A DNA stretch of 64,000 bases from a virus (Duplodnaviria > Caudoviricetes). Below are positions 1 through 64,000 of this stretch, piece by piece (positions within the stretch are counted from its first letter, which is position 1; each line of letters begins with the position of its first letter). The position numbers and the translations under genes were made by a program. The DNA lies in IMG/VR virus record IMGVR_UViG_3300020037_001957, positions 13,626 through 77,625 of that record, one strand, 5' to 3'. The notes below the pieces were generated by a model. The model worked only from the letters and a program-made list of their open reading frames with translations. It had not been told where the DNA came from and made no database searches.

Positions 1-1
1 G

Positions 2-2551
2 ACCGTAGTGTAAGAAGTCTGTATCTATTTCAAGTAGCACTCTCTTGCCTCCCGATGCTTGCGCTCCGTTTAGGTTGTAATCTACGCCACCCGATACACA
101 AGTTCCTTTAACAACTCCGCCACCTGCGCCAACAACCATTTGATTAGTGAAAACCTCTCCTGTTGAACTTGGCCTTGATACAGTGCCGTTATCATCAACA
201 TCAACATAAAAGTTAATAGTTGCGGTTCTTATACTGCTATCATTAAGACAAGACAAGAATTTAGTGTACACCTGAGAAGGTGCTGCCATTGCGGTAGGAG
301 CATCACTTCCTCTTACCACGCTTCCTCCGCCGTAATCAAATGGGTCAAGCCAACAAGCCTCTTCTAAAGTGTCTCCTATAACTCCAATGCTACCCTTTAA
401 TGGAGCGTTGCATAATATGTCAGGGCTTATAAATGAATATTGTTTAGAGTACACCCCGTGAGCATCGTAATTAAGCGGAACCCATGAACCCGTTTTGGTT
501 ACGTTTGGAGTGCCACCTGCATCTACATTCTGAGTTAAAATACCTTGAGTGATAATTCTTGCATCTCTCTCAGCTCTCACTATACTAAATCCACTAATTA
601 ACGCTGCCTGTTCTGCTGTAAGTTCAAGCCCGCTTATTCTTGCCCCCGAAGGATTTAATGAATAAACGTAGTTACCCGAATTGGCAATAGGGTCTCTTCT
701 AATTAAATTACCTGTTTTAGCAAGAACTGATTGAAATTGATAATCGGCTAACCACTTCACATAAAATGGATTTCCTTTAAGGTCGTAGAAAAGTACTCCA
801 AATCTATAAGTTTCTCCACTCCAATACCCTGTCATCAAATGACTAACAGCGGCAGACTTATAATCCCAAAAGCAATCATTTACAGTATCATCAGTTCTTT
901 TAAGCTCAATAGCCCTTGGTCTTGGGTCTCCCGAATCAGTGGTGTATTTATTAATAGCAACGCATGGAACAAATGCTCCCGTCCCTACAATAGTAATAGA
1001 GTCATCTCCTGCAAGCCCTGTGGCTTCAATAGTTATAACCTCTCCTGCCAAATACACAGTACCTTTGTATGTAACTGTATTTGTAGCGGGAGTGCCAACC
1101 GTAACTAACCATCTTGAAAACGGCATAAGCCCTGTAACCACACCTGCCCCTGCATAACCTCCCGATTGAGGGCTAATCCCTGAATACACCATCCCCGACA
1201 AAGAACAACTAGATGCATCATAATGAACATTCATTGGATATTCTATTGGTCCGATGTTTACTAAACTAGCTCCATCCCAATCAAATTCCTCTCTCTCCAC
1301 CGTGTTACCCGCTAAAATATAGTTCTTGTTTGTGGCTAATGTTTTACATCTTAAAATACTTGCAGGAAATAATGTAATCTCCCCTATTGTCAATTCACCT
1401 AAGTTTATATCTCCCGTGTGAGCAATAGCCATATTCGTGCCCGTAATAACTTCCTTAGCTATAATAGTTATTTGTCTTGGGGCTAATTCAGATTGGTCGA
1501 ACTCAGCACAAGCCACTTCAATAAAATCAAAATTAGTGTCAATTCCTTCTACAATTAAATTAACAGCAATGTTGCTGTTTCTTAAAACAGTAGTTGTTCC
1601 ACCGCCAACAAAGTTGTGATAAGGAACTGAAGGTGAAGACAGGTCAGATGACTCATTAATTGTTCCTACTAATACAGGTGCGCTGCCATAACTCCATGAA
1701 GTTGTTATCCCCTCTGAGCTACTTAGTCTGTAATAGTAAACCTTAGAGCCGCAATACAAACTACCATTACTGTATTCATCAAATACAATACTCCCCATCG
1801 CTCTTGATGGGGTAAAGTTTAAAAGCTCGTATGGATAATATTCAACCACCATCGCAGGACGGTCAGGGGCAGAAAGGTCTGTGTAGTTTGGTCCTGAAGC
1901 AGTGAATATGTTTTGAGTTGCAGTGTCAGTAATCCCCGGACCATAATCAACAGCCGAATGAGTAATAGCACCTTGAAGCACCATGTACTGTTGTCCTGTA
2001 ACTAAACTTCCACTTGCAATGTATGTAGTGAAAATAGGATTAGAAACATTAAATACCCTTGGCTCGTTGAAGTTATCTGTCCAGTAAATCCTTTCAATCA
2101 ATTCATTCTCTATAAATGAGAATCCTTTTATTCTATGCTCTTGAGCGAAATTTAAACTAACATGATGGTATAATGGAATGTAGCCGGGGTTTCTTTCTCC
2201 TGCGATAGCCTCTGCTCTTATACCTTCACCATAAGGTAAATACTTTAGCATACCGACCTCTCCATATCCTCCCGTTAAGCTGTTTGTACTTAATACAATT
2301 AATTTATCAGGGAAAGAAATCATCCCTAATATCTTTGGCAAATCACCTGCGGTTGGGTACGCAGCGTTGTATGGTTCATTTATTGAAAATGTAACAGTGT
2401 TACCTAAGCAGTCCTTAACTGTGAAGTTACGCCCGTCCTGAGAAACAAGACTGCAATTCTTCATGTAGGTGTAAGTGCCATCAGGCTGAAGGACTACATC
2501 GTAATCACTCGTCATGCCATTCTCGAAAGTGTTTTCAAATGCTCCTCTCAT
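2..2551 (-). CDS. Tail stabilisation/muzzle protein (crAss Tstab-like), 3' end truncated by window edge; absent from ORF track
   Basis: Manual translation from ATG at 2551: MRGAFENTFENGMTSDYD...KNCSLVSQDG...IYWTDNFNEPRVFN, matching the crAss muzzle pattern. I translated segments only, not every codon. It follows the ring/IHF genes as in crAss-like phages. Confidence 0.8.
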   Translation of the reverse strand, partial: MRGAFENTFENGMTSDYDVVLQPDGTYTYMKNCSLVSQDGRNFTVKDCLGNTVTFSINEPYNAAYPTAGDLPKILGMISFPDKLIVLSTNSLTGGYGEVGMLKYLPYGEGIRAEAIAGERNPGYIPLYHHVSLNFAQEHRIKGFSFIENELIERIYWTDNFNEPRVFNVSNPIFTTYIASGSLVTGQQYMVLQGAITHSAVDYGPGITDTATQNIFTASGPNYTDLSAPDRPAMVVEYYPYELLNFTPSRAMGSIVFDEYSNGSLYCGSKVYYYRLSSSEGITTSWSYGSAPVLVGTINESSDLSSPSVPYHNFVGGGTTTVLRNSNIAVNLIVEGIDTNFDFIEVACAEFDQSELAPRQITIIAKEVITGTNMAIAHTGDINLGELTIGEITLFPASILRCKTLATNKNYILAGNTVEREEFDWDGASLVNIGPIEYPMNVHYDASSCSLSGMVYSGISPQSGGYAGAGVVTGLMPFSRWLVTVGTPATNTVTYKGTVYLAGEVITIEATGLAGDDSITIVGTGAFVPCVAINKYTTDSGDPRPRAIELKRTDDTVNDCFWDYKSAAVSHLMTGYWSGETYRFGVLFYDLKGNPFYVKWLADYQFQSVLAKTGNLIRRDPIANSGNYVYSLNPSGARISGLELTAEQAALISGFSIVRAERDARIITQGILTQNVDAGGTPNVTKTGSWVPLNYDAHGVYSKQYSFISPDILCNAPLKGSIGVIGDTLEEACWLDPFDYGGGSVVRGSDAPTAMAAPSQVYTKFLSCLNDSSIRTATINFYVDVDDNGTVSRPSSTGEVFTNQMVVGAGGGVVKGTCVSGGVDYNLNGAQASGGKRVLLEIDTDFLHYG

Positions 2552-2553
2552 AT

Positions 2554-3303
2554 TTACCAAATATTATACATTCCACCTAAAGTAGTAAACATTCCTTCGT
2601 TTAAGCTTCTACCCGCATAAGGGTTATGAAGCATACCATTAATCTTCTTCCATTCACTTGGGGTTGGAATTGCATCCATCGCCCGCGCGTGTGAACACTC
2701 TCTATTCCATTCCTCCCTGTAAACATTCATCTTTCCATACTCCAATGAATTAACAGCCTTATTTAAAAGATACTGCCAGCAAATATAATATCTGATAGCA
2801 TCAATATGATTCTCACTCACCTCTAAAAACCCATCACAATCCGTCTTATAAGCTATGTATTGAACTGTTACTTTCTGTTCATCATAACGATTAGTTTCAA
2901 AAATTATCTTATTGTTCTGTACTGAAAACGGCACAGTTCCAAAGTTTATTCCTTCAGGAGTATCGTAAGCATCCACTACCATAAAGGTATTATCAGAAGT
3001 TCCATACACTGAAGGAGATTGTGCATTTAAGCAATAAGTTCTAAGTAGATTATCACAGCTCTCTCCCCTGTCTCCCATAATGGCTATTTCTATTTTTACA
3101 GCGTCGGAAGGTAGGCAAGCTACACATTGGGTAACATCAAGCACCTTTCTTTTAAGTTCCATTGCCGCAGCACTCCCTATTTGCTTTTCAGCAATAGTGG
3201 CATACCTAGTGAATAAGGGACGCATTTTATCATGGTCTATCTGAAGCATCTGTTCAGCGTCCACAATCGGAGTGTGTATCGAAACGAGTTTATTTATTGC
3301 CAT
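2554..3303 (-). CDS. Tail ring/tubular protein (crAss-like)
   Basis: 249 aa; directly upstream of the muzzle gene; C-terminal YI.WQY...W..EC..AR pattern. Confidence 0.6.
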   Translation of the reverse strand: MAINKLVSIHTPIVDAEQMLQIDHDKMRPLFTRYATIAEKQIGSAAAMELKRKVLDVTQCVACLPSDAVKIEIAIMGDRGESCDNLLRTYCLNAQSPSVYGTSDNTFMVVDAYDTPEGINFGTVPFSVQNNKIIFETNRYDEQKVTVQYIAYKTDCDGFLEVSENHIDAIRYYICWQYLLNKAVNSLEYGKMNVYREEWNRECSHARAMDAIPTPSEWKKINGMLHNPYAGRSLNEGMFTTLGGMYNIW

Positions 3304-3790
3304 CTCTTTTTATTCTATAATAGGTTTGTGTATTCTTTAATTCTTCGTGTACTCTTTTTTTCAACTTGGCATCAGCCTCAAATATCAATTCCCCTTTGTA
3401 GTTCAAATCTGTAAATACAATCTTATACTTAATCCCGTATCTATTGTCATCAAATCTTACAGCGTCCTTCACTATCCCGTTTATGTTCTTTCCGTTACCC
3501 ATTATCGCTAGTAACTTCGGGTCATTCTCAAATCTCGTTCCTACAATCTCTATACTCGTTCTCTCATCTATCTTTGCCTTACCCATCTTTAGCATCGGGC
3601 GGATGATTGCATATTCACAGTAGTCCTTCCAAATCATCTTAACAGCCGTAACTGATACATCCTTCTTATACTTCTTCTTCATTGTTCTCTTTGCTCTTTT
3701 ACAAAGTAATGGGAAGTTGAATGTATTAGCTAGTTTTCGCTGCATCATCCGCTGAGTCATTGTTAATGTCGGCAAGCTGAGATTGTTCAA
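3290..3790 (-). CDS. IHF-like basic DNA-binding protein (crAss tail-module IHF gene)
   Basis: Very basic 166 aa; lies between two ring-protein genes as in crAss-like phages. Confidence 0.5.
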   Translation of the reverse strand: MNNLSLPTLTMTQRMMQRKLANTFNFPLLCKRAKRTMKKKYKKDVSVTAVKMIWKDYCEYAIIRPMLKMGKAKIDERTSIEIVGTRFENDPKLLAIMGNGKNINGIVKDAVRFDDNRYGIKYKIVFTDLNYKGELIFEADAKLKKRVHEELKNTQTYYRIKRDGNK

Positions 3791-4562
3791 TCTTAAATTC
3801 TTTTGTTAAAATCTCAAGCTCAATCATTCTAATCATTTCACCACTTGCAGGGAACGGGTCAGTGTCTCTATAAGCTCTTGCTTGTGTGTTCAAATAGACT
3901 GTGCCGTTCCCTGTAAATGTCGCCGTTGCTGTGGCGGTAAATGTCGTGTTCTCTGCATAAACAACATTGTCGTATATCACTGTTCCAAACTTCACTAAGT
4001 AAACTGTTCCACTAACCAAAGCGCCACTTAATACGGGCGCTGAGTTAATTAAATATCCATCGGCAGGGTCTAGAAGAAGCCCTGTAAAAGATAGTTTATC
4101 CACAATGCTATTCACGTACAAATCAGTGTTTCTGCGGTCATAATACTTGAATAGTCCCCACGTACTATCACTAGGAATGTAGTTCCAATTAGTCATTCTC
4201 ATTAAAGAATAAGTTTTAGTTCCACACATAGAGCTTAAACTGAATATCCCTAAATCTAGGTTACCGTCCTTTGTCTGTAAGGATATAGTTTGAGGGATAG
4301 TAGTCTTTGAAATATCGCAATTACACGTAATTGAATTGTCATCCGCGCGGTTGACCTTATAGAAATTAAGAGTCATTGGAGATGAAAGCCATGTGTAATC
4401 TATTGTCTTGGTAGCTAGGTATTGCTGTACTTTTAAGTCGGCTGCTACTTGACAGATTTTGTAGTACAAAAAATCGGGGTCGAGTCTTGAGTCATCACTG
4501 TAACTAAACTTAGTAAGTAATGCTGTTATGGAATCTATAATGTTTTTTGCTGTTTGTGCCAT
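3726..4562 (-). CDS. Tail ring/adaptor protein
   Basis: 278 aa; synteny; C-terminal 'D.PFP.SG.MI..I' pattern. Confidence 0.55.
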   Translation of the reverse strand: MAQTAKNIIDSITALLTKFSYSDDSRLDPDFLYYKICQVAADLKVQQYLATKTIDYTWLSSPMTLNFYKVNRADDNSITCNCDISKTTIPQTISLQTKDGNLDLGIFSLSSMCGTKTYSLMRMTNWNYIPSDSTWGLFKYYDRRNTDLYVNSIVDKLSFTGLLLDPADGYLINSAPVLSGALVSGTVYLVKFGTVIYDNVVYAENTTFTATATATFTGNGTVYLNTQARAYRDTDPFPASGEMIRMIELEILTKEFKIEQSQLADINNDSADDAAKTS

Positions 4563-4611
4563 AGGATAAATATAAGTATTTTCTTAGCACAGAGATTAAT
4601 TTTTTATTAAC

Positions 4612-5118
4612 CTACCTAACTATACTTATCCCTAATAAGGCAGCCTCAGCCACGCTTATTACTTTCCATAGTATAACCTTGCGCTTTAACTTCTTAATCT
4701 CCTTAGAGTGGGAGGATATGGCTGTACTGTCAGATGTTCTAATGGTTTGATAGTTCACTATCATTTTACCCTGCTTGCCTATAATCGAATCTCTACCGTT
4801 AATGGCTAAAGAGTCGTGTAGGATAATAGAATCACACGCCTGAATCACTAATTTGAGAACTGTATCACATGGCAGTTTAATCTTTAATGTGTCCTTAATG
4901 TATTTGTACTTTGTCTTGTAAACTATTCTGATGCTGTCTTGGTCTTCGGTGAAGGACTGTAATATCTGAATATCCCTTTGTAGATTCTTATTGTCTTGTA
5001 AAATACTATCCACATTCACACCCTTTGCATAAACAGGTTCTTGGCTGCATCCCTTACCTAAAAAGAATACAACAATTAGGATAATAACTACTGCCGATAT
5101 GTAAAAGTATTTAGTCAT
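4612..5118 (-). CDS. Putative spanin (possible unimolecular type)
   Basis: N-terminal hydrophobic helix ending in Cys (FFLGKGC), coiled coil, C-terminal TM segment; within lysis cassette. Confidence 0.45.
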   Translation of the reverse strand: MTKYFYISAVVIILIVVFFLGKGCSQEPVYAKGVNVDSILQDNKNLQRDIQILQSFTEDQDSIRIVYKTKYKYIKDTLKIKLPCDTVLKLVIQACDSIILHDSLAINGRDSIIGKQGKMIVNYQTIRTSDSTAISSHSKEIKKLKRKVILWKVISVAEAALLGISIVR

Positions 5119-5428
5119 TTTGTTTGTCTAATGCTGCCTTAGCTGCTTTTGCATCCTCAATCTTATTCAGTGCATATCCACAAATAAATGCTTCTACACC
5201 CGCCCAAATTAAGAACTCACTCATAGGGGTTTCTCTTGCTAATAAGTAAACAAGAATCTCTATCATCCCGAATTGCAGAATGAAGAAAGCTATCCCTGAT
5301 TCAATACGTTTCTTTGAGAAGAATGAAGGCTGAGTAGACCCCACCTTTAATAATTCTCTTAATAACCACTTTAGATTCTCCCATCCGAAGAAACCATCAA
5401 TGAAGTATTTAGTTAACCATGCCTTCAT
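5111..5428 (-). CDS. Holin-like membrane protein
   Basis: Two TM segments, charged C-terminus, adjacent to endolysin. Confidence 0.45.
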   Translation of the reverse strand: MKAWLTKYFIDGFFGWENLKWLLRELLKVGSTQPSFFSKKRIESGIAFFILQFGMIEILVYLLARETPMSEFLIWAGVEAFICGYALNKIEDAKAAKAALDKQND

Positions 5429-5832
5429 TTTATTACAAGTGTTTGATTTCTATTTCCACCCTTCATCTTAAATGAAATATGAACCCACGAGAAGTCGTAT
5501 TCGTTAATAAGTTGGTCAAAGATTAAATTAGCCTTAGCCCATTCAAATATCTTCTTATTCTCTTCCTTGCTACCGCCCGTTATATCAATAGCCTCTCCTT
5601 TTGCGTGTTGGCTTGTGGGAGAGCCTTTTACGGCCTTATTTAACTCAGGGCATCGGTAGAATGAATTAACCTTAATTGGTTTACCATACCACTCTCTAAT
5701 AGGCTCAAAGCAATGTTCTGATACAGCTTTCATGGCTTCCAAAACATCGTCTGTCGGAGTATTATCTATTCCTAGCCTTAAAGCTGTTGGGCTTATTGTA
5801 GCCTCGTCAAATGAGATGTGTTTGCTTATCAT
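5425..5832 (-). CDS. Peptidase M15A-type endolysin
   Basis: SFYRC..LN..V.G...SQH..GEAIDI and WVHIS zinc-binding motifs. Confidence 0.88.
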   Translation of the reverse strand: MISKHISFDEATISPTALRLGIDNTPTDDVLEAMKAVSEHCFEPIREWYGKPIKVNSFYRCPELNKAVKGSPTSQHAKGEAIDITGGSKEENKKIFEWAKANLIFDQLINEYDFSWVHISFKMKGGNRNQTLVIK

Positions 5833-6173
5833 TTCTTCTTGAATTTGTTAATTAAAATATCAACCACCGTTGCCATCACTAAATCCACCTGAAACTTATA
5901 TATCAACCAATACCCTACCTTCTCTCCTAATATAGTTACAACTCCAATTATCATCGGGGCAGTAGTAGAACTAAAATGCTCATTAATCCATGCCCCCGTT
6001 ATCCAAGCACATGACACCCCTATCACAATAGACAGTAATGAATTAATCAAACTAGCCGTCTTATTCTTAATCTGTATACTAATACTTATCGCCAATGCCG
6101 CCAAACTAAATGGTAATGTCTTTATTACAAAGTTCCAAACTTCATTAGGAATTTCTTTTAATCTCTCTGGCAT
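5829..6173 (-). CDS. Holin-like membrane protein
   Basis: About three TM segments; overlaps endolysin start. Confidence 0.5.
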   Translation of the reverse strand: MPERLKEIPNEVWNFVIKTLPFSLAALAISISIQIKNKTASLINSLLSIVIGVSCAWITGAWINEHFSSTTAPMIIGVVTILGEKVGYWLIYKFQVDLVMATVVDILINKFKKK

Positions 6174-6477
6174 AAGCTATGGGTAAATGAATTATTGCAA
6201 ACAAATATAGTAATAAATCGTTAATATGAAACGCATTAATATTGAACACATATCTATCCAATATATCCCCACCACAAAATACTATCCCTACTAAAAATAC
6301 AGCCTTTGTAAACCCGTCAGTTAACTTGTAACCTATCGTGAAACATAAAGCAAATATAATAGTGTAAATAGCAATCCGCATATCCCACCACGCAACAGAG
6401 CCGCTAATGAAGAATAATTCGCATATCCAATATCCTGTGGCGAAAAGAGCAACCGCCAAACTTGCCAATAATTTCAT
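6145..6477 (-). CDS. Membrane protein
   Basis: Hydrophobic, 3-4 TM segments. Confidence 0.55.
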   Translation of the reverse strand: MKLLASLAVALFATGYWICELFFISGSVAWWDMRIAIYTIIFALCFTIGYKLTDGFTKAVFLVGIVFCGGDILDRYVFNINAFHINDLLLYLFAIIHLPIAYAREIKRNS

Positions 6478-6641
6478 TTCTTTACAGGAGGATAGTCATT
6501 TGTGGGATTAACGGTCTCGCAATAAGAAGCAATCAAATCAGTTAGTTCTGTTTGTTGCTCAGGAGAAAGATTATCTTCAGGGTTAGCCCCGAATGATTGA
6601 ATCACTCCTATAATTCCATTTTGTACATCTGCTTTTGTCAT
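6474..6641 (-). CDS. Small hypothetical protein (55 aa, MTKADVQNGIIG...YPPVKK), below ORF-track cutoff
   Basis: Manual translation; fills the gap with overlaps at both ends. Confidence 0.55.
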   Translation of the reverse strand: MTKADVQNGIIGVIQSFGANPEDNLSPEQQTELTDLIASYCETVNPTNDYPPVKK

Positions 6642-6994
6642 TTTGTTTTTGTTTTAAATATATGATTATAAAAAATGTTGAACACTAAGTTATACACAAT
6701 TCCCATAACTACAAAGTCAATTACAGGGATAAATGAGTGATAAAATACAATAGCTAGACACCACAACACTATCATTGTTGACTTAGCCAAGTGCCACGCG
6801 TCGGGACGGTATTTAGTGAATGGAATAAACTTTACATTGTGAGCTGAGATAGGCTTGCACCAAAACGCTACTTTCTTATTCTTAAACCTAGAATCTTTAA
6901 AAGAGATAGTGGTTTCTACCTTATCCATTAAAGCATTACAAATGGCAGCTAAAGCTATAAATATGTAGGTTAAGAATATCATTTCTTTTTCCAA
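6638..6994 (-). CDS. Membrane protein
   Basis: TM segments, D.WHL motif, coupled overlaps. Confidence 0.55.
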   Translation of the reverse strand: MEKEMIFLTYIFIALAAICNALMDKVETTISFKDSRFKNKKVAFWCKPISAHNVKFIPFTKYRPDAWHLAKSTMIVLWCLAIVFYHSFIPVIDFVVMGIVYNLVFNIFYNHIFKTKTK

Positions 6995-7200
6995 TCTTTT
7001 ATAGATTCTCTGATAAGTAAAATATTAGGGAACACAATGAGGACTAATAAACACGCCCACCCCAAATAGTAATCAAAATAAGTTTCAAAACTTGAGCTGT
7101 TTAACAATAAATTATAAAGAGCTACGGGCAACACTATCGCTGTAATTATAGCGTGGATTTTATTCCATGTGTGTCTAAGGTGAAATTTTAACTTTATCAT
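6979..7200 (-). CDS. Small two-TM membrane protein
   Basis: Hydrophobicity pattern. Confidence 0.5.
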   Translation of the reverse strand: MIKLKFHLRHTWNKIHAIITAIVLPVALYNLLLNSSSFETYFDYYLGWACLLVLIVFPNILLIRESIKDWKKK

Positions 7201-7260
7201 AGCTTTACTTTATCTAAATGGTCTTTATCAAATACGTTTATTAGTTTCTTTGTTTTATAA

Positions 7261-7298
7261 AGAAGGGGAAGTAAAATTTCACTTCAACTTCCCCTTTC
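7261..7298 (-). terminator. Rho-independent terminator-like hairpin after the 7322-8920 gene
   Basis: AGGGGAAGT...ACTTCCCCT inverted repeat. Confidence 0.55.
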
Positions 7299-7321
7299 AA
7301 TCTTATTTATAATCGGTTAAC

Positions 7322-8920
7322 TTAGCTTCTCCATGAATCAGAAGCAACAGCAGCAAACTCAAGTAAGCTTGGTGTAGCTAAATCAGCACTTTGTAAAGCA
7401 TAGATACATGGAATCATCTCATCACCCGAATCTAAAGTGAATGTTTGAGTTACAGTTGGTTTGTAACCATCAATGAAGAAGGTACAAGCTCCTGTAATAT
7501 CAACACGTACTTCTAATACACGGGTAGTAGCATCAGCCCAAACAACAGTAGTGTCAGTAGCAGTATTACCCGCACTGTTCTTCTCAGTGTTTGTGTAGAT
7601 TTGACCTGCTGAACTTCCAATTCCAATTACAGCGTAATCAGAATAAGAAGTGAAGGTAGCACCATAAGCAGCTTTCTTACGGAAACCAACCCATAATGGA
7701 TTAACACCCGAAGCGTCATCTAAAGTGATTTTAGCGTAAACACTAAAAGCTTGTTGACCTACTACGAAAGATTTTTGAGAATTAGCCCATGTTGGAGCAG
7801 ATAACTCAACACCTTCTGCGGCAGTTGCATCTAACACTAAACCTAAACCGTCATTAGTTGAAACTAAAGCTAGTAAAGTTGAAGTTGCAATAGGAGAATA
7901 GTGAGCAGAGAATCCGTTACCTAAACTTACTACGTTCTCAGCTTGGGCAACTCCCGAAGGAAGACCTGTTCCTAAACCTTGAGATACAGTAGCAGTATTA
8001 CCCATGAAGATAATAGCGTTTGAATCATTAGCGTATTGTCCGAAAACGTCAAACAAGATTTCACGCTCGAAAGCTTTGAATCCTGCTAAGTTAGTTACAG
8101 AACTACCTGTTCCGTTATCTACAACCGCGAATTGCTCTTCTACTTGGTAAACGTATTGCTCAGTTAAAGTAGTACCTGCAACAACCTTTAACGAACTAAT
8201 ACCAAAGATGTCATAATTCTGACCGCTTGTAGCATAAGTTACGGGATTGGTGAAAGTAGCAGGAGCTTTAAATGTACCTGAGATTAAGTTACCAAAAGTA
8301 AAGTCAACAACAGGAGCGTCTTGTGCTAATCTAGCACCAACACCTGAAGAGAATACTGCGGCAGTTGTAATCACAAAGTTAGTAGCAGCAAAACCTGTAC
8401 CGTCATCGTTAGTTACAGGAAGAACAATGTTCGGTCCTTGTACGTTGGTCATGTTTTGCGCTCTTGCAGGGTAGTAACCACCATCATCAGTAACAGTGAT
8501 ACCGTTACCACTTCCTACTGTTACAGCAGTACAATGATTAGAAGCATCAGCATTAATCGCAGTGATAATAGCTGCGCTAATTGCTTCACGTTGGTCTGCG
8601 GCAAGCGCTCCGATTGTAGTAATTACAGCAGGAGTTGCGTACGAGTAGTACTTAGGTGTTTCTTGATAACCCGCAGCTACACGAAGTGGGTCATAAATTT
8701 CCACAGCATAAACTGTACTTGCAACAGGAGTGTAAGCAGTACCTAATAAGGTAACCACTTGCGGCACTTCTGCGCGGTATTTAATTTGATAGATTGAAGA
8801 AATGTCCTTCTTAGGCACGCTTCTCAAACCCGTGATGGAAAGTAAACCACCACCATTTTGCACATTATTCGCTGACGAAGTTTTGAGCAAAACCGATTTT
8901 TCGATTGTTCTTGCACTCAT
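7322..8920 (-). CDS. Auxiliary capsid/structural protein with possible C-terminal lectin-like beta domain
   Basis: 532 aa, T/A/V/G-rich; position after ring gene in capsid module. Confidence 0.5.
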   Translation of the reverse strand: MSARTIEKSVLLKTSSANNVQNGGGLLSITGLRSVPKKDISSIYQIKYRAEVPQVVTLLGTAYTPVASTVYAVEIYDPLRVAAGYQETPKYYSYATPAVITTIGALAADQREAISAAIITAINADASNHCTAVTVGSGNGITVTDDGGYYPARAQNMTNVQGPNIVLPVTNDDGTGFAATNFVITTAAVFSSGVGARLAQDAPVVDFTFGNLISGTFKAPATFTNPVTYATSGQNYDIFGISSLKVVAGTTLTEQYVYQVEEQFAVVDNGTGSSVTNLAGFKAFEREILFDVFGQYANDSNAIIFMGNTATVSQGLGTGLPSGVAQAENVVSLGNGFSAHYSPIATSTLLALVSTNDGLGLVLDATAAEGVELSAPTWANSQKSFVVGQQAFSVYAKITLDDASGVNPLWVGFRKKAAYGATFTSYSDYAVIGIGSSAGQIYTNTEKNSAGNTATDTTVVWADATTRVLEVRVDITGACTFFIDGYKPTVTQTFTLDSGDEMIPCIYALQSADLATPSLLEFAAVASDSWRS

Positions 8921-9019
8921 TTTGTTTAATTTTTAAGTTGTTAATATGATATAAATTTACGGTTTGTTTTACCTCATTATTCATATTGTTGAAAACTTTG
9001 TACTAAAAAACGCAACCTT

Positions 9020-9841
9020 TTAATTTGTCTCCCTTGCTTCCTTCTCAGAAAACATAGAAGCGTCGTAATTCGCGATGTTGCCAAGCATAATTTTACTCGC
9101 AAGAATAGCGATGTCATCATGTGTTTTAGCAGGTAGTTCACATGGAGTGGTATTACTTGCTAGTATCACTTGCCCCGATGTTAATAGCTGCGCTGTCACG
9201 CCTGTTATCGTAGCTCCAATGGCATAAGTAACACCATTGTAAATAGATTGCTGTGTAGCGTAATACGTTGCTAAATTAGTTAATGTTACGGCAGGACCGC
9301 CATCAATCAACTGAGTCTCTAGCCCTATTGTAAATGTAGTGGGAATCTTAATGTAAGTGAGAATAGAAGATGTCAGCGTCCCACTATTACTTCTCCATAA
9401 TGTTAGCCCCGTTGTTTGACAATTAAAATAAGGCTTCTCATTAGTTGGGTGCATAAAACTATTCTCAAGTAATGGTCCAACTTCATTAAAGTTAGTTGGT
9501 CTTGCATATACTGTATAACCATCAATTATAGAAGTGAGTAAAAGAAAATCTCTATAATCTGTTGGGACAGCCGCCGTTGCAGGGAGAGCTGAATAGTACT
9601 TATTAGTTACTGCCGTTCCTGCCGCAAATGTAGGAGCAGATGTTTTAACCAACGTAAAAATATCATCTTTGATTTGTTGAAACCTCTCAGGAGTTCTTTG
9701 GCTTTGGTCGCCAATCCTCTCTTGAATGAATTGCAACATCGCTATGTTTACAGCGTCATCGTATTCAAAATTGTAAAACCTTGCGGCTTTAGATATGTTA
9801 TTGTAGAAATCAATTTTGTTTCTAAGTTGCACACTATTCAT
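9020..9841 (-). CDS. Head-tail ring/adaptor protein
   Basis: 273 aa; 'CELP...H.DIA.LA' C-terminal adaptor pattern; synteny. Confidence 0.6.
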   Translation of the reverse strand: MNSVQLRNKIDFYNNISKAARFYNFEYDDAVNIAMLQFIQERIGDQSQRTPERFQQIKDDIFTLVKTSAPTFAAGTAVTNKYYSALPATAAVPTDYRDFLLLTSIIDGYTVYARPTNFNEVGPLLENSFMHPTNEKPYFNCQTTGLTLWRSNSGTLTSSILTYIKIPTTFTIGLETQLIDGGPAVTLTNLATYYATQQSIYNGVTYAIGATITGVTAQLLTSGQVILASNTTPCELPAKTHDDIAILASKIMLGNIANYDASMFSEKEARETN

Positions 9842-9899
9842 CTTATGTTATTTTGAAGTAAATATAATAAAAAAGGCGGATATTACTCCGCCCTTCTTT

Positions 9900-11051
9900 T
9901 TAGTTAGTATTCAACTTTTCAGCCGCTTCGACTTTCTCTCGGAGTTTCTCTAAATCCTTTATTAAGTGAACTCCCTTAATTCCTAGCTGTTTGCCTCTAG
10001 CTAATAGGGCAGAAAACTCAGGGTCTATCTTACCTAAAATTGCTTCAGATAATTCTTCCACCTTAGTTCCGCTTGTTGCTGCCAACTGCGCTTCTAGTTC
10101 TCTGATACGTTTTGCTTGTGCTAATTCCTTAGCGTTTTGCTCAGTTACAGTTCCCTTAGTTATAGAGTTACTTTCTAATGTTCCTTTATCCTTTTGACGA
10201 GATAATGAATCAATAGCCGCCAAAGTCTTCGGATGTTCTTTTAAGAATGATACACACTGCTCGTCATTGTGTCCTAAGCTAAGTCCGTTAAAACTTACCC
10301 CTTCACTCAGTGAGCTTGTCAGCACCCCTGTAAGCACTCCTTTACGAAGTGTTGCAAGTTCTGTTCTTGAATCACTCTTGTATATTTTTAAGAAGTCTTT
10401 AGGATTTTGCTCAGCATATCTAAACACTTGAGCGTGTAATCTTAATGCAGACATTGATTTAGGGTCAAGTCCACAAGAAAGCGCAATCTCTTCTAATTGC
10501 TTATTGTCATCAGCCAACGCTTCTGCAATATCTGTTGCGCTGCGTTTAACAACCTGTGACATCATGTACTCTCTATCTTCTCTCTCCTTATCAGTAGCTT
10601 TGTATCTAGCCTTCATGTTAGAATCGAAGTTGTGGTTTTGTTCAACACCGCCAACTACATCCGTGAAATAAGGGCTGTTCTTTACCATAATCCATTCTTG
10701 ACGTTGTGACTTAATTGACAAGTCATACGTGTCGTGGTTACTGAGAGTGATTTTTCTCCAAATCGGCTCTCCTGTTTTAGCGTCCCAACTAATCGGAATA
10801 CCGATAAAACATTCTCTCTTTACATCATTTAATAGTTTAAATCCTGCGTTGTTCTCGTGTCGGTTAGACACTTTAACAGGCTTTAGTTCCACGATGCCGT
10901 ATCTTGGGGCTAGTTCATCGTTTTCTAAATTCAATAATTTAAACTCGTTGCCGTTCTTTGGATTTCTCCAAAAAACAAACTCTACGTCCTCTTGGGTAGC
11001 CGCGCCACCCGAATTTTTGCTCGTAGAAGGAATGAAAACACTTTGGCTCAT
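9900..11051 (-). CDS. Conserved crAss-like protein following MCP
   Basis: 383 aa; immediately downstream of MCP, as in the crAss capsid module. Confidence 0.55.
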   Translation of the reverse strand: MSQSVFIPSTSKNSGGAATQEDVEFVFWRNPKNGNEFKLLNLENDELAPRYGIVELKPVKVSNRHENNAGFKLLNDVKRECFIGIPISWDAKTGEPIWRKITLSNHDTYDLSIKSQRQEWIMVKNSPYFTDVVGGVEQNHNFDSNMKARYKATDKEREDREYMMSQVVKRSATDIAEALADDNKQLEEIALSCGLDPKSMSALRLHAQVFRYAEQNPKDFLKIYKSDSRTELATLRKGVLTGVLTSSLSEGVSFNGLSLGHNDEQCVSFLKEHPKTLAAIDSLSRQKDKGTLESNSITKGTVTEQNAKELAQAKRIRELEAQLAATSGTKVEELSEAILGKIDPEFSALLARGKQLGIKGVHLIKDLEKLREKVEAAEKLNTN

Positions 11052-11075
11052 TTTTTCTTTGTTTTGTTTGTTTAT

Positions 11076-11110
11076 AAAAAAGAGAGGCAGGTTGTCCTTA
11101 CCTACCTCTC
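11076..11110 (-). terminator. Terminator-like hairpin after MCP
   Basis: GAGAGGTAGG...CCTGCCTCTC followed by T run on - strand. Confidence 0.6.
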
Positions 11111-11122
11111 AATTATTTTAGA

Positions 11123-12643
11123 TTAAGATACGCGTGGGTAGATAATACCGCATAATTGAGTATTATATACACATAACATATCTTGTTTTAAGATTGCATA
11201 CACATCAGCATCTTCTTGGGTGATTGCTGTTTGAGATGAACCAGTCATACCTGATAACATTGCTGTTACCTTGTTACGATTACGTCCGTTACCTTCTTTG
11301 TGTAAAATCTCCATGTTCTTACCATTTGCGCTTTCGCCAATAGGGAAGAAGTAGTAGGTAGAACCTAATACAGATTTACCGTTAGTTAAGGTTTGTGGAC
11401 GGTATAAAGAGTCATCACACATTGGATTCTCAACACAAATCAATGAGCTACCTGCTACATTAATTTTAGAGAAAGTGTAACCAACTTCGCGAGCTGCTCC
11501 ACCTGCAACTTTAGTTGCACCTGTTTGGTTATTAACATCCATGAAGGTAATGTTTTGCATTACTCCTAAAGCTACTGCCTCAGATTGGAAGTTAGAGAAA
11601 CCATCTGCTCCTGTTACCATTACCCATGTGTAACCTGAAATCATGTTACCTTTTTTCTTTAAGGTAGTCATCATATCAATGAAGTCATCAATAGTAGCTT
11701 GTCCTGTGATACCTGAAGCTGTGATAACGTTACCACCTGCAACTTGCTCTTCAAAACCGTCACCTTGAATGATTGGAAGTCCTGTGTCAGGGTCAGTCAT
11801 ACGAGATTGAGTTAATAAAGCACCGTTAGCATCCTTCATGGTAGAAACACCATGCCATTTAGCACGCTCGTTACGGATAGTTAATTTAGCTTCTTCTTGA
11901 GCTACTTCTTCAGGCATCCATCCTTTTACAGTTTTGTCTACACCGTCTTTAGTAGTCATGTAGTTCAACCAAAGAACACGCGCGCCTGCGTCACCTGAAA
12001 TGGTAGCGGTAGCACGTTGAGTGGTCATGTGATTGATAAACATATCAGGGAACTTAGATTCACCGTAACCGCGAAGTGATTTCTCACCAAATGCAGTCCA
12101 TGAAGCAAAACAAGTTTTAGTTCCACTTGATTGAGTGTGAGTAGCAAATACAAAAGTATCACCACTGTTAGCTTGGAAGTCATACTGATAACCACCTGCA
12201 ACAGAACGCGCAGAGGTAAGTACTGTGGCAACGAAGTTACCTGTACCACCGAAAGTTACTACGTGTCCTTTTTTCAAGTGAGTGTCTTGCATCTTTAAAG
12301 TGAAAGTTCCATCAGTTTGAGTAGAACCTACTTGAGATAGGATGGTAGCAGTTCTCTCGATGCGACTCATGATACGGAACTGATAAGCATCAGTGCCAAT
12401 ACCCATAGAAGTACCGCGAGTTGAAGCACCCGGACTATCTGTTTGTACTGAAGGGTCAATACCGTATGGAGTTACTACACCTGAAGTTAACATTGTAAAC
12501 AATGAACGACGGTTAGCAAATTCAATCCATTTACGGATTTCAGGAAATACTGCTTGATTAGTTATCAAGTCATTTTGTACTGTGCAATCGTTTGAATAAG
12601 TACCTGTTGATACCGTGATTACACCTGCGTTTGTTGCTGGCAT
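11123..12643 (-). CDS. Major capsid protein (crAss-like)
   Basis: 506 aa; strongly biased codons; position after scaffold-like gene; followed by a terminator-like hairpin. Confidence 0.8.
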   Translation of the reverse strand: MPATNAGVITVSTGTYSNDCTVQNDLITNQAVFPEIRKWIEFANRRSLFTMLTSGVVTPYGIDPSVQTDSPGASTRGTSMGIGTDAYQFRIMSRIERTATILSQVGSTQTDGTFTLKMQDTHLKKGHVVTFGGTGNFVATVLTSARSVAGGYQYDFQANSGDTFVFATHTQSSGTKTCFASWTAFGEKSLRGYGESKFPDMFINHMTTQRATATISGDAGARVLWLNYMTTKDGVDKTVKGWMPEEVAQEEAKLTIRNERAKWHGVSTMKDANGALLTQSRMTDPDTGLPIIQGDGFEEQVAGGNVITASGITGQATIDDFIDMMTTLKKKGNMISGYTWVMVTGADGFSNFQSEAVALGVMQNITFMDVNNQTGATKVAGGAAREVGYTFSKINVAGSSLICVENPMCDDSLYRPQTLTNGKSVLGSTYYFFPIGESANGKNMEILHKEGNGRNRNKVTAMLSGMTGSSQTAITQEDADVYAILKQDMLCVYNTQLCGIIYPRVS

Positions 12644-12668
12644 TTTATTTTAGTTTTTGAGATTAATA

Positions 12669-13865
12669 TTATTGTTTCCCAAAAGCTTCTCTAATGATGT
12701 CAAACTGGTTGGCTGTTTCGTTAATTGGTTCTGTGTTCACTACCTTTTGTCCACCCGCAGTTGTTGCAGGAGGAATGTTAGCAGCTTTTTTGATTTGCGA
12801 TTCCTTGCCTTGCGCGAAAGCTGAATCTTTAATAAGCTTGGAAAACTTACCTCCCAATTCACGGAAGAGTATTGTGTTAACTTTTGCTTCTGCGGCTGAT
12901 AATTCGTTGTCATAAAGCCCACCACGGAACTTTTGAGCAACAGCATCTTTGAACTCTTTAGGAATAGGAACTCCCATAAAGTCTGACTTATCATTCAGAG
13001 TCTTTAGGAATAGGGTAGTTTCTTGTTCCTTCTTTTGTTGCTCGATGCGTTGTCTATCAGCAGTATGTTTCTGTACAAGTTCATTCTTTGTATTAAGCAC
13101 CGCTTCTCTGCGCTCTAATGCATCTTTCTTGTCAGATAATATGTTCACTCTTTCCATCTTAGCTCTATGCGCTAGTTTACCGCTTTCTGCTAATTGGTCA
13201 AGTTCAGTTTCTATGTCTTCGGGAGTTAAGTCAGGTATAGTTTCCAATACCGCCCGCACTAATTCAGCGTCAGGTAGTTTAACCGCATTGTCTAAAATAG
13301 CAATGTGATTATCTATGTCCTTTGTAGGCTCTAGGATTAAATGTTGTGGTAATCCTAATTCCAACATTTCGAGGGCAGCCGCCACTTCAGGTTTGTACTC
13401 AGCAAACAAAGTTTCCTTTGTCATCTTAGCTACTTTGTCAAGTTCTGCTCTTGGTACAAAAGCTTCTTTAAAAGCATCAAATGATTCTTCTGCTAAGTCA
13501 GCACCTAAGTCTTTAGCTAAAGCTTGAAAAGTTCCTTCTTCATAAGTTTTAGGAACATCCGAAATTGCAAACAAAGAATCCGTAGCCTCATTCTTTTCAG
13601 CGCTAGGTTCTTTTTTAACTTCTTCCTTAGCTTCTTCAGCGGGTTTCTCATCTGTTTTGGGAGATTCAATTTTGATTTCAGAATCTTCACCTATTTTTTC
13701 ATCGGTTACTACATCTGTGTTTTTTACATCTTGTGGTTTCTCTACCACGGGAGTTTCAATCTTAACGTCCTGATTTTGAGATAGGTTGTTAAGAAGCCTC
13801 CAATCGGGAGCTGCTGCAACACTCGGTTGCCCCGTTACGGGAGCTGATTGATTTTCTTCTGGCAT
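12669..13865 (-). CDS. Scaffold-like acidic coiled-coil protein
   Basis: E/K-rich, helical, directly upstream of MCP. Confidence 0.55.
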   Translation of the reverse strand: MPEENQSAPVTGQPSVAAAPDWRLLNNLSQNQDVKIETPVVEKPQDVKNTDVVTDEKIGEDSEIKIESPKTDEKPAEEAKEEVKKEPSAEKNEATDSLFAISDVPKTYEEGTFQALAKDLGADLAEESFDAFKEAFVPRAELDKVAKMTKETLFAEYKPEVAAALEMLELGLPQHLILEPTKDIDNHIAILDNAVKLPDAELVRAVLETIPDLTPEDIETELDQLAESGKLAHRAKMERVNILSDKKDALERREAVLNTKNELVQKHTADRQRIEQQKKEQETTLFLKTLNDKSDFMGVPIPKEFKDAVAQKFRGGLYDNELSAAEAKVNTILFRELGGKFSKLIKDSAFAQGKESQIKKAANIPPATTAGGQKVVNTEPINETANQFDIIREAFGKQ

Positions 13866-13936
13866 TTTGTGTTAAATTTAAAAGGTTGCATAAATATCCA
13901 CTTTTTTTCACCAAAGAGTACAAAAAGATATTAACA

Positions 13937-13987
13937 TTACAGATTTGTGATGGTTTGAAAGTTTTTTATTTCCTTACAGATTTGTGA
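13937..13987. promoter_or_regulatory. Paired box, copy 1 (TTACA-N4-TGTGA x2, 37 bp apart)
   Basis: TTACAGATTTGTGA at 13937 and 13974. Confidence 0.75.
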
Positions 13988-14269
13988 CGGAAAACTAAAA
14001 TAAGAATCTCGCTAATTTAGATTTGGCTGATAAACTAAAATAAAAAAAACCAACCTGTTAAGATTGGTTTCGCTGTGCCTCCGCCATTAAGGTTAAACCA
14101 CGCTGTTTGAACGCTACAAATATAGTTGTCACAAATATACAAATAAATGTGACAATAAAAAAAGCCACTCACTCAAGAATGGCTTTTGGAATCGGTAAAT
14201 TGTCTAACCCTTTATTATCAATTTAAACCGAAGTGTTATATATCGTTATAGTTGTTTTGTCTATTTGGG

Positions 14270-16114
14270 TCATAAAAAGTTTACTAAAGGAATTATAGCT
14301 TGTTTTAAATCATAATTAGCGTGAGCGACATCTCTATTATTATCCGCAAAAAACACCATTAAATCAGAACCAACAACTATCGGCGTAGGTTCAATGAATT
14401 GGTCTAATGCCGTTGCGCTATACTTAATATCAATACAAGGGTAAAACGTTTCTCCATCAGTTGAAAAAGCAGTCTTTAATAAGTTTCTACCTATTGCGCT
14501 TGGATTATAAATTGCAACATATCTATTCGCTGCTATTTTATAAATAAATGTTTGTGAGTCCATTGCTAAAAGTCCTGCAATCTCATAAGAAGCTCCCCAT
14601 GTTGTTCCGTCATCCGTAGAATTAGAACCCCATACACAATTTGCGCCGGCTTTTGCCCTTGCGAATCTTACCAATGTTCCATCAGGCAGTTCATAGATTC
14701 CGGCCTCATCACACGAACCATCGGCAGGCGTGATTGTAGTTGCTGACATAGTCCAACTTGTGCCCTCGTTATCTGAATACATTACGTGACCATCGTATAA
14801 ATTTACACCTGTTTGAATATAAACAGGTAATAATAATCTGCCTGTAACTGTTTTATAAATAACCCCTGCCGCAAGTGCCACAACTTCATTTAAAACCTCT
14901 CTAACCGTTGAAGCACTGCCCCAAGTAGCACCGTTGTCTGTGCTTACTTGTTGACTTATTTTACTGCCACCTACTACCGTCTGATAATAAACACAAATAA
15001 TATCTCCATTGTCTTTTTGATATAAAGAAGGAATTATAAAACACCCCCCCGAACTATTTAAGTATGTTAAATAAGTCCATGTTGTACCGTTTGAACTTGT
15101 ATAAAAAACAATGTCTGCCGGTGCTGAGTCGTTTGGATTTGTTGAGTACCTAGAAAAAGCCATTAAATAAGTACCATCGTCTAATAAGATTGGGCTTGCT
15201 GCATCGTATCTAGTGTTATCAACTGTATAATTAATTATGTCGTTTATATCAACTGAATAAGAAGTAGGCTCAACAAAAGGATATTTTATAATTAAAACAC
15301 CGCTTCCACCATCGCCTCCACTTACATTTGTGCCCGAACCTCCACCGCCTCCACCTGTATTAGGTGTTCCGTCTACTCCTGGTAAGGCCGCCGTTCCATT
15401 TCCGCCGCCACCTGCTCCACCTGTTCCAGGCGTACCCGTTCCATCCGTTGCACCGCCTCCACCGCCTCCGGCTCTAGTAACTCCGTCAATAGGCGATGCC
15501 GTTCCGCTTCCACCGTTACCATGTAGCAAGGAAGGCGCACCATTCCCACCAACTTGTGAGGAACCGCCCCCGCCGCCTGTTTCTTGTCCTGTACTTGTGC
15601 CGCCATCGTAACCTTGTCCACTTGTAGCAATGCCGCCTATTCCGTTTCTAGAACCGCCGCCGCCCGAACCACCACTTCCACCATTTACAACTCCATAACC
15701 TCCGCTTCTACCTCTACCGCCTCCAATTGCTGTATATCCTAAAAATGTTGAGTTAGAACCATTTGTTGCATTATCATCACCAAAGGCCCCCGTACCCCCT
15801 GCGCCTATAACACATGGTTTTAAGCCTGTTGTTAAAGCTATTCCGCTTTGATAAATTCTACCACCTGCGCCACCTCCTGAACCACCATTTGTGCATCCGC
15901 CGCCGCCGCCGCCTGCGATTAATTCAAATTCTATTTCGTTGTTTGCATTATCAGGAACAGACAAAACATTAAGTGTTTCGTTTGCGTTAATTTCATGATA
16001 CTTATAACCGCCTGAAACAGACTCAAAACCTCCGTATGCTATAATATAATCAGGAACACCCCCCGAACCTGAGCCGTAACCTCTAAAAGCTATACCTCTT
16101 CCGCTACCTATCAT
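14270..16114 (-). CDS. Fibre/spike protein: N-terminal Gly-rich domain plus BNR/Asp-box sialidase-like beta-propeller
   Basis: GGGGG repeats; Asp boxes SSNGTTW, STDNGATW, SDNEGTSW, STDDGTTW, STDGETF. Confidence 0.75.
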   Translation of the reverse strand: MIGSGRGIAFRGYGSGSGGVPDYIIAYGGFESVSGGYKYHEINANETLNVLSVPDNANNEIEFELIAGGGGGGCTNGGSGGGAGGRIYQSGIALTTGLKPCVIGAGGTGAFGDDNATNGSNSTFLGYTAIGGGRGRSGGYGVVNGGSGGSGGGGSRNGIGGIATSGQGYDGGTSTGQETGGGGGSSQVGGNGAPSLLHGNGGSGTASPIDGVTRAGGGGGGATDGTGTPGTGGAGGGGNGTAALPGVDGTPNTGGGGGGSGTNVSGGDGGSGVLIIKYPFVEPTSYSVDINDIINYTVDNTRYDAASPILLDDGTYLMAFSRYSTNPNDSAPADIVFYTSSNGTTWTYLTYLNSSGGCFIIPSLYQKDNGDIICVYYQTVVGGSKISQQVSTDNGATWGSASTVREVLNEVVALAAGVIYKTVTGRLLLPVYIQTGVNLYDGHVMYSDNEGTSWTMSATTITPADGSCDEAGIYELPDGTLVRFARAKAGANCVWGSNSTDDGTTWGASYEIAGLLAMDSQTFIYKIAANRYVAIYNPSAIGRNLLKTAFSTDGETFYPCIDIKYSATALDQFIEPTPIVVGSDLMVFFADNNRDVAHANYDLKQAIIPLVNFL

Positions 16115-16518
16115 GTGAAGTCAGTTTGAACATTCCAATACAAAACACTTCCATTGTAATACCATGTTAGTATATCTATTTTACCAACCGCTGTACTCAA
16201 CGTTACTACCCCTGCTCCACCTCCTGACACCTTATTGGTGTATGCTGTCGGCAATGTCAGTGTATAGCTTCCGCTGCCACCCTGAATCACCTCTATCGTG
16301 CCATAAGAGCCTGAGTCTATTCCAATTATAGACAACGTTGCGCTTTCTGTTAGCGTCACCTTGGCGTTGTAATTATTCGTAGCATTCCACGTAACAGTAC
16401 TGCCACTTGTTAATGTTACGGGTTGCTGAAATGCAATCGTCCCGTTAGCCCATTCCTGAATAGCCTTAAACTTATTCACCACGAATGGTACTTTTGATAA
16501 ATCTAGTAATTTAAACAT
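16111..16518 (-). CDS. Small fibre-associated structural protein
   Basis: Beta-rich 'IQGGSGSYTLTLP...DILTWY' pattern. Confidence 0.55.
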   Translation of the reverse strand: MFKLLDLSKVPFVVNKFKAIQEWANGTIAFQQPVTLTSGSTVTWNATNNYNAKVTLTESATLSIIGIDSGSYGTIEVIQGGSGSYTLTLPTAYTNKVSGGGAGVVTLSTAVGKIDILTWYYNGSVLYWNVQTDFT

Positions 16519-16530
16519 CTCTTTTATTTT

Positions 16531-18765
16531 TTATACGTTGCTATTATCAATGCTTGATTTAATTATTTCTTGCTGACCCTTTACATATTGTTGAGTTAAA
16601 TTAGCTTTAGCCTTATTGTCATCAACCGCCATCTGCATTTCAGCACTTAAAACAATGTTATCTTTCTCATTTTTTTGCAAATCTTCACGATTCTCTGCTG
16701 CAATCTGTAATTGAGTTTGCATTTGTGCTTCTTGTATTTGAGCTTGTGCTTGTTGTTGTTGCGCTTGTTGCTCTTGTGCAATAGCATTCATTCTCTCCAT
16801 AGCCTCTCTCAAAAATGCTTTCTTCTTAGCCAATGTCTCAGCCAACAACACATTCATTACATCCATAGTGTCAATAGTCTTAGCATTGATAGCAAGCTGC
16901 ATCACTTGTTCTATCTTCTGACTTATCTCCATGTAAGCACTTCCATCCTCCACAAACACCCCGTAATCTCTGTAACCTATCTCCTTTGTTATTTGTAAGA
17001 AGTTAAATTTCTCAGAACCTAATATCTGCTCTCCCTTATCTAATTTATAAAACGCCCAACTAATAGCTGAAGCATTTATAATCTGCATTAATACTCTTTT
17101 TGTAAATCCTGAGTAACCATAGAACAGCGCCTCAGTAATAGTTCTTGAATTTGATATATCTGCTTGTTGAGCAGTAGCCGTTGAACTAGCCGCCGTTTGC
17201 CCCATCCGATTTTCGTTAATACCCGTAATAAGATTCATCTCATTGCGAATATCATTTCTCAGAGTTACTAAATAAGCGAAGTTATCACTAAGCCCTAAGT
17301 CAATAGTTTTGATAATATCATTTGGGTTGTAACGGCTGCCGTTCTGCCCCGCTTGCGCTGAGTCAATATCCAACACCCCGTCATTTGTTATCTTATGAAT
17401 AACACCATCTAATGTCTCTAAGATACCAAGTCCTGCTCTATCAATAGTAATCACTTTACCTTTTGCTCTTACTACATCTTTCAATATTTGATACATTACA
17501 ATATCGTAAATGTTCTCAAAGTTCTCAAGAACTTGTTGTAGAGATACTGTTACTCCATCAGTTCTTCCGTGTACATATCCTACATAAGTAGAAGATAATA
17601 CATGAGAAGGTTTGTCGGTTGAATGTTTCTGAAAATACGTTGGGCGCATATTAATATCAATGATACCGCCAATTCTCGTAGCCTCATATTCTTCTTCTCT
17701 CCATGTGGTTTCAATAGTGTATTCACCCTTATCTACCATCTTATCATGGTAGTCTTTATTCTTCTCGTATTTTAAAGTATCGAGTTCTAATCTACGGGTT
17801 GGCTTATCGGGTTCAAGTAATAACTGAGTAGCTGTTGATTCTACTATTTTGTAATAAGTAGGAGTAACTGACTTCCATACAATGTGTAATACTGCAACTT
17901 CCAGCTGCCCGTTGAAATCACGCATAAAGCCTCTACCTTGCCCCGTTGCTCCCCACCATGCTGAAGGATTCTTTCTTGCTGTTTCTAATTGCTCTCTTTG
18001 TTCAGCAGTTAGTTTATACTTCATTAAAACCGTATGAACAGGAAGCCATTTACGACATCCCATAATAGGGCTTTTCTCCATATAATCATCACCGTCAATA
18101 GCCTCAAAAATAGCATCGCGCGGGTCAATATTCCAATATTCAATATCTCCCGTTTCTGTTCTTTCTATCTGTCCGTAAACGTAATTTGTAATCTCACAGT
18201 TCTTAAATCCATCCGCCAATTTCTTCTTTAAATCAAGTTCTTTAATTTGATTGTCAAGAATAGTTTGCATCATATCTTCAGCCTTGTCTTTAAATGACAT
18301 TCGCTTCCATACAGGGTCATCTTCACTCTCAGGGATAGGTACACCTTCCATTAAGTCAACGCCTGTATATTTTTTGATTGTGCCTATCTCATCCTTAGCA
18401 AGCATAGCGCCCATCATTCTGTCATGCTGCCTCATCTTATCAGACATGGCTTCTGAATTAATTGTAGTAACTGTTGCTTGTAATGGGCGTTTTAGAAATT
18501 CTCCTTGAAGTAAATCAATCTTTGTTCTACCTAATCTGTATGCGATGTACGTGGCTTTATCAGCTTCTCCGTATCTGTTGGTTAACCAATCTAAAGAACC
18601 TTTTGTTTTGATTCCATTATATCCCATGAATAGTCGGGACATCCTTGAACGGGTGTTACTCCCGTAGATTAAGACTGACTCTGCATAGTCCAAATGTGAT
18701 TTTTTCCACGGTTCATCTTTATCTTTTTGTGGGATGTCTTGGCGCGGCCATATGAAACTACTCAT
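16531..18765 (-). CDS. Portal protein (crAss-like)
   Basis: 744 aa; 'IPQKDKDEPW' N-terminus, 'TGINENRMGQ', Q-rich C-terminal coil; follows TerL. Confidence 0.85.
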   Translation of the reverse strand: MSSFIWPRQDIPQKDKDEPWKKSHLDYAESVLIYGSNTRSRMSRLFMGYNGIKTKGSLDWLTNRYGEADKATYIAYRLGRTKIDLLQGEFLKRPLQATVTTINSEAMSDKMRQHDRMMGAMLAKDEIGTIKKYTGVDLMEGVPIPESEDDPVWKRMSFKDKAEDMMQTILDNQIKELDLKKKLADGFKNCEITNYVYGQIERTETGDIEYWNIDPRDAIFEAIDGDDYMEKSPIMGCRKWLPVHTVLMKYKLTAEQREQLETARKNPSAWWGATGQGRGFMRDFNGQLEVAVLHIVWKSVTPTYYKIVESTATQLLLEPDKPTRRLELDTLKYEKNKDYHDKMVDKGEYTIETTWREEEYEATRIGGIIDINMRPTYFQKHSTDKPSHVLSSTYVGYVHGRTDGVTVSLQQVLENFENIYDIVMYQILKDVVRAKGKVITIDRAGLGILETLDGVIHKITNDGVLDIDSAQAGQNGSRYNPNDIIKTIDLGLSDNFAYLVTLRNDIRNEMNLITGINENRMGQTAASSTATAQQADISNSRTITEALFYGYSGFTKRVLMQIINASAISWAFYKLDKGEQILGSEKFNFLQITKEIGYRDYGVFVEDGSAYMEISQKIEQVMQLAINAKTIDTMDVMNVLLAETLAKKKAFLREAMERMNAIAQEQQAQQQQAQAQIQEAQMQTQLQIAAENREDLQKNEKDNIVLSAEMQMAVDDNKAKANLTQQYVKGQQEIIKSSIDNSNV

Positions 18766-18835
18766 TGATTCGATTTATTAGGTTGTTCAAATATATATAT
18801 TTCTTTTAACTTATTTTGAACAAGTTTTCAAAGTG

Positions 18836-20851
18836 TTATTGTGGTGGTCCAAACATATCCCACATTAAGTCAGAATCCTGCTGAATATCCTTCATGCTTG
18901 TGCCATCCCCCCTCTTTCTTCTCAACCCCCCGTTACCATCAGGTTCAAACTGAGTGAGCTGATACTTATCCTTAACTACGTTTTCCTCCATGTTCTTAGG
19001 TTTAATGTCACAGCTTATATCCTGCATTAAGGCTATTCCATAAGCATCCGCCAAGTCATTATCACTCCCTATCTCCACTTCATCGTAATTGCCTAATTCA
19101 TTAATCAAATGCCCGAACCAAATCTTATCTCCGTGGTCTTCTATATGACTCTCCATTAAACTCACCATCCTCGGCTTAGAAAACCCTGTTAACCTTACGC
19201 CTTTCTCGTGTGATTGGTCAGACTTCTCAGACTCAAACTTACGTGGTCTATCCGCCAAATAGTGTTTCAGTCCTGCATTCTCGTAATGATTAAATATCAC
19301 TCCGTTAGCAACGTCAATAAGGGTGTTGTTAATAAGTCCATACATTACTGATAGTTTCATGCAAAGTTCATAAAACACTTCTCTTCTTTGAGGGCGACAT
19401 CTTATACAAGCAACGGGCATTTTCGTAATTCTATCTAATACCAACATTGCTCCTAATGACTTAGAGGCGTTGGCTTCGTTCTGGTCATAACTATCCACTC
19501 CGCCCGCAAATTTATTCTTATAAGCCTTACTTGGCAACTCCCCATCAATAATTAGCGCGCACTCCTCTTGGTTCTCATGTGGCTTTAATGGAACAGCTTT
19601 TACCTGATAAGGAATCTTGGGTAGTTTAGTCTTCTCGTCCTTCACCCATTCCAACTTATACTTTGTCCACTTTGGATGCGTAAGGATATTAATCTCATGC
19701 ATCTGCCTGTTTAGGATATTAGTGTTGAAACTGTTTACTACCGTCTTTCTGAAAATCTCTTCTTCATTAAGCGGGTTGTTCTGTAAATCTTCATTATAGG
19801 CTTTCTGATTTCCACTAGCTAATAGTTTCTTTCTTCTCTCTATAATCCAATTCTCAGCCGCCGCCCTATCTTCCACTCCTATCAATTCATAAGGCTTGTA
19901 GGTTCTGTAAAGAGATGTTTCTAAAGGTAATCTTCTCTCAGGCTCTTTAGCTCCACCATAAAAGAACATCCGCGTTGCAGGAATTAAAAACTTCTCAAAT
20001 CCTAAATCATCCGCCTCGTGCCACATCCTTTGCATATCTTTTGTTCCTTTGTTCAAATTACCACCAGTTCCAAAGCACGTCATCATTCCAACCTGCTTGT
20101 TACCTGACATTAAACAGTCTTTGGTGGCTGAATAAAACTCTAATAATTTCTCAAATTCTCCAATCTCTTCCGCAATAACATCGTTCAAAAATAAACCCTT
20201 GAACATATTTGCATTGGTGTGCATTGTTCTTGCATAGATAGTACTAAACGTTCCTTTCTCTTGGAAGTCACCATATTCATTTCTTATAGTGTAACCTGCG
20301 ATAATCTCATTGTCATTGTCAGTTAATTTCTTTGTACTTAGTTCGGGGGGTAATCGGCTGTCGGCAAATCTCCATTTAGCTAAGAAGTCATCTACATAAG
20401 TCTTATTCCCTGCTGCAACACCCGCCTTATAACCATCGTTAAATCTCCATCCGTAATCAATAATCATTGTACTTGCAGCCTCCGATATACCCTTTCTACG
20501 TCCCTTGGCGCAAATCAAATTCCTGCCATTCATCTTACAATGCTCAATGTAATAAGCAAGCTCTAAGTGTAAATCAGTCATATCGGGAGTCACTACACCC
20601 TTAATAGTAGACATCTGCTTATAGTTCATGTAGTAGTAAAATCTACCGGGAATCCATATCCCCTTTATCTCTATTCCATTTACTATCTTATAAATTTCTT
20701 CCTCCCAATACCTTTGCCATTCGAGTGTGCCGATGACGTTAGGGAATCTAACTGAGTCGGCGTATTTAGGGATGCCGTCTATAACCGCCTTGTTCAAAGC
20801 GTTCATAAAGCCTTTTGGTTTTATTATCGGGAACTGTGGGATGCCTGTCAT
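18836..20851 (-). CDS. terL: Terminase large subunit
   Basis: KGRRKGIS Walker A, 'AEEIGEF' Walker B, 'GGVDSYD' RNase H motif, 'DLADA'. Confidence 0.9.
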   Translation of the reverse strand: MTGIPQFPIIKPKGFMNALNKAVIDGIPKYADSVRFPNVIGTLEWQRYWEEEIYKIVNGIEIKGIWIPGRFYYYMNYKQMSTIKGVVTPDMTDLHLELAYYIEHCKMNGRNLICAKGRRKGISEAASTMIIDYGWRFNDGYKAGVAAGNKTYVDDFLAKWRFADSRLPPELSTKKLTDNDNEIIAGYTIRNEYGDFQEKGTFSTIYARTMHTNANMFKGLFLNDVIAEEIGEFEKLLEFYSATKDCLMSGNKQVGMMTCFGTGGNLNKGTKDMQRMWHEADDLGFEKFLIPATRMFFYGGAKEPERRLPLETSLYRTYKPYELIGVEDRAAAENWIIERRKKLLASGNQKAYNEDLQNNPLNEEEIFRKTVVNSFNTNILNRQMHEINILTHPKWTKYKLEWVKDEKTKLPKIPYQVKAVPLKPHENQEECALIIDGELPSKAYKNKFAGGVDSYDQNEANASKSLGAMLVLDRITKMPVACIRCRPQRREVFYELCMKLSVMYGLINNTLIDVANGVIFNHYENAGLKHYLADRPRKFESEKSDQSHEKGVRLTGFSKPRMVSLMESHIEDHGDKIWFGHLINELGNYDEVEIGSDNDLADAYGIALMQDISCDIKPKNMEENVVKDKYQLTQFEPDGNGGLRRKRGDGTSMKDIQQDSDLMWDMFGPPQ

Positions 20852-21390
20852 TTCTTTTCTGTTACTGATTTAAAGTGCTTCTGATTAGTCATCATCTCTT
20901 CGATTAAACTCAAAGTCATCTTACCTTTCAACACGCCTTTCTTTTGCACCTCTTCGTCATATTCTCTCTCATACACTTGAATGTTTTTACGAAGCAAGTC
21001 AATAGTATCCACCGTCTTTTTAATGTTGGTAGCCGAAGTGTCTTCTTGTAATGTAAGAAGTAAACTGTCAATCTTTCTTTGAAACTGACGTGCGGCTTCA
21101 ATCTTTGGACTGTATTGCAGTGATGTGTAATCTCTGATAGCTATCTGAATACGCTCAGATTCTATTAAGTCGTATTCGTTATCATCAAATGCGTGTTGCA
21201 TTGATTTACGCTTTCTTTCGTGGTCAGGGAACTGTTTGTACGGGCTATGATAGTCGGTGTATAAAACGACATAAAGCAGCTCTTCGCTGCTTAGTACTGA
21301 TAGTGATGGGCAAAGTTTGATAACTTCGGGATGGAGTATCGCCAATTTTTTATCGGTGGCTGACTCATCTATGTAAAACAAATAACTCAT
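20848..21390 (-). CDS. Putative terminase small subunit
   Basis: Overlaps TerL start; helical 180 aa. Confidence 0.4.
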   Translation of the reverse strand: MSYLFYIDESATDKKLAILHPEVIKLCPSLSVLSSEELLYVVLYTDYHSPYKQFPDHERKRKSMQHAFDDNEYDLIESERIQIAIRDYTSLQYSPKIEAARQFQRKIDSLLLTLQEDTSATNIKKTVDTIDLLRKNIQVYEREYDEEVQKKGVLKGKMTLSLIEEMMTNQKHFKSVTEKK

Positions 21391-21393
21391 ATA

Positions 21394-21597
21394 CTATCGT
21401 TTTTTTATTAAGTCCCTGCAATAGTCATAATAAGACCTCATCTCTGAAGATGATTCTGCCATTAATTTTTTAAGTGTGATTAAACAACACTTCTTTACTT
21501 CCTCGGTAGTAAGATTTTCAAACTCACTAAACTCCCAATATAAGTCCTCGCTGAATTGCTGAGGACTACCTTGTGGGAATACTTCTTTTTTGTTCAT
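21394..21597 (-). CDS. Hypothetical protein
   Basis: ORF packing. Confidence 0.55.
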   Translation of the reverse strand: MNKKEVFPQGSPQQFSEDLYWEFSEFENLTTEEVKKCCLITLKKLMAESSSEMRSYYDYCRDLIKKR

Positions 21598-21971
21598 TAT
21601 ATTTCTCCTCCTAATTTATGCCCGCAATTTCCACAAGTTCCTTCTTCGTGTCTGCGTAAAAATCTTTGATACTTAAACCCTTCTGATTTACCGTAATCTT
21701 GTTCATCTACCGAAATAGACAAGCCTTTAATGTCGCTAGCTTTAGCTCTCACTGTTTCGTCATCGTTTAATATCCAATAATCGTCAAACGCATTAACGCC
21801 AATGATTTCAGCCGTTCTTAATCTAATTGTCCCGTCACTCATTTCTAATAAGTCGGTTGATTTTCCCTCTTCTCCATTTTCAAAAAATGTTATAAATCCC
21901 TTAAACGGCATTCCGTTAAATTGTTCTAACTCTTCTTTTTGCCCTTCCGTGAGTGGTATGTAGTTTTTCAT
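21597..21971 (-). CDS. Hypothetical protein
   Basis: ORF packing; C-terminal CxxC. Confidence 0.55.
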   Translation of the reverse strand: MKNYIPLTEGQKEELEQFNGMPFKGFITFFENGEEGKSTDLLEMSDGTIRLRTAEIIGVNAFDDYWILNDDETVRAKASDIKGLSISVDEQDYGKSEGFKYQRFLRRHEEGTCGNCGHKLGGEI

Positions 21972-21983
21972 GGTTAATTGGTT

Positions 21984-22766
21984 TTAAAATTCATATAATT
22001 GGATTGGTTCTACTATTTGTAATATTTGAGATTTAAAGGTGTTGATAAATATTTCAACTTCCGATTTCATGTAATTTGCAGGGATAACTTCGTTCTTATA
22101 TTCAACCACCTTGCCTGTTGAATCCTTTATTGGAATGATTAAATCAATAAACATCCTTTCACACTTCTGACCCGTTAACTTCTCGTAATGCCATGCGTAA
22201 AACGACAACTGAAAGCAAATCTTTGTATACTTAGTGTTAGGCAAGTAATCAAATGGATAATTCAACCACGCCTTTCCTTTAGGCGCATAACTCATCCCTG
22301 CCTCAAATAACTTAAAGTCCGATATGTGAAAGTTCGATGTTTTAAAAGCACTCTTTATACTCAACTTGTCAATTTCACCAGCAGTTCTCGTTTCGTGATT
22401 AAAGATTACTAAGTCTTCAAATGTTCTTTTGTAGTCCTTGTACTTTAAACTCACTAACTTAACAATATCCGCCAAGTCTTCGTTTTCTTTTAGTATATGC
22501 CCTGTCTGAGAATAAAGCTTTATAGCGCCATCAAATCGAGTTCCTTCATCTCTTGCTGAGTTCCATTTGCCTTGCACTGACTCCGCTGATACTCCATCAC
22601 GCCTTGCAATGGCGGCTGAAATACCTTCTGAATCAAATTTCTCTGACAAGAACTCGAAGCACTTAGAGAAAGAAACGTATTCGTTACCGTTATGAACATT
22701 GAAATATCTATGCTCTACTTTGTCAAGTAATACATCCTGAGTATAAAGAGTGTGAAGTTGGCTCAT
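21984..22766 (-). CDS. PD-(D/E)XK nuclease family protein
   Basis: 'AGEIDKL...ISDFK...FQLSFY' motifs. Confidence 0.8.
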   Translation of the reverse strand: MSQLHTLYTQDVLLDKVEHRYFNVHNGNEYVSFSKCFEFLSEKFDSEGISAAIARRDGVSAESVQGKWNSARDEGTRFDGAIKLYSQTGHILKENEDLADIVKLVSLKYKDYKRTFEDLVIFNHETRTAGEIDKLSIKSAFKTSNFHISDFKLFEAGMSYAPKGKAWLNYPFDYLPNTKYTKICFQLSFYAWHYEKLTGQKCERMFIDLIIPIKDSTGKVVEYKNEVIPANYMKSEVEIFINTFKSQILQIVEPIQLYEF

Positions 22767-23488
22767 TATAATCCTCCGCCTTCGCTAGTTACTTCCTTGC
22801 TCTTTTTACCTTTCTTCTCCTTAGCTTCAGGAACTACAATCTCCTCACCGCCAATTTCAAATCCTTCTTCTTCACCTTCCTCCTCCTCCACATCCTCATC
22901 CGTGTCTATCTCAGCCCCGAATTTAGCATTCAAAGTCTTATTCATGTATTTCTTTTGGTCTTCCTCACTCATCTCATCGAATTGCTCTCTGGTCATGTTG
23001 TGGTCTTTTCTTGCCTCCAACCAACGTAACATCATCTCTCTATCACTCACTACTTTTAATCCATCGAGATAAGCAGTAGCCTCCACTTTTAATTCGTCAA
23101 TGATACCTCTCACTTCTGCGTAACCTTCATAACCATCACTCTCTTGTACCTTACAAGTTTTAAGTTTGATAGTCTTTCCCTCAAACACTTCTGTTTCTCC
23201 ACTTAGTAAAAAAGAATCATTGTCAAATTCAATAGATGAAATGTCTGTTTCTAAGATTACTGTCTTTTGTTCAGCCTCCGATAATCGGTTGTTGTTTATC
23301 TTGCACACATCGAGCAAATGAATACGAAGGTCTTTAAATAGTTTCTCCATATCTCCGTGGATAGGGTTCTTGCGTTTCTCAATTGTCTCATTCAAAAAAC
23401 TTCTATTGTTTTTAAAAACTTGTGACAAAAATGACACCTCTGCTCCTTTGAACCCGTTTGCCGCTAAACTAATTTTTTTAATGTTCAT
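22766..23488 (-). CDS. Hypothetical protein with acidic tail
   Basis: 240 aa, coupled to nuclease gene. Confidence 0.65.
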   Translation of the reverse strand: MNIKKISLAANGFKGAEVSFLSQVFKNNRSFLNETIEKRKNPIHGDMEKLFKDLRIHLLDVCKINNNRLSEAEQKTVILETDISSIEFDNDSFLLSGETEVFEGKTIKLKTCKVQESDGYEGYAEVRGIIDELKVEATAYLDGLKVVSDREMMLRWLEARKDHNMTREQFDEMSEEDQKKYMNKTLNAKFGAEIDTDEDVEEEEGEEEGFEIGGEEIVVPEAKEKKGKKSKEVTSEGGGL

Positions 23489-23508
23489 GTTATTTGTTTT
23501 TTATTTGA

Positions 23509-23721
23509 TTACTTGTTTTGTTTTTTATCTGACGAAAACCATTTATCTCTTTCGTCTTGAAGAACTTGTTTGGCTAACGCTTGCGCATCGTAATACAGCA
23601 CTTCTGATTTCCTCTCTCCTGTATGCTTGTGCGTTTCTCTTCCGTCAAATCCATAGTTAATTGGTTTGCAATCTTTTTCATCCCAAAATTGTTTCTGCTC
23701 GTATTCACTTGTTGATGCCAT
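23509..23721 (-). CDS. Hypothetical protein
   Basis: ORF packing. Confidence 0.5.
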   Translation of the reverse strand: MASTSEYEQKQFWDEKDCKPINYGFDGRETHKHTGERKSEVLYYDAQALAKQVLQDERDKWFSSDKKQNK

Positions 23722-23826
23722 TAGTTGTATTCAAATTCGTTAATAGTAAACCCAAACACTTGAATAGTATATCCATCTTGCGTTAAATTCTTTATAGACT
23801 CTTTACGAATCTTCTTCTTTAGCTTT

Positions 23827-24057
23827 CTAGGGATTCTGTTTTTCATCGTCATCTTTTTTAAACATTGTTTTTGCAGCTTCTTGTAATGCGTTGTCCCAAC
23901 TTTCAGAACTCATTGCAATGACTCCGTAATCACTTGTTACCATCACCGTTCTGCCGTTATTAAAATACTCAACATCACATCGCTTAGACTTTCTTTTAGC
24001 CGTTAAGTCATTCATCATGCTCATAAAATCTTCTATTGTCGGCTCTTTCTTTTCCAT
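23827..24057 (-). CDS. Hypothetical protein
   Basis: ORF packing; ATG abuts paired box. Confidence 0.5.
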   Translation of the reverse strand: MEKKEPTIEDFMSMMNDLTAKRKSKRCDVEYFNNGRTVMVTSDYGVIAMSSESWDNALQEAAKTMFKKDDDEKQNP

Positions 24058-24107
24058 TACAAATCTGTGATAAAATTAAGTTAATTGTTTTCCTTACAAC
24101 TTTGTGA
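24057..24107. promoter_or_regulatory. Paired box, copy 2
   Basis: TTACAAATCTGTGA at 24057 and TTACAACTTTGTGA at 24094 (37 bp). Confidence 0.75.
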
Positions 24108-24372
24108 TAAACTTGACCGACAAATTATTGAAGTATTTTTTGTCATCGTTCTGACTCATCCTACCCTTCAACTCAAACTCTACATCCACTTCATCACCCT
24201 CCTCAAAGCCATCTATCAGCGCCATCCTTGGTTGCTTGCCTACTATATTAAATAGTATCGGCATCTCAGGGAAACGCCCGTTGTCAATCATCACCACAAA
24301 GTTACGGGCAAATGTCCCGTCCTTTATCTCCCGAACCTCTTGGCTCGTCTTAAATTTTCCTTTTACATTCAT
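24094..24372 (-). CDS. DUF3127-like OB-fold ssDNA-binding protein
   Basis: 'F..GDEV.V.F.LKGR......KYFNNL' pattern typical of Bacteroidota. Confidence 0.7.
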   Translation of the reverse strand: MNVKGKFKTSQEVREIKDGTFARNFVVMIDNGRFPEMPILFNIVGKQPRMALIDGFEEGDEVDVEFELKGRMSQNDDKKYFNNLSVKFITKL

Positions 24373-24644
24373 ATTCCTTTTTCGTCAAATAGTGTTATAT
24401 TATCGTATTTATACTTGTCATACCCCATCTTATTTCTAAAGATAATGACTTGGGTGACACACTTTCCATTTGGTGTAATAGCCACTGTAATGTCGAAGTA
24501 TCCTCCATGAGATAAGTCATAAGCCATATTCTCAGCAGATAAAACAGGGTCGTTTCCATCACCACTAAAAAGTTCATCGGCGGCTGCATAACTATCGTAA
24601 GTGGCGGCTATCCCGTAACGGGCTATCAAGGTTGCGGTTAGCAT
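24369..24644 (-). CDS. Hypothetical protein
   Basis: ORF packing. Confidence 0.5.
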   Translation of the reverse strand: MLTATLIARYGIAATYDSYAAADELFSGDGNDPVLSAENMAYDLSHGGYFDITVAITPNGKCVTQVIIFRNKMGYDKYKYDNITLFDEKGI

Positions 24645-24741
24645 ATCTTAGTGATTACAAAGATTAATAAAGCTGCTATTACACAGTATAAAAACATCCG
24701 CCCTGCATTTGGGTCTATCTCAAAGTTCATTGTACTCATAT

Positions 24742-25293
24742 TTAATAATTATAATTTCTGTGATACAATCCTAACATAACTAAAACATCTGATAATTCGG
24801 ACTTGTTTCTAATTCTGCCTGTAAATACAACGTCTGATGTCCAATTACCCGTTATTTCATTGTAAATTCTTTGTAGGTAAATTCCAACAACATTTGTTTT
24901 AGTGTCGTGGAATAAGATAAATGCGTCGTTTTTATTAATATTCCAAGCGTACCCATCTATTAGTTCGTTATCTTCTGACCAAACATTAACATAAACGCCT
25001 TTTTGAAATTTATCATTCTCGATAATATCAGATTCGTTTAAATACTTAACTCGAACATTCCATTTACAACCGTCCTTCATTAAGTTTATAATGTCCAATT
25101 CGCTTAATCTAGTTTCCTGCCATCCGCCCGTTGTCTCCTTATCGTCAATTTCGCAACAAAATCCAAGGCGATACTCTAGTGGTATTGGTTGGTAGTAAGA
25201 GTCCTCTTTTTTAGTCGTGTTTCCAAAGTTCTTAACGCCATCAATTATGATTGGTTGAACAATGTTTAACTCTAATTTTCTGCCTGTACTCAT
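24742..25293 (-). CDS. Hypothetical phage protein (paralogue of next gene)
   Basis: C-terminal F.G.I.NKSEL motif shared with 25314-25718. Confidence 0.6.
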   Translation of the reverse strand: MSTGRKLELNIVQPIIIDGVKNFGNTTKKEDSYYQPIPLEYRLGFCCEIDDKETTGGWQETRLSELDIINLMKDGCKWNVRVKYLNESDIIENDKFQKGVYVNVWSEDNELIDGYAWNINKNDAFILFHDTKTNVVGIYLQRIYNEITGNWTSDVVFTGRIRNKSELSDVLVMLGLYHRNYNY

Positions 25294-25313
25294 ATTGTAA
25301 ATTATTTATAAAT

Positions 25314-25718
25314 TTAGTGATTAATATTCAACATTGCCATTAATTTAACTAACTCTGATTTGTTCTTAATTTTACCTGCAAAATGAATTGTTTTTGCATG
25401 AAAAAATCCTGAATATCTCTCAATAGAGACGCCGCCTTCTTCCCAAAACTGCAATACATATCCATCTCCAATATTGTAATTAATACAATCAAAAAACTCA
25501 TCTTTCCCGACAAACTCCCATCCCAAACTCTCCAAGTCTTCTCTGTCCAAAAACTTAACTCTAAAATTAGAAATCTTATCTACTCCTAAGCAAAGGTCGC
25601 TTAAATCGTCTTCATCAAAAATTTCGTTAATCCAAATTTTTCTACCTGATTCCGACCACTCTACTTCAAATCCCACATGGAACTCTTCGATTTTAGGGGT
25701 GTAATACTTATTATCCAT
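25314..25718 (-). CDS. Hypothetical phage protein
   Basis: 'YYTP.IEEFHVGFE' start and 'IKNKSEL' end. Confidence 0.65.
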   Translation of the reverse strand: MDNKYYTPKIEEFHVGFEVEWSESGRKIWINEIFDEDDLSDLCLGVDKISNFRVKFLDREDLESLGWEFVGKDEFFDCINYNIGDGYVLQFWEEGGVSIERYSGFFHAKTIHFAGKIKNKSELVKLMAMLNINH

Positions 25719-25753
25719 GTTTCTGTTTTTAGCGTTGTGTATAAATAAAATAA

Positions 25754-25969
25754 CTATTTATACCTTTTAATTTCTACTCTACCGTCTTTTAAATCTTTTG
25801 CGTGAAACCACATCCCCCACCTCTTTCTGAATCCGTCGGCTGATATTCTCACTATTCTAAACTCCCCCTCAACTATCTTTGTCTCTCCTATCTCCATATC
25901 AGCAAAGCCATACTTACTTCTAGGGGCTATATGTATTCGGTACTTACCTACTAATCCTATTGCTTCCAT
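25754..25969 (-). CDS. Small basic putative DNA-binding protein
   Basis: 71 aa basic; 'DMEIGE' pattern. Confidence 0.45.
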   Translation of the reverse strand: MEAIGLVGKYRIHIAPRSKYGFADMEIGETKIVEGEFRIVRISADGFRKRWGMWFHAKDLKDGRVEIKRYK

Positions 25970-25991
25970 ACTACTTATACGTTATTAGTTT

Positions 25992-27389
25992 CTAAAAGGT
26001 TTCAAGTTTACGCAGTTTTTCAATTTCTTTTCTTATCGGCTCGTTATATTGATTCCAAATTACATTAAGCCAAGCCCACTCCCTATAACTTTTAGGAACA
26101 TCTTTCACTGCTAATCCTTTCCATACCCCGAATGTCATTACAACGGGTTTATCCTGCTTGTTAGCCTCAGTTTCCTTTGTGAACTTTCCAATTTCGTGAA
26201 CGGGTACTCCTGAGAGTAATATATCATTAGCGCCAAATAGCTTCCATGTTCCCTTATTGTCCTGCTCGTAATGAAACTCCTCCACCTTGCCAAACCTCTG
26301 TACCATCCCGCTAAAATCCACAACTAGTCCATCCTTCTTATTCGGGTGAATCCTTGTTATCCTTCCAATAATCTGATAATATAACGTCAGCGACGAACTC
26401 ACCCTGCCTAAAATAATGCAATCCAGCTCCGGGTGGTCAAATCCAACGGTTAATACACCGAAATTAAACACTGTTCTTATTTTGCCTTCCTTAAACTTCC
26501 TTATCACATAATCTCTCTCGTCAGCGGGCATATCTCCATACACAACCGCAGAATTTGGAACTTCCAATGCCAATTTCTTAGCCGCCGCTACACTTGGTAC
26601 AAATACCAAAATACTCTTTCTGTCCGTAAGCTCACTTATTTTAAACTTAATCCTGTCATTCGTGTTATTAAACTCATACATCTTATTTATAGATGCCTCA
26701 GTGTATTCTGCCTTCGTCGAATTATAAACTAAGCCGCTAGAATTAATCTCATACAATTCGTATTCCAACTTACTCCAATACCCTAGCTTCGTCATCTCCT
26801 GAATCTGAGTTACGTGGATAATCTCTTTAAAGAAGTTACCCTTCCCTGACCTCGACGTTAACATCACTAGCTTTGAGTAGGTGTTACGATAAACGTCCAA
26901 ATTAGTTTGTAGTTTCAGAGGCGTGGCTGTTAATCCTAAAACATGGGTGATTCCTGAGTCTGCTAAGAACTTTCCTAGCATCGAACTTGACTCCCTTGGA
27001 AACCTGTCCACTTCATCCACTAATAGATATTTAAAGCCTTTAGCTTTGAAAATATGCCCGATGTTCTTTATGCTGCCAATCGTTGCAAATGTAACAGTTC
27101 CTATCTTTCTGCTGTCAAAACTAGCCGAATAGACGCTTCCTTTACCGCCAAACGCGCGAAACTTATCCAAATTTTGCTGTAAGAGTTCTTTTGAGGGCTG
27201 AAGGACTAGCACATTTCCTTCCACTCCTTCGGCAATCTTCGCTACATACAAGCTTTTACCTGCCGCTGTTGGAGCTATTATAATACTAGGGACAGTCTTC
27301 TCTTTCTTGAAGAAAGCTATTCCCTTTTCAATAGGTTCAACTTGGTAAGGTCTTAATGTTGGCGGTTGCTTAATGTTCAAATTTATCAT
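25992..27389 (-). CDS. Superfamily 2 (DEAD/DEAH-like) helicase
   Basis: LRPYQ, APTAAGKS, VDEVD, GLTATP, GFD.P, QIIGR motifs. Confidence 0.92.
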   Translation of the reverse strand: MINLNIKQPPTLRPYQVEPIEKGIAFFKKEKTVPSIIIAPTAAGKSLYVAKIAEGVEGNVLVLQPSKELLQQNLDKFRAFGGKGSVYSASFDSRKIGTVTFATIGSIKNIGHIFKAKGFKYLLVDEVDRFPRESSSMLGKFLADSGITHVLGLTATPLKLQTNLDVYRNTYSKLVMLTSRSGKGNFFKEIIHVTQIQEMTKLGYWSKLEYELYEINSSGLVYNSTKAEYTEASINKMYEFNNTNDRIKFKISELTDRKSILVFVPSVAAAKKLALEVPNSAVVYGDMPADERDYVIRKFKEGKIRTVFNFGVLTVGFDHPELDCIILGRVSSSLTLYYQIIGRITRIHPNKKDGLVVDFSGMVQRFGKVEEFHYEQDNKGTWKLFGANDILLSGVPVHEIGKFTKETEANKQDKPVVMTFGVWKGLAVKDVPKSYREWAWLNVIWNQYNEPIRKEIEKLRKLETF

Positions 27390-27391
27390 AT

Positions 27392-27589
27392 TTAAAGTTT
27401 ATCCTTATAATTAACACCTCTTATCACCTCACTTATCCGCAGATAGCTAACTCCGTATTTCTCCGCTATATCCCTCACCCGAAACTTATACTTCCACATC
27501 GTGCGTATCATGTCTAGCTCCTCTTGGCTAAATCTCTTTCTACCTCTATTTTTAGTCATAACATCGGCGGTTGAATACCCTAATTCCAT
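27392..27589 (-). CDS. Small HTH DNA-binding protein
   Basis: 'VRDIAEKYGVSYLRISEVIRG' HTH. Confidence 0.65.
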   Translation of the reverse strand: MELGYSTADVMTKNRGRKRFSQEELDMIRTMWKYKFRVRDIAEKYGVSYLRISEVIRGVNYKDKL

Positions 27590-27599
27590 TTGTCTATGT

Positions 27600-27920
27600 T
27601 TATTTATTGGTTAGTCTATAATATTCTTCTTGCAACTCTTTAATTTGCTTAGGAATGTTGTTTATTCTGTTTTGACACATCCATTCCCATCTAGTCACCT
27701 TAACGCCTTGTATAAAGTATTCGGCATCAGATGTTGGTTCACCTCTAAACATTTCTGTTTTAGCTTCGGTGTCTTTAGAGTGTTTGTTGTCTATAACCTC
27801 CCTCCCCTGTGCTTCGAGGCTTTGTATTGCGAGTGTGAGGGCTTCTAACCAGTCACCCCCAGCTATACCTTTACCTGTTTGATATTTTTTAATTATCTCA
27901 ATCGCTTCTTCTTTAGTCAT
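27600..27920 (-). CDS. Hypothetical protein
   Basis: 'MTKEEAIEII...EALTLAIQSLE' common phage pattern. Confidence 0.6.
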   Translation of the reverse strand: MTKEEAIEIIKKYQTGKGIAGGDWLEALTLAIQSLEAQGREVIDNKHSKDTEAKTEMFRGEPTSDAEYFIQGVKVTRWEWMCQNRINNIPKQIKELQEEYYRLTNK

Positions 27921-27937
27921 TTTGTTTATTTTTAAGG

Positions 27938-28186
27938 TTAGTGTTTATTAGTTACATCTTCACATTCAACATCTTCATAATCTGATTTATGAAAGTAGAA
28001 TTTACCTCCATAACATTTACCGTTAATTAAAATACAAGTATCATTATGAGTAAATCCTGTGCAAAAGCCTTTATTTATACCGTCACTTCCGATAACCATA
28101 TCTCCTATTTTATAGTCTATTTCACCTATTTGTTGCCCGTTTATTGTAGTATGATAACTCATATTATTTACATTCGATTCAAACAA
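27938..28186 (-). CDS. Hypothetical protein
   Basis: ORF packing. Confidence 0.5.
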   Translation of the reverse strand: MFESNVNNMSYHTTINGQQIGEIDYKIGDMVIGSDGINKGFCTGFTHNDTCILINGKCYGGKFYFHKSDYEDVECEDVTNKH

Positions 28187-28428
28187 TTAAGGACTTCTAT
28201 TAACTCACTTTGTAATCTCGCTGTTATATGACAGTGTCTTGCGTCTTTAGCAGCTAGTTCTTGTAATATATTGGAACATAAATCTATTTCTCGCTCAACG
28301 GCTATCTTAGCGCATTGGATGGCCATCTTAGTATCTTCAATCCATCCAACATGTTCACTAAAATACATTGTTGGTTTAGTGTATTTCTCTACCAACTCCT
28401 CCGCTTTTATTTCCTGTGGTGTTTTCAT
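28168..28428 (-). CDS. Hypothetical protein
   Basis: 'MKTPQEIKAEELVEKY...A.IAV' Bacteroidota phage pattern. Confidence 0.6.
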   Translation of the reverse strand: MKTPQEIKAEELVEKYTKPTMYFSEHVGWIEDTKMAIQCAKIAVEREIDLCSNILQELAAKDARHCHITARLQSELIEVLNCLNRM

Positions 28429-28431
28429 GTG

Positions 28432-28647
28432 TTAATTGTATGAAGTGGATCCGTCAAATAATCTATATTTCGGGTCAAGAACATAAGGAGCTATAAACAC
28501 TCTATCTAATTCTTTATATTGTTCCCTGTATTCAGTAAGAGCTTTTCTTAAATAAGTGGTTAATTCCTTCTTTTTCCTTCTAGGCATTTTACCAACATAT
28601 TTCATATTTTGTCTTATCTGTTCCTTTATGAAATTATTAATCGTCAT
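28432..28647 (-). CDS. Hypothetical protein
   Basis: ORF packing. Confidence 0.5.
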   Translation of the reverse strand: MTINNFIKEQIRQNMKYVGKMPRRKKKELTTYLRKALTEYREQYKELDRVFIAPYVLDPKYRLFDGSTSYN

Positions 28648-28653
28648 CGTTTC

Positions 28654-29052
28654 TTACATTTTAATTGTTAGTTCTTCTCCTGTTAAAGCGTAGTATAGGT
28701 TTTGAAGTTGGTGGACGTACTTAATATGTTCTATGTATACTGAATTTAATCCAGTATCAATACAAACGTGTTTAGTAAATAAATCTACAAATATTTTATT
28801 ACAATCGTATTTAAAATTAATTTCATAAGTGTCTGAATAAAATTGATATTTTAAACCAAGTCTTTTTAACCACTCTTCTGTTAGGGGGATTCCCGAAACA
28901 TCACCTTTTTCTAAAATATGTTCAGTTTCTTTCCCAAATAAACCAATAACGTGATGAGAGCTTATATATTCCACCCTAACCACCTCTTCTTTATCAAATA
29001 GTACTAAATTCCCGATTCTTAATTCCGTTGCTTCCATATCGTTATTTATCAA
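28654..29052 (-). CDS. Hypothetical Bacteroidota phage protein
   Basis: 'ELRIGNLV...IPLTEEWL...VHQLQNLYYALTGEEL' family pattern. Confidence 0.7.
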   Translation of the reverse strand: MINNDMEATELRIGNLVLFDKEEVVRVEYISSHHVIGLFGKETEHILEKGDVSGIPLTEEWLKRLGLKYQFYSDTYEINFKYDCNKIFVDLFTKHVCIDTGLNSVYIEHIKYVHQLQNLYYALTGEELTIKM

Positions 29053-29629
29053 GTCTATCTAGTATTTTTTGGAATAGTTCGAGGTTGGCAGGGAGTAACT
29101 TTTCTATACCCACAACATCAAACATTTTACCACCAATAACACACCATCCGTTCTCAAACACCACCTCATTCTCACCTACCATTATTTTCTCCTCTTCTAT
29201 TAGAGTGGCTAGGGTGAGGGTTGGCTTATCAAATAACACGCCGTTAGTTTGTGAAACTATTGAACCATCTCCATGAAAAAGTAAAGGCTCTTTATAAAAT
29301 TGCGTTGTTCCTGTATATGGACTCCTAAACCTACTCTTACCACTAACAAACCCCTTACTTCTAAAATAGTTAGTAAAGGCGGTTAGTACTTCTTGGTCGG
29401 TGGCTAGAGTCCATAACGAAATATCATCCATCATAAAGTCAGTTCTACATTTTCCGTTATTATAAATACCAAAATTATTTAATCTTTGCATGTATAAACA
29501 AATTTGAGATAGCGGGTTATTTTTATTCTTATACCACTTCCCCACCTCAAACTTCTCCTCAGCCGGCGGTTTAAAATTAGTAATCGCTTCTATAAGCACT
29601 TCCTTTAATTGTTCTATTTCGTTTTTCAT
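29042..29629 (-). CDS. Hypothetical protein
   Basis: First ORF of the leftward block, downstream of an ECF-like promoter. Confidence 0.6.
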   Translation of the reverse strand: MKNEIEQLKEVLIEAITNFKPPAEEKFEVGKWYKNKNNPLSQICLYMQRLNNFGIYNNGKCRTDFMMDDISLWTLATDQEVLTAFTNYFRSKGFVSGKSRFRSPYTGTTQFYKEPLLFHGDGSIVSQTNGVLFDKPTLTLATLIEEEKIMVGENEVVFENGWCVIGGKMFDVVGIEKLLPANLELFQKILDRLDK

Positions 29630-29651
29630 ATTCCCTTATTTTTTCTATTTA

Positions 29652-29677
29652 TACTCACACATCCACTCAAAGGTTAC
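29652..29677 (-). promoter_or_regulatory. ECF-type promoter GTAACC-N16-AGTA
   Basis: Same spacing as four other copies. Confidence 0.5.
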
Positions 29678-29914
29678 AAAAATGTATCAAATTGTGAAAC
29701 AAAATTATAAAATTTTTTTATACCAAATTTTTATACCTCGCACATACACGTAAACGGGATTATGTACAGGCTATTTCGTTTTCGGTTTTGGGTTGCGGGG
29801 TGGGGGCTATTGTTTTGCTGGCCGAATTATCAAAATGGTTTTAGGAATTGATTTTTATGGTTTTGGGTTGATGTGTTTGGCCGCTGAATGGTTAGAATGA
29901 ATGTAAGGAGTGTA

Positions 29915-29965
29915 TCACAAATTTGTAAGGAAATGAGAATGCGCTATAATATCACAAGTTTGTAA
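29915..29965. promoter_or_regulatory. Paired box, copy 3 (reverse orientation)
   Basis: TCACAAATTTGTAA at 29915 and TCACAAGTTTGTAA at 29952 (37 bp). Confidence 0.75.
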
Positions 29966-30497
29966 GAGATATATGTGTATAATATTGAATAATGACCCCT
30001 TGATTCTATTGGGCTGCAATGCCCATTGAAACGCCCTAGAATTAACCCCTGTTAAAACTCGCCACCGATGAGTATCCCGTAAATAGGGCTTTTTAGGTTT
30101 TTTGAGTTAATCATCTGAAAGCCCCTATTTTGGCATGGTATTAGTTTTATCCGACAACAAACGACTACAAATACATAAAGGAATTGAGAAGGTGAGAAGG
30201 TGTAATAAATTGCATAATCCCGCCAACATAAATGAAAGGTGTGTTAATGGTGGTTGAATAGGTTATTATTAGGTAGTCTGGAATGCTTGTTATCATTGGG
30301 ATGTATGTTATTGATAATGAGTGTGTTTTATGAGTGGTAAGTGGTTTTTAGTGTTATTTGTAAGTGATTGATATTGAGTTAGTTTAATTTGTTAAATATG
30401 TTGTTTTGGGTATATTTACTTGATGAGTGGTAGTAGGATAGGCTTATACTGTGTGTATCTTCGTATAGGGCAAAGATATATTAAAAAGCCTTATAAA

Positions 30498-30773
30498 ATG
30501 AGAGTAGATATAATAAATAAAGACATTGAAAAGTTAGAAAAGGCTTTGAAGTTAATTGAAAAGACTGAGTGTTATGGCTTATATAACAAGTCTGTTTTAA
30601 TATTTGAAGTGTGTGAAAGTATAGGTGTATTAAAGGACAAAGTTTATAGAATAGAAGAATTTAAGAATAGTTCACCTTCTGAGTCTAAATGTAATAGTCT
30701 TAATATGGCATTGGTTAAACTTGATAACTTTAAAGCAGGTGATTCAGCCGCCGAGAGTAAAAGCACAAAATAG
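30498..30773 (+). CDS. Hypothetical early protein (likely start 30498; track start 30420)
   Basis: A-rich leader before in-frame ATG. Confidence 0.45.
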   Translation: MRVDIINKDIEKLEKALKLIEKTECYGLYNKSVLIFEVCESIGVLKDKVYRIEEFKNSSPSESKCNSLNMALVKLDNFKAGDSAAESKSTK

Positions 30774-30808
30774 CAAAAGTATATAACTAACCTTTAAAAA
30801 CTAAGAAA

Positions 30809-31048
30809 ATGAACACAGCCGCCGGAACCATAAAACAAATAATAGCTTATAAGATAGTAAGATATAACTATAATGTTAAAAACGATTCAGGTACCCTAAT
30901 TTGTGCTTTTAATGACAAGGAAAGTGCAGAAGCTTATAAGCTTACTTTATTAGATAAAACTAAATTTGAAGTACAGGCATATATTTATGCAGTGGAACCA
31001 GTGTACCAATACTTTGATTTTATGGCATTCTTAGGAATAAACAAATAA
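30809..31048 (+). CDS. Hypothetical early protein
   Basis: A-rich leader, ORF packing. Confidence 0.55.
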   Translation: MNTAAGTIKQIIAYKIVRYNYNVKNDSGTLICAFNDKESAEAYKLTLLDKTKFEVQAYIYAVEPVYQYFDFMAFLGINK

Positions 31049-31059
31049 AACTTAAAAAC

Positions 31060-31296
31060 ATGAAAAACACAGTAGTAAAACAAGTAGTAGACTTTTTTAG
31101 GTCTAGCGAAACAAAGCACCTTTATAGAAGTGTAGTAGATAAATGGATAACCCTATTCTTAGAAAAGGAAAAACAACAAATTATTGACGCTTATAACAGC
31201 GGGCAATATATGGGAGCCATAAAAGAAAGATTAGATTATGATGAAAGAGAATATAAATACAAAAACGCAGAAGAATATTTTAGCCAATTAACATAA
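31060..31296 (+). CDS. Hypothetical early protein
   Basis: 'EKEKQQIIDAYNSG...AEEYFSQ' common phage pattern. Confidence 0.65.
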   Translation: MKNTVVKQVVDFFRSSETKHLYRSVVDKWITLFLEKEKQQIIDAYNSGQYMGAIKERLDYDEREYKYKNAEEYFSQLT

Positions 31297-31479
31297 TATT
31301 AACCTTTAAAATATAGATAAAATGGAAAAAAGAGAGCTAATAGGTAAAATCATGATTTTATACGCAGTAATGGGACAAACTGTTAAATATGAAGCTTTAG
31401 ATTATATGGACTATAATAGCCTTGTATTAATCTATGATATGCTAACTATTGAATAATAACACTTAAAACACTAAATAAA

Positions 31480-31809
31480 ATGAACATTAATATAGAGTTT
31501 ACCGAACAAAGGGCCGTTTATCCTAATCCATATTACAGCCCGCTAATATGTAAAATAGATAAAGAACTGCCTAAAATATTAAACGGCGGATATAATAACT
31601 ATTCATTTAGCGAGCAGATTGATTTTAACATAGTAGTTATGGAGCCTTGCAGTTATGAAGGGAAAGAACTAAGAAGAGTTAAAAATTGGGTGTATTCTTA
31701 TGAGTTTATTGAGGTTCACTCACCAAGCGGTAAAATAACAGGCTTACAATACTATAAAACCGCTGATATTGAAACGGGAAAAACATGTACTTTCTTTATT
31801 GCTCCTTAA
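31480..31809 (+). CDS. Hypothetical early protein
   Basis: A-rich leader. Confidence 0.55.
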   Translation: MNINIEFTEQRAVYPNPYYSPLICKIDKELPKILNGGYNNYSFSEQIDFNIVVMEPCSYEGKELRRVKNWVYSYEFIEVHSPSGKITGLQYYKTADIETGKTCTFFIAP

Positions 31810-31875
31810 AATTGTGACAATACAATATAATTAACTTAATAACCAACCGCCGAAAGGCATTAAAACTTAAACAAT

Positions 31876-32253
31876 ATGAAAACAACAATCGACAACAATA
31901 GCCGCATATTTATGTTAACAGGCGATATGGGTAAAACGCTAATTTGTAACATTGAAGACTTAGAAGCCTGTTTTAATGATTTTGCAGATAAAGACGGGTT
32001 AAAGATTCAACACAAATGGAACGCCCGTTTTACTCACTGTTCTAAAAAATCAATTATTGACATGCTTAAAAGCCTAAATTTAGATCATGGATTTATTAGC
32101 AATGAATATAAATTTAAGTTTACAGGTCGCAAAAATGGCGCAATAGGCAAAACATATGTTATTAAACATACCGTAAAGGCTAAAAGCTATGAAACAGCGA
32201 TTAAAACACTTTATAAATCATTTGAGCATATTACTAACCTAACACAATACTAA
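31876..32253 (+). CDS. Hypothetical early protein
   Basis: A-rich leader. Confidence 0.55.
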   Translation: MKTTIDNNSRIFMLTGDMGKTLICNIEDLEACFNDFADKDGLKIQHKWNARFTHCSKKSIIDMLKSLNLDHGFISNEYKFKFTGRKNGAIGKTYVIKHTVKAKSYETAIKTLYKSFEHITNLTQY

Positions 32254-32257
32254 AAAC

Positions 32258-33169
32258 ATGGATTTATTTAACCAATTAGCGGATATTACACGCCCAGAAC
32301 CACAAAACAACCATTTAGAAGACTTTAAACAAAGTGCTATTTATGCGCACCAGTGGACAAGTTTTAGCCCTGAAAGAAGAGGAGAACAGTTAATTAAAGA
32401 TTATAATGAGCAATTAGCGAAGGATATAACAGAACTAACAGCCGCCGGAATTGAACTTGAAATTATTGAAGGATATAAAACAAGGTACATAAATTTGTTT
32501 AGATCGTGGTTATCTGCAAAAAGCCGTTGCGCTTCTACTATGATAACAGGCCCTGCAAATTTTAATGTACGCAAGAATGAGAAAGCAAACAGAAGCGAGG
32601 AGAATCACTATAAACTTTGGCAAGAGTGGAGAATTAGAGCAAAAAAGGCAATAATTAGAAAACAAGCGCCTGTTAAAACTTTTGAAAGTGAATTAGACAG
32701 ATATAAAAATGAGCTTGAAAGCCTTAAAAAAAGCCATGAATTAATGAAGGAAGGTAATAAAAGGATAAAAACGGCAGCGAAAACTGGCGAAGATTTAACA
32801 AAGTATTTAACCGACACTTTTAATATTCAGCCTCACATGATTGAATGGACTATTAAATTTGGCTTTGGACTACCTAATAATTTAGCCAATATTAAAAGAA
32901 TTGAAGAAAGAATTTTAATACTATCTAAGAAGCAAGAAAGAGCCGAAACGATAGGAAGCAAAACGATTGATTTTGAAGGGTTCAAAGTGATATTAAACCA
33001 TGAAGCCGACAGAATACAAATACAGCACGATGTTAAACCCGATTTTAACACAATAACAGCGTTAAAAAAACACGGCTTCAGATGGTCGCCAAGTTTTAAA
33101 GCATGGCAAAGACAGTTAAATCGTAACGGTATAGATGCAGCCGAAAGAGTTTTAAATGTAAAATTATAA
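32258..33169 (+). CDS. Polyvalent-protein-associated / DUF3560-like protein
   Basis: 'SRCASTMITGPANF' and 'RIQI.HD.KPD...ALKKHGFRWSPS..AWQRQL' motifs. Confidence 0.55.
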   Translation: MDLFNQLADITRPEPQNNHLEDFKQSAIYAHQWTSFSPERRGEQLIKDYNEQLAKDITELTAAGIELEIIEGYKTRYINLFRSWLSAKSRCASTMITGPANFNVRKNEKANRSEENHYKLWQEWRIRAKKAIIRKQAPVKTFESELDRYKNELESLKKSHELMKEGNKRIKTAAKTGEDLTKYLTDTFNIQPHMIEWTIKFGFGLPNNLANIKRIEERILILSKKQERAETIGSKTIDFEGFKVILNHEADRIQIQHDVKPDFNTITALKKHGFRWSPSFKAWQRQLNRNGIDAAERVLNVKL

Positions 33170-33388
33170 TACTAACCTATTTTAAAACCTTAAAAGCATG
33201 AATTTAACAGCTAAAATGAACAACCGCCGAGACTTTTACGCCACTTGTAGCCAAGATGAAGTAAAAGAAACACAGAAAGCACTATATAAACACGTTAATA
33301 TGTTTGGAGAAAAGACTTTAATATATTGGAAAGAAACGGGTAAAATAAGCGTAAGACAAGGACACAAAACAATTTAAAACTTAATACA

Positions 33389-33676
33389 ATGGAAAAAGAC
33401 ACATTTAAAACTAAAGTTCTATTCTTAATGGAGAAACAAGGTGAAGAACAGGACGAGTCAGCCGCCGACTCCCTAGCTTATTTTCCCGAAATACTACACA
33501 ATGAAAAAATAAGTAAGGATAGATTCACTTGTTATTCACACGTCGGACAACATTCAAGCTGCCATTCTGATTATGTGACAAGATGGTGTAAAGAAGCTAC
33601 AAAAGAGCAAGCCGCCGACCTTATGGCAGAATTAGAGAGCATTGGTTATAACCTTGAAATATTAAACAAATGGTAA
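33389..33676 (+). CDS. Hypothetical early protein
   Basis: 'CYSHVGQHS' motif. Confidence 0.6.
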   Translation: MEKDTFKTKVLFLMEKQGEEQDESAADSLAYFPEILHNEKISKDRFTCYSHVGQHSSCHSDYVTRWCKEATKEQAADLMAELESIGYNLEILNKW

Positions 33677-33790
33677 CACTTATGGCGCTTCCTGCCTTTA
33701 AAGGGACAAAAATACAGACAATTAAGGCACTATTATTAACCGCCGGAATTGATACACTATTCTTATTACTAACTATTAATATTTAAAACC

Positions 33791-34015
33791 ATGAGAACAA
33801 TAACAGCAAAATTTAACAGCAAGTGCGCAGCCACAGGACAAACAATCAAAAAAGGTGAGTTAATTAGTTATGACCCTGAATTAAAAAAGGCTTATAAGCT
33901 AGGAAACGAGCCGCAAGAAACTCCCGAACAGGCAGAAGCCAGAAGCGTTAAAGACTATATTAATGCTCAGGAGAATGAATATTTTGATAACTTTTGCCGT
34001 AATAATGGAATATAA
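33791..34015 (+). CDS. Hypothetical early protein
   Basis: 'AKFNSKC..TG..IKKGE.I.YD' pattern. Confidence 0.6.
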   Translation: MRTITAKFNSKCAATGQTIKKGELISYDPELKKAYKLGNEPQETPEQAEARSVKDYINAQENEYFDNFCRNNGI

Positions 34016-34037
34016 ACCACTTTAAAACCTTAATCCA

Positions 34038-34280
34038 ATGGTAAGCAAGAAACTAATTAAGTCTTATGACTTCGATACAATAGAGGACTATTTTAACTAT
34101 ATAGTTGAAAGTAAGATAAACGGACAAAATAAACAAGCTAAAGAGCTTTATAACAGCCTCAGCCGCCGCCAAAAATTTGCTTTTATTCAATTTGCAGACG
34201 GAGTATATTTTTATGATGCTGCCGACAATGACAACGAAGAATTTAGCCGCTCTATTCTAATGGAATATCTAAATAGTTAA
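34038..34280 (+). CDS. Hypothetical early protein
   Basis: 'YFNYIVESKINGQ..QAKELY' pattern. Confidence 0.6.
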   Translation: MVSKKLIKSYDFDTIEDYFNYIVESKINGQNKQAKELYNSLSRRQKFAFIQFADGVYFYDAADNDNEEFSRSILMEYLNS

Positions 34281-34285
34281 TTCCC

Positions 34286-34336
34286 TTACAAACTTGTGAT
34301 AAAATAAATAAAGTATTAATCCTTACAAAACTGTGA
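34286..34336. promoter_or_regulatory. Paired box, copy 4
   Basis: TTACAAACTTGTGA at 34286 and TTACAAAACTGTGA at 34323 (37 bp). Confidence 0.75.
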
Positions 34337-34340
34337 TAAA

Positions 34341-34529
34341 ATGAAAAAATACACTTGGTTAAACATAAGTAACGGGGAATTTTCAAACTCATGGATAGAT
34401 GAAAGCTTGTTAAAGGTATTCACTGAGGAGGAAATAAAAGAAGCTGCCCGTGATGGATGGAAATTAATAGAGTTTAAATGCCTTAATGATGATAAGTTTG
34501 AATTTACAAACCACATGAAACTAAAATAA
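34341..34529 (+). CDS. Hypothetical early protein
   Basis: ATG 4 bp after paired box. Confidence 0.55.
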   Translation: MKKYTWLNISNGEFSNSWIDESLLKVFTEEEIKEAARDGWKLIEFKCLNDDKFEFTNHMKLK

Positions 34530-34846
34530 TAACCCCCTAAAATAATAACCACATGGAAAAGCTAAAAACATTAAACCGCAGCGACCTAAAAGAGGAATAC
34601 TACTACATATTTGGTACAACTTGCGACGGCGCACTAAATGAAACAATTATAGCCGCCCTCTATTTTGGAAAGCGCGTGCAATACGTAACCCAAGAAGAAT
34701 TAAGCCACGTTCAAGAATGTTAATGGAACTTAAACAGCTTATTGACCGTATAAGATACAGACTAAGCAAACAGCACAAGAAACAACAGGAAATAGACAAA
34801 TTATTTGCCACAAAGAAACAATATTAACCATTTAAAAATAAAAACT

Positions 34847-35032
34847 ATGAGCAACATGAGTTACTGCCGATTCGAGAATACTTTTATCGACCTTCAGGAC
34901 TGTTATGGATCACTAAGCGAAACTCCGCTTGATGAATTGTCAAAAACAGAAAAAAAATACGCCAAAAGATTAATAGAAATGTGTAAAAATATTGCGGATG
35001 ATTATTTAGAAGAATCAGACGAAGAAGAATAA
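34847..35032 (+). CDS. Hypothetical early protein (MSNMSYCRFENT family; likely start 34847)
   Basis: 'MSYCRFENT..DL.DC' motif. Confidence 0.65.
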   Translation: MSNMSYCRFENTFIDLQDCYGSLSETPLDELSKTEKKYAKRLIEMCKNIADDYLEESDEEE

Positions 35033-35085
35033 ACAATATTAAGGACAAAGCCGATTTTATAAACCAACTTAAAACCAACCACAAA

Positions 35086-35379
35086 ATGACAAATCCTAGA
35101 ATCGTAAAAGTGTTACGCGAAGCCGTAGCAGAAAACAGACAAGACCTTTACAACCAAAAAGGCACGCTCATTATTGATATTATCAGAGCTAAAAAGATGC
35201 TTTGGGGATTCGGTAACAAAAAGGACAACGCCGAATTTTTAACCGAACAAGGACGTATTGACCTCGTTTACCGCCTCACTGATATGGATATTGAAGAACT
35301 TGAAGCCCTTAACAGCCGATTAGAGAATCAAATTAATGGATTAATGGCAGCTATGCGCGCCGCTAAACAAATGGCATAA
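35086..35379 (+). CDS. Hypothetical early protein
   Basis: AAACCAACCACAA leader. Confidence 0.6.
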   Translation: MTNPRIVKVLREAVAENRQDLYNQKGTLIIDIIRAKKMLWGFGNKKDNAEFLTEQGRIDLVYRLTDMDIEELEALNSRLENQINGLMAAMRAAKQMA

Positions 35380-35561
35380 TGAGGACAAAAGCTAAAAAAC
35401 ATCAATTAATATGGTTCGTCCATAGAATAGGGCAGTATGTTATTAGAAATGGAGTGGCTGATATGTTCAACCCTCCGATTCAAATAGCCTCCCTAATGCA
35501 CGCTAAGGCACTATGGATAACACAAAAAGAAAAAGGATATAATTATTCAGAAACAATTTAA
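35379..35561 (+). CDS. Hypothetical early protein
   Basis: TAATG coupling. Confidence 0.55.
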   Translation: MRTKAKKHQLIWFVHRIGQYVIRNGVADMFNPPIQIASLMHAKALWITQKEKGYNYSETI

Positions 35562-35572
35562 AACCAACCACA

Positions 35573-35905
35573 ATGCAAAAAGTAGAAACTAAAAAGGAAA
35601 TTTACATAGTTCGTGACGAAATCACTGACATGGGAGATATAGCCACCTATGACTATAAACAGGCAAAAGCATATGCTAAAGCATTAGTTAAAAACTACCG
35701 CTACGGTGTATTAAGAACGGGACGAGTGTACTACAAAACGCCTGCTGAATCTCGAAGTAAAATTGAAACGTTCTTAGCTAACCAATATCTTGAACTGAAG
35801 TCTGAAAAGATAAAGTTGTCCAATAAAGATAAATACTCATATTGGGGAAGAAAAGCGGAAGTTGAAGCCTATCCTATTGTTAAATTTAAACCAACCACAA
35901 AATGA
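35573..35905 (+). CDS. Hypothetical early protein
   Basis: AAACCAACCACAA leader. Confidence 0.55.
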   Translation: MQKVETKKEIYIVRDEITDMGDIATYDYKQAKAYAKALVKNYRYGVLRTGRVYYKTPAESRSKIETFLANQYLELKSEKIKLSNKDKYSYWGRKAEVEAYPIVKFKPTTK

Positions 35906-36198
35906 AACACACTAAAGGAGAATGGGAATATAAGAAATATCCACATTGTACGGCAATTGAAACAACGTTAGAAAATGGACAGTCTCACACATTATTCACA
36001 GATCAGTTCTGTTATGCGTCAAAGTTTGATGGTTCTAGTGAAGCCAACGCAAAACTAATTGCCGCAGCGCCTGAGTTATTAGAGGCTTTGAAAAACGCTC
36101 GTAATGTATTAGTAATGGCTTCGATGATAGATAAAACTAATTCATGTAATGCTGCTGCTGAAAAGTGTAAAGAAGCAATAAACAAAGCTACATTATGA
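35902..36198 (+). CDS. Hypothetical phage protein ('ANAKLIAAAPELLEAL' family)
   Basis: MKHT.G.W start and ANA.LIAAAPELLEAL motif. Confidence 0.7.
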   Translation: MKHTKGEWEYKKYPHCTAIETTLENGQSHTLFTDQFCYASKFDGSSEANAKLIAAAPELLEALKNARNVLVMASMIDKTNSCNAAAEKCKEAINKATL

Positions 36199-36515
36199 TA
36201 CTACCAAGGACAAAGCCCGCGATAAAATTACTAGGTAATGGCTTTCACTCTGTGTTCATTCTTAGTGTATCAGAATCAAAGGACTCAACACTTACCTTCA
36301 AATTCAAAAACAACAGCGGGCAATCCACCCTTATAATGCCTATAAATACTTACTTACATGAGTTCTTATGTAAATTAGGATATATAGCAGGTATTAAAGG
36401 GGTGGTTAAATTGTCCGACCTTGTCAACCGCCATATTGATGTTGAAATTGTACAGGGAAGAGTGAGGTGTGTGTATAAATATGGACAAAGCCATCCGCCA
36501 GTTAAGATTGGATAG
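36195..36515 (+). CDS. Hypothetical protein
   Basis: ATGA coupling. Confidence 0.5.
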   Translation: MILPRTKPAIKLLGNGFHSVFILSVSESKDSTLTFKFKNNSGQSTLIMPINTYLHEFLCKLGYIAGIKGVVKLSDLVNRHIDVEIVQGRVRCVYKYGQSHPPVKIG

Positions 36516-36846
36516 GCTGAGATTCAAAGTTGATTACTATTCTCTCCGTTGTATGAATGTTTGAGAATACAGGGTGAAAGGTGATGGTCCGTGATACCTT
36601 ACTAAATATTCCCTTCTTCTCTAATCTAAATAATGATGTACTAAATGAGGTTTCCGATATGGCAGCCTCATTTTTTATTTGCCGCCCGATGTCAGGAGTT
36701 AGTGTAATGCTGTTGTTAGTGCTATAATCCAATACAACCGCCAATACCTTCAGCTCAGTATTAGATAATGAAGAGTTAAAGAATATCTTACAAAGTATCT
36801 CAGCCTTCTTCTCAGTGGAAGATTTCATCTTAAATTTCTTTACCAT
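36502..36846 (-). CDS. Winged-HTH protein
   Basis: 'LSNTELKVL...SETSFSTSLFRLEKKGI' wHTH pattern. Confidence 0.5.
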   Translation of the reverse strand: MVKKFKMKSSTEKKAEILCKIFFNSSLSNTELKVLAVVLDYSTNNSITLTPDIGRQIKNEAAISETSFSTSLFRLEKKGIFSKVSRTITFHPVFSNIHTTERIVINFESQPIQS

Positions 36847-37355
36847 TATCTCTTCTTGGATTTAATCTTATTATTAATCAGCTCTCTATAAACCATTGTA
36901 AATGGAACTATCCATGGAGTGTTAAGAGTGTTGTACTTTTCCATAATCGTTTTATACTCTCCTTTACTTACATAATCTGCCCGGTAACTGAGCATAGGCG
37001 ATAGCATAAACACAGCCGCCTCATTCGTGGGTAAAATATACCCCTGCTCTATCAGGTCCTTAAATATAGCTCTTATTGCCTTAATGTCAGTGTTGCCTCT
37101 TGTTCCCTTATAAAATTCCTTAGCCGCTGTTATCGTGAATGAATACTGAGTGAGTAGTTCTGAATCGTATTTAAAGGTGTTGTCAGCCGCCACTTGGTAA
37201 ACTAGCCATGCTAAAAGTGTGGTGTGTTCGGGCGGCTGATATAAATACAGATTAGTAAAATGCTTTGTTATCACCCTTGATGTCTTTAATGATGATAAGA
37301 CAGGGAAATTAGGTAATGATAATGGCTTTATGTTCTCTATCACTTTAACAGGCAT
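36846..37355 (-). CDS. Hypothetical protein (possible wHTH/RepL-like)
   Basis: 'IRAIFKDLIEQGYI...FMLSP' pattern. Confidence 0.45.
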   Translation of the reverse strand: MPVKVIENIKPLSLPNFPVLSSLKTSRVITKHFTNLYLYQPPEHTTLLAWLVYQVAADNTFKYDSELLTQYSFTITAAKEFYKGTRGNTDIKAIRAIFKDLIEQGYILPTNEAAVFMLSPMLSYRADYVSKGEYKTIMEKYNTLNTPWIVPFTMVYRELINNKIKSKKR

Positions 37356-37357
37356 AG

Positions 37358-37867
37358 TTATTTGTTAAGGTTTAAGTGTTTCTCAATAGCTTCTATTCTT
37401 TCTTCTAAGGTTTTAGGTGTCGGAGGTTGTACCTCCTCTATGTCTTTAGCGTATTTCCATGTAATTAATATAGTTTTATGTTCAGCTTCTTCTAATGTCT
37501 CTGCATCTCCCCAAGCTAAATAACAGTTATTCTTCTCCATAAACACAACACGTTTATCCCAAAAAACACAATCTTCACTCACCATCATTACTTTAGGGTA
37601 TTTAGATTCGGCGGATGAAGACTTAGGGTATTTAGCAAAGAATACATCGAATTTTTTATTAACAATAACATCAGTCCAAAAAACATTTTCATCGTCCGTA
37701 TCTGCCCATCTAAACCCTCCTTCCTGTTTTAAAGACGTTAAATCTATCTCAAAGACTTCAACATTCTCAGGATTTCCTTGCTTTACTTGTTCTTCAAGCA
37801 TTTTAGCTATCACCTCTTTAGGGAAGCCTTCTAATTCTCCTTTAGGAGTGTAATTGTCTAAATTCAT
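37358..37867 (-). CDS. Hypothetical protein
   Basis: ORF packing. Confidence 0.6.
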   Translation of the reverse strand: MNLDNYTPKGELEGFPKEVIAKMLEEQVKQGNPENVEVFEIDLTSLKQEGGFRWADTDDENVFWTDVIVNKKFDVFFAKYPKSSSAESKYPKVMMVSEDCVFWDKRVVFMEKNNCYLAWGDAETLEEAEHKTILITWKYAKDIEEVQPPTPKTLEERIEAIEKHLNLNK

Positions 37868-37872
37868 AGTGT

Positions 37873-38169
37873 TTAGTTTTTAAGTTGTGATTTACGCTCT
37901 TCTGCCATTTTCTCTAATTTCTCTTGAAACTTAGATTTTTTAGGGGCAAGTTTGGAGGCTTCAATTTCCTCTTTAGCCTCAGTGATAGCCGCTATAAAAA
38001 GAAATACAATAGCTATTACACCACAGATTAATATCATCCATACACTCCACCAATTAAACTCCTTATCCTTCACTAAATAAAGAATAAACTCTACAACCGC
38101 CCACACACAACTGGCGGCTGAACCAAAATAGGATATAAGTCCTAATGCTAATGTTATTAATTTTTTCAT
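37873..38169 (-). CDS. Two-TM membrane protein
   Basis: Hydrophobic helices, charged tail; downstream of ECF-like promoter. Confidence 0.6.
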   Translation of the reverse strand: MKKLITLALGLISYFGSAASCVWAVVEFILYLVKDKEFNWWSVWMILICGVIAIVFLFIAAITEAKEEIEASKLAPKKSKFQEKLEKMAEERKSQLKN

Positions 38170-38217
38170 TAATTTCTAGTTTTAATTCGGCAGCTGAATT
38201 ACCACCTACCCCTCTTT

Positions 38218-38243
38218 TACGTTAAGAGAGATAATAAGGTTGC
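38218..38243 (-). promoter_or_regulatory. ECF-type promoter GCAACC-N16-CGTA
   Basis: Exact spacing match. Confidence 0.55.
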
Positions 38244-38246
38244 AGA

Positions 38247-38540
38247 TTATTTAATAAATTCTGATTTAACATCTCTGTGACCAAACAACTTATTTTTATG
38301 CAAGTGAGGAATAAGCGGCTTAATCTCTTCGGGAGTTAGTTCCTTGTACTTAAACCCCTCCTTCTCCCAAAAAACTTCGGTATTAAACATTGATGTTATA
38401 CAAGTTGGATTCTTACCGTCCGAAACTTTCAACATAAAAAGCCATGAAGGCGCAAGTATATCCCCTTCTTTAAGAGTTCTTCCGTTTTCAGAAGATAAGC
38501 AGTCTCTACCGCCAATAATTACTTTATACAATTTAATCAT
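38247..38540 (-). CDS. Hypothetical protein
   Basis: ORF packing. Confidence 0.5.
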   Translation of the reverse strand: MIKLYKVIIGGRDCLSSENGRTLKEGDILAPSWLFMLKVSDGKNPTCITSMFNTEVFWEKEGFKYKELTPEEIKPLIPHLHKNKLFGHRDVKSEFIK

Positions 38541-38645
38541 ACCAAGTTATACGTTACTAACTCTACTAAGATTTCATTCCTCAATGGGAAATGGTAGCTT
38601 CGCTAAGGAAGTTTGCATGATAACGTTTCATTTTCTTTGCATACC

Positions 38646-39389
38646 CTAAAAAATATATTGATTACACTCAGTTTTATAGATACACCCGTCTTTATAATAG
38701 AACCCGCCGTAATTCAAAGCAGCCTTTATTATCAATGGATTTCTAGTAGCCTTAACAAAGGTTCTTAATCCTCCAAGACATAAAACATCCCCATTATTTT
38801 TGAATGAGGTGATTATACCATGAGCCGAAGCTACACTACATTTAAACATCTTAGAGAAATAAAGCATTGAAATCTTTAGTTGGTCGTTTTCGGTAGGTAA
38901 AGAACTTTGTTTAACACCAATCTTTTTTAATAGCTTTTTAGCTTTAGTAAAAGATTTAGTGTCGCTTGCATGAAGAATGTCCCTTCCAACTGTTTTCAAT
39001 GTATTAAAACTGTCTTGTAATGATTGTAGTATTTTTAGGCGTAGATTATAAACTATCTCTTTAACCTTGCCTTGAGTTGATATTTCTAAGTATATGAGTC
39101 TTTTTTCCTTGTTATCATCAATATTCTTTAGCTTGTTGAATATTAGATTATCTGCCGACATACGACACCAACCTAATTCTAAGAATAATGATACGTGTTT
39201 TTTGGCGGATGACCTGCTTATCCCAAACTTCTCAGATAATTTCTTTTGCGAATAAGAATAGATACAGGAATTACGGTATTTAGATTTAAGATAAAGAAAC
39301 ATTGCATATTCTTTAAGAAACCCTTGTTCAGCTAATTCTTTAGCATGAACAACATTAATAAGCAATTCTCTTTTCTTTTTAAATACCAT
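38646..39389 (-). CDS. HTH DNA-binding / replication-organiser-like protein
   Basis: 'YSQKKLSEKFGISRSSAKKHVSLFLELGW' wHTH; second helix-turn-helix-like 'YFSKMFKCSVASAH'. Confidence 0.55.
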   Translation of the reverse strand: MVFKKKRELLINVVHAKELAEQGFLKEYAMFLYLKSKYRNSCIYSYSQKKLSEKFGISRSSAKKHVSLFLELGWCRMSADNLIFNKLKNIDDNKEKRLIYLEISTQGKVKEIVYNLRLKILQSLQDSFNTLKTVGRDILHASDTKSFTKAKKLLKKIGVKQSSLPTENDQLKISMLYFSKMFKCSVASAHGIITSFKNNGDVLCLGGLRTFVKATRNPLIIKAALNYGGFYYKDGCIYKTECNQYIF

Positions 39390-39393
39390 TTCC

Positions 39394-39444
39394 TTACAAA
39401 CTTGTGACGAAATTTCATTTTGTTATTTCCTTACAAACTTGTGA
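39394..39444. promoter_or_regulatory. Paired box, copy 5
   Basis: TTACAAACTTGTGA at 39394 and 39431 (37 bp), 4 bp from ATG of HTH gene. Confidence 0.78.
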
Positions 39445-39632
39445 TGGAAATGTCCTAAAATGCAAAACCCGACCAAATTACTTTAGTCGGATTTAAAAAT
39501 GGTGGGTTTTGCCGGGCATTACCCCTTGAGAACACAAAGATACAAATATTTTAATTACCGACTAAAGTAACTCTTTCACAAATATAATGAGTATTTATTA
39601 ATATTCGACATACAACTTAATAATTTAACAAT

Positions 39633-40025
39633 TTATTTGTCAGCCGCCGAAGGATTTTCGTAAATATTACCTATTACTTCACAATTATCAAAGTTTAAAA
39701 CATAAGTTTCGCCTATTGATTTTGGTATAAATGAGCCTAATTGATAAGTGACAACCGCCCGATGTTCTTTTTTCTTGAATGATTTTGAACTAAATAAGGC
39801 TTGGCATATTAAAATATCCCCCTCATAAATATCCTTGCCGTTCTTGTCATTTCGCCCTATATACTCCATAAAAACCTTATCAGAGTCTTTCAAGTATTGA
39901 TTGATAATACCAAGAACAGAGCCTTTAACGCCATCCCAATAGTCTATATCCTGACTTAATTGCTTTTCAGGCAGCTCCATTTTCTTATAATCAGCGTGCC
40001 ACACTCTAAATTTTATTTCTCTCAT
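39633..40025 (-). CDS. YopX family protein
   Basis: MREIKFRVW...Y.G..DKNGK.IYEGDI...EVIGNIYEN. Confidence 0.88.
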   Translation of the reverse strand: MREIKFRVWHADYKKMELPEKQLSQDIDYWDGVKGSVLGIINQYLKDSDKVFMEYIGRNDKNGKDIYEGDILICQALFSSKSFKKKEHRAVVTYQLGSFIPKSIGETYVLNFDNCEVIGNIYENPSAADK

Positions 40026-40230
40026 AATTACATACGTTTATACTCGATTTCTATCTGTTTTAATAACACTCCATTCCTTTCATTACGAAGATTATCTTCT
40101 CTTTCAATGTGCTGATATAGCATCTTTACAGCTATTTTAAACAGCCGCCGAATATCTTTATCCTCCACCTTATCCACATCGTGTCCCATAAATACAAGTC
40201 TTTTCTCTTCCATAATTACATACGTTTATA
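40023..40230. repeat. 20-bp direct repeat flanking ORF 40028-40213
   Basis: CATAATTACATACGTTTATA at 40023-40042 and 40211-40230. Confidence 0.85.
40028..40213 (-). CDS. Hypothetical protein
   Basis: Ends IEYKRM like the upstream ORF. Confidence 0.55.
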   Translation of the reverse strand: MEEKRLVFMGHDVDKVEDKDIRRLFKIAVKMLYQHIEREDNLRNERNGVLLKQIEIEYKRM

Positions 40231-40500
40231 TTCTATTCCTACACTTTCTATTTCTTCAACCGCCAATCTCACAGCGTCCGATAAGGCGAATAAATCTAAG
40301 CCTAAAGGGATATTCTCATGCCCCCATTCATATTCTGTGTCTTTAGCTGTTTGAGGGTCGGGGTCACTATCCACCACCTCGGCGGCTATGTATTCAATCA
40401 TTATCTGATTATCATCCACCGTCACTTTATAATGTCTATCCTTATCTCCTAAAGCGTGGCACAATGCTTTCACTACTAATTTAATCTCGCTATTTGTCAT
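40216..40500 (-). CDS. Hypothetical protein
   Basis: ORF packing. Confidence 0.55.
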   Translation of the reverse strand: MTNSEIKLVVKALCHALGDKDRHYKVTVDDNQIMIEYIAAEVVDSDPDPQTAKDTEYEWGHENIPLGLDLFALSDAVRLAVEEIESVGIEYKRM

Positions 40501-40501
40501 G

Positions 40502-40708
40502 TTACTTGTCGTTAATGATTATTAGTGAATTTTTAAGATACAGTGACGTAAATATAATTCGGCACTTACTATCGGTGTAGTCTATTGTAGAAGAAGAAGC
40601 GTGGTCATTAAGGCAATCAAACAAAGCTTTTACAAACTTATCCGAATCATCTTCTTTTAAAATGTTTAAAATTGTCTTTTTACTACCGTTGTTTATCTCT
40701 ATTTTCAT
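40502..40708 (-). CDS. Hypothetical protein
   Basis: ORF packing. Confidence 0.5.
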   Translation of the reverse strand: MKIEINNGSKKTILNILKEDDSDKFVKALFDCLNDHASSSTIDYTDSKCRIIFTSLYLKNSLIIINDK

Positions 40709-40874
40709 CTTATTTATTGTTTTTAATTCTTAAATAATCAAGGTATAGTTCTAAGTTGAACGTCCCTCCTTTTGTATCTCCGTGTGCTGATAGCCACCAC
40801 GACTCCATGTAGGCTATGTTAATTGCGTTTATTGGATTCATTTTATTGGTTTTTAAAATTGATTCTGTTGTTTA

Positions 40875-40900
40875 TACTAACATTCAAGCCGAAAGGTTGC
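40875..40900 (-). promoter_or_regulatory. ECF-type promoter GCAACC-N16-AGTA
   Basis: Exact spacing; heads the leftward block. Confidence 0.5.
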
Positions 40901-41052
40901 GCTAAAACACCTTAAAAACCATTTTAAATTCATTATATAGGCAAATCAAATAATTGATACCCTCTGAAATAAATTATCGTCTATTATCATCGGGGCTAAT
41001 TTAGTGATAAATCAATTCAAAATCCACTATTCTTATTTATTCTCTTAATTGT

Positions 41053-41084
41053 TTTGGAGTTTACTTTATTAATAGATACATTTG
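41053..41084 (+). promoter_or_regulatory. Bacteroidota primary-sigma promoter TTTG-N20-TACATTTG
   Basis: Matches established -33 TTTG / -7 TAnnTTTG consensus. Confidence 0.7.
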
Positions 41085-41197
41085 TATAACCAAAAGCTCC
41101 GTGGTTGGAAAGCTAAAGTGGTTGTTTTCATAAATTGGTTTAAAAAGTAACAAAGCTGCGGTGAATCTGCGGCTTTTTGCTTTTAACAAATCTTTTT

Positions 41198-41223
41198 GCA
41201 ACCTTTACCCCATCCCTATCGTT
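41198..41223 (+). promoter_or_regulatory. ECF-type promoter GCAACC-N16-CGTT
   Basis: Exact spacing; 22 bp before ATG 41246. Confidence 0.6.
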
Positions 41224-41245
41224 AAACTATAAAAACCAACTAACC

Positions 41246-41467
41246 ATGAAATATAGAATTAAAGTAATAACCTACGCCAACGGAAGAAAAGAACACTTTG
41301 CTCAGTTTAAAACCTTTTGGGGATGGCGATATTTAGGAATCGACGGAGACATCCACCCATCGCCTGTTGCACAAGATAACAGAGACCATTCTTTAAGAAG
41401 AATAGACAAGCATTTTAATGGTAACGCTAAGCATCAAACAATTGAATTTGAATACATAAACAAATAG
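41246..41467 (+). CDS. Hypothetical protein (likely start 41246)
   Basis: MKYRIK...AQ.K...GW pattern; the track start lies upstream of the promoter. Confidence 0.6.
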   Translation: MKYRIKVITYANGRKEHFAQFKTFWGWRYLGIDGDIHPSPVAQDNRDHSLRRIDKHFNGNAKHQTIEFEYINK

Positions 41468-41470
41468 CCT

Positions 41471-41674
41471 ATGCCATCAAAAGACGAAATCATTGAGCAA
41501 TTAGAATCCCTTATCTTGAGAAGAAACCAAGAATTAGGGGACGCGAGAATAACCGCAGTTAACCTATCAGCAGACAACATGAGTCTAAACAACATCGTGG
41601 ACAACTTGCGCGCTGAAATAGAAGAGAAAGACAAACAAATAGCCCTCCTTAACGCCTTAAATAAACCACTATGA
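41471..41674 (+). CDS. Coiled-coil hypothetical protein
   Basis: ORF packing. Confidence 0.55.
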   Translation: MPSKDEIIEQLESLILRRNQELGDARITAVNLSADNMSLNNIVDNLRAEIEEKDKQIALLNALNKPL

Positions 41675-41970
41675 TAGAAACATTAACATTAGCAGTATTA
41701 GCAGTAATCTTAGGATTCATATTAAATAAGCAGCAAAATAAAATAGAGGACCTTGAGTCAAAAACAAGATGCTTACTCACCGAAGTTTCCATACTACAAT
41801 TTGTACTAAGTAATCCTAGGAAATACAATACGGGCGATAGAATAGAAGAAGACGATTGCCATGGAACAGTTGTAAGTTGTGAAGTTGAATTTACCGCAGG
41901 AAGAAAAAAAGGTTATGAATGGCACGTTACTTATATTGATGATAACAAAATTAAACACCTATACCTATGA
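41671..41970 (+). CDS. Hypothetical protein with N-terminal TM
   Basis: Hydrophobic N-terminus. Confidence 0.55.
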   Translation: MIETLTLAVLAVILGFILNKQQNKIEDLESKTRCLLTEVSILQFVLSNPRKYNTGDRIEEDDCHGTVVSCEVEFTAGRKKGYEWHVTYIDDNKIKHLYL

Positions 41971-42224
41971 GAAAATCTGACTTACCATCCCGCGAAGACC
42001 CCGAATACATGGATGAACTTGAAAAAATGCCACGCAACGTCATTTACTTTCTTGGTATATTCATTCTATCAGCCGTGTTTATTTACTGCGCCTACTTAAT
42101 GATGGGAGCTTTAAATCTTATTGTTTCATTATTAGTGATAGGTTCAATATTTGTACTATTTTTGTATATCAGAAAAGGAATATTAACCGCCCGTAAAAAC
42201 AATAAAAATGGGAGAATATCTTAG
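41967..42224 (+). CDS. Two-TM membrane protein
   Basis: Hydrophobicity. Confidence 0.55.
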   Translation: MRKSDLPSREDPEYMDELEKMPRNVIYFLGIFILSAVFIYCAYLMMGALNLIVSLLVIGSIFVLFLYIRKGILTARKNNKNGRIS

Positions 42225-42371
42225 ACCGCCTTACAAAAAGCTAAACAGGGAAACAGGTAAATGGGAGTTAGTAACCCCAACGCCTGTTGAATTTACCACC
42301 GAAAAGGACGTATTCAGGGCAGTTGACGTTAAAACCATAGGAGTTCACAAGAAAACTAAAAAACCAAAGAA

Positions 42372-42761
42372 ATGAGAGAAATTGAAGGAACAATTAAGTA
42401 CAAGATTACCGTGGATGAGAAAACAGGGTGGCATTTAGAATACACCCAAAGCTCAGAGAACGACTTAGCAGTAATGGCTATCGGTCAGCAGCTTATGGAA
42501 TACTCAGAGCAACACTTTGAAGAAACTCTCAAAGACCAATCTCTTTCAACCAAAAGCAAGACATTCTTTAAAGGGAGACTTACCAAGGTACGGGCAGCTA
42601 AATTTGGATTACAACTCATGTGTAGCTATTTAATGTCTGTTATTGATGAATACCATGCTTTTGTGGCTGATAACAAGAAACAACAAGAACCCGCCCCTCT
42701 CACCGAGAAAGAACAGAAAGCTATTTTGGAGATGATGGGTAAAATGGAAGGTAAGGCGTGA
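42372..42761 (+). CDS. Hypothetical protein
   Basis: ORF packing. Confidence 0.6.
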   Translation: MREIEGTIKYKITVDEKTGWHLEYTQSSENDLAVMAIGQQLMEYSEQHFEETLKDQSLSTKSKTFFKGRLTKVRAAKFGLQLMCSYLMSVIDEYHAFVADNKKQQEPAPLTEKEQKAILEMMGKMEGKA

Positions 42762-43129
42762 GATTCGACTTACATTCTCAAATGATTTTAGCAGAGCTTA
42801 AAAACCTCTACGACACAGACGGAAGCTATGGCACTTACCCCACACTGTATGATTTTTTAGTGAAAGAGGAGCATGACTTCGGGATAAGTGATGAGAGGAA
42901 AGGGGAGCTGTGGAAGAAATCAGTGGCTAAATTTAATTTGAATGAGAAGAGAATTATAGCCATTTGGGAGAAGGAAGCGTTAACAAAGAGATTGCATGAT
43001 TATTACAAATCATCTTTGGCGGCTGAATATTTACTCAGAGTAAAGAATGAAACAGGAATGACATTAGACATTAAGGATGAACAAGGAAACAAACTTTCTC
43101 TACTCACTCCGAAACCTTACGAAGAATAA
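42758..43129 (+). CDS. Hypothetical protein
   Basis: GTGA coupling. Confidence 0.55.
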   Translation: MRFDLHSQMILAELKNLYDTDGSYGTYPTLYDFLVKEEHDFGISDERKGELWKKSVAKFNLNEKRIIAIWEKEALTKRLHDYYKSSLAAEYLLRVKNETGMTLDIKDEQGNKLSLLTPKPYEE

Positions 43130-43204
43130 TGCGTATAAAGTGGTAGATAACGTTTTGCAGCTACCAGAAGGGCGGGATTTTAACAACAAAATAAACTTAG
43201 AAAG

Positions 43205-43465
43205 ATGAACAATAATTTAACCACAAATGCTTCTAACGAAGCCGAAAGACCCGCCTTTTTGGTAGGTGCTGTTATAGGTAGTATTTTTAGGTGGGGTTTC
43301 AGAATTATAAACTGGAATCACTTTAGGATAAAAGCACATAATGGCAAACCAAGAATAAAGCGGATAATTAAATTGAAAGGATTTAGAACGGCTTTGATTG
43401 AAGAATATAATGGTAACAGATGTACTTCTCGTTTTTACTGGCGGGTCGGCAAATATTACCTATAA
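43205..43465 (+). CDS. Cassette-borne hypothetical protein
   Basis: Starts inside hairpin 1 (AFLVGAVIGS is the translated right arm); stop overlaps next ATAAC. Confidence 0.5.
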   Translation: MNNNLTTNASNEAERPAFLVGAVIGSIFRWGFRIINWNHFRIKAHNGKPRIKRIIKLKGFRTALIEEYNGNRCTSRFYWRVGKYYL

Positions 43466-43515
43466 CGGTTTGCGGCTAAACTCTCGTTATTTTTAAACAC
43501 TAAAAACTAAATAAT

Positions 43516-43704
43516 ATGGCAGGAATTAATTTTACAGATGAACGTGAATATGCACCTAAACTCAAATTTAAAAATAATGGAGTTTTAGCTGCTGTTATAA
43601 GTTCGGTTTGCGATTGTGAACCACACACTTTTTATGAATGGGAAAAGGATGAGAATAAATGTAGTCAATGTGGTAAACCGATATACGAGCAAACTGACTT
43701 ATAA
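43516..43704 (+). CDS. Cassette-borne small Cys-rich protein
   Basis: Starts in hairpin 2 (GVLAAVISS); CxC...CxxC; stop in next ATAAC. Confidence 0.5.
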   Translation: MAGINFTDEREYAPKLKFKNNGVLAAVISSVCDCEPHTFYEWEKDENKCSQCGKPIYEQTDL

Positions 43705-43845
43705 CTACTCGATATGCGTAATTTTTTGTAATTTAATTTATTGATAATCAATATTTAATTTTACAAGGCATAATTTAGTCGTTAGTAAGAAGTTAAACAA
43801 AAGCAAGCCAATAGACTGTAAATCAATAATATAATTTACAAAGAC

Positions 43846-44079
43846 ATGAGAGCAGAAATTAAGTCAAAATGGTGGTCAGAAAAACTACAAATTGGCATAA
43901 CAGAAGATAAGGATGTTTATATAATTATAAAAGGAAATCCTGTTAAACTAAAGAAAGAATTTCACATGAACAGACCTCATTATAGAATACCAGGAACGTC
44001 TAAAAGATTTTCAGATTTAACCATAAATAAAAACTCTAAATTAGAGGAAAAAATTATTGTAGATTTTCTACCTTTTTAA
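43846..44079 (+). CDS. Hypothetical protein
   Basis: ORF packing; ends 'LPF'. Confidence 0.55.
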   Translation: MRAEIKSKWWSEKLQIGITEDKDVYIIIKGNPVKLKKEFHMNRPHYRIPGTSKRFSDLTINKNSKLEEKIIVDFLPF

Positions 44080-44093
44080 TAGTAACACAGCCA

Positions 44094-44444
44094 ATGAAAA
44101 CAATTAAAGAAAACGAATACTTCCAAGTGGGGGAGACAATCTTTCAATACGTAATTGTTGAAGGAAAGCATAAGCTAATCCCTACAAAGAAAGTAGTGAA
44201 GAAAGTCTTTACACCCCCAACACTCGACCAAGTGAAAGGATATTTTGCCGATGAAGGTTACACTGAAGAAACCGCAATCAGAGCATTTAACCACTACGAC
44301 AAAGGTAATTGGCACGATGCCAACGGCAAACCTGTTAAGAATTGGAAACAAAAACTCTATACCAACTGGATGAAACCCGAAAATAAAATATGCCAACCAC
44401 AAGCACCACAACCACTAAAAAGAGAAGGAGAGTTTTTATTCTAA
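44094..44444 (+). CDS. Replication initiator/helicase-loader-like protein
   Basis: 'FTPPTLDQVK.YF...F..HY...NW...G..VKNWK' domain; directly before DnaB. Confidence 0.65.
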   Translation: MKTIKENEYFQVGETIFQYVIVEGKHKLIPTKKVVKKVFTPPTLDQVKGYFADEGYTEETAIRAFNHYDKGNWHDANGKPVKNWKQKLYTNWMKPENKICQPQAPQPLKREGEFLF

Positions 44445-44445
44445 T

Positions 44446-45843
44446 ATGAACACCAATCTAATTGACATCGAATACAAATTACTAGGAGCTTACATGACAG
44501 CCCCCGAACTGTTTAATGACGTAGAACACCTTGTCAAAGCAAATATATTTACCACGCCTATCACAAAGTCTGTATATGACATTGTTAAAGAATACCACGA
44601 CAAAAACATACAGTCGGACAGCGTTTTGCTGTGGAACGCTCTGATAAAAAAAGGATTCTCCCAAGTAGATTGCTCTCAAGTTGCCCTGTTAGAATATCCA
44701 TCTCACCTACCATCAATCATGGTTAAGGAATATGTTATTGACCTGTTTAATCAATCCATCGGCAGATATTTATACCCCATAATGCAAGCTCAGTTAAAGT
44801 CTAACGACCCAATGAGCGCCATGCTTACACTTAAAGACGCTATTCTCAATATTGATATGGTAGTCAATAATGTAAGCAGAGAGAAAGGGATATACAAGCA
44901 GTTTGATGAAACGATACAAAGGATAATAGACCTTAAAACAAAGGTTATAGAGAGGGCGGGATTCAGTTGGGGCATTCCATCACTTGACTATAAAACTCTT
45001 GGCATAGTGCAAGGTATTAACGTAGTGGCGGCTGATAAAGGAGGAGGAAAGTCTAGCCTTGTAATTAATATTATCGTGGAGAACGTATTTAAGAGTGGTA
45101 TTCCGCTTCTATTCTTCTCAATGGAGATGACCGCAATAGAAGTGCTAACAAACATAATTGCCAACATACAACGCATCAACTCAAAAGCCCTCAGAACAGG
45201 GCAAGTTGACGACAATGAGATTAAGACAATAAAAGAAATAAAGAATAAGCTAAACGAGTCCTTCGTAATTGATGAAACAGGCGGTATAACTTGGGAATAC
45301 TTCGAGAGCAAGGTTAAAGCTCACAGAAAGAAACATAAGATTCCCGCAAATGTTACCATGCTCGTTGTATTAGATTACTTAGGGCTGATGAAAAACAGCG
45401 CAGGAGAGTCGAGAATGAGTAAGGAAGAGAAAATTGAGCAGATATGTACAGAGCTTATGAGAATATGTAAGAATGAAAACATAGCGCTCGTTAAATTAGC
45501 TCAGTTTAGCAGGGAAGCAAGCAGAAGAGGAAACGATACATTTAATGTAAAAACAGATGAAGATAGATTAAAAGCCCTGCGCCCGAAGATGAGCGACCTA
45601 AAAGGTTCGTCTGCCATTGAGAGTAATGCCGTTACAATTCTAATGCTCTATCGTCCCGAATATTATGGAATACTGCAATCTAATGGAACTGACTTTAGAG
45701 AACTTTGCGAGATAAATATAGCGAAGGGAAGGTATGTAAACCCCGGACCCGTTTACGCTAAGTTCCAAGGTAAATACAATTTATTTGAGGATTACATATT
45801 ACCCGACAGTGACATTAAGACCGATACAGAACCAAGTTTTTAA
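44446..45843 (+). CDS. dnaB: Replicative DnaB-like helicase
   Basis: AADKGGGKSS Walker A, FFSMEM, VVLDYLGLM, LAQFSR, SDLKGSSAIE, INIAKGR. Confidence 0.92.
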   Translation: MNTNLIDIEYKLLGAYMTAPELFNDVEHLVKANIFTTPITKSVYDIVKEYHDKNIQSDSVLLWNALIKKGFSQVDCSQVALLEYPSHLPSIMVKEYVIDLFNQSIGRYLYPIMQAQLKSNDPMSAMLTLKDAILNIDMVVNNVSREKGIYKQFDETIQRIIDLKTKVIERAGFSWGIPSLDYKTLGIVQGINVVAADKGGGKSSLVINIIVENVFKSGIPLLFFSMEMTAIEVLTNIIANIQRINSKALRTGQVDDNEIKTIKEIKNKLNESFVIDETGGITWEYFESKVKAHRKKHKIPANVTMLVVLDYLGLMKNSAGESRMSKEEKIEQICTELMRICKNENIALVKLAQFSREASRRGNDTFNVKTDEDRLKALRPKMSDLKGSSAIESNAVTILMLYRPEYYGILQSNGTDFRELCEINIAKGRYVNPGPVYAKFQGKYNLFEDYILPDSDIKTDTEPSF

Positions 45844-45860
45844 AATACTTTAATTATTTT

Positions 45861-45886
45861 GCAACCTTTTATCTTTGAGTTACGTT
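45861..45886 (+). promoter_or_regulatory. ECF-type promoter GCAACC-N16-CGTT
   Basis: Exact spacing match. Confidence 0.6.
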
Positions 45887-45894
45887 AAAATACT

Positions 45895-46001
45895 AAAATG
45901 AGGGAAGAGATACCGTTTAATTGCAATCAATAATGAGATTTGTGGTTATTACAAGGGCGGTTTGGCTTAAACGCTGTTCAATTCAGTGAATCCCTCATTT
46001 T
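45895..46001 (+). ncRNA. Candidate structured ncRNA
   Basis: 11-bp terminal inverted repeat AAAATGAGGGA/TCCCTCATTTT with an internal hairpin; no ORF. Confidence 0.35.
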
Positions 46002-46020
46002 ACACGTTCTTTATAAATAT

Positions 46021-46114
46021 GTTTTGGTGGCGAAATTGGCGAAACGCTAACCCGTAGCGGGTAGAGGCAAAAGAAAATAAGTCCTTCTTACAGGTTCGAA
46101 TCCTGTCCAAAACA
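46021..46114 (+). tRNA. tRNA-like RNA (Leu-TAG-type, class II) with non-canonical anticodon arm; possible pseudo-tRNA
   Basis: Acceptor GTTTTGG/CCAAAAC, D arm GCG..TTGG..CGC, T arm ACAGG-TTCGAAT-CCTGT, long variable arm. Confidence 0.6.
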
Positions 46115-46137
46115 CAAATTATTTAAACCAATATAAA

Positions 46138-46323
46138 ATGAAAAAATCAACTCATCAATTAGAACAGGAGCTAATTCAGGCGGATAAGAAATACGCTTTA
46201 CTAGAAGCTGAACACAACGGGTTAAAACATTCGTTCAGTCTCATCAAAGCGAATTTTGAAAGAGAAAAATGCAGGTTAGATTCAGTGTTACAATCATTAG
46301 CAAACATTACAAAAAATAAATAA
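46138..46323 (+). CDS. Coiled-coil hypothetical protein
   Basis: ORF packing. Confidence 0.55.
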   Translation: MKKSTHQLEQELIQADKKYALLEAEHNGLKHSFSLIKANFEREKCRLDSVLQSLANITKNK

Positions 46324-46324
46324 A

Positions 46325-46534
46325 ATGAAAACAAAGTTAGTTGAAAATTCATCTCAGGTTTCAGAAATCGGATATGATGAAAAAGAAAAAATCTTTTTAG
46401 TAGTCTACAAAACAGGGGCTAAATACCACTACTATAACATCGAACCCGAAATTTGGGAAGGAGCGCAATCAGCAGAGTCAGTTGGCTCTTACATCCACCA
46501 ACACGTTAAAACTCACTCTTACAAACGCGTATAA
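46325..46534 (+). CDS. KTSC domain protein
   Basis: 'SS.V..IGYD......V.YK.G..Y.YYNI.......A.S.GSY...HVK' pattern. Confidence 0.85.
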   Translation: MKTKLVENSSQVSEIGYDEKEKIFLVVYKTGAKYHYYNIEPEIWEGAQSAESVGSYIHQHVKTHSYKRV

Positions 46535-46536
46535 TT

Positions 46537-47550
46537 ATGGCTAAGAAAGCAACAACCACAGAAGTAGCAGTGATTAACATTAAAGGACTTGAAGTTCTTG
46601 AATCACTCAAAGCAGAAATAGATACACAAGCTAATAACTGCCTACAAATTAAAGTAATGGACGACTCTACATTGGCTGTTTGTCAACAGAATCTATCCAA
46701 AATCAATCAACTCGTTAAAACCATTGATGCTAAACGTAAGGAACTCAAAGACCCTTACTTCCAAGCAGGTAAACAGATTGATGCAACCGCCAATATGCTT
46801 GTAGAAGCAGCAGAGAAAGCCATAGAACACCTTAAATTAGAAGTGAAAAATTGGGAGCTGAAGAAACAAGAAGAAGCCAAAGCAGCTCAAGCAGCCCTCG
46901 AAGCACAAGCTAAAGAAGCCCAAGAAAAAGCCGATGCTGAAGCTAATCGTATTGCAGCTATTCGCTCAAATATTGAGAAAGCCCGCACAGTGTTACAATC
47001 TATGTACAACCATTGCACAGATGTAGCTAAATGTGATGCAGCTATCACAAACATCGAGAGTGGCTACAAAAAGAGAGAAGAATTTGCCGAATTTGCCGAT
47101 GAAGCTTATAATCTAAAAGATAATTACATCGGACTAATCAAAGCTAAAAAGACTCAACTAGAGGGTGCTGCAAGTATGTCTGAGGAAGAAAAAGCTATCA
47201 TTCAAGCCAAGGAAGAGATTACCCGTCAGAAAGTGGAATTGGATGCTAAAGAATCTCAATTAAAAGCTCAGATGGATGCTTTAGAAGCCGAGAAAGCTCG
47301 TAAGGCAGAGGAAGAAAGATTGAAACTAGAGCAAGAGAAAATTCAAGCGGCGGCTGAGGCTGACAAAACAAGAGGTGTTAGACACATTTGGAAAACAGAA
47401 TTAGTGGACAAGTCTAAACTTATCTCTGATTGGATTGCAGTGGATGAGAAAGCAGTTAAGGAATATCTATCTGCCAATAAGGAAACGATTAAGGATGGTG
47501 AAGTAATCAATGGTATCAAATTCTACAAAGAAATATCAATATCAGCTTAA
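46537..47550 (+). CDS. Coiled-coil phage protein (recombination-region family)
   Basis: 'IDAKRKELKDPY...KQID', long E/K/A coil, C-terminal 'I.GIKFYKE'. Confidence 0.6.
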   Translation: MAKKATTTEVAVINIKGLEVLESLKAEIDTQANNCLQIKVMDDSTLAVCQQNLSKINQLVKTIDAKRKELKDPYFQAGKQIDATANMLVEAAEKAIEHLKLEVKNWELKKQEEAKAAQAALEAQAKEAQEKADAEANRIAAIRSNIEKARTVLQSMYNHCTDVAKCDAAITNIESGYKKREEFAEFADEAYNLKDNYIGLIKAKKTQLEGAASMSEEEKAIIQAKEEITRQKVELDAKESQLKAQMDALEAEKARKAEEERLKLEQEKIQAAAEADKTRGVRHIWKTELVDKSKLISDWIAVDEKAVKEYLSANKETIKDGEVINGIKFYKEISISA

Positions 47551-47825
47551 TGCCAAGACTTAACATACCCCATGAGTTATTAATTCTATACCCCACCTTA
47601 ACTAAGGATGAGATTAGAACTATCATTCAGACAGTATGGAAGTCTAAAAATAACCGCACTCGCCAATCCCACATCTTTAAACTAAAGATTCCCCACATCG
47701 GAGTTATCCGCAGTAGAGGCAATAAAAAGCCAAAACACCGCAAGAAAACAATGACCAAGGATAGAAAAAGAAAAAGAGAAGCACAAAGACAAAAGAATTT
47801 AACAATAGAAAGTTTACTTTTTTGA
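47550..47825 (+). CDS. Basic HU/IHF-like protein
   Basis: 'LTKDEIRTII...LKIPHIGVI' and basic arm. Confidence 0.4.
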   Translation: MPRLNIPHELLILYPTLTKDEIRTIIQTVWKSKNNRTRQSHIFKLKIPHIGVIRSRGNKKPKHRKKTMTKDRKRKREAQRQKNLTIESLLF

Positions 47826-47854
47826 TACAGTTGTATAAAAAAGTAGTACATTTG
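47821..47854 (+). promoter_or_regulatory. Bacteroidota primary-sigma promoter (TTTG...TACATTTG)
   Basis: -7 box at 47847-47854, TTTG 22 bp upstream. Confidence 0.5.
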
Positions 47855-47907
47855 CTAAGTAACACAATCAAATAAATATATAAACCGTCAAAAACCAGTC
47901 AGAAAAC

Positions 47908-48756
47908 ATGAGTCTATCAGGAACATCCTTCGAGAAGAAGCAAAAACCCCTACCGCCACAAGGTCCACAAGTGGCACTGTGCTATTCAATTATTGATTTA
48001 GGCACTCACATGAAATCGTTTCAAGGGCAAGAACCTAAAGCTACACCACTATTACACATCAGTTGGGAGTTTCCAAACTTACCAAAAGTAGTGTTTAATG
48101 AAGGAGAACAACCTAAGCCTTACGGAATCTTCCAAGAGTATTCAACCTCAATGGGTGATAAGGCAAAATTACCAAAATTACTTTCCGCGTGGCGCGGTGT
48201 GCCATGCAAGGACTTAGCTACTGAGCTACCTCAGTTCTTAGGACAACCATGCCTTATTAACGTGGAATACAAGCAAGATAAGCAACGTCCCGACATTACC
48301 TACGCCAACGTAGCAATGAACGGATTAGGCGTAATGAGATTGCCCGCAGGAACACCTGTTAATCCAATCAGTAATCCTAAAGTATTCTTTAACCTTGACC
48401 ACTACTCACACGCTCAATTTGCAGTGTTGCCTAAGTGGATTCAAAAGAAGATTATGAGCAGCTTAGAATGGTCGGGTATTGTGGCTAAATTTGGTCCACC
48501 ACCTGCCGATACTGAAACTCAGTTTAAATCACCTGAGCCGCTTCCTACTAATACAGGATTTGCTAATCAATCAGCTTACCAACAACAAGCGATGAATACA
48601 TTTGGAGCGCCAACAGCCACGGCAGCCCCTACATTTACACCGCCCGTTAATCAATTTCCCACCAATGTATCAATTCCTGCACAACAACAGGCATCATTCG
48701 GAGGAGAACCAATTAAAGGGAATCCATTTGAGACAAACGATGCACCGCCGTTCTAA
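47908..48756 (+). CDS. Putative ssDNA-binding protein
   Basis: OB-like N-terminus ('CYSIIDLGTH', 'LGQPCLINV'), low-complexity linker, acidic '..DAPPF' end. Confidence 0.6.
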   Translation: MSLSGTSFEKKQKPLPPQGPQVALCYSIIDLGTHMKSFQGQEPKATPLLHISWEFPNLPKVVFNEGEQPKPYGIFQEYSTSMGDKAKLPKLLSAWRGVPCKDLATELPQFLGQPCLINVEYKQDKQRPDITYANVAMNGLGVMRLPAGTPVNPISNPKVFFNLDHYSHAQFAVLPKWIQKKIMSSLEWSGIVAKFGPPPADTETQFKSPEPLPTNTGFANQSAYQQQAMNTFGAPTATAAPTFTPPVNQFPTNVSIPAQQQASFGGEPIKGNPFETNDAPPF

Positions 48757-49209
48757 ATGAGAATAGAGGTAAAACATTCAGGAGAAGTCAGGGGAGGCGT
48801 GAAGTATTACGACAACCCTGACCTTTACCGCCAACAGCTACAAGAGTTGGAAGGGAAACGTTTTGTCGAAATCATTAAAGAACAGCACAAGAAGCCAACA
48901 GTGAACCAAAATGGATTTTATCGTGGCGGCATCCTACCAACGTGCCATTCATCTGAGATATTTTCACATTTTGATACAAAGGACGATATTCACACAAATT
49001 ACTTCGCCCCTAAGTTTTTAAGTTATGTAGTGCAAGTACAGATTAAAAATGAGCGATATGAGATTAAGAAAGTCAGAAGCCTCACAGAACTATCAGAAAA
49101 GGAATTTGCGCTGTTTGTGGAGCGAGTGCTAGTCGAATGTGCTGAATTAGGAATAGAAGTGCTTGACCCTTCACAATATTACAATAAATACTATAACATA
49201 CAATTATGA
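48757..49209 (+). CDS. NinB-like recombination protein
   Basis: 'PTVNQNGFY.G...RSLTELS..EF..FVERV....AELGI'. Confidence 0.65.
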   Translation: MRIEVKHSGEVRGGVKYYDNPDLYRQQLQELEGKRFVEIIKEQHKKPTVNQNGFYRGGILPTCHSSEIFSHFDTKDDIHTNYFAPKFLSYVVQVQIKNERYEIKKVRSLTELSEKEFALFVERVLVECAELGIEVLDPSQYYNKYYNIQL

Positions 49210-49484
49210 ACCCTAACGAAGAACCAAAAGTACCTGTAAGAGTGTACACAAGAAAAGTGCAAGGAATGGTGGATGGAGTGGATAAAGACCTAGAAATCAT
49301 CCTTAATGTTTATGACGAGCCCGTTGTAAAGACACCCTCTATGTTTCTATTTAACAAGATAGTGATAATGGATGGTAAAGAAGAATGGGGGCATGGACTA
49401 ACCGCCGAACCTATTTCAGAAGAAATGGCTGAAAATGCTCTTAATCAAATTGCAATCAATATCAATAAATACAAAAACAAATAA
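49206..49484 (+). CDS. Hypothetical protein
   Basis: ATGA coupling. Confidence 0.55.
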   Translation: MNPNEEPKVPVRVYTRKVQGMVDGVDKDLEIILNVYDEPVVKTPSMFLFNKIVIMDGKEEWGHGLTAEPISEEMAENALNQIAININKYKNK

Positions 49485-49486
49485 CC

Positions 49487-49702
49487 ATGAAAGTAAATAA
49501 CACATCGCCGCTTGTTATTGGAGAAGCTCCAAATCAACAACAATTAACACGTAGATTTTTAGGAAACTTATTTCCTGATAATTGTTATGAGAAAAACGAA
49601 TTGAATGCTTACATTAAAGGTCACTCACGATTCGCTTACAAAAAAGACGAACAAGGACATCAAATTTTCTATCCTGTAAGACAAGAATACTTCTACGCAT
49701 GA
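49487..49702 (+). CDS. Hypothetical protein
   Basis: ORF packing. Confidence 0.55.
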   Translation: MKVNNTSPLVIGEAPNQQQLTRRFLGNLFPDNCYEKNELNAYIKGHSRFAYKKDEQGHQIFYPVRQEYFYA

Positions 49703-50025
49703 ACCTATCCGACAATGATTATCTAAGGGAGGCGATTCTGAAAAGACTCACAGAACTTGATTGGAAGGATGCTCAATTACTCAGAGATGCTGAGGAGAGA
49801 AAGCACCCTATCAATAGAAGTAGATTCAGCCGTTGGAAAAATAAGCGTAAAGGCTCTCTAAACGACGATGATTTGATTTGGATAATGGAGAGGCTTGGTA
49901 TTAAATACAACGTCAATTTCGGCTCTCCTGTAATTAAGGGAGGTAAATTATCTTATGAGATTGATAAATTTGATGAGCTTCAAGCGATAAAACGCATTAA
50001 CATATTATTTGGAAAGAATGGCTAA
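49699..50025 (+). CDS. XRE-like HTH protein
   Basis: 'INRSRFSRWKN' recognition-helix-like segment. Confidence 0.45.
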   Translation: MNLSDNDYLREAILKRLTELDWKDAQLLRDAEERKHPINRSRFSRWKNKRKGSLNDDDLIWIMERLGIKYNVNFGSPVIKGGKLSYEIDKFDELQAIKRINILFGKNG

Positions 50026-50620
50026 GAAAGCAGCGTTTACAGAACAGAATCTTTTGGACAAAGGATATTCTTTACAGCCCGATGGTACTTACAGAGTATC
50101 TAGAACATCCCTTGCTTCAGCTAAAATTGATAAGATTGAAAATCTCATAGCCAAAGAGATAATCAAAAAGTCACCCGACTTCACAGCAACGCCTACGACA
50201 AGTTGGTTTATTAAAGGATATAATGTTCCTTCAAAGAAGAACAGCCGCCAAAACTTTGTCCGTAATAGTAAGCAAGTGAGTATTCCTAGTAAACTACACG
50301 CAGCTTATGTTAAAGCCACAGCGATGCAATACGATGTATTTGGAAGGGAATTTCGGGCAGCTGTTGAACACTATAAACTAGGTTACCCACTATATGTTGA
50401 GTTCCACTTCATAAGAGGTTCAAGACATAGCTTTGATTATTGTAACGCAGCCCAAACTTGTGAAGATATAATGAAAGATGAAGTGAGTAGAAACACAGGA
50501 TTAGTGACAAAAAAGGGTTGGATTCCCGATGATTCAGCAGACTACATTATCCCTGTATTTAAGCCTTATGATTATGATAAAAATAATCCGGGCGTTGTAA
50601 TAACTTTACAAATTAAATAA
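50009..50620 (+). CDS. RusA-like Holliday junction resolvase
   Basis: 'VPSKKNS', 'FDYCN...EDIM', 'IPDD', 'PGV.I' motifs. Confidence 0.7.
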   Translation: MERMAKKAAFTEQNLLDKGYSLQPDGTYRVSRTSLASAKIDKIENLIAKEIIKKSPDFTATPTTSWFIKGYNVPSKKNSRQNFVRNSKQVSIPSKLHAAYVKATAMQYDVFGREFRAAVEHYKLGYPLYVEFHFIRGSRHSFDYCNAAQTCEDIMKDEVSRNTGLVTKKGWIPDDSADYIIPVFKPYDYDKNNPGVVITLQIK

Positions 50621-50621
50621 A

Positions 50622-51119
50622 ATGGCTTTCAAACCACACTATGGGCTCTGTGTCCAATGTCATAAAGATGAACAACTTATCGTAATAGCTAAGGGTGTTT
50701 GTCAGATTTGCAATCACAAGAACAAAGAAGCTAAGAAGAAAGCCGCAGGGAAGAAAACAGGAGGGTACAAATACATTAGAGAAGCTACGGGAGAAAAAGA
50801 TACATTTCATGCAGTGCTAGATAACCTACCCGATACTGAAACTGTATGCTTTGTATGTAAGACTAGAATAGCCACCGTTACTGTACATAATTTCGCACAT
50901 ATTTTGAGCAAGAAGAAATACCCGCTTTACAGAAATAATCCAAATAATATAAGGCTCTTATGCCACAGATTTGTGGCGGATGCAGATGGATTCCAAGGGT
51001 GTCATTTTTCTCTAGATATGCGACCACGCAGCGAGATAATTGATAAACCCGAATGGCAGGAATTATTTGAACTTGAAGAACAATTAAAACAAGAATATAA
51101 AAATCTTACAGATTTGTAA
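50622..51119 (+). CDS. NinG/HNH-like zinc-binding nuclease
   Basis: CxxC pairs, 'CFVC...AHIL......R.NP.NI..LC...CH'. Confidence 0.65.
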   Translation: MAFKPHYGLCVQCHKDEQLIVIAKGVCQICNHKNKEAKKKAAGKKTGGYKYIREATGEKDTFHAVLDNLPDTETVCFVCKTRIATVTVHNFAHILSKKKYPLYRNNPNNIRLLCHRFVADADGFQGCHFSLDMRPRSEIIDKPEWQELFELEEQLKQEYKNLTDL

Positions 51120-51156
51120 GGAAATAAAATAATCTAAAAATATCACAAGAATGAAA
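51106..51156. promoter_or_regulatory. Paired box, copy 6 (degenerate)
   Basis: TTACAGATTTGTAAGGAAA at 51106 and TCACAAGAATGAAA at 51143 (37 bp). Confidence 0.5.
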
Positions 51157-51945
51157 GACTTTCTATTCAACCACTATCTATCAGTAAAGAATACATCAAT
51201 GAGACTATTTGGCATTAAGCCTAGTATTCATATTATTAAAGGTAGAATTGAGCAGTTTTCAAATGTGTTTACTTGCGACTTCCCCTTCATTGATAAAGCC
51301 ACTCTTAAAAACACATTTACCCTCAAGCCTGATTGGGGAAACTACCACCCTAAAAATCTTATTCAGTGGTACGACTATTCGGCAGTTGAATGTACTAAAT
51401 TTGGACTTGAACTATCCATTACAAACAATATGCACAAAGATAATGACATTCTCATCGGAGTGGGAGTTGGATATGTAATGAGTAAAGATGATTATGGTTA
51501 CGGACTATTTGAATGGAATGTTATTCTACCAACAGGGAAACAGCTTTGGCCTGCAATATGGCTTACAGATTCTCTCACTTGGCCTCCCGAAATAGATGTA
51601 TTAGAAGCTTATTCCGACGATAAGATGAAATACGGCAGAAGATTAAACACTAATCTATTCTACTCTAAAACACCATCACATCTACAATTAGGGGCGATGC
51701 GTCACGGCAATCTAATTGACAAATCTAAATCACTTAATCTTAAATTACTTTGGTTAGAAGACACAATAGAGATTTACTACAACAACTACCTTGTAAGAAA
51801 GATTACCGACAAGAACGTACTAAAGTATTTCACAGACAGAAAAATGAAAGTGATAATGAACAATGCTATCAGAAAAGAAAGTTTAATTTCTGAGATGGCG
51901 GTTGACCCATTCATTATCCAAGACTTCACTTATTATCAACTATAA
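51151..51945 (+). CDS. Glycoside hydrolase family 16 protein
   Basis: 'WPAIWL...WPPEIDVLE' with ExDxxE catalytic motif. Confidence 0.85.
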   Translation: MKDFLFNHYLSVKNTSMRLFGIKPSIHIIKGRIEQFSNVFTCDFPFIDKATLKNTFTLKPDWGNYHPKNLIQWYDYSAVECTKFGLELSITNNMHKDNDILIGVGVGYVMSKDDYGYGLFEWNVILPTGKQLWPAIWLTDSLTWPPEIDVLEAYSDDKMKYGRRLNTNLFYSKTPSHLQLGAMRHGNLIDKSKSLNLKLLWLEDTIEIYYNNYLVRKITDKNVLKYFTDRKMKVIMNNAIRKESLISEMAVDPFIIQDFTYYQL

Positions 51946-52116
51946 AAACAAATAACATGAAAACAAAAGAATTTAGATTTAGAATTAACCCCCTTTCTTG
52001 GAATTTTATTCCATTCAAAGAAGACAGATTTATACAAACGCATAATTGGAAAGAGTATTATTTTCTATGCTTTCAAGTAACAATAGTTAAAGGACTTTAA
52101 ACAACTAAAAACAAAT

Positions 52117-52662
52117 ATGGAAAACAAAGAAAAAACATCTGCCGAAATCGCAGCAGAAAGAATAGCAAATATGCCGATTCACGAAAACTACAAGCCTGTT
52201 GATGACTTACCAATCCCCCTTCATAAAGGAGTGTTAGTTCAAAAGGCTAGACTATTCAACCCAGTTCTGCCCGCTACAACAGCAGGAGGTATTCTAATAC
52301 CTGAAACAGCAGAAGAGAACAGAAACCCCGATAAGACAGGGATAATCTTCGCCGTTGGTCCTGAATGCTCAAAGATGGTTAAGGTGGGACTTATGTGCCA
52401 ATTCAATCACTTTGTAGATTCTTATTTCTTCCATAAAGGAGAAACGTACTTTAAGATGCATGAGAACGATGTTTATTACATTGTCCCTTCTAATGAAACA
52501 ACAGTACATAATGGAGCTAAGTCATCGGCGGCTATCAGAAGAGAAGGTAAGTTCCAAGAACAAAAACAACAAATCATCCATGAGTCAAAACAAGACGCTA
52601 ATGAGAAAGATAAGCGACTAGACAAAACGAAAGGAAAGATTCGTGTAATGAAAACGAAATAA
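52117..52662 (+). CDS. groES: GroES-like co-chaperonin with N/C extensions
   Basis: 'PLHKGVLV...TAGGILIPE.AEE...GIIFAVGP...VKVG'. Confidence 0.75.
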   Translation: MENKEKTSAEIAAERIANMPIHENYKPVDDLPIPLHKGVLVQKARLFNPVLPATTAGGILIPETAEENRNPDKTGIIFAVGPECSKMVKVGLMCQFNHFVDSYFFHKGETYFKMHENDVYYIVPSNETTVHNGAKSSAAIRREGKFQEQKQQIIHESKQDANEKDKRLDKTKGKIRVMKTK

Positions 52663-52688
52663 ATCTCAAAAACAAAAACCAAGGCAAG

Positions 52689-52719
52689 AAAAAAGCCACT
52701 CATAATCGGGTGGCTTTTT
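52689..52719. terminator. Bidirectional terminator between convergent blocks
   Basis: AAAAAGCCAC-loop-GTGGCTTTTT. Confidence 0.8.
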
Positions 52720-52746
52720 CGTTTATACTATTCTCCTTCCCTATCT

Positions 52747-53244
52747 TTATGCGAATAATAATCTAGTCCATTCAGTAGCGCCCGTTCTTACTATCCATAC
52801 AGTTTGACCTTGAGACACCGCAGTATTACCAATCAATGCACATCCACTTGGAACTAAAGTTACAATATCAGTGCTAGTACTCTTGTTATAAATCAATACC
52901 TTACTTCCGTCATTGGCAGCATTGACAAGAGTACTTGGAGCTACTAACGTCACATTTGTTGGCGCTGTATTGGTTATTTGAATGATGTTATTAATATCTG
53001 TATTAAGAACAGTGATAGATATGGCAGTAGCTCTAAATCCATCATTTAACGTACTCTTAGAGTCTTTTAACTGTCTTAACAGTATATCAGCCTGAGCATT
53101 TGTCATCTTTCCTTGCAGAGTGGCTATATTAGCTTCAGTGAGATTTACATCCGTGATAAGAGTGTTAATCGCAGCCGCCCATGAGTTTAATGTGGTTCTG
53201 ATTATTCCTAATAAGGTTCTATTTGCTATTGTGCTTACTGACAT
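52747..53244 (-). CDS. Putative structural/fibre protein
   Basis: N-terminal coil then T/N-rich beta region. Confidence 0.5.
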   Translation of the reverse strand: MSVSTIANRTLLGIIRTTLNSWAAAINTLITDVNLTEANIATLQGKMTNAQADILLRQLKDSKSTLNDGFRATAISITVLNTDINNIIQITNTAPTNVTLVAPSTLVNAANDGSKVLIYNKSTSTDIVTLVPSGCALIGNTAVSQGQTVWIVRTGATEWTRLLFA

Positions 53245-53266
53245 TGTATTTAATTTTTAATGTTGT

Positions 53267-53656
53267 TTATACTAAAGGAGGTTCGTCATAAAAAGTTTGA
53301 TTATCATCCCACAAAAAATTTAATTCATCCATCCAAATACCTAATTGAAAAATACTTGTAATAGGGTATCTATTGCCGCCTTGAGCAATCTTTAAATTAG
53401 CCATTATATTCTGAGCCTCGGCCAATGTTATTGTCTCGTAATCGGGGGTAATTGTTCCTCCCTCAGCGTCAAAGTTATTATCGTAAAAGTCTTGCAGCAC
53501 TCTTATCCATTGTCCTAAAAGGATGTACTTCCATTCAAGCTCACACACATCTTCTCCTTGTCCTCTTTTAGCTACTATGTTAGTAAGCAAAGTCTGAGAG
53601 AAATTTGAAGCGTTGTATAGGGATATTAATATTTCGTCAGCTACAATCATTAGCAA
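53267..53656 (-). CDS. Hypothetical (probably structural) protein
   Basis: ORF packing. Confidence 0.55.
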   Translation of the reverse strand: MLMIVADEILISLYNASNFSQTLLTNIVAKRGQGEDVCELEWKYILLGQWIRVLQDFYDNNFDAEGGTITPDYETITLAEAQNIMANLKIAQGGNRYPITSIFQLGIWMDELNFLWDDNQTFYDEPPLV

Positions 53657-54330
53657 CCGCAGCCCCCCACTGATGTTTCACATAGTCTGTTTAATTGCTG
53701 CAAAGCACTTAGTCCAACACTTAAATCACCTAAAGCTACTGAAGCTCCAATTTGGTTAATGTAAGCCTGTCCTAATAGCGCCTGTTGGCTTTTTTTAGAA
53801 GCACATTCACAGCTCCAATCTAGTTCTGCAAACTTCTGATTCACACATAACTGAGAAGCACATAAAACAGCCAATGATTCTTCTGTTGAGAAATCAAATG
53901 CTTCAGGTCCAGTAATCTCTCCTTCAATCTGATAAGATACAGTGTAAATATCATCTGTAAATTCAGGTATAGCCACTCCATAATCAGCAAACAAATCAAA
54001 TGGATTATTCGATTCAAAAGGGAATGACAAATTACCCGCAGGAAGCTCCGCTAAAATATCAGCAGGAGTCCCCGAAGCTATTTGCAATGTGGCGGCTGTA
54101 ATTACATGGTTTAAAACAGTAAAGGCATAAGTTATGGTTGTAGGTAATGAATTATATGTCACTACTATTGTAAGGTCAGTAACATCATCGTGCGTTGGAC
54201 CACCCGATACATTGTACCCATCAGTGTTTCCATCAACTCCATATTCACCTGTGACATCTTCTAAGATAATAGAAGTACAGGTAGAGTTTTTAGTAAGAGA
54301 TATTGTAAGGTTTGGTGAACTGACAGCCAT
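53650..54330 (-). CDS. Acidic protein with Cys-rich C-terminus
   Basis: 'LCASQLC...SCEC...CETSVGGCGC'. Confidence 0.6.
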   Translation of the reverse strand: MAVSSPNLTISLTKNSTCTSIILEDVTGEYGVDGNTDGYNVSGGPTHDDVTDLTIVVTYNSLPTTITYAFTVLNHVITAATLQIASGTPADILAELPAGNLSFPFESNNPFDLFADYGVAIPEFTDDIYTVSYQIEGEITGPEAFDFSTEESLAVLCASQLCVNQKFAELDWSCECASKKSQQALLGQAYINQIGASVALGDLSVGLSALQQLNRLCETSVGGCGC

Positions 54331-54366
54331 TTGTTTAAGTTTTAGTAAATATAAGTATTATTCAAA

Positions 54367-54867
54367 TTATTCTCCAAAGATTTTCTCCTCAAGTAATAAC
54401 AAGTCACATTTCTCATCCTCCACACCGTCAAGCAGATTTAACATATCTGAGTACTCAGCCACCGCTTTACGTTGAAATTCATTAAACTGAGCCAAAAAGA
54501 AGAATGTACACGTATCACCTTTCTTAAAGATGTCCATTGTAGTTTCTTCATACATTTCGTAGAGGGAAAATTCGATGGAATATGCTTTCTCAATTACATC
54601 AATTAATCCTTTAAAACCATTGTTTTGAGCGTCCACGGACGGGAGCTTTGGGTGAACATTCCAATCTACAATATAGTTCTCAATGATTTTAGCGTGGGTG
54701 AGTTCGTCGGCTGATTCTTTAGCAAAGTAATCGGCAGCTGTAAAGAATCCTATCCCTCTAAGATAATTAGAAGCATCTCTATAAAAAGCAAATGCTGTAT
54801 ATTCATCATCAAGTCTTTCAAGTAAAGGCTTTACAATCTCTGCGGATAATTTAACTGGTTTTTTCAT
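54367..54867 (-). CDS. Ferritin (non-haem FtnA-like)
   Basis: E..Y, 'ESADELTHA', E, Q ferroxidase ligands align by eye with FtnA. Confidence 0.85.
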   Translation of the reverse strand: MKKPVKLSAEIVKPLLERLDDEYTAFAFYRDASNYLRGIGFFTAADYFAKESADELTHAKIIENYIVDWNVHPKLPSVDAQNNGFKGLIDVIEKAYSIEFSLYEMYEETTMDIFKKGDTCTFFFLAQFNEFQRKAVAEYSDMLNLLDGVEDEKCDLLLLEEKIFGE

Positions 54868-54889
54868 GCTTTAAATATAATAATTTTAA

Positions 54890-57800
54890 TTAGTTTTCTT
54901 CTTCTAAGAAATCAACAGCCTCAGATATCTTTTTAGCTCCGGGAGTTAATTTCTGAACGTCTTTACCCAACTTCTCAAAATAATCATCTGCCTCTACATC
55001 CATTAAATGAGATAAAGCATCTAAGAACTTCTCCACTGTACCAATAGATGCGATAGGGCGGCTAATGGTAAATCTAGCTTGTTGAGGGTCAAATACGAAC
55101 AATAAGTCTTTTAAAGCTCTATCGAAAAACGCAGAAGCTTTTGTCTTTTTATCATCATCATCACCACTCAGAGATAAGGAAATAAGTAATCCCGTCATCA
55201 TAGCTCCCTTTAAATTACTCTTAAAATCCTTTACAGCCTGAGTGTCTTTACCCGAAGCTAAGGTTTTCATAAATCCTTTATCCCGAATATCGTTTCTTAT
55301 TTCTTTTAACCCTCCCCTGTACATGGTAGTCCAAGAACCTTTGTCGCCAAATCTAGCCCTAAACCACATAGGGACCCACTGCTTAAATTGCAAGACAGAT
55401 TTACCCAATTCGTTGTTGGCAAAGTTCATTCTATCCTTTTCTGAGTATTTACCTTGAACATCTGACACTTCATCAATAGCATCTAATATGCGCTTCTCTA
55501 AAGCCTTCTTATCTTTAACCGAATCTTTAATAACAATTTCTTCAATACCATGAGAGTTCTTTTTAAACTCAAAACTATTATAATCTTCGTCACTCATTTT
55601 ACCAAGTAAGCCCGACCCTTGAATAATATACTCACCCCATTTAGTTCCTAAGAAACCAATTTTAGTGAAAAAATTACCCGCGGTTGGAATTGGATTAGAA
55701 TCCATGTCTGTTGAAACAGCACCGTATTTATGAATGATTGCTCTTGCTTTTTTATTAAGCACAGAGCCCGTAAACAATCTAGCAAGTCCTTTAGCAACAG
55801 TAGCACTATTTTCTTTACGCCAGTTGTTGTAGAGTCCGATAGCAACGTTCATTCCTTGTGCCGTAGCATTAAACATCATTGTAGTTAAACTCGTAAGCGT
55901 TCTAAAGAATTTTAACGTATTGTCTATTGCAGGGTCAGTTTCATTCGGACGCTTAATAATATGTAAATCAATCCACCCTTTTAACCACTCAGCTACATTA
56001 TCTTTCTGAGCGTGTTTGGTTATTCTATTGCCTTGCTCATCAAATTCATATACCCCCGTCTTATTCAGATACTCAATGGAATTGATTATAGGGAGTAACG
56101 GACTGATGTGCTTGATATGTTGAGTGTCATCTATGTACTCCTGCATGGCAGTATAAAAGTCTTTAGAATACGCGCGTTTTGGGTCACGCGGTTTATCAAA
56201 CTTACTTCTCAACTGCCCGTTGTCATCCAATGAATAATCACCTTTACGAATAACATTCAGTGTATTAGTTTGACCCTTCTCATCCGCATTTACATTTTCC
56301 TTTAATTGCAATCTAGCCCTGCGGTTGTATTTACTAATCAAGTACATTGCTTTAACCTTCTCTTTAGAGCCCTTATTGCCGTATTTAATTAAAGCTTTCT
56401 CTATATTCTCGTATTCAGTAATTTGCTTCTTTCCCGTGTCAGGGTCAGTATATTCTATTCGGACGTTGTTAATATTGTGAGTATTACCAAGTAAACTACT
56501 TGTCGCTGCAATAGCATTTTCGGTAAGGAAGTTCTCATAGAATTTCTTATCCATTTTAAGAACATCCATATCTGTATTGTAAGACTCATCTCCTATAAGA
56601 CCTTGACGTTTACCAATTTCTTCACGTACAAATTTTAAATATTCCAACTGCGGGGCTGAAAATCCCTTCTTCTTACCTTCTTCTACTGTATAAAGTTGAC
56701 CTTTCCCATTGTCTAAATAATCAAAGTATTTGTAGTTCTGATTACCAAACAATCCTTTAATAAACTCACCTGCCCTTTGGGTGATGCCAATGCGCTTATT
56801 TCTATCCTTTATCACTTCAATAGCAAGCTTCTCATTAACGTTTTTAATCTGACGGGCTTCTTTAGTCTTTTCAAAGAAAGCTTCTTGAAACTTATCCGCT
56901 AAGAATTTCATTTCAGGGAAAGCCTCAGAGAAGTGAGTAAGCACTTTAATGTGTCTATCTAAGTAAGATATGTCTTTCTTTATAGCCTTTTCTTCTGAGA
57001 ACTGAGGGTCTGTTTTAGCTTTGTCAATTCCGCGCTGAAAGATATTCATTCCCATGCGTTTAAGAATCTCGTTCTTAATCTTAGTTGTTTTACCTTTAGG
57101 AACTTCTTGTGATGTAGTAATGAAATTATAAGCATCTACCAAATCTTCATACTTGAATTTTGAAAGGTCAGGCTCATTAGAAATAAGATTGTATAAGTCT
57201 GTTATGTCTTGTTCTTCAGGAGACACCTCTCTTTTAGCTTTAGCAAGTTGAACTTCGGCGGATGCAGATTCAATGTTTTTAGTTTCTCCTCTGATAATTT
57301 GTTTAGCTAAACTCTTAGCCACGTTCTTGTTTATCCCTAACAATGTTTTAAGCTTGTCAAAGATTCTATCAAGTAACTGCATGAACTTACTCTTCTCTAC
57401 CTCAGTATCAAATATCCCTGCTCCTTCACGCCCGATAGCTTCTGCCAATACTTCCTTAGCTAACATCTCATCATTCAATTCAGGGTAACGCTCTTTAGTT
57501 TCTGTCCATAGAGGACTTGTTTTAAGCTGTTTAATGGCAGATTGCACAACACTATTCTTATACCCTAAGAAGTCAATTAAGGCGTGTCCTGCTTCATGTA
57601 TTGGAGTGTCAATACCTGCGTAGTCAGGGTTGATTGTAATGACATTCCCTTGAATCTTACCTGCGGCATCTAATTTGTCATCGTATTTAACAGTGAATTT
57701 AGGGAGTGCTTTTTTAATCACATCCACTACTTTCTGAATATCGGCAGATGTTTTGGCAGCTTTCTTTTGGAATAAAGCTCCTTGGTCAGAACCAGCTTGT

Positions 57801-59917
57801 GTAAACTTACCTTTATTTTGTTGCAAGGTTAAATAATCTTTATTAAGCTTTCTGTACTGCTCATTCAGTAATTCTATTTTCTTATCCGCAATCTTTTTAG
57901 TTTCTTGATAACTTTCACTATTAGGATTTATATACCCTTTATTTGCAGGGTTAGTAAATCTGTCTTTAGTGTCAGCTATATTTTTTTCAACAGCCGCAAT
58001 TTTAGCTTTAAATTCAGCGGCTTCTTTATCGTATTCAATCTCACCCTGAGACTTATATTTAAACCTTGCTATGTTTAACGGAACTGCCGCATCAAAATCA
58101 AATGCACTAACAATACTTGATATTTTAGATTGAAATTCTGATTTAGTAGTTATTCTTTTGGAAGCATCTTTGTCCATTAAGAATTTAAACAACTCATCTT
58201 CATGTTGGTTTGTTAATTCAGAATAATCTTTTCTTACTTCTCCAATCCAATCTAAAGCCTTGTCAACCTCCTTCTTAGCCACTTGGTCAGTAGCATCCTC
58301 TAATTGCTCAGACTGTTGAATAGCCATTCCGTTAGGATTAAGCGCAGCTACATTTAATATAAAATTAGCATTATTTCCTTCATTCTTTTTAGCTTCGGCA
58401 ACAATCTCTTTTTTAGAGACTCCTTTCTCACTCATTTTTCTATAAATGTTCGCACGCTCAATGGGAGTTTCCATTGTTCTATTAGAATTTGACTCCTTAA
58501 TAGCATAATCTATAGCTTCTTGTTCTGTTCCCTCAAAGTATTTAACGGGCAGAGATTTAACCCCTGCTCTTTTAGCGCCCTCTAATCTATGATGTCCTGC
58601 AAGTACTAATGTTTTACCGTTTTCTTCCCAAACATCTAAAGGTGTTAATTGATTAGAATCAAAGTTTTCAGCAATATTTTTTACAATATGTTCTTTTAAT
58701 TTCTTTCTGTTTTGAAATCTAGCTTCGTCGGTTGTTATTCTACTAATAGGAATAACATCCATTCTAGCTTCTTTTATCTTCGGCTCGTTCTTAGACTTAT
58801 CCTTAACTACTTCTTTTGGTTTAGACTCTTCATCTTTTTTAGACTCAGGTTTTGTTTCTTTTGATTTATTTAAAGACTCAAACTTGCCAGTTTTTTTATT
58901 ATAAACCTCTACATCGTTAGCGCTTACAACTTTATTCTCACTAAAATTACTATCCTTTACTCTTATGGTTTCTTGATTTTCTTTATCTCCATACCAATTT
59001 TTTCCATTACCCTTAGTCCAGTATTTAGTATTAGAGTTCCCGCCTTTTTGTTTTCCTTCTCTAGCAAATACTCCGCCACTATTTATAATTGCATCTATTT
59101 CATTTTTAGATAACACTCTGTAATTATATCCTTTCTCTGAAATATGACTACCAGCAGGAGCTTTACCTAGTTGAATATTAGAGTCAAAAGTTCTATTAGT
59201 GAACCCTTCAGGAGTGATTAAATCAGTGCTTTTTTCTTTATTAGAAGCTTCTTTAGTATCTTCTTTTTTAGATTTAGCAGAATCGTTAATAGTAAATGTA
59301 GCAGCTCGGCCACTCTCTTTTACTTTTGTTAATAATCCTTTATCAACAGCCTTGTCGTGCATTTTAACCGCACCTTCACCAGCGGATTCAGTTGTTAAAG
59401 TTGTAACACCTTTTGTTTTCAAGTGTTCGATTAAAGCTTCAAACATTTTTGAGCCTTTACCTTTACCAACTTCATTGGCAGAAATACCATCTATTCTAAA
59501 AGTTGTAGGTGAAGTCATTACGCCACCTATTAATCCATCTTTAGTTTTAAATTGATACAAGTACCCATCATCAACTTCTGAAATTGTCGGACTTCCTAAA
59601 TATTCTTTATTAGTAACAACAACCTCTTTCTCTACAGGTTTCTCTTTAACAGGTTCCGCTTTCTTCACAGGTTCGGGGGTTGGTTCTTTCTCTACTGTAA
59701 CCTTACTTACTTTCTCTTTTGGAAGTTTAGCTTTATCGCGTAATTCGTTTAATTTCATTTGTAGCTTCTCGTGAAAATCTACAATAGCCATAGTGTCAGC
59801 CTCCAACTCCCCCTTGCCTTCCCCTTTATACTTCTCACTTGACGCAAGCATACCATCCACCTCTTCTGAAGTGAACGCTCCCTTAAACTTACTTAAACAT
59901 TTCTTTAAACTTCCCAT
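54890..59917 (-). CDS. Large polyvalent/ejected cargo-like protein (GNAT + ART-like + ParB + HExxH zincin + helical C-terminus)
   Basis: 'GKGKGSKMFEAL' GNAT motif A; 'YRVLSKNE'; 'LAGHHRLEGAK' ParB; 'IHEAGHAL'. Confidence 0.7.
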   Translation of the reverse strand: MGSLKKCLSKFKGAFTSEEVDGMLASSEKYKGEGKGELEADTMAIVDFHEKLQMKLNELRDKAKLPKEKVSKVTVEKEPTPEPVKKAEPVKEKPVEKEVVVTNKEYLGSPTISEVDDGYLYQFKTKDGLIGGVMTSPTTFRIDGISANEVGKGKGSKMFEALIEHLKTKGVTTLTTESAGEGAVKMHDKAVDKGLLTKVKESGRAATFTINDSAKSKKEDTKEASNKEKSTDLITPEGFTNRTFDSNIQLGKAPAGSHISEKGYNYRVLSKNEIDAIINSGGVFAREGKQKGGNSNTKYWTKGNGKNWYGDKENQETIRVKDSNFSENKVVSANDVEVYNKKTGKFESLNKSKETKPESKKDEESKPKEVVKDKSKNEPKIKEARMDVIPISRITTDEARFQNRKKLKEHIVKNIAENFDSNQLTPLDVWEENGKTLVLAGHHRLEGAKRAGVKSLPVKYFEGTEQEAIDYAIKESNSNRTMETPIERANIYRKMSEKGVSKKEIVAEAKKNEGNNANFILNVAALNPNGMAIQQSEQLEDATDQVAKKEVDKALDWIGEVRKDYSELTNQHEDELFKFLMDKDASKRITTKSEFQSKISSIVSAFDFDAAVPLNIARFKYKSQGEIEYDKEAAEFKAKIAAVEKNIADTKDRFTNPANKGYINPNSESYQETKKIADKKIELLNEQYRKLNKDYLTLQQNKGKFTQAGSDQGALFQKKAAKTSADIQKVVDVIKKALPKFTVKYDDKLDAAGKIQGNVITINPDYAGIDTPIHEAGHALIDFLGYKNSVVQSAIKQLKTSPLWTETKERYPELNDEMLAKEVLAEAIGREGAGIFDTEVEKSKFMQLLDRIFDKLKTLLGINKNVAKSLAKQIIRGETKNIESASAEVQLAKAKREVSPEEQDITDLYNLISNEPDLSKFKYEDLVDAYNFITTSQEVPKGKTTKIKNEILKRMGMNIFQRGIDKAKTDPQFSEEKAIKKDISYLDRHIKVLTHFSEAFPEMKFLADKFQEAFFEKTKEARQIKNVNEKLAIEVIKDRNKRIGITQRAGEFIKGLFGNQNYKYFDYLDNGKGQLYTVEEGKKKGFSAPQLEYLKFVREEIGKRQGLIGDESYNTDMDVLKMDKKFYENFLTENAIAATSSLLGNTHNINNVRIEYTDPDTGKKQITEYENIEKALIKYGNKGSKEKVKAMYLISKYNRRARLQLKENVNADEKGQTNTLNVIRKGDYSLDDNGQLRSKFDKPRDPKRAYSKDFYTAMQEYIDDTQHIKHISPLLPIINSIEYLNKTGVYEFDEQGNRITKHAQKDNVAEWLKGWIDLHIIKRPNETDPAIDNTLKFFRTLTSLTTMMFNATAQGMNVAIGLYNNWRKENSATVAKGLARLFTGSVLNKKARAIIHKYGAVSTDMDSNPIPTAGNFFTKIGFLGTKWGEYIIQGSGLLGKMSDEDYNSFEFKKNSHGIEEIVIKDSVKDKKALEKRILDAIDEVSDVQGKYSEKDRMNFANNELGKSVLQFKQWVPMWFRARFGDKGSWTTMYRGGLKEIRNDIRDKGFMKTLASGKDTQAVKDFKSNLKGAMMTGLLISLSLSGDDDDKKTKASAFFDRALKDLLFVFDPQQARFTISRPIASIGTVEKFLDALSHLMDVEADDYFEKLGKDVQKLTPGAKKISEAVDFLEEEN

Positions 59918-60183
59918 GATATAAATGTACGAATTATAGCCAAAATTTCTTCATCTTCTTTTTTAATCTTATCCCTATTTTTCTTTATACGTGGAGAAGG
60001 AGAATTATCTAAGAAGTTGTTATTAATAGCATACATGAAGGTTCTTCTACGAACCCTACCATCGTTTGTTGGCTCAGGGACAATAGCCACAGCTAACCAC
60101 CCTAACGACAATAATGTAAGAGATTTCCTTTGAGAATCACTAAGCCTACCTTCAGATAATATGGCTAATGACCTTCTGCTCAT
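59905..60183 (-). CDS. Hypothetical protein
   Basis: Overlaps both neighbours. Confidence 0.45.
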   Translation of the reverse strand: MSRRSLAILSEGRLSDSQRKSLTLLSLGWLAVAIVPEPTNDGRVRRRTFMYAINNNFLDNSPSPRIKKNRDKIKKEDEEILAIIRTFISWEV

Positions 60184-61151
60184 GGTTGACGGGTAAATAT
60201 TGTGGTGTCTTCGAGATTGCCAGTAACAGCAATGTTTATATCGCCCACCGTTAAACTCGATAATGTTTGAGTGGCAGGTTCACCTAATTTTAATCCCCTT
60301 ACTCTATGTAATTCGTCCACCAAAACTTCCAAGTCTTGAATAATCTTTCCATAAGTATCGGCAGTTACATGACCTCCTTTTAATTCATCCCACACGGCAG
60401 CAGCAATGGCGCTTGAACTCATATTACCTATAATAGCTCCCGCAGTGCCGGGTAAATAACTTCCCGGTAATGGAGTGAGCCAAGGGTCACCCGCACTACC
60501 CGCAGCAGCTAAAGCCTCTCCTGTACTTCCGGGATTTGTGTATTCAGCCGTTAAAGCATTCCATACACCATCCACAAGCTCTCTTACAGTAGCAGTTGAT
60601 TGATTAACATAAATATCGGCAGACATGGATAAAGTTCCTCTAAGTCCCGCAGTAAGAGTTCCTGAGCCCTCCATCACTGCGTTCATAAAAGAGATTAAAC
60701 TAAGCCCCGCAGCTAAACTTCCTGTACCTGCCAACGAAGCCTGTAACGACACTACTCCCACTAAACTAGCAGTTGTGATTGTGCCACTTCCTGTAAGTCC
60801 CGCAGCTAACGATACCACTAATGATAGATTAGCAGCACTAATAGTTCCACTACCATCTAAATCAGCAAGTAGATTAATTCCACTAGATACATTTACAGTA
60901 ACAGTTCCACTTCCATTAATTTGAGTAGTGGCACTTAATAAAGCACCCTTGTCACCCATGATAATAGAATAAGGATGATTAGTTCCCGTTGGAAATCCGT
61001 CACGTTTAATCTGCTCTTGTATATCTTCATACTGAGCCTTACCGTAATAGCCCCTCATCGTATGAGGGGCTATTACCCAACACGGATTTGTAATCCCCGA
61101 ATGAACGTGACCGCAAATTTGATTGATGTATGAGTAGTTACAGATTAACAT
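60180..61151 (-). CDS. Fibre-like structural protein
   Basis: Repeating 'L.GSGT...A.L' beta repeats; 'AVW.....H...T.G' motifs. Confidence 0.6.
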   Translation of the reverse strand: MLICNYSYINQICGHVHSGITNPCWVIAPHTMRGYYGKAQYEDIQEQIKRDGFPTGTNHPYSIIMGDKGALLSATTQINGSGTVTVNVSSGINLLADLDGSGTISAANLSLVVSLAAGLTGSGTITTASLVGVVSLQASLAGTGSLAAGLSLISFMNAVMEGSGTLTAGLRGTLSMSADIYVNQSTATVRELVDGVWNALTAEYTNPGSTGEALAAAGSAGDPWLTPLPGSYLPGTAGAIIGNMSSSAIAAAVWDELKGGHVTADTYGKIIQDLEVLVDELHRVRGLKLGEPATQTLSSLTVGDINIAVTGNLEDTTIFTRQP

Positions 61152-61905
61152 TATTGTTATAATTAAAAGTAAACCCCTTTATTTTTTTTATTTTCTTATT
61201 TAATACACTTCTGATGTTAGCCGTCGAAGTATTGATGCTCTTGGCAGCTTCGCTTATAGATAAAAACACAATTCCATTTTCTACACAAATAACACTTTTT
61301 GAAATACTAGCTTTTGCTTTTTTCAACTTATCCTTTGATTCCTGTGAATGTTTAAAGGTAGCCATGTATTCCCTTCTTTTTCTTTTAAAATCTTCAGAAC
61401 ATTTCCATCCACCTCTTTTGCCATGAGTAATTGAATACTTTCTAGTTCTCTCTCCCTGAGCAATTCTTTTCTCATCAGTCCAATAATTTTTTTGTCTCTC
61501 GCTAGTCTTTTCCCCAGTCTTTTTTCTCATTTCATCAGTCCATATCCTATTTTTATTTCTCTCTATAGTAAGTCTTCTCTCATAATCCGAAACGGTTCTA
61601 CCTAATCCGCCGTCTCCGCCAAGGGTTAAGTTATAGCCAAACTCACCATCTCTTGATTTAAACTCTTTTATCCAAAACATTTCTCTATCCTTCCAATTAC
61701 AGTCATCACAAGTCTCTATTATAGAAAATTCAAAATACTTTCCATCATTATTCCATGCGGATTGGAGATGTTTATTATAGTGTTTATTTTTTTTTAATAA
61801 GAATAAATGACTATAAATCCTTTTATTCAAAGACTGTTTTGTCTTACCGACATAAACTTTTCCGTTAAAAGAATTGTATATTTTGTAAATGTAAATCAAG
61901 CCCAT
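61138..61905 (-). CDS. Free-standing GIY-YIG homing endonuclease with NUMOD3/NUMOD1-type DNA-binding repeats
   Basis: 'IYKIYNSFNGKVYVGKT...R...H', 'E..WI', 'GYNLT.GG', 'HSQESK.K', C-terminal 'SISEAAK' HTH. Confidence 0.9.
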   Translation of the reverse strand: MGLIYIYKIYNSFNGKVYVGKTKQSLNKRIYSHLFLLKKNKHYNKHLQSAWNNDGKYFEFSIIETCDDCNWKDREMFWIKEFKSRDGEFGYNLTLGGDGGLGRTVSDYERRLTIERNKNRIWTDEMRKKTGEKTSERQKNYWTDEKRIAQGERTRKYSITHGKRGGWKCSEDFKRKRREYMATFKHSQESKDKLKKAKASISKSVICVENGIVFLSISEAAKSINTSTANIRSVLNKKIKKIKGFTFNYNNNVNL

Positions 61906-63074
61906 ACGAAGTTGAGTTGGCCCGAAATTGCCGATGAAACAGGAGTGGCTGCACCACTACCCCAAGCAAAGTAAATAGCAGCGCCGTCATAAATACGTGG
62001 CAAACTAGGGTATTCAAATAAGAAATTACGCTCACTTGCAAGTCCTAAAGTACTTATAGGAAACCTTCCTAATTCCTTCACTAAAGCCACTGTATAACTT
62101 CCCGATACATACGAAGTAGAATTTCTAATACCATTAATCTCAGCTATACCAGCATCACCCGCTTGTAAAGGCATCATATAATTATACTTACCCGTTCCTG
62201 TTGCTCCTGTATAAATAATCTGAGAGTTAGGACAAGCTGTTTTACCAATAGGAAGTACTGTTGGAGTAGCCCTTGTAGTTGTTTGAGCTGAGTTAGTATA
62301 ATTCAAACTCATGTTTGGAGTTCCTGCCCCTAATGGAGTAGCAGATGGATTAAATATAATAGCTTGTACACCTGCCCCGTTTGTGTAACGTGGTAACAGC
62401 CAATTTAATGTATGCGTTCCCGTTCCTGTTGTAGTTAAGTCTATCTCAGTTCCCGCAATAGCGTTGGCATAAGTAGTAGCTAATTTATAAGTGCTATTAT
62501 CTATTCTAATTAAATAATAATCAGTAGCCGTTGCTAAAGGTGCGGGTAGTGTAGTTGTTGTTGTACATCTTACTCTTGTCCCTGTTAATAAATTACTAGG
62601 AATAGAAGTGGTAGAAGTATAAGTCATTATATTAGTACCCGCATCAGCCGTAAATGTAGCTGTACGTGTAGAAATAGTATTAGTTGTTGCTTGCTCCGTT
62701 GTTGTTGTTACGGTGGTTACTCTGTAATATCCAATAACATCTAAGATAGCTAGAGTACCGGGAGCCATCGTAGCAGCCGCAGTTACAGCATGACCACTTA
62801 ATAAATACTTGTTAAACCCACTCGCTTGAACGTCACCACCATGCTGTAAACACCCTGCACTTGTTGTATTCTCAGATACAGGAATAAACGTTAAGTTAGC
62901 CCCTGTGTCAAACAAAGCATCCGAAGGCGGATTACCCGCCCCTCTTGCTAACATATGCCATTCATTCGCTACACAAACCGTAGTAGGTTGCATATTCTTA
63001 CCGAATGGTGCGTTCCAAGCTTGTCCTGCGCTTAACGCTTGTATAATTTGGTCATTTGAACTAAATCCAGCCAT
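61896..63074 (-). CDS. Virion-type beta protein (paralogue of 63093-63995)
   Basis: Shared LPRYT.G.GVQ, YTNS, PL..GD.G motifs. Confidence 0.6.
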   Translation of the reverse strand: MAGFSSNDQIIQALSAGQAWNAPFGKNMQPTTVCVANEWHMLARGAGNPPSDALFDTGANLTFIPVSENTTSAGCLQHGGDVQASGFNKYLLSGHAVTAAATMAPGTLAILDVIGYYRVTTVTTTTEQATTNTISTRTATFTADAGTNIMTYTSTTSIPSNLLTGTRVRCTTTTTLPAPLATATDYYLIRIDNSTYKLATTYANAIAGTEIDLTTTGTGTHTLNWLLPRYTNGAGVQAIIFNPSATPLGAGTPNMSLNYTNSAQTTTRATPTVLPIGKTACPNSQIIYTGATGTGKYNYMMPLQAGDAGIAEINGIRNSTSYVSGSYTVALVKELGRFPISTLGLASERNFLFEYPSLPRIYDGAAIYFAWGSGAATPVSSAISGQLNFVWA

Positions 63075-63092
63075 TGTATTTTATTTTAATTA

Positions 63093-63995
63093 TTAACTCG
63101 TCCATATCACTTTTAGGTCGCCTCGTAAAACAGTGGTAGCTAAACTTGCCTGTGGCAATACTACAAAGTTTAAAAAAGCATTGTCTTGTATTTGTATAAT
63201 ATCTGTTGTCGGTACTAAAAAATCTTTCTCATAAGGAGTGGCTATTGTTCCCGCAGTTGAAATACCACCTTCTCTAAAACTAGTTTGCGCCAATGGTTTC
63301 ACTAAAATAATAGAGAATAGCCCTACGTCCGTTCCGCTTATCATTGTAACACTTTCAACTAACCTTACTCCCTTATCACCTCGAGCTAAAGGAATCATCC
63401 AATTAGCGCTGTTTTGTATAGCTCTATCGCTGTTAGTTATAGCTCCAATAAACGGGGCGGCACTTTGTGTGCAAATAGAACTTAATCTCCCCGACACTCC
63501 ATCTGAGTTTGTATACTTCACTTGAAACGTTTGTCCCCCCGTTCTTACCCCTGTTGTTACAGCCATCATTTGAACACCCTCTCCATCAGTATATCGTGGT
63601 AAGGTAACAGTGTTATCCATTACCTGTTCATCTAAAGTACCGTCATCAACGGAAGGGTAATAAAGAAGATAATCCAATAAAATAGCAGTCATTGGAGTAG
63701 CTTGAGTAGTACTTGTAGCTTGCGCTTGTGTAGTTATCTTTCTCAAATACTTGGAACTAGGACTTACATTTGGGCCATGATACATTCCTCCGTCAGTGGA
63801 TTGATAAATAGCCTTTGCAATTAAAGGAGCTGCGTCAAACCAATACTTAGGTGTGGGCATCCCCGGACTCATTGATAAATCAAACCATATACCAATAGTA
63901 GTTGCTTGAGATGGTGTTTTACGCCAAATATAATCTCTGACCCTGCCTTCTAATTCAGCGTCTACAACTTGTCCTATTGAATAGAGTGGTGGCAT
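63093..63995 (-). CDS. Virion-type beta protein
   Basis: 300 aa; paralogous to the downstream gene. Confidence 0.6.
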   Translation of the reverse strand: MPPLYSIGQVVDAELEGRVRDYIWRKTPSQATTIGIWFDLSMSPGMPTPKYWFDAAPLIAKAIYQSTDGGMYHGPNVSPSSKYLRKITTQAQATSTTQATPMTAILLDYLLYYPSVDDGTLDEQVMDNTVTLPRYTDGEGVQMMAVTTGVRTGGQTFQVKYTNSDGVSGRLSSICTQSAAPFIGAITNSDRAIQNSANWMIPLARGDKGVRLVESVTMISGTDVGLFSIILVKPLAQTSFREGGISTAGTIATPYEKDFLVPTTDIIQIQDNAFLNFVVLPQASLATTVLRGDLKVIWTS

Positions 63996-64000
63996 TATAC

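Follow-up and report, generated by a model that had tools for sequence, protein, structure and literature searches.

Clusters of attC sites without an integrase (CALINs) have already been published for phages: Qi et al. (2023, PMC9892861) described them in 17 phages. One of the sites in that work, P12002L_attC1, was called an attC by HattCI (Table S3), and it was the only phage site tested for which no IntI1 recombinants were verified. On the bacterial side, Bacteroidota are listed as having integrons detected (PMC8618304), and another paper places them among the clades previously found without integrons. In the paper describing the Flavobacterium phages considered below, hairpins go unmentioned, and the presence or absence of methylases is linked to host range. 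The closest phage analogue of the locus presented here is the PeSL cassette of T4 (Arbiol et al. 2010, PMC2839356; PMC4122927), which contains promoter and terminator motifs and acts via homologous recombination.

The window, a stretch of 64,000 nucleotides, comes from a complete, circularly permuted phage genome of 77.6 kb (121-bp end overlap, 37% G+C). Its + strand carries two attC-like hairpins, element 1 (P1, 43147-43275) and element 2 (P2, 43462-43598), in the stretch that separates a 123-aa gene (42758-43129) from the gene for the DnaB helicase (44446-45843). Both start with ATAACG and finish with GCTGTTAT, and their long arms are complementary; more fully, they begin ATAACGKTTTGCRGCT and end GSTGCTGTTAT, the inner arms being unlike in sequence and paired in both. 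Element 1 is made of xTAACG, a 4-nt bulge, a stem of about 20 bp, an A-rich loop of about 71 nt and a GTTAT end, and element 2 has a 26-bp AT-rich inner stem. The + strand of element 1 folds at -42.5 kcal/mol (z -5.0 against shuffles), compared with -32.8 for the - strand. For element 2 the + strand value is -31.4 kcal/mol (z -3.2), and the - strand again folds less well. With the covariance model introduced below they score 107.7 bits (E 7e-22) and 60.3 bits (E 1e-11), respectively. Complementary arms, folding beyond shuffles and model matches together establish that the two hairpins proposed in the initial annotation are real. Its description of the phage as crAss-like is unsupported; among cultured phages, no relative of the DnaB exceeds 27% identity.

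Each hairpin runs into a small open reading frame. ORF A (86 aa, 43205-43465) and ORF B (62 aa, 43516-43704, with a CxC...CxxC motif) have their sole methionine in the loop of element 1 and of element 2, respectively, translate the right arm of that hairpin and stop at the TAA of the next ATAAC (43463-43465 and 43702-43704); the starts in the loops, the translated arms and the stops are as first annotated. No match to Pfam or PHROGs was found for ORF A, ORF B or the 77-aa ORF further downstream (43846-44079), nor did tblastn find a homologue of ORF B among the fetched loci.

From indels between two related loci (L036 and L053) and between Flavobacterium phages, detailed below, we infer that the unit is a hairpin with its downstream ORF body: cassette 1 would span 43147-43461, with its crossover resolved no finer than within TAACG, and cassette 2 would span 43462-43701. 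Both units are closed by a second set of arms. GTTAT and the 11 nt 3' of element 1 (Q1 left arm, 43271-43286) face 11 nt and the ATAAC of element 2 at the end of the ORF A body (Q1 right arm, 43451-43466), 16 nt that are 94% complementary. Likewise, GTTAT and the 12 nt 3' of element 2 (Q2 left arm, 43594-43610) pair, with one bulge and one G.T, with 43691-43706. This right arm consists of 11 nt and the ATAAC (43702-43706) of a terminal half-site, ATAAC followed by TAC, which ends the array where attI would stand. The Flavobacterium phage arrays show a like ending, xTAAC followed by TACAAT. A third, degenerate hairpin had been placed at 43701-43785; this stretch has no model match and a weak fold (z -2.5), and it reduces to the half-site, that is, xTAAC with the closing arm of the second cassette. 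The covariance model detects no hairpin downstream of the half-site.

Directly before the first site lies a mini-ORF of five codons (43129-43146, + strand). Twelve of its bases, TGCGTATAAAGT, equal the left arm of a short element at the homologous place of a relative (L209:3386-3444), and this match suggests that it is probably the relic of an older element and not a gene. At the other end, between the half-site and the 77-aa ORF, an AT-rich region (43725-43842) contains nested inverted repeats (43725-43745/43822-43842 and 43726-43745/43747-43766) and a 32-nt direct repeat (43735-43766/43810-43841), and could represent an attI-like region or a promoter/operator.

Elements 1 and 2 belong to a large family of attC-like hairpins in Bacteroidota and their phages. 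Its formula reads xTAACG, 4-nt bulge, variable stem, loop, stem, T, GTTAx, and both window elements, like essentially all members, contain xTAAC...GTTAx. A search with the conserved ends only, set 90-120 nt apart (a 31-nt range), matched 74 IMG/VR loci and at least 120 bacterial genomes; the bacterial matches listed are nearly all Bacteroidota (Chitinophagaceae, Flavobacteriales, Cytophagales, Pedobacter, Hymenobacter, Algoriphagus and Bacteroidales). Element lengths peak at 126-132 nt, narrower than the 31-nt range searched. In an alignment of 70 elements, compensatory double changes occur in 15 of the 24 predicted pairs, confirming that the arms covary. The covariance model built from this alignment gives 267 matches in phage loci, in co-oriented arrays with a spacing of 250-800 bp and up to 15 sites per phage; bacterial arrays reach 45 sites. 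The family ranges from 51 to 190 nt, and since 51-nt versions occur, the long loop is non-essential. Strand asymmetry arises in the stem from two near-invariant G.T pairs, a conserved mismatch and a 4-nt bulge (KTTT) on one side only; these are not the canonical G/T extrahelical bases.

The cultured phages bearing elements are Flavobacterium and Polaribacter siphoviruses. In Flavobacterium phage vB_FspS_hemulen6-1 there are at least 15, one before nearly each gene of the early operon, and a DNA methylase CDS of its deposited annotation begins inside a loop. Polaribacter phage P12002L has no covariance match with default filters and, with filters off, weak or short matches only. One of these is the published P12002L_attC1, a 51-nt member of the present family situated between two methylase genes. 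It is the only family member that has been put to experiment, and its lack of verified recombinants with IntI1 counts against an integron reading.

The commonest cargo of the phage arrays (for instance L205:6055-11492) consists of N6/N4 and C5 DNA methylases: 20 loci together have 24 members, and hemulen6-1 has four consecutive ones. In the loops of the elements of about 128 nt, such as window positions 43177-43248, a motif of the CAC(A/T)AA type recurs at intervals of about 20 nt, in phage and bacterial copies alike. Phage and bacterial loops differ in their content of A (49% vs 37%) and in the presence of an ATG (87% vs 53%). A near-identical 128-nt element is also shared by metagenome-assembled genomes of different Bacteroidota families (L086, L157, L104, L145, L094 and L151, with assignments to Chryseobacterium, Daejeonella, Bacteroidales and Flavobacteriaceae), which implies that one cassette or site passed between them horizontally not long ago.

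With its terminal inverted repeats, sharply defined ends and numerous copies, the family could also be taken for MITE- or REP-like transposable hairpins or for ordinary terminators. We hold such an origin to be very improbable: near-identical copies sit between unrelated flanks, target sites are not duplicated, all units inserted in the compared phage loci include an ORF with no hairpin-only insertion polymorphism among them, no T-run directly follows the stem, and no transposase was found in the genome. Moreover, the same family makes long, recombinase-headed arrays in Bacteroidota chromosomes. No Bacteroidota -33/-7 motif is seen by eye in the conserved ends. A promoter of that kind, or a single-strand (Frpo-like) one, was rejected for lack of a fitting motif by eye, and its strand would be wrong.

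Consecutive elements are related through their flanks. The outermost base x is complementary to the x of the neighbouring element in 89 of 95 consecutive pairs, and it is often mismatched with its own partner. When the 14 nt after one element are set against the 14 nt before the next, 10.9 of the 14 positions pair, compared with 6.8 for random pairs and 6.7 for an element's own flanks. Every inter-element segment thus has a closing helix of its own that prolongs the hairpin stem. By analogy with integron cassettes, this pattern can be read as the signature of recombination inside their GTT/AAC core. In the phage arrays each segment is filled by one sense ORF with a median length of 94 aa. In 30 of 117 cases this ORF terminates at the TAA of xTAAC, and in another 31 at a TAG or TAA located 12 nt earlier in the same frame. 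The first ATG lies within the loop in 45 of 87 cassettes. The conservation of the right arm as a conserved peptide (..GAVI..) was rejected, as the reading frame through the arm differs among members.

The composition of the paired positions is strongly skewed. Model-aligned P stems contain 436 G.T and 21 A.C pairs, and at two of their pair positions G.T is found in 146 and in 143 of the 149 elements. The cassette-closing Q helices, whose selection was neutral to pair type, give 114 G.T and 20 A.C. The wobbles single out one strand as the folding one, in the window the + strand. The phage arrays have it as the gene-sense strand (113 vs 12), and so does the window. In bacterial arrays the genes lie on the opposite strand (69 vs 2), in the order gene then site known from classical integrons; the same strand nevertheless folds better (-32.1 vs -26.9 kcal/mol) and shows 49 G.T to 6 A.C. 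The integron rule, with the site 3' of the ORF and the folding strand antisense, therefore holds in the bacterial arrays and is reversed in phages and the window. Since the same strand is favoured even where it is antisense to the genes, the structure is not merely an mRNA feature. The explanation common to phages and bacteria would be a folded single strand of DNA, as with the bottom strands of attC sites.

This bears on whether the hairpins could be RNA-level cis elements alone (RNase III-type processing sites, mRNA stabilisers or translational-coupling stems) with no part in gene movement. In its favour, the folding strand of the phage elements is that of the mRNA, G.U pairing is conserved, 61 of 117 stops fall at the base of the hairpin (+1 or -11), and the stems, with 25-30 bp, have sufficient length for RNase III. 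Still, we judge this explanation improbable, given the identical strand asymmetry where the element is antisense to genes, the loopless 51-nt forms, and, as described next, precise cassette indels and a linkage to a recombinase. An Rfam scan of 42000-45000 with E up to 10 returned noise only.

Gain, loss and replacement of cassettes can be followed in close relatives. Loci L036 and L053 are >99% identical save for a block of 1137 nt, both junctions of which lie in xTAACG. The cultured Flavobacterium phages sniff9-1 and sniff9-2 are 100% identical over 7421 and 4192 nt (11.6 kb), their sole difference there being one hairpin-ORF unit of 439 nt with ATAACG on both sides. Phages sniff9-2 and snork6-2 differ by a unit of 342 nt, at ..CTTGCTTATAAC, and between hemulen and sniff all block replacements break at xTAACG. 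Over all loci, homology breakpoints accumulate at element starts, and none begins at an element end and runs downstream. The initial annotation had put the crossover between G and TT; the position found, within the 5' TAAC(G) of the folding strand, is on the complement of that point.

Positions 43130-44093 of the window (the two cassettes, the AT-rich repeats and the 77-aa ORF) are missing from the syntenic relative L211. The site is empty there: only 2 nt separate the homologue of the 123-aa gene from that of the 116-aa gene, after which comes DnaB. Relatives L209 and L210 have other short elements or cassettes at the homologous place, and in L001, whose DnaB is 61% identical, rearrangement leaves the site uninformative. 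The boundaries recognised in the initial annotation are therefore the ones at which relatives vary.

Exchange is also seen at the other end of the hairpin. L016, L036, L052, L043 and L030 contain near-identical copies of element 1 set between unrelated flanks, and copies of this element give the same N-terminus of 23 residues to unrelated protein bodies in five phages. Conversely, the ORF A body is 67% identical in L060 and stands there behind a different hairpin. Like hairpins and unlike ORF bodies joined exactly between GTTA and x indicate that exchange takes place at this junction too. A second exchange point is then needed, which integron chemistry restricted to the bottom strand does not provide, and this speaks against the integron model.

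Neither the window, for which the lack of an integrase had been noted, nor the complete 77.6-kb genome encodes a tyrosine or serine recombinase, and two further complete array-bearing phage genomes have no tyrosine recombinase either (G000, G002 and G005 in all). Bacterial arrays have one at their head: a Xer-like protein of 350 aa, its gene co-oriented with the cassette genes (Flavobacterium G008, Pedobacter glucosidilyticus G006, G010; 11 of 13 bacterial loci having a homologue). It passes NF040815 ("tyrosine recombinase/integron integrase") with 228.7 bits and stays under the cut-off of TIGR02249 (214 bits, cut-off 265). It aligns continuously, end to end, with XerA (4a8e, 5hxy), and with VchIntIA in two pieces only (residues 8-182 and 242-318). 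Where IntI has its specific insertion of 59 residues, it has 17, so that the IntI-specific domain is absent. A phage homologue of 264-277 aa, 40% identical, is encoded directly 3' of the last element in five distinct phage loci, always in the orientation of the cassettes (L024:173-1006, L031:5344-6144, L073:3169-4002, L078:1393-2193 and L019:1719-2513).

We now propose that the hairpins are Bacteroidota-wide attC-type, structure-specific sites, and that a hairpin with the small ORF after it forms a mobile cassette, with a Xer-like protein as the likely catalyst and, in phages, the loop as a portable start; we give this reading a probability of roughly 0.6. One DNA strand, here the + strand, would fold from an xTAAC/GTTAx base through a G.T pair and the 4-nt bulge into the variable stem, and would serve in single-stranded form as the substrate. 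Exchange would occur within the 5' TAAC(G) of this strand, most likely between TA and AC, which makes the moving unit the hairpin plus its downstream segment. The bases after GTTA, which pair with those before the next TAAC, would belong to that cassette. The likely catalyst would be the Xer-like tyrosine recombinase found at the head of arrays in Bacteroidota chromosomes and also encoded by some phages; as the present phage lacks it, it would come in trans from the host or a co-infecting element. Phage cassettes have the gene orientation opposite to that of integrons, which sets the hairpin ahead of the ORF in the mRNA, and their A-rich loop would have been taken over as a portable translation start comprising a leader, the ATG and about 20 codons.

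The main rival of this proposal is exchange at the same structures with no dedicated recombinase. The hairpins would be module boundaries, recombined at their short conserved ends by the general functions of the phage (Erf/exonuclease/NinG-Rap), by copy-choice or by replication slippage, as proposed for T4 PeSL (PMC2839356); selection would keep the junctions that preserve the fold, and the main role would be early-gene expression from an insulated, A-rich initiation loop. In many element-bearing phages the genes next to the arrays do include those for Erf, NinG/Rap and an exonuclease-like protein, the complete phages are devoid of a tyrosine recombinase, and exchange points are found at either end of the hairpin. 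The loops, with 49% A and 11% G and the start codon in 45 of 87 cassettes, suit a role in expression. The P and Q helices juxtapose successive TAAC repeats, which favours slippage: deletions could arise in this way between short direct repeats of 6-12 nt that the hairpins bring together. Yet the crossovers lie in only 5-6 identical bases beside unrelated hairpin sequence, which is very little homology for general recombination, and the bacterial arrays of the same family have integron geometry and a tyrosine recombinase at their head. A role in expression also fails to explain the strand bias on the non-coding strand in bacteria. Altogether, we find such a recombinase-independent origin unlikely, though clearly less so than the other alternatives.

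The integron-like reading of the initial annotation is thus largely supported by boundary variation, covarying arms and family arrays headed by a tyrosine recombinase. It holds for the cassette geometry; it does not extend to the phage folding strand, which is gene-sense and so of reverse polarity, nor to the recombinase, which is Xer-like and without the IntI-specific domain.

We also consider possible, at slightly less than even odds, a wider version of the same proposal: Bacteroidota and their virulent phages would share an integron-like system run by a Xer-type recombinase without the IntI-specific domain, in which phage cassettes are reversed, the hairpin becomes a portable initiation module for any gene body joined at GTTA, and anti-defence genes such as DNA methylases are swapped ready to be expressed. 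If true, Bacteroidota phages would routinely remodel their early anti-defence gene sets by integron-type cassette exchange, a recombination site would be reused as a translation start, and a system working without the IntI-specific domain would bear on the origin of integron integrases from Xer recombinases. Culturable phage-host pairs (the Flavobacterium LMO6/LMO9 phages) exist for direct tests of cassette movement.

In comparison with known systems, the family resembles integron attC sites and CALINs in its imperfect palindromes with AAC...GTT cores, variable stem and length (51-190 nt) and one favoured folding strand. The bases that follow GTT are part of the adjacent cassette, the arrays are made of small ORFs, often DNA methylases, and the bacterial order is gene then site with a tyrosine recombinase heading the array. 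Contrary to attC, the conserved ends are much longer (xTAACGKTTTGCNGCT / GCTGTTAx), the place of the canonical spacer and extrahelical bases is taken by two near-invariant G.T pairs and a 4-nt bulge on one side, and complementarity runs 12-16 nt past the core. In addition, the phage ORFs are inverted and start inside the site, and the recombinase has no IntI-specific insertion.

The Flavobacterium chromosome G008 (C1:2398839-2445565), with 45 co-oriented elements in 45 kb directly after the recombinase gene, has the look of a superintegron. It is comparable to the VCR arrays of Vibrio and differs from them in phylum, in the co-orientation of the recombinase with the cassettes, in the missing IntI insertion and in the site consensus. 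With the PeSL cassettes of T4, the present elements share conserved stem-loops before small variable early phage genes, at the boundaries of indels and replacements. Unlike PeSL, they have no evident promoter, and they possess covarying stems, cassette-closing flanks, a bacterial chromosomal counterpart and an associated tyrosine recombinase. This recombinase, in turn, resembles archaeal and bacterial XerA/XerC-type proteins in its alignment with XerA, and it passes NF040815; whereas Xer acts on duplex dif sites in chromosome resolution, here the gene heads arrays of cassettes.
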